Source: Klebsormidium nitens (Eukaryota; Plantae; Klebsormidiophyceae). Taken from it: a stretch of DNA of 64,000 bases. The notes below the pieces were generated by a model. The model ran no database searches, was not told where the DNA came from, and saw only the letters and a list, made by a program, of their open reading frames with translations. The translations under genes were made by a program, and so were the position numbers. Within the stretch, counting starts at the first letter, position 1, and each line of letters opens with the position of its first letter. This document shows, one piece after another, positions 1 through 64,000 of this stretch. The stretch lies in the NCBI GenBank assembly GCA_000708835.1, contig DF237078.1:62001-126000 (forward strand), written 5' to 3'.

Positions 1-911
1 ATCTCGAGCCATTTATCGGCTCGTGCGGAATTTAGAGCACAGCAGGTACGTGAGGCCCTTGGCAATCTCTGGTTTTCAGTTGCGTTGATTTGTTCACCAT
101 GCGCAGTGCTGGAGCTAATAGCATTGAGGAGTGACATTTGAAGTGCGTTGTACGTGGGTCTCACATGCAACTTTGAGTCGGCTTGTCCAACAACCATTGT
201 TGATATTGATACCATAAAATTACTGACATTTTGCCCAGGACTCAGGAGTCAGGACTAGTATGACATCGATCTTTGCAATTGAGAGGAGGAATTTGGACCA
301 TGTTTATGGAAGATTGCTTGTCAGCACACGGAGCTGCCACCAATGCTCACCACCTTTTGCAATTAAGAGGCAATCGATGGCTCACTGCCAGTATACGAAG
401 TTGCAATTGGCTAGTGAACGCACTAGGTAGGAGTTGGTAGTTTCCACAAGTCAAACACTCAACTTACCACTCAACCACATCAAGGTATGACCACAAATAG
501 CACAACCGGCTTGCTATGTGCCTCCACTTGAAGGACTTTCTTCCTCCGCGAGTAAGCCCGTTTCCAACAAACTACTATGTTTTAAGGAGCCATGATGAAC
601 GTAACAATTCAGGCCCCTATAGCAAGATGCTCCCGCTCCGGTGCTTTTACATCGTCCAAAAGCTTCAAGCATGCTTTACCTAAGGTTTTGTTGCACCACT
701 GGTACAGGCAAAATTTGTATGCTGAATCACGAACCGTCAGATTGATGAAAACTTTCCACGACAAGGATGACAAAAGCCAACTATGTCAATACGTGCCTTC
801 AGGTTGAGAACAAAAAGTTCCGAGCTTCATGATTAAAATATCCTGATGATTCTTAAACTCGAAGCTCTTTCCGAACATGCTTGAGAGAACAGCGGTGCCC
901 AACTTACCGCT

Positions 912-3900
912 CTACTTCAAAGGTTTTAGACCCAACTTAGCACGTAGCTTGTTGGCTTCAGCAATTTCTGGGTCCGGGTGATCAGTCCCATCAGCGGCGG
1001 GTGCCTTCTTCTTCTTCTTCTGCGCAATCACATAAGAGAAAGAAGTCATGTCAGTAAACTGCACTGAAGAACGTCAACAGCGGCAGTTTGTGTGAAGGCA
1101 CAACGTTGGGTGTACATCTGTGTAAAGGCACGACGTGGGCTGTACATGTATCGTCCAGAATCGAAACCCTTTTCAAAACAAAACTCGCAGCCTCTTGCTG
1201 AAGTGGATGTTATCTTCCATGCATCGCCTGGCCGTTGCATTGACAGGAGTCCGTTGCATTGATGCATGTTTGTCCTACCTTTCCATCACCATTCTCGCGC
1301 ATCTCCCCTTCTTCAGCGCCCTCGTCCCGCTCTCGCCTGCGCCGCGCCCCTCTTTCCTCGGGTTCTGCTGAAGCAGAGCGGTCCCTAGGCCTGCGCTCCC
1401 GCTCTCGCTCACGGCCCCGGTCTCTGTCACGATCCCTGTCGACTCCCCTTTCGCGACTCCGGCTGCGCTCTCGATCATGATACCTGCCGCAGCCAAAGCC
1501 TTCAAATACGATCCGAGAAGCAATCGCTGCCACAACGAAGCAGAAAATAAACCCAGCGGCTTGCGACATGACGAAGAGAAGTTCCGAGACCTTATCTCTG
1601 AGCTCCCCAAAAGGGCCCAGGTCATACGCACTTCAGCCCAAACACCCATGCCCCACGGCAAGTGCCAAACGACCTTTCTCCTTTCCTATCAACAACCAGG
1701 CTGAATCGTCATTCCCTCAAAAGGAAGCAAGCTCATACAGCGGTTTGCGTGAACCTTGTCCACATCAATCTTGTCGCATTTTGCCGGTACGCGAAGTTGA
1801 AAGTTCGATCGCCGTACAAAACTTCTCTGAGACCCCCCGAAAAGAGACAGTTGCAAATCTCACTGGCAGGATACGGGTGGTAAGCAGCGCACACGCCAGA
1901 GCTTCATTGGGGGGGTAATCTTCCAACTTTGTGCACAGCGATCGAACTTCCAAGATCGCGGAAAGGCGATTCCGACCGGACTTCGAGGGGACAGGCTTCA
2001 CGCAAACAGCTGTACGAAGCCGTGATTGGTTCAAATGGCTAAGTCCATCGGGGACTTGAGGCCCACCAAAATAATCAAAGGTTCCATTAAGAGGCGCCAG
2101 CGAACGCTGCCCGCCCTGGCTGGCCATGTAAGGAAACAGTCAAGAAAGGGCTTGCACCTGTCCCTGTCCCGTTCTCGTGACCGCGAGCGGTGCCTCCGGT
2201 CCACGCCCCGCCCACGCTCCCGGTCCCGCTCCCGATCCCGCTCACGATCCCGATCCCTGTCGCGGTCCCTGTCGCGGTCCCGATAATAGTCACGGTCGCG
2301 CTCACTGCAACAAAGGTGATCTTCCCCGTTCTAGAAGGGTGCGCAACTTCTTTCTCAGGAAATTCCACATTCTCTCCAAGAAAACAGTAGAAACGGGAAA
2401 GAAAAAAGTCGAGGCCCTATTGCCTCAAAGGTGACCAAGCTCCAGCATAGCTTCAAAATATTCTTGCAACATTGAGACGACTGCGTTCCACGAGTGATTC
2501 CGCGATGCTTGGCATCAAGAAAGACTTCGTTTCGAAATCGCATCCTCAGCCCTGCTGTTCGTCTTCCATTTGAGATTGATTTTGTCTCACGTTGGCACCC
2601 AGCACTGAGCGTTCAGCCAAGAAGAACTTCGCTGATGTCATCCGGCAAGCTCTGGTGTAGTGTGTAGACCCAGGTTGGTTGATGCTGTTTGCCATAAGGC
2701 TGACTGGTATTCTGAACCGTGAATCGCAAGCCTGTCCCGTCCAATACCAGTTATTGCCTCAGCCTTTGCATCAATTTGCACCACAGATGAACGACTTTTT
2801 CTGAGTGTGGTGACTCGCAGATTTGGCAACTTTGAAAACCCCGGTCGTCAGGGTGTGCTCCCATCAACGCAGTCGCCAACCGTCGCCCAACGGAAAGAGC
2901 TCTGTAAGAGCGATGAGAGAGCCTCGTCACCTTTCTCGGTGGTGGCCGCGCTCCCTGTCGCGCTCTCTGTCCCTGTCTCGATCCCGATCCCGGTGTCGAT
3001 CCCTCTCCCTGTCCAGCTCCCGCTCTCGGTCCTTGTCTCGATCGTTCTCGTGATGGCCCTGCAGACAAATCAGATCATCGTCACAAACACCACTTTGCAG
3101 TCTTCCGTCGGTAAAAGCACTCCACCTGCCTCATCTTCTGCCCATTTGTGCACTTGTTTTTCTTGTGGCAAGCTCGCGGACAAGGAGCCGGAGACCTGAA
3201 CTCGCTAGATTGTATTTAAAAATGTTGGACTGATTTCGAGTCACGTCGAAGCGAGCTAGCAAGGCCGCTGATTTGTGAGCGCTTGCGTTGCCGGTTGAGC
3301 GGTGCGGGGTGCCTACCCTCGCGTTATCCACCTCCATGGGTGCAGCCCCGTTGGCGTCCTCCCCCTCCTCTTCGTCGTCCTCCTCTTCGAAATGGTCTTC
3401 AAGCGCACTTATCCGAGGGTCCAGAGTGCCCGCTGACTCCAGAGTATACCTGGCCAGGGAATGCGATATGTTCAGGGAGCACAAGGAGCTACAAGAATGT
3501 TCCCGGGTTTTTGAGCAGAACAAATCTAAGACTGGCCCAGCTTTACAAGCACCATCAGACATGCTAGTGAGAGGGCCGCAGTCCCCTGTGAGTTCTCGCA
3601 TCTGCAACACAACTAGCCGAAACGAGAAGTGCCACAATTGTTTTGGATCCGAAGCCGGAATGACATTAAAAGACCGTTCTTATACTAAGCTTCAGAGGCA
3701 CCGAGCGGATGGGGTTCTGAGGGTATGCGCTTCCATTGAGAATTATCAGCACGACATAAAACCATGGGCCAATTGCCTGTAGTGAGGCAAGAAGAGCGAC
3801 ATTAAGCAAGCATGAGAGTCACAAAAGTTGGTCAGGAGCGACCGCAATTACCTTTTTGGCAGGCGGGGAAGAGTGATGTCACAGTGCGAGTCTCGGGTGA

Positions 3901-5407
3901 GGAGCTCGTCAATGAACTCGTCCACATGGCTCAGGATGTATTCTGCAACATCAAAGGGACGGCCTAGATTGAGACTGCTGAATTGACAAGGCGACAAGTG
4001 CCAACAGTGCGACGAGACTAGCATCGCTTCCTATGAAAGTGGTCCATGGAAGGCGCCTTTAGTTTGCCTTAAGTGTTCAAGGCAAGCACAACAGTCAGGT
4101 TGGTGTGCCTCATAGTTTCAGCTCTCTGCATAGTTTCTGACTGGATTCAAAAGTAGGTGAACATTGGAACACAGTCGACATGATTGGCAACCATTTCTGG
4201 TGACAGGGGGCAGTAACTCACTGCCTTCCGCTGTCTTTTGGCGCAGCTTGCGGTAGTCATTGTACAGGGGCTCCAGGTACTGGTATACGTCCGTGGGCTT
4301 GCCAACCAGGCGCAGATAAAACGCGCCTAGGATGCGCACATATCTGCACAGGTATGGAGGTTTCATCAGAGTCTTCTACGAGGTGCAGTACGGCTCAATC
4401 ATGCGGAATCAAGCCCCCAGGGCACTGAACAACTAATAGATGACGGTTTGTGAAAGGATTGGCGCTGCAAGGAGATGCTGCCAGAAGCTGTCAGGTAAGC
4501 ACTTCGATGAGAGGTGGTTGGGCATGAACACATTTGCAAGGGGAGACTCACTTGTAATCTTCGTTCTTGATGAACTCGACGACAATCTCCTTCTCTGGCT
4601 GGATTTGCAGCATCTTGAGGGTCAAGCAGAGGAAGGGCGTCGCCTTGCGGTTGCCACCGAAGGTGCCGCCAAAGTGGTCCAGCTCCATGGCCTTGTCCAC
4701 CAGGGTTTCAGCTGAAGAAATGAAACCAAAATAGAATAATATGAAGTGCTGCATGATTCTCCTACGTTGGGCATTCTTGACCTTTTTGCACCACCCGCTT
4801 CCTGCCAAATAATCGAGAAAGTGCATAGAAGACGTTATGATGCATCTCCTGTAGAGACACCAAAAGAGTAGACAGTGACAGTACAAGATTTCACTCTCCC
4901 AACTCATCATGAGAGCATCTGGATTTGATGCAAGAACCTGCTTGTGTGAAAATCATTATCAACCTTTTAGGAAGGTCCAATCTGCTTCTAACAACGCTCC
5001 TGATGAAGGACTTACAAGCTGAGGGAGCGGAATAGGTCGGTAGACAAGATTTCTTGAAAACAGGCATATAGCACATCCATGCTAGAGAACGACATCGGTG
5101 AGTTCAATTGCTGCAATCTGAGGCCTCAATTACCTGTAATTCCAACAATTAGATGCACCCCTCGCCTGACATTTTGCTACTGGGCAGGTTTTGGAAAATG
5201 CAGAAAGATGGGCATCAAAGCCAACGACTTTCTCACAGATACAATATCTCCACAACGATTGGTGTTATTAAGCTTACCTGTCAGCCCAAAGCAGTGCTCC
5301 CTCCAGTATGTATTAGAATAGATTTTTGATCTTACAATTTTCTCCACAAGATTCTGTGGATTCGTGCCATGAATGTTCCGAGCACGGGGGTCCGTCCTAT
5401 TTGCCAT
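912..5407 (-). CDS. PRP38: Pre-mRNA splicing factor 38 (multi-exon) with RS/RD-rich tail and C-terminal HIND-like element
   Basis: Exon 1 (5407-5278) reads MANRTDPRARNIHGTNPQNLVEKIVRSKIYSNTYWREHCFGLT. Later exons give AETLVDKAMELDHFGGTFGGNRKATPFLCLTLKMLQIQPEK, YVRILGAFYLRLVG..YLEPLYNDYRKLR and HVDEFIDELL..CDITLPRLPKR. RD/RS exons lie at about 2931-3058, 2159-2304 and 1279-1483. The last exon (1019-912) reads KKKKKAPAADGTDHPDPEIAEANKLRAKLGLKPLK*. GT-AG sites were found at the exon borders. Confidence 0.96.
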
Positions 5408-5820
5408 GTTTTTGCTCGCAAAACCCACTAATCAGCGATACACCACCACACCTTCACCAACCTCCAGGGTGGGTCAGTTCCCTATGCTGCCCTTTCACGG
5501 TGCATAAGGAGGCAGCAAGCAACCTCTCTTTACTATCATGGCTTCTTCGTACCTGTCCTAATCACCCTGTTGCCTGGCGTTTTGCTGCGCAAATACAAGC
5601 TCAGGAGTCAGCTCCCTGCCAGCTAGCTGCGCCAATGCCATGGCAAGGCAAATTTGGCAGCAATTTGTGTCCTGCAGCTGCTGCTCGCCCATCTCGAGTT
5701 CAACGTTCGTTCATACTTTCAATATCACATTATATAACATAATATATGTAAGGCCGTGGTAACATGGAATACGGATCAGAACAGCAGGTGTAAGTGACGG
5801 CTTAGAGCATGACACAATTA

Positions 5821-6019
5821 ACTCCGATAACTCTCGTGTGACCTAAGAGTCGTGTGACCTAAGATAGGTACCCGGGGGACGGGTGGGGTTGGTATGGTGG
5901 TTAGGGTGGGTTAGGGTGCGGAGCGGGTGATTAATTGGGTTAGGTTTTTAGTTTGTGGTGCCCGGGTTACTCGTATCTTAGGTCACACGCCCGTTAGGTC
6001 ACACGAGAGTTACCGGTAT
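5821..6019. mobile_element. MITE-like non-autonomous DNA transposon, probably Mutator-type (9-bp TSD)
   Basis: Inverted repeats: 5824-5846 CCGATAACTCTCGTGTGACCTAA versus 5994-6016 (22/23 match), plus an inner pair 5851-5866 versus 5974-5989 (16/16). A direct repeat ACACAATTA flanks it at 5812-5820 and 6020-6028. The core is G-rich and TTAGGG-like. Confidence 0.85.
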
Positions 6020-6491
6020 ACACAATTATCTCTCTAGGTGTGATTAAAGAGTTATTCTTGCATCTAGTGTAGGACAATTGTAACTTGTTGGATACATTGG
6101 AGTAATATCCGACGACGTTTAATTGATTGCACAATGCGGAAGCATGAATTATAAAGTCGACGAGAAGCTTCAATCCCAGATGCCAATGCCAATGCCAGCA
6201 CGCTGCACGAGCTCCATGCCCCTGGGCCTGAGGCTGCAGTTTCGTGGAGTGATGGAGGGAGCACATAGCATTGGTTCAGGCGCCTCATCAGCTTATCACG
6301 AAATTCTCGACGTCAGTACCACCTTCGCTTTGCAAAGGATCTTAGCGGATCTACCACCGTCGCCAGCATCTTCAGCATTGGCCTGAGCAGTGCCCTATTG
6401 TGGCCGTGTGCCCCAGTCGGAGCGGCCGTTCTTCTGTTCCAGCATTCTGGTTTGATTTGTTGCATGAGCCCCCTTCTCTTCAGGAACCGCC

Positions 6492-8419
6492 ATGGCGTCT
6501 GATCCAGGCAGCCAGCCGGAGGCTTCTGCAAACGGGCAGCTCCAGACCCCCATTGAGGCTGCTTCGCAGAGCGCACAACTAGCACCTGTAGGCAAGCCCC
6601 CGACACATCGGCCACTTACCGTCCTCCGAGCTCTGCGTGGCGTCCTGATGCTCGCGCTGCTCGTCGTGTCGGCGTTCATCTTCCTCACCTCCTGCATCCC
6701 GATCTGGGCATTTCTCAGACTTCTCAAATGGAGCTGGGGCCGTGGCTTTGCCTCGCACCTGTTTGGCTACTGGCTCTCGATGTGGGTGCTGATGTTCGAG
6801 TACGTGAACGGGACCAAGCTGGTGTTCAGCGGGGAGAGCGTGCCACCCAAGGAGCGCGTGCTGATCATGTGCAACCACCTGACGGAAGTTGACTGGATGT
6901 ACCTCTGGTGCCTGGCGTATCGGAAGCAGAGCGTGGGGGCCGTTAAATACGCGCTCAAGGCGACCGTGCGGCACGCCCCCATCTTTGGTTGGGCGTTCCA
7001 CTGCATGGAGTTCCTGCTGCTCGAGAGGAAGTGGGAACTAGACAAGGACACCATCCGCACCGTCATGAGCTCGTTCCGCAACAGGAGGGATCCCCTGTGG
7101 GAGGTGGTCTTTCCGGAAGGCACCGACTTCAAGTGAGTGCCCCTGCCGCCGTGCTGGCGCTTTGTTGGAGCTGACCACCACCTCCTATTACATTCTGCCC
7201 AAGCCCATCAATGAATCACCACGATTTTTGATCTGCAGGTCTCGTGTAACTATCGTTTGCTTGTAAGGGGGGCGCCCTCTTGGTTTTTAAGTCTGTTTAT
7301 CTTACTTGCTTCAAGGAAGACATCATAAGCATCAGGAAGCATTGCACTCAAAGTCAGTCTCCCAAATCTATTTACCTGGAAGGATTACGGCTCTCGGTTC
7401 CAAGTCTTTGAAAGTTAAGTGATCGCATCATTACAAACCGCGTCCTGATTGATCTGCTCATTTATGGTTTCAACCGTTGCTTTCCAGCCAGAAGAAGAAG
7501 GAGAGGAGTCAGGCATACGCGCGTGAGCACAACCTGCCGGTGTTGGAACATTGCCTTCTCCCACGGGTAAAGGGATTCCATGCATGCCTTGAACCAGTAC
7601 GGGACGCTATTGATGCTGGTAAGACTTCGCCCGGTGGTCCATCTGACGTCAATTGGTGCTACCCCTGCAGTCGGGCTCCTTGTTAAACCAGCAGTGTTTG
7701 CTTCTTAAAACGAAAGTCATTCTCCTCTAAGGACAGCTACCAGCACTAAGTAAGAAGAGTATGTTCCGTGGTGTTGTGTGGCAGCCGATGGACTACAAAC
7801 AACTTGCAGGCGACGAGCAGATCTGATGCTCGTTCTTCTGTGCAGTATATGATCTGACAGTCGCGTATGTACCTCGGCCGCCGACGTTTGTGGACAATTT
7901 GTTCGGGCTGGACCCGGCGGAGGTGCACATCGATGTGAGACGGATTTTGCCCGCAGCGATCCCATCTAAAGAAGACGAAGCGAGCACGTGGATGTATGGG
8001 GTCTTCAAACGGAAGGATGAGATGGTAAGCACAACGGCTTTTCTGCAATCCAAGCCCACGTGAAGTGGTGGAGATGCGACTTCGAACTTCTCGTGCCCTT
8101 TCTGGTTTCAATTTTCGATGGGATTTGACCTCTCTGTTGCCACGATCTCCTTGAGATCGTCGCTCGCGTGCTAACGTTTCGGGTTCACTTACAGCTCGAA
8201 CAGTTCTACAAGAGGAATGCATTTCCATCGCGTCAGATTGACGAGGGGGAGATCTCAATGCTACAAGCAGTGGTGGGGTACGTTTTGTTCACGCTTAGCT
8301 CGGTAATTGCGATCTGGTTGCTTGTGACGAGCAGGGGGTTTTTCGCCTACGTAGTTCTAAGTGCTATCTTCTCAACAACGTTGGTCACTCTGAATTGGAT
8401 GCCAGGAGGCCGGCAATAA
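6492..8419 (+). CDS. LPAT4/5: 1-acyl-sn-glycerol-3-phosphate acyltransferase, LPAT4/LPAT5 class (4 exons)
   Basis: Acyltransferase motifs NHLTEVDW and FPEGTD are in exon 1 (6492-7132). Exon 2 has NLPVLEHCLLPRVKGF, exon 3 has YDLTVAY..FVDNLFGLDPAEVHI, and exon 4 (about 8195-8419) has C-terminal TM segments. An N-terminal TM segment is also present. Confidence 0.93.
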
Positions 8420-8639
8420 GTCCGATTTGATCCGGTGTTTATAAAGAAGTCCTCCTGTGAAGAGCCGATGCGTTTGGGGCGCTTCAGGTGTTTGTTGATA
8501 AGGTAATGGCGATGGTTCCGTGCAACCTTCAGATTGGGATTCGGGATCATTTTCCGATTTAGACCAAGTTGATTGGATTCAGTTAGTCGGATTGAGGTGT
8601 ATGCTGTGCTGCAAGGTGTCGGAAAACACTTAGGTGAAG

Positions 8640-9270
8640 TTTCATATTCGGTACTCCGAGCATGGACGAATGTTAGAAGTGACTCAGGCCGTGCGATACT
8701 ATGTGCCAGCGAGCATGATTGAGATTGACATTCGCCCTGCAGCCCGAGTACGCTCCAACAGCTATCCAAGAAATGTAACATGGGCCTATATAGTCGCGAG
8801 CCAGCCGCCCGCCACCGTCATATGGTTGCATGGTCAGCCGTCAGGTTTTTAGCACATTAACCAGCCAGATCTGGCACGATTGAATGTTTAGTAGCACGCG
8901 CGCTCGCAATTGTCGATCCATGCATGGAGAGCATGTCGTGCACCGTCATATATACTCGTAATCAATCGGATGGTAACGCGCGCGGATATAAGCTAGCTAG
9001 CCATACTAGCTAATGCTTCAAAATTGGGCCGGCCACCATTGAAGTGGCTGCCGGGGCGCGCGGCGACAAATTCGCATGTTATCGTAACGATCCGATACAA
9101 TTTCTGGCACTTACCTCGACGTATACTATATATATAACTAGCCGTCATCATTATAGGTACATGCAATATAGCTGCTATATTGCATGACTCAGGCGGCCGG
9201 CCATGCTGATTGCTATATAGGCTGACGGCAATCATCAATTCCCGACGTCACCATACACATCATAGCATGT
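8640..9270. other. Palindrome-rich intergenic tract between convergent genes
   Basis: Dense self-complementary words (GCTAGCTAGC, CGCGCG, TCCATGCATGGA, TATATATA, GGCCGGCC) and a perfect 13-bp hairpin at 9160-9186. No credible ORF. Confidence 0.6.
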
Positions 9271-9500
9271 ATGATACAGTTGCTTGCGGCCCTGGCCATT
9301 ACCGCAGAAAGTGGAATGGTTTTGAAGCGAAGTCACCATGCAGTCATGAATGAGAACCTGACCAACAGCACTTCGCTTGCCAAAGCTGCAAAGGTTGCCT
9401 TGCAAGGTCTTGGTAATAATTTACATTGGCAACCCAGAACAAAGAGAAAATGGCCAAGTGGCACAGAGTTTCAGTGCAGCTGTAGCTAGACTTGCAGACG

Positions 9501-12500
9501 CTACAGGAATTCCATCCCTTGCCGGCTCCTGTCATAGATGTCCTCGCTAACCTGGGCTAAGCCCGCTTGCTGCCGGAGGAACGCTATGTGCCACGTGAAT
9601 GTGGAGTACTCGTTCCCGATGAAAGTGCGCGCCCGCGAACACACCAGCTGGTCGATCTGGCCCTCCCTCATCGTCACCTCCCCCTCTAGCGTCCGCACGT
9701 GCGCTAGCTCCCACTTCGGGAAGTGGTCGTACAGGAACGCCACGGTGGGGTACCCCGCAGCGAGGAAAGCGTCCCTCGTCTCCTGGGTAGGCACATCCGT
9801 CGTAAGGTATAGCGTGCGCTCCGACGGCGGCATCTTCTTCACCAGGATCTGCACGATCTCATCCAGCGGCTTCACGATCCCCCAGTCCCGCTGGCTGTCC
9901 AGGAACTCCTGGCTGTGCCGCAGGTGGAAGCAGTCGAAGCTCTTGGAGGGGGACGCCTCCGCCACCGCGAGGCTGACGTGGTCGGCGATCTCAAGGGTCC
10001 GGTTGATGGGCACCACGGCGCGGTGGATCTGCTCGTTGAAGCGCGCCTGCAAGCCGAAACGATAACGAACGATGAGGAAAAACGCGGAGCCCGAGTGTCT
10101 TGGTAGATTCGAAGCAACCGCAACCGGCACGCCCTGGACATAGAAGGACGGTAAGACTTGTATGAGTAAGCGTTTCGAGTCACAAGCTCAGGAAGGGCAG
10201 TCTCTTCTGCACGCTGGGCACACTGCAAATGGTGGCTAAAAAGGACGAGAGACGTACCTCATATCTCACCAATAACAACCGAGCCTTCAGCGCAATCAGA
10301 AGTCGCTTCTGCCTTGCCACTCTGGCTGACACGGTGCTCGAAGCTTGAAACTTCTGGCGAACTTCAAATCACTCAAGCCACAGACGTGCGCTCACATGCT
10401 CGTCGGGGTCGTCGAACTTGTCGAAGCGCCGGAAGAGGCCGTGGAAGACCAGCAGCGGATCCTCATTGGCTCCGTACCACCCACGCAGCTCCGCCGGCGA
10501 CGCCCCATGCCACTCGCGCTCCGGCTTCACGATGACCGCGCGGTCGAGCCACGGCGCGGACGACGGGACGGGCGGGATGGCAACGTCCATCACCTGGGCG
10601 GACCAGGACGGCTGCTTTTGAAAAAGCTTGACGCAGAAGGAGGGACCTTTGTGCGCCGAGAAGCTATTGTGGCAGATGGCTCATGCTTGGAGCACGAAAA
10701 GCAGGTGTAAGTGACCAGTACTTTTGGAAATTGGACAGTTGCGTGCGACAAAGGAATACCTGAACGTTTGCCGGGTTAAAGGGCCGAGAGTAGCACTCGT
10801 ACGTCCGGCAGACCTTCGTTGAAACTATTGCTGTGCTCTACTCAGGATGGTGTTCTTGTGAAATGGGAATTGACGGTCGACATAACGTCCTTCCTGAGCC
10901 CGTTTCTTCCTCGCAACTTCGTTTCTCCAATCATTCACAGTGCGCACCTGTACGGGCAGGGTCTCCCACGAGGGGAACGCCTCCTCCAGGAAATGGTGCG
11001 GTTGCACCTCCGGGAACTCCGTTTCGAACCGCCCGACGTCGAAGAAGTAGTCCATCGGCACCGGAGACTCCTGCCGGTGCCGCCGGTGGAATCGCGGCAT
11101 GATGAGGGTGCGGTTCAAGACGCGCGCGATCGCGAGCGCGTTGCGGAACGCCTGCCGCTGGTTGTTGAGCCCGTTCTCTTCGATCGCATCGAAGTACGTG
11201 AGGTACTTGGCATCCGGGGCGGGTGCGGCGGGGGCCCATAGGCCAGCCTCGCGGAGCCGGTACCGCTTGGAGGCTGGGGCAACCCAATCGTTGAGCACTG
11301 CGATTGGGTCCGCGCCGGACGCCTGTCGCAGAGGGGAGATGGAGAAGCTCAGCGACGATGCCTGTGCGCTTTTGTCAATTAAGGTTGAAGCGGGGGACAT
11401 CAACGGAGCCGAGCGGCTCGCGATCAGAGTGCTGTGCCGCTAGCAATCGCCTCCGGCGTTTTGTAGCGCGTAACTGTTGGACGCTTTATCTCTTGTAGAT
11501 AAGAAAGCGAACCGCAAGTCTTTCGGTGAGTAGAGTTCGCACGTGGTGCATGCGGCGACCAGCGGCTCAGACCAGTATGCTTGCCGTTGGAAGAAGAACT
11601 GACACAACAGCATTGCTCCGTTCGCAAGAGCCATTCTAAGGAAATATCGGAAGATACTGCAACGTGAGGGACTTGGACCCAGAATTGTCCCCGCCATAAC
11701 CAAGGCATACATGTCACAGGCAAAGCTCTTACAATACCTTGATGCGACGAAGGGAGCACCAGGATTCCCAGCCCGCTCCCATGGCTGGCTGGAGTGTCCC
11801 CGTCTGCAAGAGCGACACGCTGCTGCTTGACCGCACGCAATTCCCGATGCATCGAATCGAACCGCCTCACCTGAGGCAGATGCTCTTCGAAGAAGTGCGG
11901 GCCGTTTGGGAACAGCGCGGGCTTGAGGGTGCCCCAGAGGAGCGACGTCCCGGCCTGCTTCAGCAGCTGGCTCAGCAGCGCCCCCTCGTCGGCTGCGGGA
12001 TCAGCGTCCAGCTCCTGCACCGGCAGAACGTACGGGGGTCAAGCAAGCCCTAGCAAGACCAATCTTTTCGGCTGCCTTTAAACCTCCCTGGAATCTCAAT
12101 ACGACTGTTCGAGCCAAGCGTCAACTCGTGTCAGGAAAGAATTCCTACTGGTCAATTTGAGTGCTCTGCTAGTTAGTTGAATAATCGTCTACAGTAGTTA
12201 GTTGGCTTACCGTCGGGCGATCAAAAAAAACGCACTACGGTTTTCTTCTTTGAAAACATGCTGCACCCATCTTGTGACTATAAACGGTAGAGATTATCAG
12301 GCAAGGGCCGGCGCAATGTTTTGCCGCACTCTCGTCCGGACTGCTCGCAACCTACCTTGAGCAGGTTCTCCCAGAACGCCACCACTGCCGCTGTCGGCGT
12401 CGAGTAGCTCACGCCCGCGCTCACATACGGATCCCACTCGCGGCCCGCACGCGTCTCCAGCGTCCCTTGCCGCGCATCGACCGGCACCTGCAGCTCGAAC

Positions 12501-15500
12501 TCCTTCGAGAAGCCCAGGAACGGGTCCCGCAACCACGCCACGTCATCCACGTCAGCAGCGACCACTCCGAACCCCTGCCGCAGCAACGAGAGCAGAGTCT
12601 GCACCCGCGCGCTCGAGTTGGGCGCGCCGCTGAACGGGACAATGGCCCCAACGCGTTTCGAAAGAGCGGTGGCGGCCTTCCCGGCGGCCGCGTCAACGGG
12701 AACTAGAACGAGGTGCCGGGCTGCGCCGGTCGTCTCGACGAGGCGCACGTAGTTGTCGAGCATCGGCGCGTTGGCGGCCGTCACGACCCCCAGCAAAAGG
12801 TTCCCCTCGGGGGTGGCCGCGGCGGCGAGGCCGGGCGAGCTGCGGGGACAAAGGAGGGGGCTATGAAGTTTGTAAACAACACACGAGATGAAACTTTGAA
12901 CATGGAGAAATGATTGCCGTTTGGAGTCACCGAAGAATGATCGAAGCGCGCACAACCTGTTCAATCAATGCGTCCTCCAACTTTTCGACCGCATTGAGAA
13001 GGTACAGGTTTTGTCAAGTGCTCCTTTGCCGCAGGTTGCACCTCCTCGGAACACCTTTTTAGGATCACAAACGATCGTTTGACTTCCCCACCTTTGCATC
13101 TCTTCCGCGGGGCTCTTTATCATGAGCGGTGTCGGGAGCAGCATCCTGCGCGTCTCCTCGTTCCCCAGCCGCGCAGCCACCGCATCTCCCGCCGGTTTCT
13201 GCTCTGCTCCTGCCCCTCGCGCCTTCTCCAGCTCGGCTTTCACTCGCTCGAGCTCCCCCCGGAGCTGCACCGTCTCTTGTGCTGCTTGCGCCGCGGCCTT
13301 GTCCGCCAAGTCCGTTTCGGACTCCGTGAAGGTGCCCTTGAACTCCTGGCTGATCGCGGGCTTGGGGTCCGCGTGGATGAAGAGGACGTGGCGGGGCACA
13401 TCTTCCGCCTTGTACTGCAGCGGGGGACAGGCGCTCGTTTTGAGGGGTGCAGCACGCTGATGCGGGAATGAGTAACTCACGAGGCCAGAGCTGAAACGAT
13501 TCGAAAGGACAAGCCGAAAATTGGATTCATTCCTGACGACGAGACGAGTTCGCCTTTTCGTTACACTCTTTCACAGAACAGGCTCTCCGCATGACCGCAG
13601 AACTACTTGACATGGTGTTTGCAACCCGGGTTGGGCCAACGAGCAAAGGCCGTACAGTCGCACAAGTCCGCATCAACAGATTGCACCACAGCCCAGGCGG
13701 CAAGCGCTCACCGGATAGGGCCCGTAGTTGCGGATCCAGTCGACGAGCTGCAGCAGGTGCACGTTCTGCCGGAAGCGCGGCTCGGGCCATGACTCGTGCA
13801 CCTCCTTAAGCATGGCCAGGTCGAACGGCCAGTGCTTCCACTCGCCTTCGCTGACCTCATCCACAAAGTCCAAAAAGGACGGGTCGCCAATATGGTACAG
13901 GGCGTTCCCGTTGATGTGCGCCCGGATCGCGCGCCCGATGAGCGCGCAGCCGCCACCTTCCTGCGGGATGCAGTCCCCCCGGTAGCTGCTGCCCTGCAAG
14001 CGGAGGGGGAACGAGGTTCCGCGTTGGCCGGATAAAGCTGGGGTCTCCAGCCATTGTCTCAGCCTCTACTGTCTGGTCCAAGTTACATGCTTGCAGCTCT
14101 CGTTCCAGCCAGATAGTGTACCATGTCAGTACGGTCAATGCGACATGGTCGAATGGGATCTTTCATTGGTTCAAAGGGCAACTGAGCTCTCACTCAAGTC
14201 AGTTGACGTGGAGACTGTCTCAAATCATTTGTTCGGATTGACTCAAGGGGGGTCGGCTGGAGTTTGGAACGATGATCTTGGTAGGCCGCTATGATGCTTG
14301 AATCTTTTGAGCTGCCCCTGCAACTCTCTTTCGACCACCCAATGATCAATTTTGCCAGTTGGATCGCTGTAGCCGCACGAGAGGTCCTCCCGAGAATCAC
14401 AAAAGAGGCTTACCTGAATCCAGTAAGGGCCAGATCGCCCCTTGGCCAACAGGTGCTCCAGCCAGTCGTTACGCTGAGGGATGTTGTCGGGCTCCATCCA
14501 GAAGAGGTGGCTGACGCCCGAGTTGGCCCACTCCTCCCCAGGCACGATCTTGAGCATCATGGTGTAGAACAGCTGGTTTGGTCCCCGCACCCACAGGTGG
14601 TTCTCCCTCTTCTTGTCATATGTATTGTCCACCCCCTACAAGAAAATCGGACGGGCATGGTATTGGGCCCCCTCACAGAGGATTTGAGATGCACATGTTC
14701 CAGGATGAGGCATGGGTGCCACATCAGCATGATAAGAGGTATGAAGGAGTGAACATCGATCACTTGCCTTTCTGCTGCAGGCTTGATAACGCGTTTGCCA
14801 CTCTGAAATAGCAAAGCTGCGAATCTCGCATTCCAGAGCTCTTGTCTTGAAAAATGGATTACTGACAAAGTTGATGGCTTCGCTAGTGCCTTGTACGTGT
14901 TCCAACTGAGCTATCTCCCTGACAGAGCTACCCTCTGCAGCTGCACCTTTGCAGGGGATGTGTCTCAAAAGCAACCCAAGGCGCAATGAAGTAATGAAGC
15001 TCACCGTAAGCGCTGCTGATGCGTAAGACACCTCTTTGAAGCACTTTTTGATACTGGCCAAGCCATTGATTGTGTTCTTCAAGGTGCCTTCCGATTCGCC
15101 TAGCTCCCCGTCTGTATAAAGCATCAGGTGTGCTAGCGACTTGGTCGTGTCAGACGAGCACGGAGTGACGGTCTCCCATCTTTCTAAGGCCGTGATTGTT
15201 TTTTGTAGCTGGTTGCCTGCAAGAGAAAACAGCTGATCGAGATCAGAAACCCACTCGAACTTGCCAGACAGAAATCAAGCTGCTCCATGGTTGTATGCCT
15301 TTTTAGGCTCTGAACATCATCTTGGCAGCTACTGCACCGGCTTGCATTGGGCGAGCAACCAGCTCCCTTTCACAAACGTATTCATTCACAGAACCTCTGT
15401 TACTTTGTTCACGTTGAGAATGAGCGCACACAGCGCGCAGCCACCGGATCCTTGCAGCCATCTAGAAGGAGCACCACACCTACCTGCAAAGACCATCACG

Positions 15501-15733
15501 ACGAGGATCTTGCCCGTGTCTCCAAACTCTGATAGGTCGGCCCTATCTAGCGCTGGCTTGCAGGGCAGCGCCACCTGGAGCGCCGCAGTGCTGATCAGGA
15601 CCACGGCAAGCAGGGTGATCATGCCCACCCTGCCGGCCAGGCTCCGAGGGAACCCCGCGATGTTCCGCACAACGTTCGACATGACTCGGGGTCGGGGACG
15701 GGACTTGGGGCCAAGCACGCCGCGGCGCTGCAT
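9501..15733 (-). CDS. Type II membrane multi-domain glycosyltransferase: TM + orphan GT-like domain + coiled linker + nucleotide-diphospho-sugar transferase (GT77-like) + O-fucosyltransferase-like; about 1017 aa, 10 exons
   Basis: Exons 15733-15484, 15216-15005, 14635-14414, 13993-13712, 13414-13092, 12839-12356, 12014-11871, 11322-10948, 10611-10396 and 10046-9501 are all GT-AG and phase-compatible (3054 nt by hand count). Motifs: TM GMITLLAVVLISTAALQVAL; GPNQLFY, FWMEPD, HINGNALY; ADVDDVAWLRDPF, KRYRLREAGLW; GLNNQRQ..ARVLNRTLIMPRF, HLR, LYLTTD, IDQLVCSRARTFIGNEYSTFT. Confidence 0.88.
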
Positions 15734-16394
15734 TCAAAGTTACGCTACCTCGCGGAGAGGTGGTGCGTGGGTGCACATTGACGCTTTTGGATTTGCGAAG
15801 TGGCCGTGCAATGTAGCGTACTAATTTGCGGACTGGGGCACTGCGAGGGAGTGACTCTCGGGCATCTGACCGGCAAGCAAGTTTTTGTCAAGAGCCAGGC
15901 ACTAAATGTGCTGGATTCCGCAGATTCTATGCAAGATGGAAAGCAATCCGAAAGGATGAGCTCAACGCCAGCAGAACGTCAACTGAACGGATCAAAGGAA
16001 CGTGTGAAAGATGGCCTCAAAGGTTCATGGGACTACCTTAATCAACGGTTTGATCTCAGATGGCGTAATAAAGTGCTTGCCCAGACGATAGAAAACTGGA
16101 AAGCTTCATACTTTCAGAAGAAACAGCGCCCTCGATGCTAAGATTCAGCTGCGCAGCGCTTCACATTGATTCATCTTGCAATGCAAGGTGGCCAGCTCAG
16201 GAGGTGAGGCCAAAACTGAATCAGGTTAACATTTAATACTGTTAATCCTGTGCCAAAGCCCCGGCCAGGACCAACGTGGACCAAGGCCCGCCCAGCCACG
16301 CCCAGCTAGACACTTGAATGAGGGTTCAATGCGCCCGGTAGTGCACGGCCGGCGTGTGTGCAACATTTCGTCTGCCCCTGGGTTAGCAGGGCAG

Positions 16395-16403
16395 TTAGGG
16401 TTT
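16395..16403 (+). promoter_or_regulatory. Telo-box-like motif (TTAGGGTTT) in the divergent GT/UBC promoter region
   Basis: Exact match to the reverse complement of AAACCCTAA, about 600 nt upstream of the UBC CDS. A single short motif. Confidence 0.35.
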
Positions 16404-17021
16404 CCTGTCCTCAGCTAGGAGTGCAGAAATTGTGGCGGGTAAACTTTGAAAGGACTCAAAGAGAGATGATTGTCGCGAGTTCTTCATGACTTTTCAACTC
16501 ATGCAGTGACAAAACTTCAAGCAAGCGTGCATGACACTGACAGCACAGCGCCTGTTGTGCTTCTGCCGGGGCCGGAGCTGAGGAGTCCTGGCTGGAGAAG
16601 GTTGTGCTCGCCACAGCTAACCCGTTCTTGGACAAAAGTGGGACGGGTCACTTACCACAAGGGTTTCTAGGTTTTGGTGGCCATGACTCCAGCAATCGGT
16701 GCTCAAGTCGGCAGCCGAAGCAATCCTGAAGACCGTGAGAGAAGATTATCCTTGGTAAGGATGGTCATCTTGCCTGGATTTTGTGGTTTGTAGCTGACGG
16801 TTTGAGAGGTGATGTCTAACGGTCCTGCCGCTCTGCAGAGATGCCGTTGCAGTTCCACCTTCCTCCTAAATGACTCTAAAATTTCTGTCATTGGACTTTC
16901 AAGAAGAAATGCTGGTGGCGTCGTTCAATCAGCAGTTGTTGAGGCAGGCTGCACAGAGCTTTTCGTTGCAAACTGCTTTTCGACATGAGTGCTCAATGCT
17001 GCTACTTGGTTCTTTCAATTG

Positions 17022-20000
17022 ATGCAGAGACTCCACACGGAAGACATCGTTTGCGATCCAGAAAACCCGAGCGTGATCGGAGTCGTCACGCGAGTCCATA
17101 ACGACGAAGAGTTTGAGGAGGACGAGGACGAATACGAGGAGGATGACGCGCCGCTCGAGCCCGGCCAGGTGGAGGTCTGCTGGATCGGACAGCCAGAGAG
17201 TGCCTCAGACAGCAACCATGAGGAACCTGATAACCAAGAGATTGTGGACAGCAGCAAGCTCACGCTGGTCGACAGGTCTCTCATGCACGGAGATATTGTT
17301 GGCGTGTCGGCAAACCCCCTGGGCCAGTCAGGCACCGTAGTGGACGTTGACTTGTCGGTAGACCTCAAGCTCTCAAACGGCACGCTAATCCAAGATGTCT
17401 CGGCCAAGCGGCTGGGCCAGATTCGCAAGTTCAGCGTCGGCTGCTATGTCATGTACCAGCAGTGGCTTGGGAAGATTGAGGAGGTGCTGGACGACCTCGT
17501 CATCTGCTTTGAAGACGGGGGCGTGTGCGAAGTTAAGGACGTGGCATACCCGGTGGTGGTCCCAGTGGCCCTCTCAGCAGCCGATGATGAGAACATGTGC
17601 CCGTACTGGCCCGGCCAGGTGAGGGCATGCATCTCGATGCATGGCGTTCGACCTGCCTGCAGTCTCATGGCTGCTCATTACTTGCTTGCCTCTGTTAAGA
17701 CACTACGTCAGATCACGATATGTTTATTTTGGATCTCGTGACCTTGTTGAGCAAGTTTTTGCTTGCAGACTTAGCCAGGCGTTTGTCGTGCATGTCCCCA
17801 GCCTTGATGATGAGCAGTCGATGCCTGCAGGTTGTTCGCGCCTACAACCCAGGTTCCACCTTTCGAACGGCAAAGTGGTTGCAGGGCAGTTGGAGTCCAA
17901 ACAAGCAAACGGGAACTGTGAAAGAAGTCAAGCCCGGGTCTATCACCATAACCTGGCGCACCTGTGTCAAGGTATGCCTTGCTTTCATGATCTTCTTCCT
18001 GAAAGTCATCTGGGAAACCTCTATTGCAATGGAACAAGCAAGTGCCTGCAAACCTGCAGATTGGAGCAAGTCCGATGTTTATAAGCCTGAGGGCCAATCA
18101 ACAAATGGATGCATCTCCCACTGGTTATCAATTGGCTTACTCGTCCTTGATGCATCACCCTGACTTCTTCTGACTCACTTCGGCAACTGCAGATGCCAAG
18201 TGGCAACGGCGACCTGTTGAACCCGCCCACGGACGTCATTGCGGGGTCTGCCCTTACGCCTCTGACCTACTTCGCTTACACGCACTTCCAGCTCGGGGAC
18301 AGGTGCCTTGTGCCCCAAGGTGAGCAGTGCACCACTCAAGAGTCCCTGCCGAAACAAGGGTGGAGTTTATATTCAATCTAATCTGCGTGGGATTTCGTCT
18401 GGTGTACGGAGGGCTGTAAGGGCCTTGCTGACGACGATTTGTTGTTTCTAGCAGTAGCGTTCATAGATTCCTGGTGAGCGTGAACGCATTTGAAGGGACC
18501 GTCAAGCTGTTCGTTGCGTCGCCCGGTGGCACTGCTGCAAGCTCTATCACTTTCAAGTCAAACGCGACTGATGTTCTTTCTCTCCTTTCCAGATCTCCTT
18601 GCGGAGGGGGCCGAGGCGTCCCCTGCAGACGGCCCTGCTGACGAGTCTGAAGGGGCAGGTAAGGCGCCGGACACTGCCTCTCCCGCGTCTAGTTCCCCAC
18701 CCTCCGGGGCTGCCTCTTCCTCTGGCACTCCGGGCGCTGGTCCCGGCCAGGAAACTGATCACGGCCCGGCTGCTGAGGGAAAGGGGCGCAAGCGTGCGCA
18801 GAAGCGGGCACAGCAGCGCGAGCGGCGACGAGCCAAGAACCAGAAGGGGCCCGCGGCCAAGGAGAAGGTGAAGCTGCAGGCGGCGGCCGTGATTGTGAAC
18901 ACGAGGACGACGGTGGCGGTGCTGTGGCAGGACGGGAGCAAGGCGGAGGGGCTCAGGGGGGCGGACCTGTTCCCAGTGGAGGACCTGGGTGAGCAGTGGG
19001 TACCATCTTGAGGTTCGGCCTACTGATGACGTGGTAGTTGACGTTGTTTCTCTGTTGTGCTCGCTTGTTGAGGCTGGAGATTGTGACCTAGTCAGAAGAA
19101 GCAATTGTGCAATGTCGACCTCAGAGGAACTTGTTGCCAGAAGTGGCGTTCAAATTGTTGGCACAAGGCTTTGAGATGCCCAACGTATCCGTTCAGTTGT
19201 TGCTGATTTGCGAAATGCAAGGCGCTGAACCGGCTGCTTCTTCACTTTCTCCTTAACGCTACTTTCTCTGGTACAGGAGACTACGATTTCTGGCCCGAGG
19301 AGTACGTGGTTGAGCGCGAGCCGAGCGAGGAGGGCAAGGAGCGGCAGTGCCTGGTGAAGGCGGTGAACGCCAAGGAGCGGACCGCGGTCGTCAAGTGGCT
19401 GGAGGGCGAACTCGAGTATGAGCAGCCCCTGCGCTTCGGGCCCGAGGAAGTGGTCAGCGTGTATGAGCTGGCAGAGCATCCCGACTACGACTACAGGTGA
19501 GGGCAAGCACTGCTCACGATCTGCCCAGCACGAGTTTAGCTTGGTCAGAGTGTTTGCTTTACTTACAACGTTTGTTGACAGACTGATCACTTCCAGACAT
19601 TGCAGCGAAGCCTAGGCAACGTGGTTGCAAGGTGTCGTCCTGCCTCTTTCAGACTTAGACGCTTTAGCCAGCGATCGACTTCATGCGCTTGTCATAGGTT
19701 TCGGAAACTCCTGCCTTCTCTTTATGAAGCTTCTAGAGAACTCGTCAACGAGTAAGGCCAGGGTTCCTGCCGACCTTTTGTGCACACGATGACACGGCAA
19801 GCTTTCAGTTCGCCAACTCGGAACGCTTTGTTGCGGCCGCAGGTTGGGCGACGTGGTCACGCGCTTGCCCGGCGCCACGCGCGGCACCATCCTCAACCCC
19901 AGCGACGAAATCCCTCCCACTTCCGACACCAGCTCGAGCCCCGCCGCGCCACAGCTGGAGTACGTCGGCGAAATCGTAGCGCTCCGAGACGGCCTCATCA

Positions 20001-23000
20001 CGGTCGCGTGGGCGGACGGCGTGGTGTCGCGGGTCGGGCCGCAGAACGTTCTGGTGGCCAGCAGCGAGGACGACGGGGACGAGGAAGTGGAGGACGAGAG
20101 CTTCTACGGCTCCGACGAGGAGGATGCCGAGAGCTGGGAGACGCTCTCGGGGGACGGCAGCGAGCAGGAGGGGCCGCCACCGGAGGACCCGGCCAACGAG
20201 GTGGGCTGCTGGAATAGGCTTCGGTAGCACGCGTCGCTGGGTCTTGAAAATCCCTTTGCGCAAGGCACAAATGAGCGTTTCTTCAGCCATGGCAATAGGG
20301 TTTCTTTGTCTCGAGCGGTGAGCTCTAAGATTTCCTTTTCCGCTGCCTGCTTGGTGAAGCTATCTCCAGCAAGCTAGATCGAGGATTCACATAGCTGCTC
20401 TCATTTTGCCCCCTCGTCATTGTTAGCGGCAAGCATACGTCACTCGGTTCCCCTATCGCAGCAGCACGGGCCACACCCCTTCACACGATCTTTGCTCTGC
20501 AGGTGGTCCAGCGCTGGCAGCAGGCTGAGGCGACTTTCGCCGCGCTCGATGGCAGCGCTCCTCGTAGCATGGGCACGTCTCGTTTCGGAGAAGAGGCGCT
20601 GTGGACCGCTGACGACTTCCCGGCCCTCCCTGCCGCCAATCTGAACGGCTTGGCCGGACCCTCCGGCCAGCCACCAAACGTCGAAGCGATTCGGCCAGGG
20701 ATCGGGTCCCGGTACGAGCCGCCGCCGAACCCCTTGAGCGCATCGCCGGGCGCTCTTGGGCTGCCGGGAGCGGGGCTGCGCTTTTTGGGCCGGGTGGCGC
20801 GTGGGTGGCTCATGTATGGGGCGGAGGGGGTGAGTGTGTCGCAAGGGGCCCCGAGCCCGGATGCTGCCGGTACGGGGGCTGGAGGAGAAACGGCCGCAGA
20901 AGCAGAGAAGACGGAGGATGCTAATGCGGGGAGGGAAAACGAGGGGGGAGCGGCGGAGGCACGCAAAAGTGGGGCGGTGGAATTGGGAGCAGTGGCGTCA
21001 GATGAGGCGCCAGAGCCGTGCCTGGACGCTCCTCCGCTGAGCAGTGCACCAAGAATGGAAGTTGAAGCTCTGGCCACTTTGTCAGGTAGCGAGGCGTCAG
21101 TGCCCGTGGAACCCTCTGTCGATTCTGCTGCGACTGCAACAGCTGGGCCTGATTACCAGGGCGGGATCGAGATGAGCTGGCCGCTGACGAGGCCGACTCA
21201 GAGGACGGACGAGACGTCAGTGAGCGCACCTGGCGTGCCCGATCCGCGGTTGACCGAGAAGCAGGCGGCCGCGGTGCAGGCGGCGGGGGAGAAGCTGCGC
21301 GGGCTGAAGCACTTCGAGCTGCTGCCAACAGCGCCCGAGGACCACAAGTTCCTGGACCAAACGGGGCAGGTGCAAATCCTGCGCGGCGACGTTTTCGTTG
21401 CTCTTCAGCAGACTGAGACAAGGTTTACCTGTCAAACGGCATGGAAACGGTGGTTTCTGGCCCAGATCTTTCTTAGAGCCGCCTGAATATATGTACCCTA
21501 GCCGCCCAGTTCGCAGTGAAGAAAGAGCGGCGGTTCTCCGTCGCCAATATCTTTGCTTCAGATGGTCGAACTTTCCCATGTGTATTTAGATAGAGCTTTC
21601 GGCGCTACAACACGGATATTACAGTTGCTCTCATGGATCACCACTCTCTTCTTGGAGTACGCAGGTTCCTAGCCTCACTTTGAGCTTCCGACCTCTTTTC
21701 ACGCCGCCCAAAACCCCCCTCACTCACTGCGTGATTCTCATCCCGCCGCCCCTCCTGCAGGCGACCAACCCGCGGCGGTGGGCCAAGCGCATTCAGACGG
21801 AGTGGGCCGCCCTTGAAGCGAGTCTCCCCGACAGCATCTACCTCCAAGTCTACGAGGGCCGCATGGATCTGCTGCGCGCCGTGATCGTCGGAGCCGCGGG
21901 GACGCCGTACCACGACAACCTCTTCTTCTTCGACTTCCACTTCCCGCCCGAGTACCCCAACGCGCCGCCGCTCGCGCACTACCACTCGGGCGGCCTGCGC
22001 GTGAACCCCAACCTGTACGAGTCGGGCAAAGTGTGCCTCAGCCTGCTCAACACCTGGAACGGCAAGGGGACCGAGCTTTGGGACGCCACGTCGTCCATGC
22101 TGCAGGTACGCAGCCGCCGCTCTCAGTGCACGTGTGGAGAATGCCGTCTTTGGAGGTCGTGCTCTGCTCTTCCTGTCGCGAACGAGACAGGCACGGTGAA
22201 GATTTAGCACCTGCCTATTTTTGAGAACGATGGGATCTGAAGAGGTTGCCTGCCGAAAGGCAAAGATGCCCGTTTCTATCCTGCTAAGCCGATGTTCAAA
22301 GTGGGCCAGGAATGCCAGGAACGCAAGGGCGAAAGGTTTGCAAGCTTCGCAACGGCTTCCTAAAGGTTGTCCGCTTCTGTGACTCCCGCTTCTTACAGTG
22401 CCCTCTTCTTCGTCGTAAAAAAGCGGTCTCAGAGGTCCGTCCCGCCTTTCTCGCCTGCTTTGCTCTCTGTAGTCTTCTCGGATCCGCGGTACATTCCTCC
22501 ACGTGCTGACGTGGCCGCGTGTGGCTGCAGGTGCTCATCTCGCTGCAGGGCCTCGTGCTGGTGCCCAAGCCGTACTTCAACGAGGCCGGCTACGAGAAGC
22601 AGCAGGGCACCATCGAGGGCGAGAAGAACTCGCTGGTGTACAACGAGAGCGCGTACCTGCTCGTCTGCAAGTCCATGCAGTACCTCATCCGGCGGCCGCC
22701 GCAGGTGAGACTACTTGTACCTTGATTTTGTTTCAAAACGCTCTACAGGTGGCAAGTGAAGTCGAGAGCTTGAACCAAAGGCTAGAGCGGGTTCTGGACG
22801 CTTGTCGCTCTCGTGGAACTTAGTTTCCCTTTTCTAATAGAAGCGGTTTGAAAGTCGAGCTTACACGTGACATTGCAGCACATTCATAGTTGCTAGGCAA
22901 GTAAGCCCGCAGCATTGCAGCAGTTGTGCTTGCCCAAAGAACTTCGTTGATCAAGAGTTTTGAAATCAATGTCAAAGACAGCACATGATCTGCGTACGAA

Positions 23001-23355
23001 CGTATTGCTCATTCTGGTGCAGTATTTCGAGGAGCTGGTCCAGTGCTTCTACCGGCGCCGCGCCCCCGCCCTGTTGGGTGCTTTGGCAGCCTACCTGAAG
23101 GGCAAGCGGGTGGGCAGTCTGCCGGAGTGGAAAGAGGACGCCGGTTCTGCGCCGCAAACAGCGAGCACTTCCGAGAGTGAGGGAACCACTGCGGGGACGG
23201 TTTCTTACGAGGAGTCTGCAGATCCAGAGGAGCAAATACAGAGGAGCTTAGGCGACGGGGGCTGTTCGGTCGGTTTCAGGATAGTTCTGGGCAAGATGGC
23301 GCCCAAGTTGCAAACCCAATTGAGTGAACTGCTGGAGAAATCTTCAGATTCTTAG
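17022..23355 (+). CDS. UBC23/UBC24-like: Large E2/E3-hybrid ubiquitin-conjugating enzyme, UBE2O family (plant UBC23/UBC24-PHO2 class), about 10 exons
   Basis: The N-terminal exon has RLHTEDIV..IGVVTRV + acidic run + LVDRSLMHGDIV..GQSGTV. Middle exons have FAYTHFQLGDRC, DYDFWPEEYV and VSVYELAEHPDYDYRLGDVV. The UBC domain reads WAKRIQTEW..YEGRMDLLRAVIVGAAGTPYHDNLFFFD..NPNLYESGKVCLSLLNTW (catalytic Cys), then VLISLQGLVLVPKPYFNEAGY. Stop at 23355. The start is uncertain: ATG 17022, or an upstream phase-0 exon at about 16683-16754. Confidence 0.93.
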
Positions 23356-23549
23356 TTTGTGTCTGCTCTGTACATTGAGTCGTTTGTAATCACACATTTG
23401 GGAATCGTAAGCAGTAGATGTACAGCAGGACTGCCCTTGTACTCAATTTTTTTCACATCAGCGCTCCCAGCCCCATTTGCAAGGCGACAGCCAACAGCCA
23501 AGCTGTTCGGCGCAACTGAGAAGGCCAACTGATTACATTTTGGGATAGT

Positions 23550-24400
23550 CACGTAGGTTGACTGGCAAAGTCGCGCGCATGCTTATGGTCCGCGAGTCAC
23601 TTGTCATGCACAGGGCGCCATCCGATCAATCTGATGTCACTGTACAAAAAATGAGCTACCAAGTATACCGCAAGACAATCATTTGCAAAATAATTGTTGA
23701 GTGCCTCGACAATCTTGGTTGGTGGATATGTGATGGACGTCGAATTTACGAAGAACGAGTGGTACATGTGCTGGCGGGATCGCGTTTCGCTGACCGTATT
23801 AGCTCGGCTTGATCCATAACGCGGCGCGCCGCGACGCACACCGCTGAAATAGGGCCGCGGTATCATCATGAAGAGCCATGCCATGATGACATATGGTGGC
23901 CCGGCATGCTATAGTATTGCATGGGGGCCGCCCGCAGTGACTGAGCTAGATATCACTCATTCCAGCATGGTCGTATATCGGTATATGTCAATTGGCATGC
24001 GCCACGACGCATTAAACATGTCAGAAAAGCTAGCTAGACGCGGTAGAGCTTCTGAGCTATATTGAACATGTTAGTATATATGCGTCCGACCCTGTCGGGT
24101 GTGTATGACCACATGTGCGCAGCTGCGACCAGTATTTGGATCCTGGCCCGCATCAACCATCACATTTATTAGAGCTCGAGTCTGGGGAGACTTCATGCTG
24201 TCAGCCCATTGGTCCTGTAAGCGCATAACATCTGGAGTCATGGCAACCGTGGACAACAGTGACTGATTTGGATATGTTGCAGTTTTCGACTTCCACATTA
24301 CGTACCGCAATATGGTGGATCAACACTGTACTATCCAGGTTGCAGTATATATGCTCTCTCACTGGTGATTGTGAGTGAAGACAGCCGTTGTTCCCGTATT
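23550..24400. other. Palindrome-rich intergenic tract between convergent genes
   Basis: CGCGGCGCGCCGCG (14-bp perfect palindrome, 23820-23833), AGCTAGCT, GCATGC repeats, ACATGT, TATATA. Non-coding. Confidence 0.6.
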
Positions 24401-24450
24401 CTACTCGTCACACGCGACAGAAGCTGCACATAATGACCTTCGGGTGATCC

Positions 24451-27400
24451 TTACCGCCGTACTGGCTCCTTCCTCATGCCGGACTGGGCACTGACATCGT
24501 CGACACCTTGCAGGTCCCTAAGCACGTCCCGTAGAGCCTGCAGACGTTACCACTTTGTAAGCCGCTTCATTCGTCACTACGCGTCTGGCAAAAGGCAATA
24601 GAAAACAAAAATGGACACAAAGAAACGAGTTGGGCCGGACTAAAGGATGCCACTTGGTTTCCCATGATGACTTTGGCATGACGGACCACGCTGTAGGGTC
24701 CTCAACATCGGTCTTGGCAAGGGTCACTCCAAAGAGAGTTCCGCAGCGCCCTTCTCTACTCACCTGGGCAGCAAATGCTTCCTTGCCGTCAAGCAACGCG
24801 CCCATCGCAGCGTTTCGGTCCTCAAAGACGGAGTAGAACTGCTCAAAGAAGGCAGCCGTCGACTCAACCTGGAGCGGGTCATCGGCGGCTGCTGCTTCTC
24901 TCGGTTCCAATTTGTCAAAGTCGTCGAAGCGACTCGTCAGCAGTTCCGCAGCGACGGGCGATAGGCCGTACAAGATGAGCCGTTCCAAGGCCCGCGGAAA
25001 AGCGGTCTGCAGCACACAAAGGTTAAGATGAAGACGTCCGAACAGGCGCTGGGGGTTGCCTGACCCAATCAGGCAACGGTGTTGAGCGCGCAGGCAATGG
25101 TTGCGCCTTTCGATCCTTTAGAAGTCACGAAGACAGCGTGCGGCGAGGAACGTGTCCCCAGGGGCAAAGCCGAGGCTCGATAGACGTACGATCATAATTG
25201 CCAAGACACCGTCAGAAAGAGCCCCGACATAGGGTTCCACATACAAGTCGAAAAAAGATTGTTTCTCAGCCTGACGGATGAATGAGCACCGATTCGTCCA
25301 AGAGCCACTCTTTTTAGCGGAAAGATACGCCCCTGACGAAGCGATCAATCCTCACCGCCATGGCCAGAAGCACTCTCTGCAGCTTGCCCGCCTGGCTCGT
25401 CGCAAAGACGCCGGCCACCGTGTCCGTCTCTTGGGCCCCTTCTCCTTCTTCTTCCCCGCTTCCGTTTCCGCCTTCAACCCCCACTGCTCCCTCTCCTGAT
25501 TGCCCGTCAGAGCGCTCGTCATCTGTTCCCGGACTTCGCAAGCTTCCGCAGTGTTGGCATCCCCCGGTCCCGGCTAAGTCAGTTCCGTTCCGGCGACTGT
25601 CCGTTCCGGTCCTGCTGCCGGTCCCCGCGTGCAGCACCAGCGCTTGCAGCAGTTGTGCTTCCTCCGTTGAAAGCGACTCGACCACTCGCCGCCTCTTCCG
25701 CGCGGCTGCGCTCATCGTCTCACTTGCAGTCTCGCCAGCTTGAGACTCCCCCTTCCCCCCGGTCTGATCGCTATTTCCAAGCCCTCTTGTTCCGGGAGGG
25801 ACGCTAGACAGCTCTGTTTCTCCGTGGGCACCTAATCCTTCTTTCGCTGCAGCACTAGTCGGTTCAGTTGATGGAAGGCCCGGCAGGCCTGGCGTTGGTG
25901 GACTACTCAAATTGCTAGGGTCGAAGCGGTCGTCGCTTGCCACTTTCGCGGGACTGACGAAACTATCTAATGAAGCAGCTACTCGGCCTATCGCCTCGTT
26001 ACTGGCTCCGCCCGCCTGTTGGGCCCCCGTCTCTGTTCCCTTCAGCAGTTCTCTCGATCCTCCGGGGTCACTAACCGGTTGATGCCTCTTCTTCCCTTCT
26101 GAAACAGGGTCGTTTTTGGCAGCAGCGGCCTTCTTGCCGCCCCTTTTCTTCCTCGCCTTAGCTGTCGTGGACGCAGTCACTGGAGAAGCTTCTTCCGGCT
26201 CTCGTGAAGCAGCTCCCGAAGCGGTAGTGCTTGGGAGCGTCATGTTTGCGCTTTCAGCAGGAAGGTGGGAGGCAGCGCTTTGAGACGGAGCTGGGGGGTT
26301 TGCCGGCACGAAGCTTGCTGTCCGGTAAGGAAGTACAGAGGCCAGCCGTCTCTTCTGCAGAACATGAGAGGATTACATGAGGGGAGGAGCTGTGGGCTTC
26401 CTACGAAGGGGTGGTTAGACGCCAAACGAAGCGGTCTCGATGCCCTTTGGTTGAGATGTTATGCGAAAGTCGGAAGCAGCCAATCCGGGGGTAAGCTAGC
26501 CGTTTTTGGTGCCACTCGTGCCTCGAGCCCTCCCTGTTCGGAAACCTTTCTTGGACGACCTGCTGATGTCTCAAGTTGCTGACGCTATCACGTGGACGTT
26601 CGAGAATGAGGCACTAGACCTTAGCGTGGAGACGTCTCCCCTCCGCAGGATGCATCGGCAACTGCAGATTCTTGAGAGACGTAAGTCTTCCCGCCGCTGC
26701 TTAATGCAATTTAGGGTCATTTTATGATTTGAATCCGGCACTTGCCCCATTATATTAAGGCGTAGCTGTCCCCGGAAACGAACCTTCGCGGAGGCCTGGA
26801 ACGAGGTAACCCTTAAACTGACCTTTTCCGTGAAGAGCAGGCTGGCGATGGCTTGGCGCGCATAGTAGGCGTCCATGTGGGTGCCCAGCATGGCAGAGAA
26901 GGCGGACTGCCACCAGATGTTCACAGCAATCGTGGTGCCGCCGCTGTCGACCTGGTGCCACCTGGCAGACAAGGACGGGGGACACGTGTCATGATTCGCA
27001 TCCTGGAAGGACAGAGGTGGAGTACCCCAAAGAGTGGATTGCGACTTTCGGAGGTTGCTTCATTTCTCTGGAGAAACAAGACGGTGGAAACAAGGCCTCA
27101 AAGTCTTGAAGGCTCCCTGACACTCGGGACGCAAGCTGTTGGAATGTCGACTCTGCAGCTGAGGCCCGAGTTAGCAGGACACCGTCGTCGAGAGTGGACG
27201 TACAAACTACAGAGTGAAGTTTTCGATGAAAACGGAAGAGATGGAGCGGAGTCGAGGATTAAGGGCAGAGTCGAGGCTAAGCCATTCGCCTCCATTAAAG
27301 CAGGACGCCTTCAGGTTATCATTCAAAGGCAAAGGGACGTCATGGAAGCAAGTGCCAGCACCTCCCTTACCATCCCTCGGGGATGAAGAGCGCGTCCCCC

Positions 27401-29894
27401 GGCCCCACTCGCACCGTTCTGCAGCTCTGGAGGACGTCCCGGTAGTTGGGGTACTGGGCATGGTCGGGGGCCGCAAAGTTGACTGCACTGCATGAGTACA
27501 ATTATGGTTGAAATGAGTCGCTTAACAGAAAGGGCGAACGCGTGCTAAAAGACACTCTTGAATTTTGGAACTCTTCCAAAGTCTAACGTAAGCAGATGAT
27601 ACGAACAGCTAGGAATTCAATTGCGTGTGACAAAGCTCCAATATCTGTGGTCACATGGTCCTTTTGCGTCGACATAACCGATGTCGTGCCAATAGCCGAC
27701 AAGCTTCTGTCTGCTCATGCGAAACCCGGAAAAAGTGTTGGTCAAAACTGCTTGACCACTCCCGCTCTCGCATTGATGTAGCAAAGTGTCTCGCATTTCA
27801 ATGAGGCTCGTTTGAGGGATAATGTCGGGAACGCAGGTTGGAACTCGCTTTCTAAAAACATTCATGAGACACGGAATCAGGTGCATTAGCTGGTCCTACC
27901 TATGGTTGAACGCCTCGCCATGCAAGGCCATCGGATACAACCCCGGCGTAGCCCGCGGGTCCCAAAGCGACACTGTACGACACAGTGACACAGTCAGAAC
28001 TTTGCAGCTTCATCGTAGAGAGGCGGGTCCAGAGCTCCTTCTCGGACGCACTTGTATTGCTGGCAACGCTGCCTGCATGGGCTCTTGCCTTGTTTACCTT
28101 GCATTTCAAGCGCTTTGGCTAAGGGGATATTGGCGAGAGTATCGCTCCAGACACCAGCACGGGTTCAACCGCGTTTCAAAAACCGTGTTCTCGACGGTGA
28201 TAAACAGAGGCCATCCAGTTCCATCGCACACCTCGATCCCAGCACGGCTCAAGACACATCTGCGAAGGTGTGGGTCGTCCACCTGTCTTCTCTCCTGCCA
28301 CCACGCAGAGCAGATTCTGGTACGGGTCGTAGTGCGTGCTTGACTTGGAGCCGTTGACGCTGACCCACAGGTTGATGTTGGTGACCTTCTCATCGTCCAG
28401 GAACGAGGGCTGCGGAGACACGTCTTAGTAAGCTTCCTCTCGCGTCTGATCGATGCTCCCACCCTTCAAGGAGATGGCTTTTGAAGACGAGAGAGCAAAC
28501 CTGAGTATAGCCAAGGGTACTGGTATCTCAAAAGTACAGCTCAACCAGGATGTATGAACGGCCGCTGATTGAACGCCGAGTCAAGAAGAAGACTTAAGGA
28601 ACTTCACGTTTCTCATGCGGCTCAGAAAACTTTCTCTTGAGTAGCCCAGCCAGCAGATGATGCCCTCACCTACCATGCGGACGTCCTCGAGGAGGGGGGC
28701 CAACGGCTGCGGACGTTCTTGCTCCACGTCCAGAATTGGAGACTGCACGAAGCCAGCCGCTGTTGTAAACAACCCAATCAACCATGTCGAACAAAGCTTC
28801 TGAAAGCACACTTCTAGAAGGGCCAATAGTCTTCCGATGCTCGAGAAATAGAGAGGTCAAAGGAAGTCTGTAGCAACTGACAGGCAACAGTTGTGGAAAT
28901 TGAGAAAGACACCATACTTGCGCAAGGTAAAGCTGCTCCCTCTCGCCATCCTCCGCTTGACTGGCGGCAGCTTGCGCCATCTGTAGGAAGTCCTTGAACG
29001 TAGCTCCAATCTGCCACAGAAGCGAAACAGACGAGTTCGAATCAACAGGAAGGCCCCAAAAACAATGTACGAACGTGACTCTGTGCTCGAGTGGTGCTTG
29101 CCCTCCAGTGCACATCAAAACCTTTTACCAACCGGCAAATTTGCAATACGTACTGCTAAACTTCCGACCTGATAACCTGCGAACTTCCGCTGGACCTCAT
29201 GGGACAAGGAGGCGTAGTTCCTTACGGATCCCAAGTGGTTCTGACTCTTGGTTAACTTGACCATCCAAGTCGAATTTAGAGGTCAGCTTCAAGCAGCTTG
29301 AGTGAAGAGGAGTATGTTTCAAGGGGAATGCAGGGCTTTCAGAAGATTCGCCGTAGCTCCATGTTCTCCATCAACAGGTTGTGTCACCATCAGATCCTTA
29401 CTGCAAACAAGTGGAAGCACTGGCTATGACCAAAGGCACATCCTGGTCCACGTTTCCCACCGGGTTGCTTACCAAGCGCTTGCTGCGCACATCCCCATAG
29501 AACGCCTCCCCTAGAGGTGCCACCATCACCTGCACGTCAGCCTCGCCAGCCAAATCCTGCAGGGCCAAAAACAGCACAAATTTCTCTCTCTGGCAACCTT
29601 ACGAGACTTTCATGATTTAGAAACACCAAAGATGAGAGCTTATCACAGCACTTGATGTGGCCCTTTGTAACGTGGCCCAAAAGATGATCGATGGCGATCA
29701 ACAGATTGATGATCGAAAACTTTGTTTCTCATTTCGAAGGCGTTGTGGCAAGACTCCACAGTGACATGCTACTGGCCAGCTGCCTTGAGAAGAGGGCGAG
29801 TCAGCTTGGTCAATTACCTCAAGCCTGCTGAAGCCACCAGCTGCAGGATCCCACTTGGCGATTGCTGGCCAGTGTGCCAGAGCTCCCCGGATGA
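24451..29894 (-). CDS. JMJ31-like: JmjC-domain-only 2-oxoglutarate/Fe(II) oxygenase, JMJ31-like (5' end unresolved, upstream of 29894)
   Basis: Exons spell VIRGALAHWPAIAKW, FYGDVRS, QLYLAQ, NINLWVSVNGSKSSTHYDPYQNLLCVVAG (HxD), LYPMALHGEAFNHS, GPGDALFIPEGW|WHQVDS (distal His), AVNIWW..HMDAYY, LQRVLLAMA|TAFPRALERLILYGLSPVAAELLT and FFEQFYSVFED. The last exon (24537-24451) ends at TAA. Splice phases were checked for the 3' exons. Confidence 0.9.
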
Positions 29895-31328
29895 CCTGCG
29901 AGGTGGGAGGAAGGGGTCAAAGCTTGATCATTGATTGTTTCACATCCAGGAACTCACGAAGGCCGCTTGATAGATCTCCCAGTGCCGACTTCTCAACACG
30001 TGGGAGACCAAGGCTGCGGCTTAAGGGTGGGGCTTGGGTGGAGCGTCACCAAGGCTGCTCAACCTTTAAAACAGCAACCGCTTCTTGAGGCGTCCATCGA
30101 TGAACTCAGATGTTCTCTTTCGGTTGGACTTTCGCCAGACTCATATCAGACCATGCAATTGAACCCCAACCTGTTTGTCCCCGAGCTTATGTGCATTTCC
30201 GCATCCGGTTCAAGTTTACTGACTCAAAATTGAAAGCCCTCCTCACCATGGGCTGACACAGGCTGATCTGCTCTCTCATTTGCTGTCTCAGGTCAGTAGT
30301 CTCAAGGTCCACCACCAATACAGCCTGGTCCATGACGGCCTAAACTTACTTCAGCCTGCACACAGCGTCTTTGGGTCATTTCCTTCTCCATCTATCTATA
30401 CAGAGAGACTTAATACCACCATTCTCCGGCTTTGCCCAACCTCATTAGGAGTGCCTCAACATTTTTGGGGCTCATCAATTAACGAAAGCCTAAAAGGCCT
30501 GAACTCTTGATGACTGAAACACAACAACGGGATACAGAAGGTAAACCACAAATAGGGCTTCGCCGTGAGGGGGATGAATGTCAACGTCGATCAGGATATT
30601 ACCAAAAACATTTTGGTAGAGATATTGTTGGAAGACTCCTAAATTTGGGAGGGAGCGCAAAATGCCATGAGAGAACAACAAAAATCTCATCATCTGTAAA
30701 CCATTTGCTAGCAAGCTTCGATCAAAAAAAATTCCTTGTCGAATAAACGCCCAAAAAGCAACGCACCTTTAGGCGCACAGAACCAGCATATAGGCCTTCT
30801 TCTTGCCAGAAGACAGGCTGATACTGACAGGTATGGCGCGCTTGCAGTAGCTAGGCCCAGGAACACTCTCGCTCCGCTGTTGAACCAGCCTGCAACCAGC
30901 AGAAAGTGCTGGACTCTACTGCATGCTAGTCCTGGAAAAGTGCTGCGGGCACATTGTTTGGCAAACGCCTCGTCATTAAATTTCCGACAAATATCTCGGT
31001 CATACATTTAGAACATGAACGGCCGGAAATGGCAAGTACTTGAAACTGAGTTGCGCAGACGAAACTACTTTTGGCAGAACAAAAAAGGTTATATAGGAAT
31101 TCTGACGGTCAGAGTGTTGGTCAAAGGAAGGCAGGACGAGCTGCACTTCAGCCTCTGAGTCTCTGTGGCTGGGGCGTCTCAGCGGAAGAGAGGGTGGCAT
31201 CCTGGGCTGTCTTCATGGTGTTCAATTGACAAGTCGTTCCGGCTTTGCTGGTGGTACATTTCGATCTCAGTATCTGAGTGCAATCAGGTACCGAACAGAC
31301 GCAGCTCCAAGCCCGCTCCAAGTAGAAT

Positions 31329-32324
31329 ATGGCAAGGTTCAATGCAAACGCGTGGTGCCCAGGAGAACCTGCTTCCAGTGCAAGTCAAAAGCTTCCGTTT
31401 GCCTGTCTGCCACCACCAGATGAAGCCAGTGGTGCTGCTTTGCTACAAGAGACAAGACAATTGATCGAGCGGATTGGCAATGCATTGGGCTGGTTGCGGA
31501 GACTTGGCCTGCCAAAGGTAAGTGTTCGTCCGCTGAATGGACTTTCAAGACTGCTAGTTGCGTATTGAGGGTCCGCTTGCATTTATGACTAAGAAAAAGA
31601 ATGATGTCATCTGCTCGCACCTAATGGGGTACATGGTGTCAGGACAGATTCACATGCCGCCCTAGACAAGCTCTACAATCAAAGAGGAGATTACCATTTA
31701 CTTAATTGCAACTTTCCTCGCCCCTAACGTAGTTCAGGACAGGCTCATCAAGGTAATTCAGCCACAACCGAAACTGTTGCGGTCCTTGCAACATGTTCAA
31801 TGCTCAACTGGATTGAGTAAGTTTTATCTTCTTCTCATGTACTTCTTTGCGTTTTCTCTTGATGATTCCATCATGGTCGTTGCTTGTATACTGGGCTGAA
31901 AGTATGACATCTTAGAGCACTTGCATTCGTTTCAGCAAGAATGTCAGCAAACAGGAGGCATGAAATCTTCGTTCATTATCATCAGATGCTGTACACAAGT
32001 CAAAAAGGCAAACTCTCCAGTTCAAGGTCTACGTCGTGGGGCCAGCCTTAGCATTGAGCATATACTTTGTTGACTCTCCGCTTGCAGACATCATGGCGAA
32101 ACAAGTGTCCCTATTCTCGTCCAAGACCGGAGTTTCTTGCCAAGGGCTTGAAGTACCCGCCAAAGAAACTGGAGTTTGAAAGCGAAGAGGAACGGCGGCA
32201 ATTTATGCGGAAGGCAAGAGCACAAGGGAAATTTATGTTTGGATCGCCACCAACATACTCTTTTATGATTGCAAACTTGGCTTTCATTGCATTGATTGTC
32301 TGGCATGATCAAGGAACGATATAA
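31329..32324 (+). CDS. Small hypothetical protein with a C-terminal hydrophobic (TM-like) segment
   Basis: Exon 31329-31518 (MARFNANAW..LGWLRRLGLPK, donor GTAAGT) joins in phase 0 to the exon from about 32089 (TSWRNKCPY..EEERRQFMRKARAQGKFMFGSPPTYSFMIANLAFIALIVWHDQGTI*). A 15-nt micro-exon DRLIK at about 31738-31752 is possible. No family recognised. Confidence 0.5.
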
Positions 32325-32329
32325 TACGT

Positions 32330-32880
32330 CGTTGATCAGCAGCGGTATAGGTAGTGAGCACTTGTCCTTCCTTGTGTTCGGGTACTACTAAGTGTTCATC
32401 GACATTGTACAGTTATACCGAGGTGACTGTTTGTAAAGTACCGCGCCGGCCTTGCATGCTTTGAGGGCAAGCTGCTGAACGTAGTCACAAGGCCACGGAT
32501 ATGTCCAAGCATTGCGCAGCTGCACAATTCGGACAGAGTTTCACAATTCAAGTCTCAGTAGTATTTTGCAGATCGAACGTAAGTTTTAGCAATTGCCATG
32601 ATGGTGCCCTGATGGTACTACACATTTAGTCGCTTTCGGATTTCGACTGCGCTGAGCCTGCATATTCATGATTAGTATATAGTCCATTTGTGTCCTCAGA
32701 CACAAAATATGATGCTGCAGAATGGCTCGACCATTGCGGCGGCGGGTCAAAGACTCAAAGCCTGGCCTTATATAGAGAATCCGCTTGTAAACAGATTATT
32801 GTTGGGTGCCAATCTCGGGTGGACATGTGAATTCTGAACATCAAGCGTATAAGCTGCAGCATGTGGCTGTAAGTCTTCAT
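32330..32880. other. Palindrome-rich intergenic tract
   Basis: Same compositional signature (GCATGC, GGATATGTCC, GCGCAGCTGC, TATATA, AGTACT-like words). It follows the stop at 32324. Confidence 0.45.
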
Positions 32881-32930
32881 TGCAATTGAGAAAACGTGTG
32901 CTAGTCGACTTTGTCAGGCGGCCCAAAGCT

Positions 32931-33702
32931 TTACAGGAGCTCTAAGTTCGTGGCTAGCTTCAAGGATTTGGACATCGCAGAAGGACAGACCGTAGTGGCG
33001 AGGTGTCGCACAATGCGATCCACGGTGATGATTTGGTCATCTAAAACTGCGGGCGGGACTGCGGGATCGATGAGTGTACTCCTTTCTGATAGCCGCTTGC
33101 GGATTTAACAGATTGACTGATTCAGTGAGCGTAAGTGGCCTGCAGCATTGAGTTGTCTGTGTCCATTTATGTTTGACGAATGGCTGATGACTCCTAGTCG
33201 GCGGCCAAGCGTTACGTCAGCGCGTACTAAGGCTTGTTGCAACACGCCTTGACTGTTTAGAAGCGCTTGCCAATAATCATAGCCGCATTGGGATCTCTGG
33301 AGCACGGACGAAGTTTCAAGACCACGGTGACAATACTAGAGCAGACTTGCCCGAAACACGAGGAGGCTGCCGATTCCGAAGCTTCATTCCGCGAAAGCAG
33401 ATTGTTGGCCGATTCAATGCTATGTACATCGGTCTGCAGTCAGCCAATCAAGAGCATAATACATCAACTTGCGACAGAAGTTTCAGCACACGGCCAGAAA
33501 ACAAGTCGGCCAGTCGGCAAGCTGGCCAATGGCAACTTTGTACGTAGGATGAAGTTCGGGCCCCAGGCCCAGGGATCACCTTGCTCGAACGGAGACGATG
33601 ATACCTGGCAATCTGGTGCACGAAATTTTGCATACGGATATCCTCTGCGTGCCCAGCTTTGTCCACGTGGCTCGTCTGACCTCGGTAGAGACTTTCGGCC
33701 AT
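32931..33702 (-). CDS. Tentative 3-exon hypothetical protein (about 111 aa)
   Basis: Exons 33702-33605, 33433-33351 and 33085-32931 join in compatible phases (2, 1), with one GT and one GC donor. Translation: MAESLYRGQTSH..QNFVHQIARPMYIALNRP..SERSTLIDPAVPPAVLDDQIITVDRIVRHLATTVCPSAMSKSLKLATNLELL*. Sites were picked by eye and no homology was recognised. Confidence 0.3.
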
Positions 33703-34026
33703 GCTCTTCAGTGCTGCACAGGAGTTTCAACCCGCATCGCAAAGCGCGGGTGCCCAGGTGGCAATCCTCCCGATCATGGAAACTCACTCGTGCAGAGGAG
33801 ATGGCGCGAAGCGGGCACTAGGTACCGTTGTCCTAAAAGCATGCTTTCGACCATAGATTATTACATGATTGGGATACGTATACCGCAAGCTTGTTGCGCC
33901 TGGCACAAGAGGCGGCTAAAACATGAAGTTTGTCTAAGAGGACGGGTCATTTGCAACCAGCTATGTCTATTGCTGCTACTGTCTACATCTCTGGCCCAGT
34001 CTCCATCAGCACTGGCAGCAATTCCG

Positions 34027-36804
34027 ATGCAATCGCTTCTTCTCTGTGACGCAAGCGACACCCGCGAAGCTGGCCGAGACAGGAACCAGGACGGTATCAA
34101 GTCCTCTTACTTTTTCTCCAGCAACTTTGACTCTGATCTGCAGGCGAGGCTAGCAGACTTTGCGCAGTTCCCGTTCTCCGCCGCATCTGCACTGCTGGCT
34201 GGACCACCAAGGAGGCAAGTGCTCTGTCTTGTCATTGCTGACAGCTTTAGTTGCACTTTTTGGTGCAAATTGCAGTACTCACTCAAAACATTCCACGGCC
34301 CATTGTTCAGCTCCTCCTTGCATCCTTCTGATTACAACCAAGGCTTTAGGTTTCTTACTTGATGGTGAGGGCACATTTGTTGTACAGTGCTGCTCTCTTC
34401 TGCTTTCATGAAGAAAATGAGGCGCATATGGATGCCTGATACGGCCTGATTCTTATCATTGGGCCGAACCATGTATGCAGTGGAAAGACTACCCTTCTCT
34501 TTCAGTACGCCCACAACCACCTGCTGGAAAATCCGCATGACACTGCGCTTGTCATAGCCAAACGGCAGCGACTGGAAGGAGCCCCACCACTTCTGCCGCA
34601 AGTGAGGCAACCACGTATTTACCAGATTCCATTCGGTGCGCCAAAGCATTGCGCCCGTTTTTCTGCGAGTGTCCAGATTGTTACAAAGAAGGGCACTGCT
34701 AAGTTCAAAAGATACTGAGCCCCAACATCCCTACAGTCCAGCCTCTCAAGAGAGGGCATGTGTCTAAACGTACACAACCTCGTTGATTCTATGGAAGTTA
34801 GAAGCATGCTCAATGATACTCTGTGGATCTTTCTTCTTCAGGGCGTAACCAAGACTTCCTTGCCGTACGAACGGCTTCATCTGCGGTGAGTGCAGGGCAT
34901 GTTAAGCAATGCATGGGCTGAGTGGTTGCAGGCCCGCCTCCACGATGGTGCAAAACTCATGAATCTCCAATAATCAATCCCTGAAAGCAGAGCAGACATG
35001 TGCCCCCGGTGGCTTTTGCCCTGCCTTTCCATGACGCTGCTCTCCTGCTTAGGATGCTCTTCTCCTCCAATCATGCAATCTCGTGACGGAGCGGATTGTT
35101 CTCCCGGTCAGGTACCTGGACAGTGACCGCGAGCTGCGGAAGTTCTTTGCGTGCATCCATCTTCTGGAGAGTCTTCCAAGTCTGATCATAGTTGATGACT
35201 TTGCCGACTTCTTCTCCGAGAGGTGAGATACTTTCCTCTTTGCATTGAATCCTGGGTGGAGTCAGCCTGAGCTGAAACTGAACTTTTTGGGGCATTCCTT
35301 CGAATCTGAACATTGACATGCGAGGCAATCATCACATGCATAAGGTGACAGAGAATTTGATCCTTTGCACGAATTCATGCCAAACTTGCACGCGACAGAT
35401 CGCTTTGCCTACTCTACAAGTTTGAAATCACAGTGATTGCCTTCTCCAGTCCTTCAGGAGGCACATTCCCCAAAATCCACCACCAGTTTGCTGATGAGAG
35501 ATGCCCTGACAGCTCTCTTGGTCGATAACACAGGTCGAGCAATTGCAGATAGATGTGGCTCATACTGAGTCGATTCGTCCCTCACTCTGAATGTCCCTGC
35601 TCTGCAGTAGAGTCGGAGAGCATGGCATCCCCACAAAGAGCCGGGAGCAGGTCTTTGTCAAGACCCTCGCTCTCCTTCATGAGGCGGGTTGCTTCATCAG
35701 GTAAGTGCCACGAAAGACTCCCTTTGCACCGATTTGCGCAGTTCCTCTATCAGGATAATTCCCACCTTGGGAAGTTTCAAAAAGAAAGTTTGGAGGAGGG
35801 TCAGCATGAATCTCATCTTCGAAGTTTGGACTCAGTTCGGTGTGAAATGGGCTTGATCGATCGAGTGGACGCGGCAATCCCAGCAAGTTAGATTTACGAA
35901 AGATATTCCTAGCCGTTGCGGAACATGTCACTGTAATGTTAACAAGAGAGGCAAAGGGTTTGCCTGACAGGCAAGCAATCTGCCAGTTGAGTTTGTTGTG
36001 CATTCTGCCCGCTCAAATCATGTTCTTTTTAGCGTTGAGCCGCTTGCTGTGTCTCTTTCATGAGCCACCGCGTGCCTTCATGATCTCGATCCGGAAGTTT
36101 GGACCGTCATATCCACGTGGATCCTCCCTGGACACTGAAGGACCGACGGGATCTCCACCCGCACAGCCTGTTTCGTTGATTCCGTGCAGAATCAGGCGCG
36201 CTCTTGCTAGTAAACGCGCCATGTGTGACGTGCGTACAGGCAATCGAAGCAGAGACCGTGTACCATTCTTGTGTCCGATACCAACGTAGGAGAGATGCCC
36301 CGGAACTTGTACTTGTACCAACGGTGGATCCCACTGTCTGTCAAAATCAAAGGTATGCGGCTTTGAAGAGGAGAAGCTTTTCACAAGATCTGTGCACGCC
36401 ACAGTCAGCCTCGTTCGTTTCTGAAAGAGCGCTCTCCAGTAGAATGTATCATTTTCTGTTTGGAACTTGCCTCTTCTTGCACAAGTGAAAGAGAGGTTCC
36501 GTTTTGGCAGCGACAGACGAACTTGCCCGTCTTGAACCCTTGTTGTGACATACAACGGTGAGCATCCCTTGCCTCTTCTTCCTCTTATCTTTTCAATGCT
36601 CCAGGATAAATTTTTACAGATGGCGTGGGCAACATGTTCACCGCGTCCGCATGTGATGCGGGGTCTGGGGTGACTTTGCGCGCCAGCTACTCCATCACTG
36701 CCGCTTCCTTGATCCTTGAGCACATCGACGGGAAGCAATCAAATGATCAAGAACAGGGTAGCAGCGCTTGGGCTGCAGACCCGACGCTGGGCCTTGCATC
36801 TTAG
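34027..36804 (+). CDS. SWSAP1-like: SWSAP1-like RecA/RAD51-paralog P-loop ATPase (Shu-complex type), 7 exons; start uncertain
   Basis: Exons ..34214, 34481-34601, 34842-34885, 35112-35222, 35608-35700, 36240-36352 and 36620-36804 are phase-compatible. Motifs: Walker A LLAGPPRSGKTTLLFQYA; YLDSDRELRKFFACIH; Walker B-like LIIVDDFADFF; VKTLALLH; CTILVSDTNVGEMPRNLYLYQRWIP. This matches my recollection of SWSAP1 and uncharacterised plant homologues. Confidence 0.75.
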
Positions 36805-36829
36805 AGTCCATCACGCTGGAGACTTAGAG

Positions 36830-37620
36830 AACGCTGGTCACAATTAGTCAGCAATATCACAAGATCCGATGACTTCGAGCTAGAGACGTCCGGGTATTAT
36901 TCGATGCCATTGGCGCCCAGTATTTGATAGCGCGGGCATGCTACTTGACGAGTTCGGAAGATTCCTGAATCGAACATCTACTTTTCTCTTGACCGTACTA
37001 GCAGGTATTCCTGTGTTTTAACGACCCAGGTTGTGCACGCACACGACCGCGCGTGCAATTGTTGATCAAACTTGTAACCACATGTTTAAACAGTCTTACA
37101 AAATCCTTGTAGCCGGGAACGTCGGATCAATACACTGACCACCGGCTTTTACGAGCACCTATATATGATGCAAATCCTGATGCCGACACAAATGAAGACC
37201 TGATCGCTATGCATTATATACTGCATCGCGACTCAGCATTCAAGAGCTCAGGCTTGATGTAGTTAACCTAGGCGGGTAAGGATACGTATGATGCACCGTC
37301 CGATCCTGACGATGCTGCATCAATGTCGGCCCGCTTGCCATGCACCTAGTCGTTGCAAGCATTGAACGGCCGCGGATGCGCGTGTTCCAACGCGCATGGC
37401 TGAGTCTCACACGAGTACACCCCATGGCGAAATATTGCAGGTGAACTGTTGTGCAATCCTCGTATAGCTTGGAAACGTCGGACCCAGGGCAGATTCAGAT
37501 CACCGGCCAACGTCACGCCATGCCGCCCACATGCAGATATTGACTTGGCATGTTACTACAGGGCCAGGATGTTGCAGACTATGGGACCCATCACGGACTT
37601 GATCGTCTGCTCAATGGCAC
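36830..37620. other. Palindrome-rich intergenic tract between convergent genes
   Basis: GCATGC, TATATA, ATGCAT, CGGCCG, TGCAATTG words and a hairpin ATGCGCGT..ACGCGCAT at about 37376-37397. Non-coding. Confidence 0.55.
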
Positions 37621-37929
37621 TTTCGACCCAGCTTCGCAGCGCCTTTCTAACTCGACAGCCCTTATCCTCTCCAACTGCAGCAGCCGACCTGCAAAAGAAG
37701 GACAAGCTCGTCACATCCCGCGGAGAATGAATGAGCGAGGTAGATTATGCCCGGTTATCATCCTTCTTCTCTGCCCGCTCTGAGGGTTCGTTACGAACAA
37801 TGTTTCGAGCAACGCACTGCACCCAACAAAAGCATCCCCATCCTTTAGAGACGCCACCTTGCGGAGAGCACCGCACGAAACGCCAGAAGAACTTCGAATC
37901 CTTTTTAAGTCCCGAATTTTATCCAGTGA

Positions 37930-40900
37930 TCAATCAATGACCACGCTGACAAGGCCGGAATAGTGACCTGAGCGTTGAGGACCCACAGCAATCAAGAAGG
38001 GTAAACATCCGTTGTCATACTTCAGGTGCCACGAGCGGCCCCGAGCGGCGCTCACCGACGTGGTCCTTGTGCTGCTCGCTCTCCTGCACCTGGCTGCGCA
38101 GCACGGCCACCAGCTTCGCCAGCTTGTCCCGCTCCACCTCCACCCGCCGCAGCTCCTGCGCCGTCTCCTCCCGGTCTGGACAGCCACCGGGAGGAAATAG
38201 AGCTCAGCACAACCACAGATCTGGCCTGTGCTTGGCGCATACATTCAAGGTCGAGGAAGTCACCGGAAGCATAGAGTGAGCTCGCAACGCGATCTGGTGC
38301 GAGAGGTTCATTGATGGTCGAAGCTTTCAGATCGACTGGAAAGGGTAGCTCAACTATAAGAGCGGTCGATGGAAATGTTATCATTACGTACGGGTCGCAG
38401 CGCGAGGCCACCTGACTTCCCGGGCTACAAGCGGAGCTGGAGCCAAGGCGTTTGCCACGGAACATGCGAACACTCAAAAGTTCCTTTCACAATCAAGAGG
38501 GAAAAAAGGAGAAGACCATACTTTTTTCTTGTCGGGAACCGTGCGCCACCTGGGGTTCAAGCCGCTGCCAACACAGAAGCACTTGCAATATCATAGCAAA
38601 TGCCAGCCCCGGACTCTGAGAGACGAGGTACTTGCGGAACGCACCTGGCTTGCTGGCGGAGGCTAACTCCTGCAGGGCCTCAATGGCTTTCTCCTGCGCC
38701 TTGAGCTTCTTCTCCTGGAGATAATGTAAGTTGGACGTTCAAATCGCACCTAGCTTTGACAGACCGACCCCTGGAAATGCAACAAAGCTCAGGGTTTCAA
38801 GGTCAAAGATGTTGCCCAGCGGGCTCTGAGAGAGTCAATCTCGCCTATGCGAGAAAGATACGCGGGAGCCTCCCAAATGACACGAAGCTTTGTCCGTGCT
38901 CTCTTGCAAAGAGGGACCCTGGTACCGCCCATACCTGCTCTGAGTACTTGTACTTGAGCTCGCTGTACTGCGCCGCCAGCCGCTGCTCATCCCCGGCCGT
39001 CGAGGTGCGCTCCGACGGGACGTTTAAAGAAGAGCGTCGAGCAGTCTGCAGGAACCAACAAAAAGCGTCTCGTTGCCGAAGCAGATTGTCTGAGTTTACC
39101 AGCGACGGAGGGAAGCGGCTAATTTAGCATGAGGTAGTTGCAGAATCAAGCAGCAAACGGCTGCGAAAAGTCAACGCAGTGTAGGTTTGTCAGAGTTCAG
39201 ACGAACGAGCCCGCTTTGGCCGCTGTGCTTTGGTACAAGACAAGCTCCTCACGTTTTGGCAGGCCCAACGAGTAGGACAAGGAGGCGGCAAGGAAACCAA
39301 ATGCATGAAGCCTCAACCGACAGCAGATCCATTTAACGTAGAAGCAGACCGAAACGGAATGCTACAGAACCATGCTGAAGTCACACCTTTTTCAGGCTCG
39401 CGTTTTCTGCCCGCAGCGCGGATACGAGGCGGTCGTCGTTGGCCGTCTTGTTGAGCACCACCGCCAGCTTGTCCTTCAGACCGCGCACCTGGGACCGGGA
39501 GAAATGGGCGATGCTGACGTCGATGCAAACAACGAGAGCTTTTAAGTTGAGAGTTACCTTTTTGAGAGTGGCGGCTCGAGAATTAGAGGGTTTCGAGAAC
39601 ACAGAGTAGCAGATGTCCTCGTTTTCCGCAGAGATCGTAGAATTGCGTCGGAAAAAGAAAGGTCGAAAGTCACCGCTGTGTCGCTTCGAGCTTTATCTAA
39701 AACGGCGCTCCTGGCAGCCAACCGCCTCCTCGCAGCCCCTGGCGCGTGGAAAGCCTGACATTACGGTACTTTAAGCTCCGTCCGCAAAAGATGCTTTAAA
39801 TTCGTCATGCACCACAAGAAAGTAACAATTTATTTCCGATCGTTTCGCACAAACTCTCGAGCAAGCGGGACGGATCGAGGGACTCCTCGAATACAAATCC
39901 TGCGACTTGCTTCGCCCTCGTGAGGCTGCTCCTTGCTTCCTCTAGCCCACGTACTTTCGATCTTGGATTGTCTTTCTCTGTTCCCTCAAGCGCGATGACA
40001 GGAAGGAAAAATGCTGCCAGTGCCCCGTCAGTGTAACTTGTCCGAAGGACAATCTTTTCTTGCTTCGACACTCAAAGGACGCTTATTACAAGCGAAAAGC
40101 TAAGCTCAACATTAAAGAACGTTGCGAGCCGCACAGGTAGCTGTCAGCTTTCCATAGCCGCCCTCACCTCCCCCTCCAGCGTGCTCCTACGCGACACCGC
40201 CGCGTCGTGCTTCAGCTTGAGCCGACTCAGCTCTTCCCGCGCCTGCGCCAGCTCCGCCCCCACGTGCTCACTCTCGCGCCGCCGCTTTTCTTCCAGCGCC
40301 TCCAGCGTCTCGCGGTGCTGCTCGAACAGGCTGCTCGGACGTCCGCTAGTACCTGTCACGCTGTCCGAATCGGCGCCCGGCTGCTGCGCCAGCTTCGAGC
40401 GCAGCTCGCGGACTTTGTCCTGCGGCGAGGAGAAGAGGGTAAAGTTTGATTGGGGATCCGCCATTGCCATTTGCGCTTCGACGCCACAGTTCGGAGTGCG
40501 AGACTGATCTCGATTGGCGGGAAGAGAAGGAGGAAGATTATAGTTAGACAAGGTTGATAGCCTCGTCCGAAACATGTTGATGATCTCGTTCTGCCGACTG
40601 CAGAGAGGGCGAGTCCTGATGTCGAAGATTGAGAGTCGAGGAGTTCGAGAGGCCAGGAGTAATCAAACCGAGAAAGAACTTTTCTCACAGCACGGTGGCG
40701 TGACATCGAGACCAGTGTCCTACAATGGGTGGAACCCGTCGATCTTACTGGAAAGCGTGGACCCTTTTCAATTTGTGCAGACTGCGGCTGTCTTGTAGAT
40801 GGTTGTCGTTCAGAAGGGCTGATATCAGTCGTACTATTTGGGAGGCCAACACTGTTGTCGATCAGTTGCAGAAGCCAGAAGCGAAAGTTTAGACCGTTTT

Positions 40901-43448
40901 CTGAAACGCCTTGAGACCTTCATCGAAGCGTAATGAGTGCGGCAATGTAAGCTAAATCCAACAGCTTGGTCGCACACTTACACGTGCTACCGAAGGCCGT
41001 GTGAAAAATTCGCCCCGCCCGAATGAGACGGCTGTCTGCGTTGCAAAACGGGCTGAGGTACTATTTCGAATGGGAACACGCTTGTTCCTACTTGTCCTAC
41101 TTGAAGACAATCCAACATAAGCTTAGTGAACGTTAAAACGCCACTGAGAAAGGCACAACTCCACACGAGCGGTTCGTCATTCGCTTGTAGGTCCCTGCTG
41201 CATACTGCCAAGCGAGGCAAGTGTTGCCCGCTCGTAGCCCAGAGGCTTCTTTCAAACCTAGGGGACTTTGCTGCATCATACCAAACAATCTGCCCTTCCA
41301 AATATACTCCTTCATTCAATTAGACTTCACTCCACAGGACTACGGGTCCACAAGAAGAGCCACAATACCAGCTTCGCCACCTCCACCCCTCACCTTGAGC
41401 AGGCTGATCTGCTGCGCGCGTCCCTTCCAGTCCCCCCCTTCTTCCAAGACCCTCGCCAGCGGCACGTCCTCCCCCACTTCTTTTTGCAGCGCACGCTGTA
41501 AACGGGCGCACTCCCCCCGGGTGGCCGAAATCATCGCCTGGGCTTCGGCGAGGCGCTGGTGCGCCTGGCCCGCTTTTTCTTTCCATTCTGCCACCCCCCG
41601 TGCAAGCACCTCCGCCTGCTCTCCGCTGATGCTGCCCCGCCGCTGTGACTTGGAGGTGCTATCCTTCTCGGCAGCGAGCTGCAGGTTGCGGGAGAAAGCC
41701 CGATGCATGCGAGAGTAGTTCGATTCTGCCACCACTTTTGTCAGTAAATGGTGCAGAGTTGAAGAAGAGTGTTCTATAATCTTTTTCTCGTAATTGGAGA
41801 AACGCAGTACAGATTGACAAACTCTATCTGAACCCTGCGGAAACCAAAGCGGTGAGATCATGAAGTGTTCGTTACAAAGGGTGCGTTGTCTTCTTTGAAG
41901 GAACACATGAAGTTGTAGAACGAAGCAGAGAGTACGTTGATGAAGGTTCCCAACTCAATGCTGCCAGCCCAGTGACGATTGCCCAACTGTAGGTGGAACT
42001 GTGGAGCCTCTCTGTACGACAAGGAACAGCTAGAGGCAGACTCCTGAAGCAACAAAAGACAGCCTGAACTGAGAATCCTGGGCTCAAATGGGGGTTTCTC
42101 ACTATCTGGGAGGGGCAATGCCAAACATTTTCGACTTACCTGCTGTTGCAGAACTTCGACTTGGGACTTGAACTTGTTGGCTCGTGTCTTCTCCTTCTCG
42201 TAGGCTAGATTCAGAGCGCGGTTCTGAAGGGAAGGGGGGAAATTGTTTTTTTGTTAACATGCAGCGAAAAGGATTGGAGGGACCAGGCTGAGAACCTGGA
42301 CTACGCTGATTGCTGAGACAGTGACAACGCTGCTGCAAAATACATCAAGAGTAAGTGTGTTTTTGAAAGCGAAGGCATGGCCGCAGTCACCTTCCTAGAC
42401 AGCTCCACCACCTTGGCCCCGTGGACATCATGCTCATCCCCATCAGCTACTGCTGCCGCCAATATCCTGCAGTCAGGGTTAGAAATCAGATCTACCTTCC
42501 GTTACATTGCTTCTGTGTTTTCCATCAACTTGACTTGACTCATGGAGCTGGGGAAGAGTTTCAGTGGTAGGACTCTGCACCAACACAAGGGGAGATTGCT
42601 GGCAGAAGATTGGCCCTGTGAAAGTTGAGCCCTCACCGGAGAGATGAGAGCTCCTTGTCCCGCTCATCTAACTGTCTCTCTAGCTGCGCACAGTGCTCTC
42701 TGAGGGCTTCCAACTCCTGCGACCCCTGCAGAGGAGTGAACGTGGTTTTAGCCTGAGCATCCTGGGAACCTGCCCCCTAAAATAGAAGGCGGTTTGGACA
42801 CTCGAGCTGGGGCTGTTGTATACTTCGAAGCAAAGATTGAGGATCATATCAGTTCCAGCTGCAGGCAACCAATGCAGCATGATCATGTGCTAGATCAATC
42901 TGCAATTGCAGTGAGCATGGGACACTGATTTTCATCAGGATATTGGAACCAAAACTTGCGGATTGACAAGATTGAGAAACCGAGGTCCCCAACACTTTTG
43001 TAGGTCCGCAAGCTCATTTGCAACAGCAAACAATTGCGAAATGTCTAGATTGCAATGCAGACCCACCTCTTCGACCTGAAAAGCTGGCATTGCTTCTGAC
43101 CTAGTAGCTGCGTATTGCCTCTAAAGTTCTGAAATGCTAGCAATCTCAGCTCCACATCTGAGACAGGTGAGGTTCACAGCTCTGTGGTGATCATGCAGAT
43201 TCAGTACAGCTTCAAAAGGACGTGAGCAAAGATAGATAGTGCAAGCAAGCAGCAAAGACTTGTGAAATTCTGTAGCAACCTGGTCAATCACAATTCCGAA
43301 CCCTAATCTAAGCAAGAACCCTAATCTCCTCCCGCTCCTTCCACAGAACCAAGAAAGCGCTGGTGCCCATTGCAACCTGTGCCTTCACCTCTGGCATGGC
43401 GCCATTCACCTCTGCAAATGTGAGTCCAGACTCCACACGTTTCGCCAT
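37930..43448 (-). CDS. CCDC13: Coiled-coil domain-containing protein 13 (centriolar satellite/ciliary); terminal exon uncertain
   Basis: Spliced exons give GAKVVELSRK|NRALNLAYEKEK, LQRALQKEVGEDVPLARVLEEGGDWKGRAQQISLLK|DKVRELRSKL, VLNKTANDDRLVSALR and EVERDKLAKLVAVLRSQV. These match the recalled CCDC13 blocks (KIVELSKKNR; EVGED..WRGRAQQI; HDDELI; KLLELV). Confidence 0.85.
43298..43327 (-). promoter_or_regulatory. Tandem telo-box-like motifs (GAACCCTAATCT x2) in the first intron of CCDC13
   Basis: Two identical 12-mers at 43298-43309 and 43316-43327, about 120-150 nt downstream of the ATG. Confidence 0.45.
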
Positions 43449-44053
43449 TTGACAACAGATACCTAATAAAGTTACTGGCCGGCACTCAAATTGGAATGGC
43501 GCCATTGGCGTTGACGTAGGAATGCTGAGATGACGTCTCCCGGCTTATACGTAATTCGCCTGTTTGCGGAACCGCTTGGGTTCCTTATGATGAAGTACCC
43601 ACACCTCCGTATACGATATGCTCACCGCGCAATTGACTTCCGCTGCCCGCAGGTCGAAGAAGGCAAATCCCGTATTTTCCGGTCGCGGTTTCCACACTCC
43701 CAGCAGGATGGGTACATGCAGTACTGCCCACGTTTTGGGTATATTATGCAGGCAGCTGACGTCGAGGGGACGGTTGGGACTTGGATCAGCACAGGGAGGC
43801 AGTTGAACAGTTATTCTGGGAAAGCAGCACAGCAGCCGAGCAAAGCGCTTGTTCAAAGCAAGACCTTCTTCCATGTCCGATCAGCGCCTGCTTCCTGAAA
43901 TGAGCAAGACTTTTGTTGGGGTGCACGAGCTGATGCAGGACTAGATCGTTCGTTTGCGCAACGTCGCACCAGGACTCCGGGGTGGTCGGAGCGAGGGGTA
44001 TTTCTGGTCCCCTGCGGTGTCCTGTGTGCTCAGATTCGATATTGATAAGAAGC

Positions 44054-47000
44054 ATGGGACCGGTTTTGGCGGAAGGGGAGGTCAATCCACGGCCTGCTCC
44101 AGTAGTGGACTATAAGGCTGCGGCTGCTCGAGGTGATCGGGTACCCCGTATGGTGAAAGCTTTGGAGTCAAAGCTGAAGGCATCAGATCCGAGCTCAGAG
44201 TTTGTCAATGGAGTCAAGCATAAGGGAGAAAAGGCACAAGCAGAAAACAAGGTGGTGCACACAAACGGGACGGCGCGTGATGAAAATGGGAGCTTGGACC
44301 AATCGAAGCAGAACAAACCTCCCAGCGAACCGGTTGCTGATGTGAAGACTGATGTGAAGAGGACCGCGGTAGTGCCAGAGCCTCAGGCACAGGATGGTTG
44401 GGAGCCTGCCGAAGCCCCGGGCAGCCATAAGCAGGAAGCGCCAAGTGGCCATAGGCAAGAGAGCGCAGCCAAGGGCAAAGTTACTGAAATTGGCAAAAAG
44501 GATGCAGAGAAGAAACCCCCAATTCTCCCAGCGCCTCCTCGCGCTGCTCCTCAGCCAGCCCTGGTAGAAGCTGCATCAACCTTGAGCAGGCCTGTGGTTG
44601 CTTCAGCTGCAAAGGAAAAGACAGATAAGCAGACAGCGGATGAGCCACGGGAGGAAGGGGCTGCTCCGGATGTTGCAGCTGCTTCTACGGATCAGGTGCA
44701 GCAGGAGGAGAAGCCGACCCGCACATTCTGCCTCGTCAGAATTCCTCGGCCAGATGGCTCCATCGGGGGTGCCGCCATCCGAGAAGCAGAAAACAGGATG
44801 AAAGACAAGCGGGAGAAGCAGGAGTTCCTTACTGTAGCCGTCCGCTTGAGACAGGTATGAGTCTGGAGATAGATTGTGATTGTGGTTTGTCTGTTGAGCT
44901 TTTCGTCGATAGGTTGACGCGCTAAAGACCCTCGTTGAAGCCAATTGCCATGTGTCTGATACCCAGACTGCAATAGCAAGCGACGTGCTTCAAAAGCTGA
45001 TTTGCCAATGAGATCAGAATTACCCCTATCTGAAGGCTGACCTCAGTTTTCAAAATGTGGGTGCAGATCAGCAGGAACGAAGCCAACGGCAAGGTCAAAG
45101 AAGCGCTGGAGACGCTGAAGGCTGTCCGGGCAGAGATAAAGAGCAGGGTTGACCTGGTCAAGCCCATGTGGGAAACCCAGCGGAAGCTGCAGGAAGCGGG
45201 CAAGTTGGCAAACTCGAAGCGGAGGGATCTCCCATGTGCCACTGAAGCGGAGCTTGATCAGAAGGTAAGGGGGTTTGCACGCACCCTTGTGATCCAAGTT
45301 GTCCACCAGAGAAGTGGCCAGTGCATTCATGGTGATTGTGCTCAAATTCATCACATTGGGATTGCTATTCAAAGAGTTGAGTGCGTGCACTGGCCCTGAT
45401 TTGGAGGAGCTACCGCAGGTCAAGTCCTGATAGCTGCTCGGATTTGTGCCGCAGATCCAGCAATTGGAGTACACGCGGCAGCATGAGAGTCAATCATTGA
45501 CCGAGGAGAAGCGGATCCTGCGTGAAATTCGGCAGCTGGAGAGCTCAAGGGAGCAGGTCAAGGCCAATTCGGCACTGCTTTCGCAGTATTCGAGCTCAGG
45601 CGCTGAACGAGAGTCCATCAGCACCCAGCTGAAAGTGAGCACGTTGAGCGCTTTTCTCGTAATTCTTGCTCGACTTTTTCCTAGGGTTCAGTCTGCATGT
45701 CTTCAAAGAAGTCTTGCCGGGCTTCTTTTCACACCTTGGTGGTCTTGGATAGCTGCACCTTGAGACAGTGGATAACGACCTTAGGTTTTGCCTGTATTGC
45801 CGAGTCAAGGGTTTTTGATAGAGTCTCATACGGCTCCTCCTGATTTCTCTCTGCAGCCCTTGCAAGAGGAACTTGAGACGCTGCGCGCTGAGGAGAGTGA
45901 GGCCAAGAAAGCTCTTGATCTCGTGGATGCGGAGCAGAAGGAGCTGAACAAGGGGGTGGAGGAGCTCCTAGCGCAGAGGGAGGAGGCCCGGGAAGAGCAC
46001 CGAGCTGCGTACGAGGAGCTGAAGAAGCTGCGACAGCAAGCTGCACAAAGGGTGAGCATAAATTTACAGTTCGTGGATGATTCACTGCGTGATGAATCAA
46101 TGCAAGCAGTATGTACATGTGGGGTCCTTGCAAAGCATGACTGCGAACCCAATGACTGAATTTGCAGCCGCACCCTAGATAAGTTTGTGCTCTTGAGTCT
46201 TCAAGGTTGCCAATCAGCCTCCTTTTGGCTTGTTGCTGGTTTCTGGGATGAAACTTCAGCTTTTAAGGCTCGACTTTTGTTGAGAGGAGCAGCGGTGATT
46301 CGATGGGTGCTTCTTCAGCTGGCATCTTACGTCTATGCAGGATCATGACTACTATCAAAACCGGCGAGACATCCAAAAATTTAAGCAGCTGGCTGCGCAA
46401 AGGGACATCCCGGCACTGGAGGAGTTTGCACATACTCAGGCAAGGACTTCGGATCCGTATGTTGGTGCACGGTTGTCAGCAATTAAGATCGTATTCTGCT
46501 GCATCTTTGTCAGAGGTGTCTCTGTTGCCCCCAGGCTTTGGACAACCCTCCTATCACTGCCGACTCATCTGGCAAGGAGAGAAGGAAGGGGGGATGCAAC
46601 AGAGAAAGCCGCCTGTCAGACCAATCCGCGCAAGACAGTCGCAGAGGGGCCTCTAGGCAATGTTCGTTGGCACTAGGCTCAAATGATGCAGGAGCTTCCT
46701 CCATGCTTACAAAGTGGATCCATGCCAGTAATATATGTTGCAGACGGTAGCTACAATCGTCATGGTTTGAAGGCATACTGCAGATTACATCTCGCGCTTC
46801 ATAGCGGTAGCTTAAAGTCTCTCTTTGCGGATGCGCAGGTGGAGGGGATCATGGCGCGTTTCAGCACCGACGCAGCCTACCGGGCGACGTACGTGAAGAA
46901 CAACGAGATCAGCACTCTGCGCCGCTTTGGCAGCCTGGACACGCGGTCCCCCGGGGTGGACGAGGACCCCGCGCCCCTCAGCCCCACTGCCGAGAGGGGC

Positions 47001-48563
47001 GCAGGCAAGGCGAGCCTCAAGGAGAAAGACGATACCCCCGCCAAGGCCAAGAGCGCCTTGGCTCCAGCAAAAGGGGCAGAGACTTTGAGCTCAAAAGCAG
47101 AGGTGAAGGCGAAAGCACCGGCGGAGGCTAAGCCCAGGGCGGCGGACGCCAAGCCCAAGGTGGCAGCTGAGGCGAAGCCAAAGGCGGCAGCGCCGCCTGC
47201 ACAGGAGGCGGTGGTTAAGAGCAGCAAGGCTGCGGCTGTGGAGCCGGTGAGGGCGCCCCCGGTAGATAAGGAGGCCGCGGCGGCGGCAGAAGCGGCGGCC
47301 AAGGAGAAGCGGCGGGAGGAAGAGGTGAGGAAGGCGAAGGAAGCGGAGGAGCGGAAGAGGAAGGCGGCAGAGAAGAAGGCGGCCAAGGCGGAGCAGCGCC
47401 GCAAGAGGGAGGCGGAGGAGGCCACCAAGAAGAAGGACAAGGTGGGGCGCTTTGATGGCCAAGTTCTATCAACTTTGAAAAGCGAATTCGCAACTTATTT
47501 TACACATTTTAGTATGAATCATGGATGGGAGTCTGTTGACCGCAGGAGATCAGGGAAGCTTTCCGTGCTGACCCTATGTATCTTGGGATATTGGTTGCAC
47601 TTCAGGTTTGTGACTGCCTTTGAAGCTGCACGAATTATGCATTGGCAGATTGTATGTTGCAAGTGTCCGTGCTTTTTCGTGACCTTGGGTAGTGGGGCGC
47701 ATGATCATTGAGGTGTTTGAAAGGCAGGCATTCTGCTGTTCCATCTTTGGCGCACAGTAAGAGCTGACATGAGAGAAAAGAGCACCGTTTCGTTTGTTGG
47801 ATACATGGGTTGCAGCTCCGCAAGCACAGCACAGCCTGCAGTCTCCAGGAAAACCATGCATGCACAGGGAAACGGTGTTAGCAACCTTACAACGGGACTG
47901 TCAAGCTTTGGAATTCTGGTCTATTGGGCTCGATCTTAGTGCACTCCCATGGCGTCATCCTAAACCTCCACTCTTGTCCTGTGCAGAAGAAGCAGACAGC
48001 AACCCCGCCCTCCGAGGCTGCCGACAGCGACGCGATCGCGGCCGCAGTCCCCGAGCCGGACTCGGCTGCCCCCTCCACTGGCGCCCTCGATGCAAAGCCG
48101 ACCGCAGCGGTTGAGGAGGGTGCCCGTCGCAGGAAGCAGCCCGCAGTGGAGAAGAAGAAGCTGAAGAAGGTCCTAGGCAGGAACAAGAAGTTCAGCCTGC
48201 AGTCGTGGCTGGAGGCCAACGTCACAACTGTTGCGATCGTGGCGCTCATAGTCTCGGTGCTCATTGCTGCGGTGAGTAGCGTGCGCAATCCTTTTGCTTT
48301 TGAGAGAGTCTGGCTTGATTCTCCTTTTAAGAAGTAGGCACTCTGCAAATTTTCCATTATAATGGATGCGAGAAATGTCTGCCTCAACTTATGTACCCGG
48401 AACATTTGTAAAGCACAGAACGATTCAGCAAGATGTCCATTGTTCCAGCCACCCGTTGTCCGTGTCCTCAATCTAGTGCCGACTTCAAGATCGTCACACT
48501 CTTATGCTTTGCTTGCAGTACTTCTATGTGAAGAGCACGGGCGGTACTTCGAGTAAGGTCTAG
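44054..48563 (+). CDS. PPI1-like: Proton pump-interactor 1 / BFR1-like coiled-coil protein with C-terminal tail anchor, 8 exons
   Basis: Motifs RTFCLVRIPRP, QHESQSLTEEKRILREIRQLESSRE, DYYQNRR and VEGIMARFSTDAAYRATY..RRFGSLD, then a K/E/A-rich coiled coil. The spliced end reads VTTVAIVALIVSVLIAA|YFYVKSTGGTSSKV* (stop 48561-48563). The intron starting at 46440 uses a GC donor. Confidence 0.8.
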
Positions 48564-48699
48564 ACGAGAGGTCAATAGTACTTACAGAGCGATTTTGCTC
48601 GAAGAACCGCATCTTTTTGCGGTAAATGGTGTTAGATGCAAGCATGACAAACAGAAAACGAGAGTCGTCACTCGATTTGCGGGTCGAAAGGGTACGGAT

Positions 48700-49720
48700 A
48701 CTTACATGGTGGAAGTTTTGTAGCTTTGCGCAGTGGTACAGGACGTATACCTGATGTTACGGGATGGGAAGCAGTCTAACAGAGGAGATTGGCTGTTCAC
48801 CCCTCCTTGGTATCTTCGTTAAGCTCGGCGTCAGACCGGAGGACAGCTTCACAAAGATAGTGGAGGAGAGACAAAACAAGATGAGCGACTTGAACAAGCA
48901 GCGGTTAGCTTATCGCTTGCACTTGACTTGACATTGGACAGATGCGAGGTTGGTTATGAGTAGATGATTACCTACACATAAAACTGCCAGCTTGTCCTTT
49001 CTATGCAGCGAGCGATCTTTATACGGAGTATCCAACCATGCAGTTTACTCGTTGAGTGTTGCACGGTGGTCTGAGGCCGGCGGCCACGCATATACAGCTA
49101 GATTTTGAACCGCCATGTGCATGCCGTGAAATTTTGCATGGATACACGAACATGCAAATAGTGACTCGACTCACAGCGCGGCCTTATGGTAATGATAACT
49201 TATAGAACGAGACATGATGGTACGTGCACACATGATTCATGCACAACAATCGATCTTGCATACGGTGCATGCATGATATCAATATATTAAGTCGGATCGG
49301 ATCGATAATTCGCCGGAGCTAGTCGATCCGAATTGAGCTTTTAGTGTATACGCCGACCGGCGGGCCCGGCGCTGCCGGAGTACTACTAGAACACGTGCAG
49401 CTAGCCATGCTATAGCTAGCAGGTGCGGGCGCTTCCCGTGCAAATATGCAAAATTGCACGGCATTTTGGTATGAAACTTTTCAAAATAAGTTGCAATGCG
49501 AGTAACGGCTGCCCTGCGCGTGCACAGCACTGCATATCGGCAATCCTCCACCATGCTGACTTTACTTGATCGCCAAACCAGTCGCCGAGCTAGTCGCATC
49601 AGTGTGCACTCGGATTGATGAAGCCTGCCGCACACTGATTAATTACTCAACTAAAAGTGGTGATCTTTTGTCGGATCGCCTGCATTAGCCAGATTGAATC
49701 ATGTGCCAATTGCAAATTTA
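48700..49720. other. Palindrome-rich intergenic tract between convergent genes
   Basis: Many CATG/CATGCA words, GTGCATGCATG, GGATCGGATCGAT, GCTATAGCTAGC, CACGTG, AGTACT. Non-coding. Confidence 0.6.
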
Positions 49721-49856
49721 CACTCCACATTTTGAGGCCAGCTGCTGCGTCACTCATTACTGCATCTGGACTGTTCCTTTGTACAGCAGTGCCTCCATTG
49801 CGTCGTGTCACAAAAGGTGGCCGGATCTCTTTCTAAGAATCAGAGCATGCCCGCGA

Positions 49857-52800
49857 TTACGATAGGCCAACGACGTCCCCAGTCTCAAGGTCAAGGTCGA
49901 TGTCGTAGAAACACGGGCGAGTAGGTAAGCCGGGCATAGTGCTCATCGCGCCCACCAAGGGATAGATGAAGCCCGCACCCACGCTGGCCCGGACGTCGCG
50001 GATTGGAAGAGTGAAGCCTGCAAACAAGGTCTAAAGTGAGGCTGTGTGCTTACAATAAGAGTCCCTGATGAGCTACGAAAGGAGAACCCTTACAGGGACA
50101 AGCAACTGACCAGCATATCAACAAAAGGCTTCGGACAACGATCGAATCCAGTCCTGGTATCATCATGTAACAGCAACAGGGAATGCGACGTTGAAAAGAA
50201 ACCCATACAAAAAAGGCTTTCTTTGCAGATTTCAGGCTCCCTTTGCCCCAACTACAAGCCGCAGAAAGCTGGAGCCACAGACCGTTTCGACCGCCAACGA
50301 GAACTTCAACGCAGTGGCATCGGCCTTCACTTTCAAATTCACCATGTCGGGGGGGAGAGCCACGCACCTGAGGGGGCCCCTTTCAGCGTGGGGTTGTCGG
50401 AGAAGGAGTACTGCGTTTTGGCCATGCAGATGGGCAGCTTGCTAAACCCTTGCTTGGTGTACTTTTCGATCGCGGCCTCCGCCTCGGACGAGTACGACAC
50501 CCCCCCGGCGCCGTACATCTCGCGAGCAATGGTTTCGATCTTCTCTTTGATGCCGGCTTCGAGGGGGTACAGGAATTTGAAGTCCTCCTTGAGGGACTTG
50601 CACGCCTTCTCCACGGCCTTTCCGAGCTCGACCTGGGGGGGCACAAACGGCGAGGGATAAGAGACTGACCTCCATCGTGACTGGTGGAGACAACGTGATA
50701 GGGTGTGGTGAATAGAGAGTATAATTCTGAAGAGGTTTGTGCGAAATGGCTCACGAAATGACAGAGCGAGCGACTGCACAGTTTGATCGAAGTGCACACG
50801 GCAAAGTAGCAAGAATGAGGAAGGACTCGCAGATATGATCAGGCTTCGTAAAGGTGATAGCCACTCCCCTTGAAACGTGCGATGGCAACAGAGAGGACGG
50901 AAGAGGAAGGCTCACCGCTCCCGCCCCTCCTTGCGCATGGTGTGTCGACTCAACGGCGTCGAACGCCCCTGCGGCCAAGGCGGCCTTTTTCACCATCTCA
51001 ATCTCGGCGTCCGTGTCCGTGGCAAACCTGCAGAACGGTCGCCCCTTGCGTAAGCGTTGGAATGACTTCATTTATTTGGGCTTGCCAAGCCGAGACGAAT
51101 AAAGGCGCGAAAGGACGCCAATCTACTAGCAAGCTCCTAACGGATCGAAACGTATGAGACATTTAGGCACCACCTGGTGTTTCGATACGTACGAAGCATT
51201 CCGGCCAACGCGGATTAAATGCTCAGAGGTGCAGTTCGAAGCGCCCAGCTAGATTGAGGTCATATCATCATGACCGTCATATGTGACTTCATCACAGCGG
51301 CAAAGACGCCTTTTATGGCAGCTTGCCAGCCAATCAAGCGCCACGCCGCCCGAACCGCAAGGAAGTAGACCCCTTCGAAAACCCCTTCGAACACTGTTTC
51401 TTCTATGCTTCATCTTTGGCACCCGGCTCCTCCCCGGTTTCGTCTAGTGGATATCGGAAGAACTCAAAGTTCAACTCGTCCCCCCAAACCCACTCACCCG
51501 CACGCATCTCCAAGCCTCCTCTTCGTGTCAATGTATGCTCCAAACTGCTCCAAACCAATTTTTCTGTCCCAGGCAACCGTGCAGAGACTTGGACAACTCT
51601 CGTTTCGCCCTGCCCAGGAAGGAAAGCGCCCCTCACCTGTTGATCGCAACCACCGCGGCCACGCCGTACTTGCGCACGTTCGAGATGTGACGGGCCAAGT
51701 TGACCGTCCCCTTTTCGAGCAGCTCCAAGTTCTCGCTCGCGTACGCAAAGTCGATCGGCTTGCCCGCCACCACCGGGGGACCCCCCCCGTGCATCTTGAG
51801 CGCGCGCACGGTCGCCACGACCACGCAGCAGTGCGGCCGCAGCCCACTGTAGCGGCACTTGATGTTCAAGAACTGCGGAACAGGGCGGGCTTGCGAAATT
51901 CAGCAACTCGCGCCTTGGCAATTTCTCGCTTACAGAGGTTGCAAATAAGGACACTTGGACCAGTCTCAGACGCTCTACCTTTCCTGCCCTGATCCCGTTC
52001 CGAAGCCTGCTCCGGGACCACAGTTTGGACTCAAGAACTAAAACGATAGAGGCACCGGAAACCGTCCCAAGAACAAAGTGGAGAGCAAAGCCTCACTGGC
52101 AGTACCAAAGTCAGGATCTCTTGCATGATTAGTGTACCTACCCTGCAGCAAAGTTCGTCCTAAAGCTCGCCTCCACAACCACTTGAACATCTAAAGAATT
52201 CGGAGGGATTAGAAAGAGCTCCATGTGCAGCACACGGATCCGAATGCGTCTCGATTGCGCCGTGACATCATACCTTTTCCGCGCCGATGTCCGCCCCGAA
52301 GCCCGCTTCCGTGACCACAAACCCGTCGGCGCCCACGAGCTTGAGCGCGAGCTGGTCCGCAACGATGCTCGAGTTGCCGTGCGCAATGTTGGCGAACGGG
52401 CCCGCATGCACCAGCACGGGCGTGCCCTCCAGCGTCTGTTTCAGGCAAACACGAGGTTTGGGGCGGGGCACGATGTAGGAATACGAAATTAAACAACGTT
52501 GCACCAAAGTAAAGCAGCAACGGTGTGCCGTTCCCGTTTTCTGGGGCAGGCGGGCGTTACGCAGGAGCGGAGAAGATGTTAACATGGCATCAGATAACTT
52601 TCGTGCAACACGGTCTTGATCCCGTTGTCTGATTTGGGAACGAAAGCCGAAGTGGGCCGGCGCAAAGAACGTTGTCTGACTGACCAACGTGAAAATGTAA
52701 ACTCAAACTTGAATGTAGCGATGCTGCAACGAGCAGCGAGCGGAATCGCAATCGTTTGAAGAGTCGAGGAGGAAGTGCCGATCAGAACCGTTTAAGGGTT

Positions 52801-55800
52801 CAGAGCACATCCCGGCTGGCTGCTGCAAAACCTGTACAACATTTTCCTCGCCAGACGCCAAGTTACTGTCGCTCTTCACCAACGCCCATGCACTCAGTCT
52901 TGAGTTTAAGCAACCTCGCACCATTCAGGGAGACGAAGCATCCACTTCGCAAACCACACCGTTTTCCGCCCCTCCTCACCTGCATAAGCGTCGGGTGGAT
53001 CGCGTCCTTCATGAGCACCGTGAGCGCCCCCCCCACTCCTAGGTCGTCGGCAGTCACGGGGTCCCCCCCCCTGCTGGTGCCGACCACCATATTCCCCAGC
53101 CGCTCGCGCATGTCCTCCATGCCCGTCGTCAGCGCGAGCACCGCCATGATCTCGCTCGCGACGCTGATGTCATACCCCGTCTGCCGCGACTGGCCCTTCT
53201 CGTCGGGGCCCTGCGCAGAGTGGGGGCTGGGGCTAGTGAGCAAGACGTTGCCACCTTTATCCGACAATTGCTACGACCCCAGAAACCCTGAGCTGTGGGA
53301 AGCATGAAGTCTGCCGTCTGCCGCCTGGCCCTTCTTTGGCGAGGCTTGGGAAGGAAGGCAACGACTCGATAGGGTTCCGGAGGGTGAATCCTGGAGGGCC
53401 CTCTGATTGACTGAGCTGCGGGCACATGGAACGTCAGGACGCCCGGGGCCGAGTGCTGGTGGCAGCAACTGGATGAGCCCCAAAAAAGGCAAGCTAGCGA
53501 CATAAATCTTCCCAGTGACGAGAAATGGTTGCCGTTTCACGTCGAGAGTGGTTTTTCAGCCCTCGGTGGATGCATCAAGAGGGGTCCTGCATGTTTTGCA
53601 CTTTCAAGATCTGACAAGCTCAAGTCAGCAGTCGCATAACTTTGATACACCCTAGACACCCGTCCGGTTTTCTAAAAAGAGCCACTGCGCAAGACGTAAG
53701 TGGTTACGGCCAGTCACCTGCCCCACGGTGATGACCCGCAGGAAGCGGTCGTTGACGTCCACAACACGGCGCCACGTCAGCTGCTCGGGGTCCAGGTCGA
53801 GGCGCGCAAACTTGGTGACCTCCTCATCCGTCAGGCTGTCGGGGTCCAGCTTGTCGATCCCCAGCTTGGCCAGCCGCTTCAACATCACCTGAGAATCATC
53901 AAAAGAGACGCTTTGAGTCACCAAGAGTTGCAGGATGGTCGTCGATTGTGCCTAATTGAAGGATGATAAGCCAGGGATGCGGAACGAACATCGTATCACT
54001 TTTGCAAGATGGCTCACAGCGATGGGGGTACATGCGGACAGAGTGACAGAGATTAACCTACCAAGAGAAAAGGGCCTGACAAGATGTTTCGACTTCGAAT
54101 CATAGTCATCCCCGCTGTGACCAAAACTGAAGGAGCCGCGCCGGCAGCACTATTTGGCACGTCAGCAATGCAAGCCCTGTGGGCCAACAGCCAACGCTTG
54201 AGGCAACAATGACAATACGTGCGTTGCTTATTAGGCTCAGGCATGAGATGTTCATCGTTGATGCCCACATCAACACGTCTTGCTGGAAACCTTGGTACCC
54301 TTCTTTCGAACTTCACAGCTGTAGGCCGTTCACTTGTCAGCAACAACCGGCTCCGGTGTGCTGGAGAAGGACAAGTTGAGGATAACTGTGCTCAGAGTGG
54401 CCGTGGACAGGTTTGCGCTTTCCAAATCTAACCCGCAAAAGAAGGCTTCTCCATAAATTACCCTCTAGCCATCCGACCATCGACCCGGCAAAGAGGCCAA
54501 CAACAGTGCTGGATCCTCACCCTCGCGAAGCTGCGCTTGCCCTCCTTGTTTGGGGGGCACAGGCGGTTAAACAACGCCTTGTCCGACTGCGTCGCTTCAT
54601 GGAACATACGCGCGTCAATCGCCGCTGCCAGCAGGTTATTGGCCGCTGTGATTGCGTGGATGTCCCCGGTCAAGTGCAGGTTAAACTCGTCCATGGGGAT
54701 AACCTGGCTGTAACCGCCCCCCGCGGCCCCGCCCTTGATGCCGAAGGTCGGGCCCTGGCTGGGCTGACGGAGACACGTGAAGACCTGTAAGGAGAGGAAG
54801 CGTGCTTTGAAAAAAGGGGTTTTTGGGTTTTTGACTTTCACCTGATAGATTGCTGTCAGCCAGAAGAACAAGTGAGGCAAAGAAGAGAATGTGTGGCTCT
54901 GTTTCGCTTTGGCACCTGCAGCTTGTCCGTAAGTCACAGATATGTCAAGATCGAGAAACTGACCGGTCCTAGGGCTAGCTTGGGGACACATAATTACTAG
55001 TTGTAGCCTTGGGCACTTCAAGGAGCATGGGTGCTTCTGAAAACACCTTCAGCCAAAAAGCCAGCTGAGCCAGAGTCCTGTTACTTTTCTTCTACCTTTA
55101 GGGCACTGCGCCCTTCAGGAGGTGACAGGACCTCCACATTGTTAAAATCCAGACAGTCCATTCACAGCCCCAGCTGATCCTGCCACTTGATGCACTGGAC
55201 AACAATCCAATTGCACCATTCTGCTCCTACCAGATGCTTCTTCCGTCAATTGTCACATTCAGGGGCATTGAGCTGGCCAGAATCGTTTCCTACTTATTCG
55301 CTCCTCAGCTGCACTTTGCCTAAAGTCCTTCGAAACGGGGGGATCCTTTGCCCCTCACCTTCTTCCCCAGATGTGCTCCCAACGCCTGGCACAGCCCCAC
55401 TGTTGTGGTCGACTTGCCCTCGCCTAGTGGAGTTGGGGTGATTCCCCCCACTACAACATAGAAGCCATCTGGCTTGCCCTTCAGCTTCTCCCGCACATTG
55501 ATGAGCACCTGTGCAGCAATGGAAGGCATTCTCTGTATCTACGTTACATATGGACTCTGTCGATCGTGCGAAATCGTGTTCCTAACACATTGCTTGGATA
55601 ACGACATGATGTGTGTGCGCTTTGAGGATGGGCGGAACTTCGAGAGTGGATAGATTGGTCACACCAGCAGCTTGTATTGAGCTTCCGGTGAAGTCAAGAT
55701 AGGGCCAGCCTGCCAAAGCTCAACTCCTCGGATCCTGTTTCACATGGAAGGTTGCAACTGCCTGAAAGGCTAATGCGATTCATGCGGTGTCTGTCAAAAC

Positions 55801-56574
55801 TAGGAATGAGCATGAGAAAGGTCAAACCAGAGTATAAAGAACTTAACAAAGGAATGCAATCTGTGCAAGAACCAAAGGAATCTGGCTGTTGCTCCTCAAA
55901 GCAGCTGAGCTTGTTTTTTACCACCATAACAGCAGGGATATCCGCTCACAGGCGTTTCTGGATGTACAAACGCTTTTACGGCGTTCTTGAGCACTTTGCA
56001 ACTCAAAGACACAGATTGATACGAGAATAGCCTTCTGGCGTCAAGCTTGCTTAAAGTCTTCCAGACTCTGTTCACTGCAACGTGTTGTATCACCAACGTG
56101 GCGTACTCTAAAGACCATCTGGAATCATACCATTCAATCTGCAAGGGTCTGATGCTGAGCAGAAAGGCACCCTTGGGGGAAAAGTCGGAAACGAGCACCT
56201 AATCAAGGATCAAAGCTGGCCGGAAAACACAATGGAGCTCCACTAATTTGTCCATCTGTATCATCCAGATTATGAGATTACAAGAGCGCTCAACAACTGC
56301 CGCAAGCTCCACGTCTCAACCAAAGCAACAATGTGCCATTCATATGATGCTCGCATGCAACATAATTTAAACCCTAATCTGCCTTCCTCACCTTGGCCTT
56401 CTTCTTCCCATACAGGTCGTAGTCCTCTGGCTCAAGACCCACCGCTTTTGCCACCTCCTCAATGTTCAGCGGCTTCACGGACTGCGCAATCACATAGTCC
56501 GGAGGGACGGGCGTCGCAATGTTTTCCAACTTCCGAGCTGTTGAGGCGCCAACGTCAGCAGCTGCAGTCGCCAT
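49857..56574 (-). CDS. FTHFS: Formate--tetrahydrofolate ligase (10-formyl-THF synthetase), multi-exon
   Basis: Motifs [166 protein letters not shown] and [24 protein letters not shown]. Stop TAA at 49857-49859. Confidence 0.97.
56369..56380 (-). promoter_or_regulatory. Telo-box (AAACCCTAATCT) in the first intron of FTHFS
   Basis: Exact AAACCCTAA about 20 nt inside intron 1. It shares the AACCCTAATCT 11-mer with the CCDC13 intron-1 copies. Confidence 0.45.
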
Positions 56575-56978
56575 CCTGCGCAGCTGGTTGAAGAGTGGGC
56601 GGAGAATGGTGGGCGCTGATTTGATCTAGGCCAGTTTTCCAATGGGGTTTTGCCTGCAGCCTTTTGTTGACAAGCGCAATACTGCTGGCAATAGAGTGTG
56701 TCAATGGTATGGGGGCTTGCGCACCTATCAAACACAGCCTGAGTCAGCTCATTATATATACAAGGCGCTCTGCTCGGTGCTCATGAGATGCGCTCTGCAC
56801 GAGTGGATTCTCAACTGTTTTCAAGTTTTCTTCTCCAGACTCCAGACTCCAGAGTCCAATGCCACTATGGCATGTGCATCATGCAGGGAGAAATTCCAAT
56901 TATTGCTAGAATTTACTACATGGCCGGGCATGCTTGCCACCAACTTTCACCGGTGCCGGCTGTCTACCGGCCCACCTA

Positions 56979-57730
56979 CCGTAGCGGAACCCAAACCGGA
57001 CCGGCCCCCCAAAGTGGTCCGATGGTTTCCAAAAGTGGACCCCGCTGGCAAATCAAAGTTGGAGTACGACGCCGAGACCAAGCCGCTACTTGATCGTGGA
57101 CTGAATGCTTACGCTGCAGCTCAAATCCACGCTGGTTAGCGAACCCCTTTCCAGCAACCCTTAATCGAAGAAAACTAAGTTAGGATAGGCTGTTAAGGGT
57201 TAACCTGGCACAGCTGGACGTCCAGCAGGACTCTCAACCACGATATATTGCTTAATTCCCCACAGCATTTATCCAGATTATACATTCACAGAAACCCAAG
57301 GAAAACCTCACTTTTGGCCGAGAAAATGCCAGGGTTATGCACTGTCAATGCAACCTTTGCCAGACAACCCCAATTGTTAAGCCCATGTGCTGATTTAACC
57401 CTTTCATTGACCAGTGCCAAAGTTGCCCCGGGTGTACCCGGTAGACGGCGCTTTTGTTATCTTGACCAGTCTGCAATGTAGGCGGGTCCACTTTAGGGCC
57501 CCTACCAAAATGTAAAACTTGATCCGGTGGGTCAGGCACCCAACCTGGTTTTGCTAACCATACACTTTTTCGCATCCAACCAACTTTTAAACCACTCAAA
57601 TCGGCACGTAGGCCACACTTTTCTCTCTCATATGCAAAAAACAGAACGGAAAACGGCCAATTTTGGACCATTTTAGCGCCTGCACCAAATGTGCAAAATA
57701 CTGAGGGGTCCGGTTTCGGGTCCGCTACGG
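56979..57730. mobile_element. Tc1/mariner-type MITE (752 bp, TA TSD)
   Basis: 24-bp TIR CCGTAGCGGAACCCAAACCGGACC versus 57707-57730 (22/24). It is flanked by TA at 56977-56978 and 57731-57732. A sub-terminal AAAGTGGACCC motif recurs inverted at about 57485-57495. No transposase ORF. Confidence 0.85.
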
Positions 57731-57799
57731 TACACTTCTACCGGCTGGCCACAGTGCACACAGGCTGAAGCACCGGACGCCATCCCGATCGATGTAGGT

Positions 57800-57949
57800 A
57801 GTGAACAGTAACAGCCAGTGAACAGTAACGGAGACGGGTAGGGTTGGTTAGGGGGTTAGGGTGGTTACGGGTGCGGAGCGGGTGTTTCCTTAGGTTAGGG
57901 TTTTTAGTAACCCCAAAATGCTTACTGTTCACTGGGCTTGCTGTTCACT
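57800..57949. mobile_element. MITE-like element sharing its core with the 5821-6019 element
   Basis: Two tandem AGTGAACAGTAAC units on the left (57800, 57817) and two inverted units on the right (57922, 57938). The core 57833-57907 aligns with 5878-5951. Exact ends and TSD are unresolved. Confidence 0.75.
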
Positions 57950-58852
57950 GGATCGAGAAATACCCGCACGCCGGTTTTGCCTAGGCGCCCAGCATTTTCT
58001 GCCGGCTGTCCAGCCGGTGGGGTGCCTTATGCACCGGTGCATCCATCATTTCTGCCGGCCAGGTCCAGCTTCAACACCGGTTCGTGGCAAGCACTGATTT
58101 AATTTTAATTTCTGATTCTGGTTCGCGTAGACCCTTCATATAATACATATGCCAAGAGACATGCTCTGCATGGGGCATGGGCTATTAAGTATACGTATAC
58201 CTTTTCATTTCGCTTTGTCACTTCTGGAAACAGTGGAAGTTGTCTGCAGTGCAGCCAGAAGGGGTGCAAGTACGTGAAGAACGTGGGTGCACAATTGAGG
58301 CTCACGGGAGGCGCTTAGTATTCAGTGTGCCGCCACAGTCATTGAGATTCACTAGAATCAATGCTAAAGCAGGCCGACGGTGCCTACCGGTAGATCTAAT
58401 GCTTCCGGGTTGCATGTTACATCAATCAGGTAAAAATCTTGAAATGCACCTTTGAGTACTCTTGCAGATGACGACGTGCAAACATCATCATGTCGCTTCC
58501 AAATTTTGCACGGAACCCCAGATCGAGGATTTATCAGAAGGTGTGTATGTTGAATAAAGAATGTTGGTATGTCCTTAATGCTAGACTGCAATCAATACCT
58601 AGTGTGTTCTACTACAAATAGTATTGACAAACATCACATGAACAACGCTGGGGGGCCTGAGTACCGTCCGAGCAAGTGCCTCAGGCCATCAACGCCGATC
58701 TTGATCTTTACAGTTTTCTCTGAATAACTTATTAATCCGCTGTGCTTCCAAGTCCGTAAAGGCCACTACGTGCAACCTCAAATGCAGTCCACTGTTCCAA
58801 AAGCCCCCTGTTAACACCGCCTGCTTGCCCATCCTTGCCCACCCTGTCATTC

Positions 58853-61800
58853 CTATGCAGCTCGTACGGACAGCGCGCTCAAAAAAGGTGGCCGTTTGGA
58901 AGGAGGCAATGTCGGCAGGAGCTGTATTCTAAGCACCCCTTCCGTCACCGTCACTTTCTTCACAACCGGCTCGATTGCCGTGTAGAGGGCACCCCCCGCA
59001 GCCGCCAAAGGGTCAACATTGGGCGCCAGGACTACTCCGTTATATGCTATGTGGAAAACGCGATCGCCCAACACTACTGTCCTATCCAGCTCCGCAAAAT
59101 AGCTGGTCACGTTATAGAAACCGTTGGGCAGATTGATCGAAAACCCAACGCCTCCGTACCTGCGCGTGACAACCGACAAGCAAGATTAAAATCGACGAAA
59201 CTGCTGCTCCTCAGAAGCAGAGAAAGGAACAGCAAGATGAGATTGGCAGAAGAGTCGAGGAAGACGCCAGGTGTGTACTAAGACAAGGCCGTCAAAACAA
59301 ACGGAAAGTGCTATGATGCATTAAGAGACGAGGGAAAAGAGCAAAAGTCACCCGCAAAAGATACACGCGCTTGCCAGCGGCTCGCATGCAAATCTCCAGG
59401 TTGCAGCCGTTCACGAAACATTACGATCGTTCCCTTATGCCTCATCAAATGGCTGGATCGACTTCGAACAAAATCAAACAAGGAAAACAAGAACCCACAT
59501 GCAGACATTGAAACTCTCTTCGACGGTTCGTGCACATTCCCTCACCTTGCCGTCTGATACAACGTGGCATCCGTCGTGTTTGCAATCGGTGCATTTGCCG
59601 GGACCCGGTACAGCCCCCCCTCAATGTCCCCGGAATTCGACCAGCAAAACGGCCTCCCGACCGGTACTACCCCCGTCCCGTTCTGGCCCCCGACCAGGCA
59701 GGGCGTCACGTCCGCCGCAAAGTTCATCCCCATGCTCGTTGACGTGTAGTTCGCATCCGGTTCACCGATGTCGATCGCCAGCAAGACCCCGGAGTTGGGG
59801 GCAGGGGCGGGCGCGGGAACTGGAGCGGGCCGGGGCGCGAGTTTTGGCGCTGGCGCAGGCGCGGGCGCAGGGGAAGGGAACCGGGAGAGAGGGGCCGGGA
59901 CGGGAGCGAAGGGTAGCACGGGCGCTGCCGCGGGGCCTTGTAAGAGGGACGGGCCGGTGGGAATGCTCGGCCGAACGTAGAGACCGTTGATGAGGGCGTT
60001 GTCGGAGAAACGGATTGTGACGACGCCGGAGGTGACAACTGCGGGGGCGGTCAAAATGATGGGCGTGATCACGCCGCCAGTTAGGCCGACGATGTCGACG
60101 GCGCTGTAGACTTGCTGGCCCTGGAAAGGAGACGAAGAGACTCTGAGAGACCAGAATTCCAGGAAGGGAACTTGCCAGCTGGATCCTCCTTCATAGTTCA
60201 ATTAACCTTTCCCTCCGACAACGTGCAACGGGTTGAACAAGAATTTGGGGGAGGCAACGGCGGCAGCTCAAGTCCTTTCTCTCACCAAGGAGCCGACAAT
60301 GGGAAGGACAGCCTCAGTGGATTGAAGTCCAGCGAGGCAAGAGTAAGGAGCAAACGTAGAAACAACAGCTCGGTTCAAGGTACCATCGTTCCAGTCACAA
60401 ACCGCATGTGAAGCTCTGCGGTAATTTCTTGAAACAGACTTCGCCAGCTGGCCAGACGAAGTCCTGAGAAGACCCTCAAGCCCAGGCTTTCAGCAAAGAC
60501 TCAGATCCCCTGCCTTTTTTTGGAGCTTAAATCCAGCACCTTCGAAGCAAAATGAAAATCTTGGCGGTATTCCCTGCTTTTACTTCCCAACTCAGATTGA
60601 AATCTTCGAAGCAGTCTGAAAACTTCAGGGCAATGCAACAGATTCCTAAAAGCTGCCTCCTCTTGGCCGTCACAGAATTTGACAACGCTCTGAGGCTGTC
60701 ACTGTTTAGAGCGTCAAACAACCATCTAAGAGTCGTCCCCTCTTCACCATGATAGTCGGTGTCTAACCAGCAAACCTGAAAACATTACCAGTACCTAACC
60801 AGCAGTACAAAGCAACTTTTGTTTGTGACCAGAGATGCCAAATAACCGACCATTTCTATCAGCCACACCAGACGACCCACACTTCAGAGTAGCCAACAAG
60901 CAAGAACGTTCTCTGACCAGCACCTCCATACACCCCACCCTCCTCACCTGCACCGCGATGCTAAACACGCGCTCCCCCGCCTTCTTGTCCTCGATCTCCG
61001 CCAACCGGAACTCCACCACATAGTACCCATTCGGCACAGGGATGGTATATACAGAGGCTCCTATGCGGGCGCTGACGTAGAGGAAGTCGTCCCACAGATT
61101 GAGGTACGGCAGAAACACTTGGTACGGCTGCGTCACCAGGGCAGTGCCCCCGGAGAAGTACGTGTCTGTCGTGTAGATCACGCCCGTGCCCGCGAGAATG
61201 TCCAGGGGGGACCCACAGTTGATGGCGACCTGGGTGTTGGTGGAACTGGAGAGGGCAAGATTCGTTGTCAACAACAGGGGATGTGCAGTGACGTCAGGCT
61301 GACGGACACGAGTGTGTGAGGGGTGTACAGTCCTATAGGCGCAGCCAGCCAGTAACTCTCACTAACTTCTTCAAAGGCAGTAACTGATTGCAAGCAACAA
61401 GTGTGAACGAGTACGTTGATGGCAACATCAAGTGCAGAGTGGTCGGAGTCACCCCATGTCGAGCGAGACAGAGGGAGGCACAACCTTACCGACGCTCTGT
61501 AGAACTTTGCATCCCACAGCTTAAGCATTCCCCTTTGCATCTTTCCCTGCCGGGCCTGTCGCCTCATCACCGTTGCATCCTCCTCACCTCGTCAGCGGAT
61601 ACACGTTGATCCCAGAGATCACCACCGTCCCCTGTGTCGCCACAAACTGGATCCTTAGCAGCCCGTTCGGCACGTGCGCCGCGGCCGCCACGACCAGCGC
61701 CACGTTCTGCCCCTTTGCATTCGCGAAGATATCCAAGTTCCTGAACACCGGAACCGTCTGCATGTATACGTCCATCTTGCGCTGCCCCGCTGACGAGTAC

Positions 61801-63214
61801 TGCGGCTCGACAAAGGAGAACTCGACCGTGTAGTCGCCGTTGGGAAGATTGAGATAGTAAACCACGTTCGCGCCAGTGCGGTAGGTTTGGAAATAAGTTG
61901 GGAGGGTGGTTCCGGTGGTTGCTACGGGAGAGGCCGCGGCGGTGCCCCCCTGGTAATACGCGTCAGCGCTGCTGCCGCTATCAATCCTTATCTGAGAAGG
62001 GGAAAGGGGAAGGGTATAATGTTCATCCTTTCAGGCTTTTCAATAGTGACAGTAGGAGTTGGCCCTTTGACACTCAGGAGGGTGTCTGTCGCTGCAATCC
62101 AGATGTTGTACGATTTGACGATGTCGACACTGACTGTTTGGAGATTACATCATGGCGACCGCATCATTGCGACCGCTGATCTAGAACAACCGGGCAAAGC
62201 TCCAAAGAAACAGCGCTTTGGGTACACTGAAATTTTGTGAAGATGAGACCATGATGAGACCAGTCTTCCGGACAAACTGAACATCCATGCAAAACAAGCC
62301 CAAGAAACCCTCCAGAATGACACCAGGCCGATCCCCTGGTGGTTGTGCTGTTGAACAAACACAACCCGGCGCTGAATGCCGCCCAGTCCTTAGCTTGTCT
62401 ATCAAAGAAAGGCTGAGGATTTTATTAAGTCGGTCGGCAGTCAAGCTGACAACCGAAGCTCACATCCCCAGATAGCGACAAGGTCTGCCTGGCCCGACCC
62501 CCATGCAAAACCATCATTTTGTGTTGGCCTCACCTGGGAGGGTGGCGGGTACAGCAGGCTGCCAGGGTTGGACCCGTCCCTGCTGGCACTGGCCGGGAAG
62601 ACCTTGATCGCGCACACCTGCGCCTCGTAAACCTGCGAGTTCATGTAAATCTCCAGGAGGCTGTTGGTGACAGTCGCAGAATACTGCTTCACGAGGGCCG
62701 TGTTCCACGCCCCTGCTTGCGCCACGATGTCAAAGCGGTCTTCCACCTGGACCCCCTGAACTAGAATGTAGAACTGGCGCTGCCCGCGCTGCTGGTACAG
62801 GCACTCAGCAAAGTGCATCTCGACGGTGTACGCGCCGTTCGGGAGATTGAACTCGTAGTACAGATCTAAACCATAACGCTCCGTCTGATACAGCTTGGGG
62901 TCCTTGGTGTTTGCGATTGGGACGTCGTAGTAGTCCGTCACATGGTTCGATGTTCCCTGATAGTACGCGTCTGCCAAGTACTGCGTGCCATCACTGGCGG
63001 TGTACGAGTTATTGCCCTGGTAGTCCGGGCCCAAGCCGTAGCTCACACTCCCATAGTAGCTCGGAAGATTCACATTTTTGGCACTCGTCAGCCCTCCGCA
63101 ATTAAGCGCAATATACTGCGCTGTACTAGATGCAAACCAGGAGCTCAAGAGAAGAGCTGCAAGGGCAAAAGGACGGCGTAGCGAACGGGCTGCCTGCCCG
63201 CCGCTGTGCCCCAT
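58853..63214 (-). CDS. Secreted protein with four malectin-type carbohydrate-binding domains and a Pro/Ala-rich linker (about 754 aa, 5 exons)
   Basis: Exons 63214-62534, 61991-61588, 61245-60948, 60120-59546 and 59159-58853 are phase-compatible. A signal-peptide-like RRPFALAALLLSSWFASSTA precedes four copies of the malectin pattern (YQTERYG..LPNGAYTVEMHFAE..GQRQF; YQTYRTG..LPNGDYTVEFSFVE..GQRKM; VPNGYYVVEFRLAE..GERVF; YQTARYG..LPNGFYNVTSYFAE..GDRVF). The linker is PSPAPAPAPAPKLAPRPAPVPAPAPAP. No TM or kinase domain. Confidence 0.88.
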
Positions 63215-64000
63215 CTGCAAGGAGACCAGGCGTCGAACAAACTAGATGCTTGCGAATCTTCCTACAGTTTGACACAGACCAGGTGATACTGTCCCGCAGC
63301 TTCCACTATTCCACACCCGCCAGCACGATGCTTCACACCCTGCCCATTTCACACCCTGCCCATTCAGCAGCCCGCCCTTTGATGCGGACTTACAAGTTGA
63401 AACCTTTGCGCAAGAGAACGCCGCTACAAGAAATACGCAAGGCATGCATCTCCTGAAAACACGTGCACTCGGCGCCAGCAACTGTCTAGATTTCAACCCT
63501 TCTCTTTGTGCCAAAGATCGTGCTCTCCGCGAATCCCAAAAGCCAGTGTCTCCTGCGTTGCCGCCCTCACCTTGACAATGACATCAACATCCTTCACGAG
63601 CTTTTAGAGCGTGTGCACGTTCTTCGCCAGCTGGGCTGAGCTGGCGTGGAATTTCGTCAGAACTGAGATGCCGTGTCAACGGTCACATTGACCAAGGACC
63701 GGCCGTCATAATGCCGGGGGTTGGATGCCACCCGGGGGTTGGACTTACCGCCTCAGAGGATCAGACGGGGCATCACTCCCGGGCAAAATGCCTTACCAAA
63801 GTCTCAGCCTAATGGGCCGCCATCCGTGCCCGAGGCTTTGCTGACCGGCCAATTGCAGGCCCTCGGTAGGTTTGGTCCGGGTGGCACGGGTTAAAATCAA
63901 CGGTAAAGTCGGTCCCCGTCTATCCATGGTGACACTCGGGGGATTACCCAGGGGTGTCAAGCGGCGAGAGCATGCACACTGCCACCTCAGACTTGCAGAT

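What the first reader, a model, noticed from the sequence alone, without database searches (positions are those of the whole stretch)
9501..15733. Three different glycosyltransferase modules fused in one Golgi-type protein: a candidate single-chain glycan assembly line
All ten exons splice in frame with canonical sites, so this is one gene of about 1017 aa rather than neighbouring genes. The order is cytosolic tail + TM, an orphan GT-A-like domain, a coiled-coil spacer (AAAQAAQETVQLRGELERVKAELEKARG), a GT77-like domain, then an O-fucosyltransferase-type GT-B domain with its GDP-sugar motifs (GLNNQ, HLR, TTD, DQ..C..FIG..STF) apparently intact. GT77 is the family of RG-II xylosyltransferases and extensin arabinosyltransferases. 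Land-plant Golgi GTs are nearly always single-domain, and I do not recall this triple architecture being described. Inference: sequential transfer of 2-3 sugars onto one acceptor, such as an algal wall polysaccharide or Hyp-linked glycan.
Basis: partly seen in the sequence, partly recalled or inferred. Interest (0 to 1): 0.85.

Follow-up and report, generated by a model that had tools for sequence, protein, structure and literature searches.

The report
Three-module glycosyltransferase in a green alga
This is a real, expressed algal gene whose single membrane-anchored protein strings together three different sugar-transferring enzyme modules; the same rare three-part layout also occurs in a yeast, a chytrid fungus and other microbes, but nobody has shown what glycan it builds.

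Summary
A minus-strand gene of ten exons (15733-9501) gives one open frame of 1011 aa, not about 1017. Spliced RNA contigs from four studies confirm all nine introns, and one contig spans all ten exons. The protein has a basic tail, one membrane anchor, a GT-A module with no Pfam family, a charged linker, a GT77 module and a POFUT-type O-FucT module.

The first module is a true GT-A fold, shown on a 35%-identical homolog (pLDDT 89.7; GT8 Z 14.3, XXYLT1 2e-7).

The layout is not unique. Colinear three-module homologs exist in Rhodotorula toruloides, the chytrid Quaeritorhiza and unnamed eukaryotes, including two intron-bearing metagenome contigs. The family is rare: 38 hits among 1.84 billion representatives. 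I found no paper on it.

A syntenic ortholog is intact, with dN/dS of 0.07 (N module), 0.22 (GT77) and 0.07 (O-FucT). The GT77 module keeps its DxD but has lost 17 of 42 family-conserved residues, so three active sites are not assured.

Best reading: a secretory-pathway multi-step glycan assembler, fucose-type transfer first and alpha-linked extensions after. Acceptor, donors and location are untested.

The scan also noted two other multi-glycosyltransferase fusions elsewhere in this genome.

The parts
9501..15733 (-). Whole coding span of the gene: ATG at 15733, stop at 9503-9501, 10 exons, 1011 aa
   Evidence: Splice model and translation; all joints seen in RNA contigs of 4 runs, and one contig spans all exons
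15484..15733 (-). Exon 1 (aa 1-83 plus 1 nt)
15005..15216 (-). Exon 2
14414..14635 (-). Exon 3
13712..13993 (-). Exon 4
   Evidence: used as query
13092..13414 (-). Exon 5
12356..12839 (-). Exon 6
   Evidence: PF03407 hit
11871..12014 (-). Exon 7
10948..11322 (-). Exon 8
   Evidence: PF10250 hit
10396..10593 (-). Exon 9
9501..10046 (-). Exon 10 with stop codon
   Evidence: PF10250 hit
15623..15733 (-). Basic N-terminal tail, aa 1-37 (9 Arg/Lys, no acidic residue), presumed cytosolic
   Evidence: coordinates
15566..15622 (-). Single hydrophobic segment, aa 38-56; presumed type II signal anchor
   Evidence: Kyte-Doolittle mean 2.32, the only strong segment in the protein. Homologs also start with one hydrophobic segment
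13361..15532 (-). Module 1, aa about 68-340 (introns included in the span): GT-A-fold domain with no Pfam family
   Evidence: No Pfam hit for the window's exons or for 30 family members. 35% identical to P0006 over 278 aa. The P0006 model has pLDDT 89.7 and matches GT-A structures. 42 of 47 family-conserved positions are kept. dN/dS is 0.072
14486..14494 (-). E-P-D, aa 202-204: module 1's counterpart of the DxD metal and nucleotide-sugar motif
   Evidence: E and D are invariant in 13 of 13 homologs. hhalign places it in register with the GT77 DLD, but that alignment is not significant
13895..13918 (-). HINGNALY, aa 254-261: the most conserved motif of module 1
   Evidence: H, N, G, N, A and Y are invariant in 13 of 13 homologs
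13214..13297 (-). Charged Ala/Glu/Lys-rich stretch, aa 362-389, inside the linker (aa 346-430)
   Evidence: Present. The linker is not conserved among homologs. Coiled-coil formation was not tested
11245..12838 (-). Module 2, aa 431-665 (introns included in the span): divergent GT77 domain
   Evidence: PF03407 at 29.2 bits. Colinear with the GT77 domains of homologs. A relative's model is a GT-A fold, UGGT Z 18.2. Only 25 of 42 conserved positions are kept. dN/dS is 0.218
12542..12553 (-). D-V-D-D, aa 526-529: DxD motif of the GT77 module, with one extra residue relative to homologs
11293..11295 (-). Leu649, where all 13 homologs and the close ortholog have His (HxNW motif)
   Evidence: RNA contigs show no other letter at this place
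9504..11244 (-). Module 3, aa 666-1011 (introns included in the span): POFUT-type (PF10250) GT-B domain
   Evidence: Pfam. The family profile hits POFUT1 at 3e-9 and POFUT2 at 1.6e-8. 25 of 29 conserved positions are kept. dN/dS is 0.071
11158..11172 (-). GLNNQ, aa 690-694: N-terminal nucleotide-sugar motif of PF10250 enzymes
9918..9926 (-). HLR, aa 871-873: the conserved Arg of the HxR(R)xD motif. The residues that follow are HSQE, not RGD
9597..9653 (-). DQLVC...FIGNEYSTF, aa 962-980: C-terminal PF10250 motif

Best explanation
The gene encodes one type II-anchored secretory-pathway protein of 1011 aa. Its luminal part carries three glycosyltransferase modules in a fixed order.

Module 1 is a GT-A module of an unclassified, GT8-like family. 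Its motifs are EPD and HINGNALY.

Module 2 is a GT77 GT-A module, also GT8-like, with a DxD motif.

Module 3 is a POFUT-type GT-B module (PF10250).

I read it as a multi-step glycan assembler. The GT-B module would put a 6-deoxyhexose, most likely fucose from GDP-Fuc, on the acceptor. The retaining-type GT-A modules would then add alpha-linked sugars from UDP-donors to the same growing glycan, so that the intermediate never has to find a second enzyme.

The same layout occurs in a basidiomycete yeast, a chytrid, this alga and other protists. For that reason I favour a protein-linked or otherwise widely shared glycan over a lineage-specific wall polysaccharide.

Shown: one transcript; three modules; the GT-A fold of modules 1 and 2 on homologs; family conservation; purifying selection on all three modules.

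Inferred: topology and location, donors, order of action, the acceptor, and that the weakened GT77 module is still catalytic.
For: One spliced mRNA covers all modules. The open frame runs through ten exons. There is a single N-terminal hydrophobic anchor after a basic tail.

Pfam finds GT77 and O-FucT. The O-FucT family profile hits POFUT1 and POFUT2 structures at 3e-9 and 1.6e-8. The module 1 family model has pLDDT 89.7, with 409 Foldseek hits at E<=1e-3; every listed hit is GT-A. The best are XXYLT1, COLGALT1 and glycogenin, and by VIA a GT8 protein at Z 14.3, UGGT at 14.1 and LARGE1 at 13.9. The GT77 model of a green-lineage relative has pLDDT 86.3, with UGGT at Z 18.2, glycogenin at 16.6 and Gat1 at 16.5.

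Colinear N + GT77 + O-FucT homologs at 25-28% identity include P0007 (chytrid), P0039 (Rhodotorula), P0008, P0028, P0029, P0038/P0053, P0041, P0040 and P0022. Two intron-bearing metagenome contigs, L002 and L004, carry the same layout.

The syntenic ortholog L001 has the same ten exons and an intact frame. Its dN/dS is 0.072, 0.218 and 0.071 for the three modules.

The two GT77 activities I could cite both act at or next to a fucose. RGXT puts alpha-1,3-Xyl on Fuc (PMC3522684). AgtA alpha-3-GalT extends the Skp1 glycan, which carries a Fuc-alpha-1,2-Gal unit (PMC8724618). Pathway glycosyltransferases are often fused in protists (PMC8724618).
Against: No activity, donor, acceptor or location was tested.

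The GT77 module of this protein has lost 17 of 42 family-conserved residues. Among them are positions invariant in the homologs: N570 (VNGG becomes VSAG), Q602, H649 and N651. It is also under significantly weaker constraint than its neighbours (Fisher p = 0.004).

In the O-FucT module, the RGD that follows HLR in most clade members is HSQE here.

The folds were predicted on homologs, not on the window's own spliced protein, because that protein has no reference I could hand to the tool.

PF10250 enzymes also include rhamnosyltransferases, so fucose is only the most likely donor sugar.

The protein begins MQRR, a di-arginine of the kind that can retain type II proteins in the ER, so 'Golgi' is not assured.
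Confidence: 0.55

Rival explanations
1. The enzyme is bifunctional and its middle module is a spacer. Modules 1 and 3 are the catalysts. In this lineage the GT77 module has become a non-catalytic scaffold or a carbohydrate- or acceptor-binding domain that holds the two active sites in register.
For: GT77 keeps only 25 of 42 family-conserved positions, against 42 of 47 for module 1 and 25 of 29 for module 3. Its dN/dS of 0.218 is higher even than the linker's 0.144 and three times that of the flanking modules, with p = 0.004. His649 of the invariant HxNW motif is Leu in this genome. The Pfam score is only 29 bits, against 67-108 bits in homologs.
Against: dN/dS of 0.22 is still clear purifying selection. 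DxD, D551/R553 and the PNG motif are kept. Most substitutions are shared with the ortholog, and the VSAG variant also occurs in the distant relative L004. This looks more like a changed specificity fixed long ago than like decay. The ortholog keeps His649.
Confidence: 0.27
2. It synthesises or decorates an algal wall polysaccharide or a Hyp-linked extensin-type glycan. The protein sits in the Golgi and its GT77 module acts like RRA/XEG113 arabinosyltransferases or RGXT xylosyltransferases.
For: The GT77 domain is present. Plant GT77 members do this work (PMC3797821, PMC3522684). Plant PF10250 members include wall-polysaccharide enzymes (PMC7343896, title and abstract).
Against: The same three-module family occurs in Rhodotorula and a chytrid. 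By general knowledge these are not known to make extensins or pectin. The window protein sits on a long isolated branch with no detectable closeness to any characterised plant clade. Nothing here links it to Hyp or to a wall polymer.
Confidence: 0.15
3. It is a gene-model artefact: two or three neighbouring glycosyltransferase genes joined by chance in-frame splicing or by read-through.
For: None found.
Against: Spliced contigs bridge every intron in four runs from four studies, and one contig spans all ten exons. The ortholog conserves all splice sites and the frame. Database homologs, most from short contigs, carry the same three modules in one chain.
Confidence: 0.02

Closest known systems
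Uncharacterised homologs with the same layout: Rhodotorula toruloides 'Proteophosphoglycan ppg4' (P0039, 969 aa) and Quaeritorhiza haematococci HK102_004281 (P0007, 1200 aa)
   Same: They have the same three modules in the same order behind an N-terminal anchor, and align colinearly with the window protein.
   Different: Identity is only about 25-28%. They keep the canonical GT77 residues and the HxRRGD motif that the algal protein has changed. No function is known, and the 'ppg4' name looks like a mis-transfer.
LARGE1 / LARGE2 (GT8 xylosyltransferase + GT49 glucuronyltransferase; matriglycan polymerase)
   Same: It is a type II membrane protein with tandem glycosyltransferase modules in one chain. 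Its GT8 module is among the best structural matches of both GT-A modules here: 7ui6 at Z 13.9 and 15.2.
   Different: It has two modules, both GT-A, and no POFUT-type GT-B. There is no sequence similarity. Whether the algal protein polymerises anything is unknown.
Chlorovirus PBCV-1 A111/114R (and A064R)
   Same: It carries three transferase modules of about 300 aa in one polypeptide, with a fucosyltransferase as the last module. It is proposed to add three neighbouring sugars of one glycan (PMC7826918).
   Different: It is viral. According to the paper its modules resemble GT8-like, chondroitin-polymerase-like and H. pylori alpha-1,3-FucT-like enzymes. I did not compare the sequences directly.
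Dictyostelium Skp1 glycosylation enzymes PgtA and AgtA (GT77)
   Same: A fucose-adding step is followed by a GT77 alpha-galactosyltransferase on the same glycan. Enzymes of the pathway are often fused in protists (PMC8724618).
   Different: The pathway is cytoplasmic. PgtA is a di-glycosyltransferase that forms the Fuc-alpha-1,2-Gal-beta-1,3 disaccharide on Skp1, and AgtA is GT77 plus WD40. Neither has a POFUT-type domain or a membrane anchor.
Plant GT77 enzymes RGXT1-4, RRA1-3 and XEG113
   Same: They share the PF03407 domain. RGXT adds alpha-1,3-xylose to a fucose (PMC3522684).
   Different: They are single-module proteins. The clade relation to the algal module was not resolved here.
POFUT1 (GT65) and POFUT2 (GT68)
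   Same: They share PF10250. The family profile matches their structures, including the N-terminal NQ motif, the HxR arginine and the C-terminal FxGxxxSTF motif.
   Different: By general knowledge they are soluble single-domain ER enzymes acting on folded EGF or TSR modules. The algal domain is the tail of a membrane-anchored three-module protein, and the residues after HLR are changed.

Membership tests
GT77 (Pfam PF03407 Nucleotid_trans) | Match to the family profile above the curated cut-off | tested here: met
   Exon 6 scores 29.2 bits against a cut-off of 22, E 1.1e-6, over profile positions 54-132. Homologs score 67-108 bits.
GT77 (Pfam PF03407 Nucleotid_trans) | DxD motif followed by W/L-x-x-P-F | tested here: met
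   DVDDVAWLRDPF at aa 526-537. D526 and D529 align with the invariant D residues of 13 homologs.
GT77 (Pfam PF03407 Nucleotid_trans) | The other residues conserved in this GT77 sub-family (GGSD..S..F, QSDAR, VNGG, EQ..LN, HxNW) | tested here: inconclusive
   25 of 42 are kept. N570S, Q602G, H649L, N651D and S496/D497 are lost, while D551, R553 and PNG are kept. Their catalytic roles are not known, because no GT77 structure was found by sequence.
GT77 (Pfam PF03407 Nucleotid_trans) | GT-A fold | tested here: met
   Tested on the relative L004:11308-12207 (35% identical, same VSAG variant), not on the window protein. pLDDT is 86.3; UGGT Z 18.2 and glycogenin Z 16.6.
PF10250 O-FucT superfamily (GT65/GT68/GT106-like GT-B) | Match to the family profile above the curated cut-off | tested here: met
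   Exon 8 scores 47.6 bits against a cut-off of 31.5, over profile 1-67. Exon 10 scores 30.8 bits over profile 174-320. The domain is split by introns and had to be scored in pieces.
PF10250 O-FucT superfamily (GT65/GT68/GT106-like GT-B) | Sequence motifs: G-x-N-N-Q near the start, the H-x-R arginine, and C-terminal D-Q..C..F-x-G-N..S-T-F | tested here: met
   GLNNQ at 690, HLR at 871 and DQLVC..FIGNEYSTF at 962-980. They align with the POFUT1/2 motifs in the profile search. The RGD after HLR is HSQE.
PF10250 O-FucT superfamily (GT65/GT68/GT106-like GT-B) | GDP-fucose (or another 6-deoxyhexose donor) transferase activity | not testable with these tools
   Needs an enzyme assay.
GT8 (Pfam PF01501), considered for module 1 | Sequence match to the family profile | tested here: not met
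   No Pfam family matches the window's exons 1-5 or any of 30 family members at E<=1. There is no PDB relative by sequence.
GT8 (Pfam PF01501), considered for module 1 | GT-A fold closest to GT8-type retaining enzymes | tested here: met
   Tested on homolog P0006:40-325. A GT8 protein (3tzt) gives Z 14.3, UGGT 14.1, LARGE1 13.9, XXYLT1 13.8 and LgtC 13.5. Foldseek gives XXYLT1 at 2e-7. This means it works like, and is folded like, a GT8 enzyme; it is not a sequence member.
Single-chain multi-glycosyltransferases (LARGE, PgtA, A111/114R type) | Two or more glycosyltransferase catalytic domains in one translated polypeptide | tested here: met
   One open frame and one spliced transcript, with three glycosyltransferase-fold modules.
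Single-chain multi-glycosyltransferases (LARGE, PgtA, A111/114R type) | Each module catalytically active on the same glycan | not testable with these tools
   Only indirect evidence: purifying selection on all modules, weaker on GT77.
Type II Golgi membrane glycosyltransferase | Short cytosolic tail, one N-terminal transmembrane segment, luminal catalytic part | tested here: met
   The tail (aa 1-37) has 9 basic and 0 acidic residues. The only strong hydrophobic segment is aa 38-56.
Type II Golgi membrane glycosyltransferase | Golgi residence | not testable with these tools
   Needs localisation. An N-terminal MQRR makes ER retention possible.

The most novel reading that the evidence does not exclude
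Module 1 founds a new, CAZy- and Pfam-unclassified GT-A glycosyltransferase family. The conserved N-module + GT77 + POFUT-type protein would then be a self-contained three-step enzyme that builds one defined fucose-based alpha-linked trisaccharide, or a repeat. That glycan would be shared by streptophyte algae, basidiomycete yeasts, chytrids and other protists, and has not yet been recognised.
Probability: 0.3. Interest if true: 0.75.

Novelty: new variant of a known kind. Interest (0 to 1): 0.55.

Why it matters
Most eukaryotic secretory glycosyltransferases are single-module enzymes, and the order of sugar additions has to be worked out gene by gene. A conserved protein that fuses three modules points to three reactions that belong together, so it predicts a specific, still unknown glycan.

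The family has a member in the genetically tractable yeast Rhodotorula toruloides, which makes that glycan directly findable by knock-out and glycomics.

The first module also marks a glycosyltransferase-fold family that Pfam does not hold. It occurs alone, in tandem and in this fusion.

For plant cell-wall evolution it shows that a streptophyte alga pairs GT77 with a fucosyltransferase-type domain in one chain. That fits the known habit of GT77 enzymes of acting on fucose.

Tried and rejected
1. I looked for the window's own full-length protein in the protein collections, to get a reference for folding. Only exon-sized fragments of relatives turned up (P0001 at 96%, P0002 at 94%). The alignment-seeded search (A1) gave 7 proteins, none of them the window's. 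I therefore did not fold or scan the spliced 1011-aa protein as a whole. It has no reference and I did not type it. Pfam was run exon by exon, folds were done on homologs, and comparisons with the spliced model were done in scripts.

2. I tested whether module 1 is a diverged duplicate of the GT77 module. hhalign gives probability 0.3%, so this is rejected at sequence level. Both are GT8-like by fold.

3. I tested whether module 1 belongs to a phage glycosyltransferase family, as suggested by the ESM Atlas feature and shape neighbours, which are phage hypothetical proteins. PHROGs gives only E 0.03-0.08, which is not significant.

4. The lead 'At3g56750-like domain' came from another note on this genome. 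The paper predicts At3g56750 to be a GT-B FucT-like protein, so it is not module 1.

5. A word-based search with Rhodotorula module 1 found only 3 proteins. This says little about the family's spread, because that tool needs shared 5-mers.

6. The N-domain tree leaves deep branches unresolved, and the window protein sits on a long branch. No donor lineage or transfer can be claimed.

7. PDB sequence searches with the module 1 and GT77 profiles gave nothing meaningful.

Full report
THE GENE. The finding lies on the minus strand. Ten exons are joined by nine GT..AG introns into a 3036-nt frame of 1011 codons, with ATG at 15733 and stop at 9503-9501. An in-frame TGA directly precedes the ATG. All quoted motifs are present at aa 362-389, 690, 871, 912 and 962-980.

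TRANSCRIPT EVIDENCE. Twenty public runs from eight studies hold 23-64% of the stretch's sampled words, about the exon share of the stretch. I laid contigs of four runs from four studies on window:9734-15733, which is 6000 letters. They show all nine joints at exactly the predicted positions (CT..AC on the plus strand). There are no base differences. Depth is 40-170 over exons and 0-6 over introns. In run X11 a single 3512-nt contig runs from 444 nt upstream of the ATG through exon 10. The runs are only guessed to be RNA, but intron-less joints cannot come from genomic DNA. Contigs cannot exclude minor isoforms.

MODULES BY SEQUENCE. The spliced protein has no reference, so I scanned Pfam exon by exon. 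Exon 6 matches PF03407 (GT77) at 29.2 bits (cut-off 22). Exons 8 and 10 match the two ends of PF10250 (O-FucT) at 47.6 and 30.8 bits (cut-off 31.5). Exons 1-5 match nothing. The N-terminus is a tail with nine basic and no acidic residues, followed by the protein's only strong hydrophobic segment at aa 38-56. This is the usual layout of a type II anchor.

THE FIRST MODULE AND THE FAMILY. An exhaustive HMMER search with exon 4 against 1.84 billion representative proteins found only 38 hits. Three of them are spurious bacterial repeat proteins. The nearest hits are exon-sized fragments of close relatives. The longer hits are the important ones. P0007 (1200 aa), P0008 (1248), P0038 (980), P0029 (958), P0028 (845) and P0010 (730, cut) each carry PF03407 and PF10250 after the region that matches exon 4. 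P0022 (1364) carries PF03407 in Pfam, and its O-FucT part was detected by phmmer. They align colinearly with my spliced model across all three modules at 25-28% identity. A second search added P0039, P0040 and P0041, and gave names. P0007 is a hypothetical protein of the chytrid Quaeritorhiza haematococci. P0039 is Rhodotorula toruloides 'Proteophosphoglycan ppg4'. The first module also occurs alone (P0006, P0009, P0034, P0037, P0024), in tandem (P0026, P0030) and with a Sushi domain (P0042). None of 30 members matches any Pfam family at E<=1. No solved structure is related by sequence.

FOLDS. I folded P0006:40-325, which is 35% identical to the window's module over 278 aa, with the family alignment A2. 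The result was pLDDT 89.7 and pTM 0.90. Foldseek gives 409 PDB matches at E<=1e-3. The 50 listed are all GT-A glycosyltransferases, led by XXYLT1 (2e-7), COLGALT1 and glycogenin. The Foldseek-independent search gives a GT8 protein at Z 14.3, UGGT at 14.1, LARGE1 at 13.9, XXYLT1 at 13.8 and LgtC at 13.5. Its invariant motifs are E-P-D, in the DxD place, and HINGNALY. A profile-profile comparison with the GT77 module is not significant (0.3%), so I cannot call it a duplicate. For the GT77 module I folded a single-exon green-lineage relative (L004:11308-12207, 35% identical). It gave pLDDT 86.3, with UGGT at Z 18.2, glycogenin at 16.6, Gat1 at 16.5 and LARGE1 at 15.2. The third module's family profile hits POFUT1 at 3e-9 and POFUT2 at 1.6e-8, aligning the NQ motif, the HxR arginine and the C-terminal FxGN..STF motif.

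ARE ALL THREE MODULES INTACT? I aligned the spliced model with 13 homologs and took the positions conserved in at least 80% of them. The window protein keeps 42 of 47 in module 1 and 25 of 29 in module 3, but only 25 of 42 in GT77. Among the lost positions are several that are invariant in the homologs: VNGG has become VSAG, EQ..LN has become EG..LS, HxNW has become LNDW, and the GGSD..S..F block is gone. The DxD, D551/R553 and PNG are kept. In module 3 the arginine of HLR is kept, but the following RGD is HSQE. One sub-clade of the family has lost that arginine altogether.

SELECTION. The look-up of encoding contigs on fragment P0001 returned a 32-kb contig of a related alga, L001. It is syntenic with window 6.3-23.3 kb. 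It has the same ten exons with no indels, all splice sites, and an intact 1011-aa frame at 91.5% identity. Nei-Gojobori dN/dS is 0.072 for module 1, 0.144 for the linker, 0.218 for GT77 and 0.071 for module 3. GT77 differs from the other two modules with Fisher p = 0.004. All three modules are therefore under purifying selection, but the middle one is clearly less constrained. Most of its unusual residues are shared with the ortholog. The exception is position 649, where the ortholog has the consensus His and this genome has Leu.

OTHER GREEN-LINEAGE COPIES. Fragments P0005 and P0004 led to two intron-bearing contigs of one JGI metagenome, L002 and L004. tblastn with my model finds colinear pieces of all three modules on each. 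L004 shares the VSAG variant. The layout is thus multi-copy in at least one other intron-rich eukaryote. An N-domain tree places the window and its ortholog on a long isolated branch with unresolved deep nodes. Three-module proteins lie on both sides of the midpoint root. I claim no transfer or origin.

MECHANISM. Shown: one transcript, one frame, one anchor, three glycosyltransferase-fold modules, a conserved order, and constraint on all three. Inferred: a secretory-pathway enzyme that performs successive transfers on one glycan. I propose the order GT-B first, then GT77, then module 1. The reason is that RGXT, a characterised GT77 enzyme, puts alpha-1,3-xylose on the fucose of RG-II side chain A (PMC3522684). 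AgtA, another GT77 enzyme, extends the Skp1 glycan, which carries a Fuc-alpha-1,2-Gal unit (PMC8724618). Both GT-A modules resemble retaining GT8-type enzymes, so alpha-linked additions from UDP-sugars are the likeliest. The family occurs in a yeast and a chytrid as well as an alga. I therefore think a shared, probably protein-linked glycan is more likely than an alga-specific wall polymer or extensin-type Hyp-glycan, but nothing tests this. ER versus Golgi is open, since the protein begins MQRR. The main rival is that the GT77 module is now a non-catalytic spacer.

COMPARISON WITH WHAT IS KNOWN. Tandem glycosyltransferases in one chain are known. LARGE1 has two modules, one of them GT8. PgtA is a bifunctional Skp1 di-glycosyltransferase. 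Two chlorovirus PBCV-1 proteins have three transferase modules, and A111/114R ends in a fucosyltransferase (PMC7826918). A survey of early-diverging fungi lists GT77 alone or joined to GDP_Man_Dehyd or Branch domains, and does not list it with O-FucT (PMC8778642). Full-text searches for GT77 with O-fucosyltransferase, for PF03407 with PF10250, and for related terms found no description of this layout. That library misses many subscription papers. The family is in public databases with both Pfam domains precomputed. It is therefore catalogued as sequence, but not named, studied or widespread.

CONTEXT FROM THE SCAN. Earlier notes are unchecked. They call this genome Klebsormidium (s1-277608). 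They list two more multi-glycosyltransferase fusions elsewhere in it: GT31 + SUB1-like + GT25 (s1-351040), and At3g56750-like + GT77 (s1-316334). I checked only that At3g56750 is predicted to be a FucT-like GT-B protein. If those notes hold, fusing a GT77 or fucosyltransferase-type module to other transferases is a habit of this genome.

VERDICT. The gene is a new variant of a known kind, the multi-module glycosyltransferase. It belongs to a rare conserved family whose first module is an unclassified GT-A family. Its middle module is weakened in this alga, and its product is unknown.

LIMITS. Folds were made on homologs. Pfam was run on exons. No raw reads were available. There are no assays.

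Noticed in passing
window 11034-11054 and 11901-11923: In all four runs one further contig joins 11054 to 11901. The junction is non-canonical (TC..GG), only 21 nt fit on each side, and 255-nt loose ends are unlike the window. It is probably the transcript of a diverged paralog that shares short identical islands in exons 7 and 8, or else an assembly chimera.
   Followed up: no
window 6344-8565 and 16676-23343; L001: The neighbourhood is syntenic with the related alga's contig L001. An acyltransferase (PF01553) gene lies below the glycosyltransferase gene and a UBE2O-like ubiquitin-conjugating gene lies above it.
   Followed up: partly
P0026, P0030, P0042, P0006, P0009 (proteins): The unclassified GT-A module also occurs alone, as two tandem copies in one protein, and joined to a Sushi domain in a EukProt protein. 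It behaves as a mobile glycosyltransferase module in its own right.
   Followed up: partly
P0013, P0032, P0036: Bacterial repeat proteins hit exon 4 only through repeats resembling 'VRAIRIKINGNIIYELG', which echo the HINGNALY motif. I judge these to be chance matches and not relatives.
   Followed up: partly
window 15722-15733 and 9504-9515: The protein starts MQRR, with arginines at positions 3-4 as in ER-retention motifs of type II proteins. It ends MEFL; the ortholog also ends MEFL, and the distant homolog P0008 ends MSFL. Whether either end is a sorting signal is unknown.
   Followed up: no
L002 and L004 (JGI metagenome 3300060284): Two different intron-bearing contigs of one metagenome each encode a colinear three-module homolog (56% and 41% identical in exon 4). 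One unnamed eukaryote therefore carries at least two paralogs.
   Followed up: partly
window 10069-10424, 10641-10974, 11516-11899: Low-depth contigs (depth 4-6, against 40-170 over exons) cover parts of introns 9, 8 and 7. This is consistent with unspliced precursor RNA or a little DNA in the libraries.
   Followed up: no
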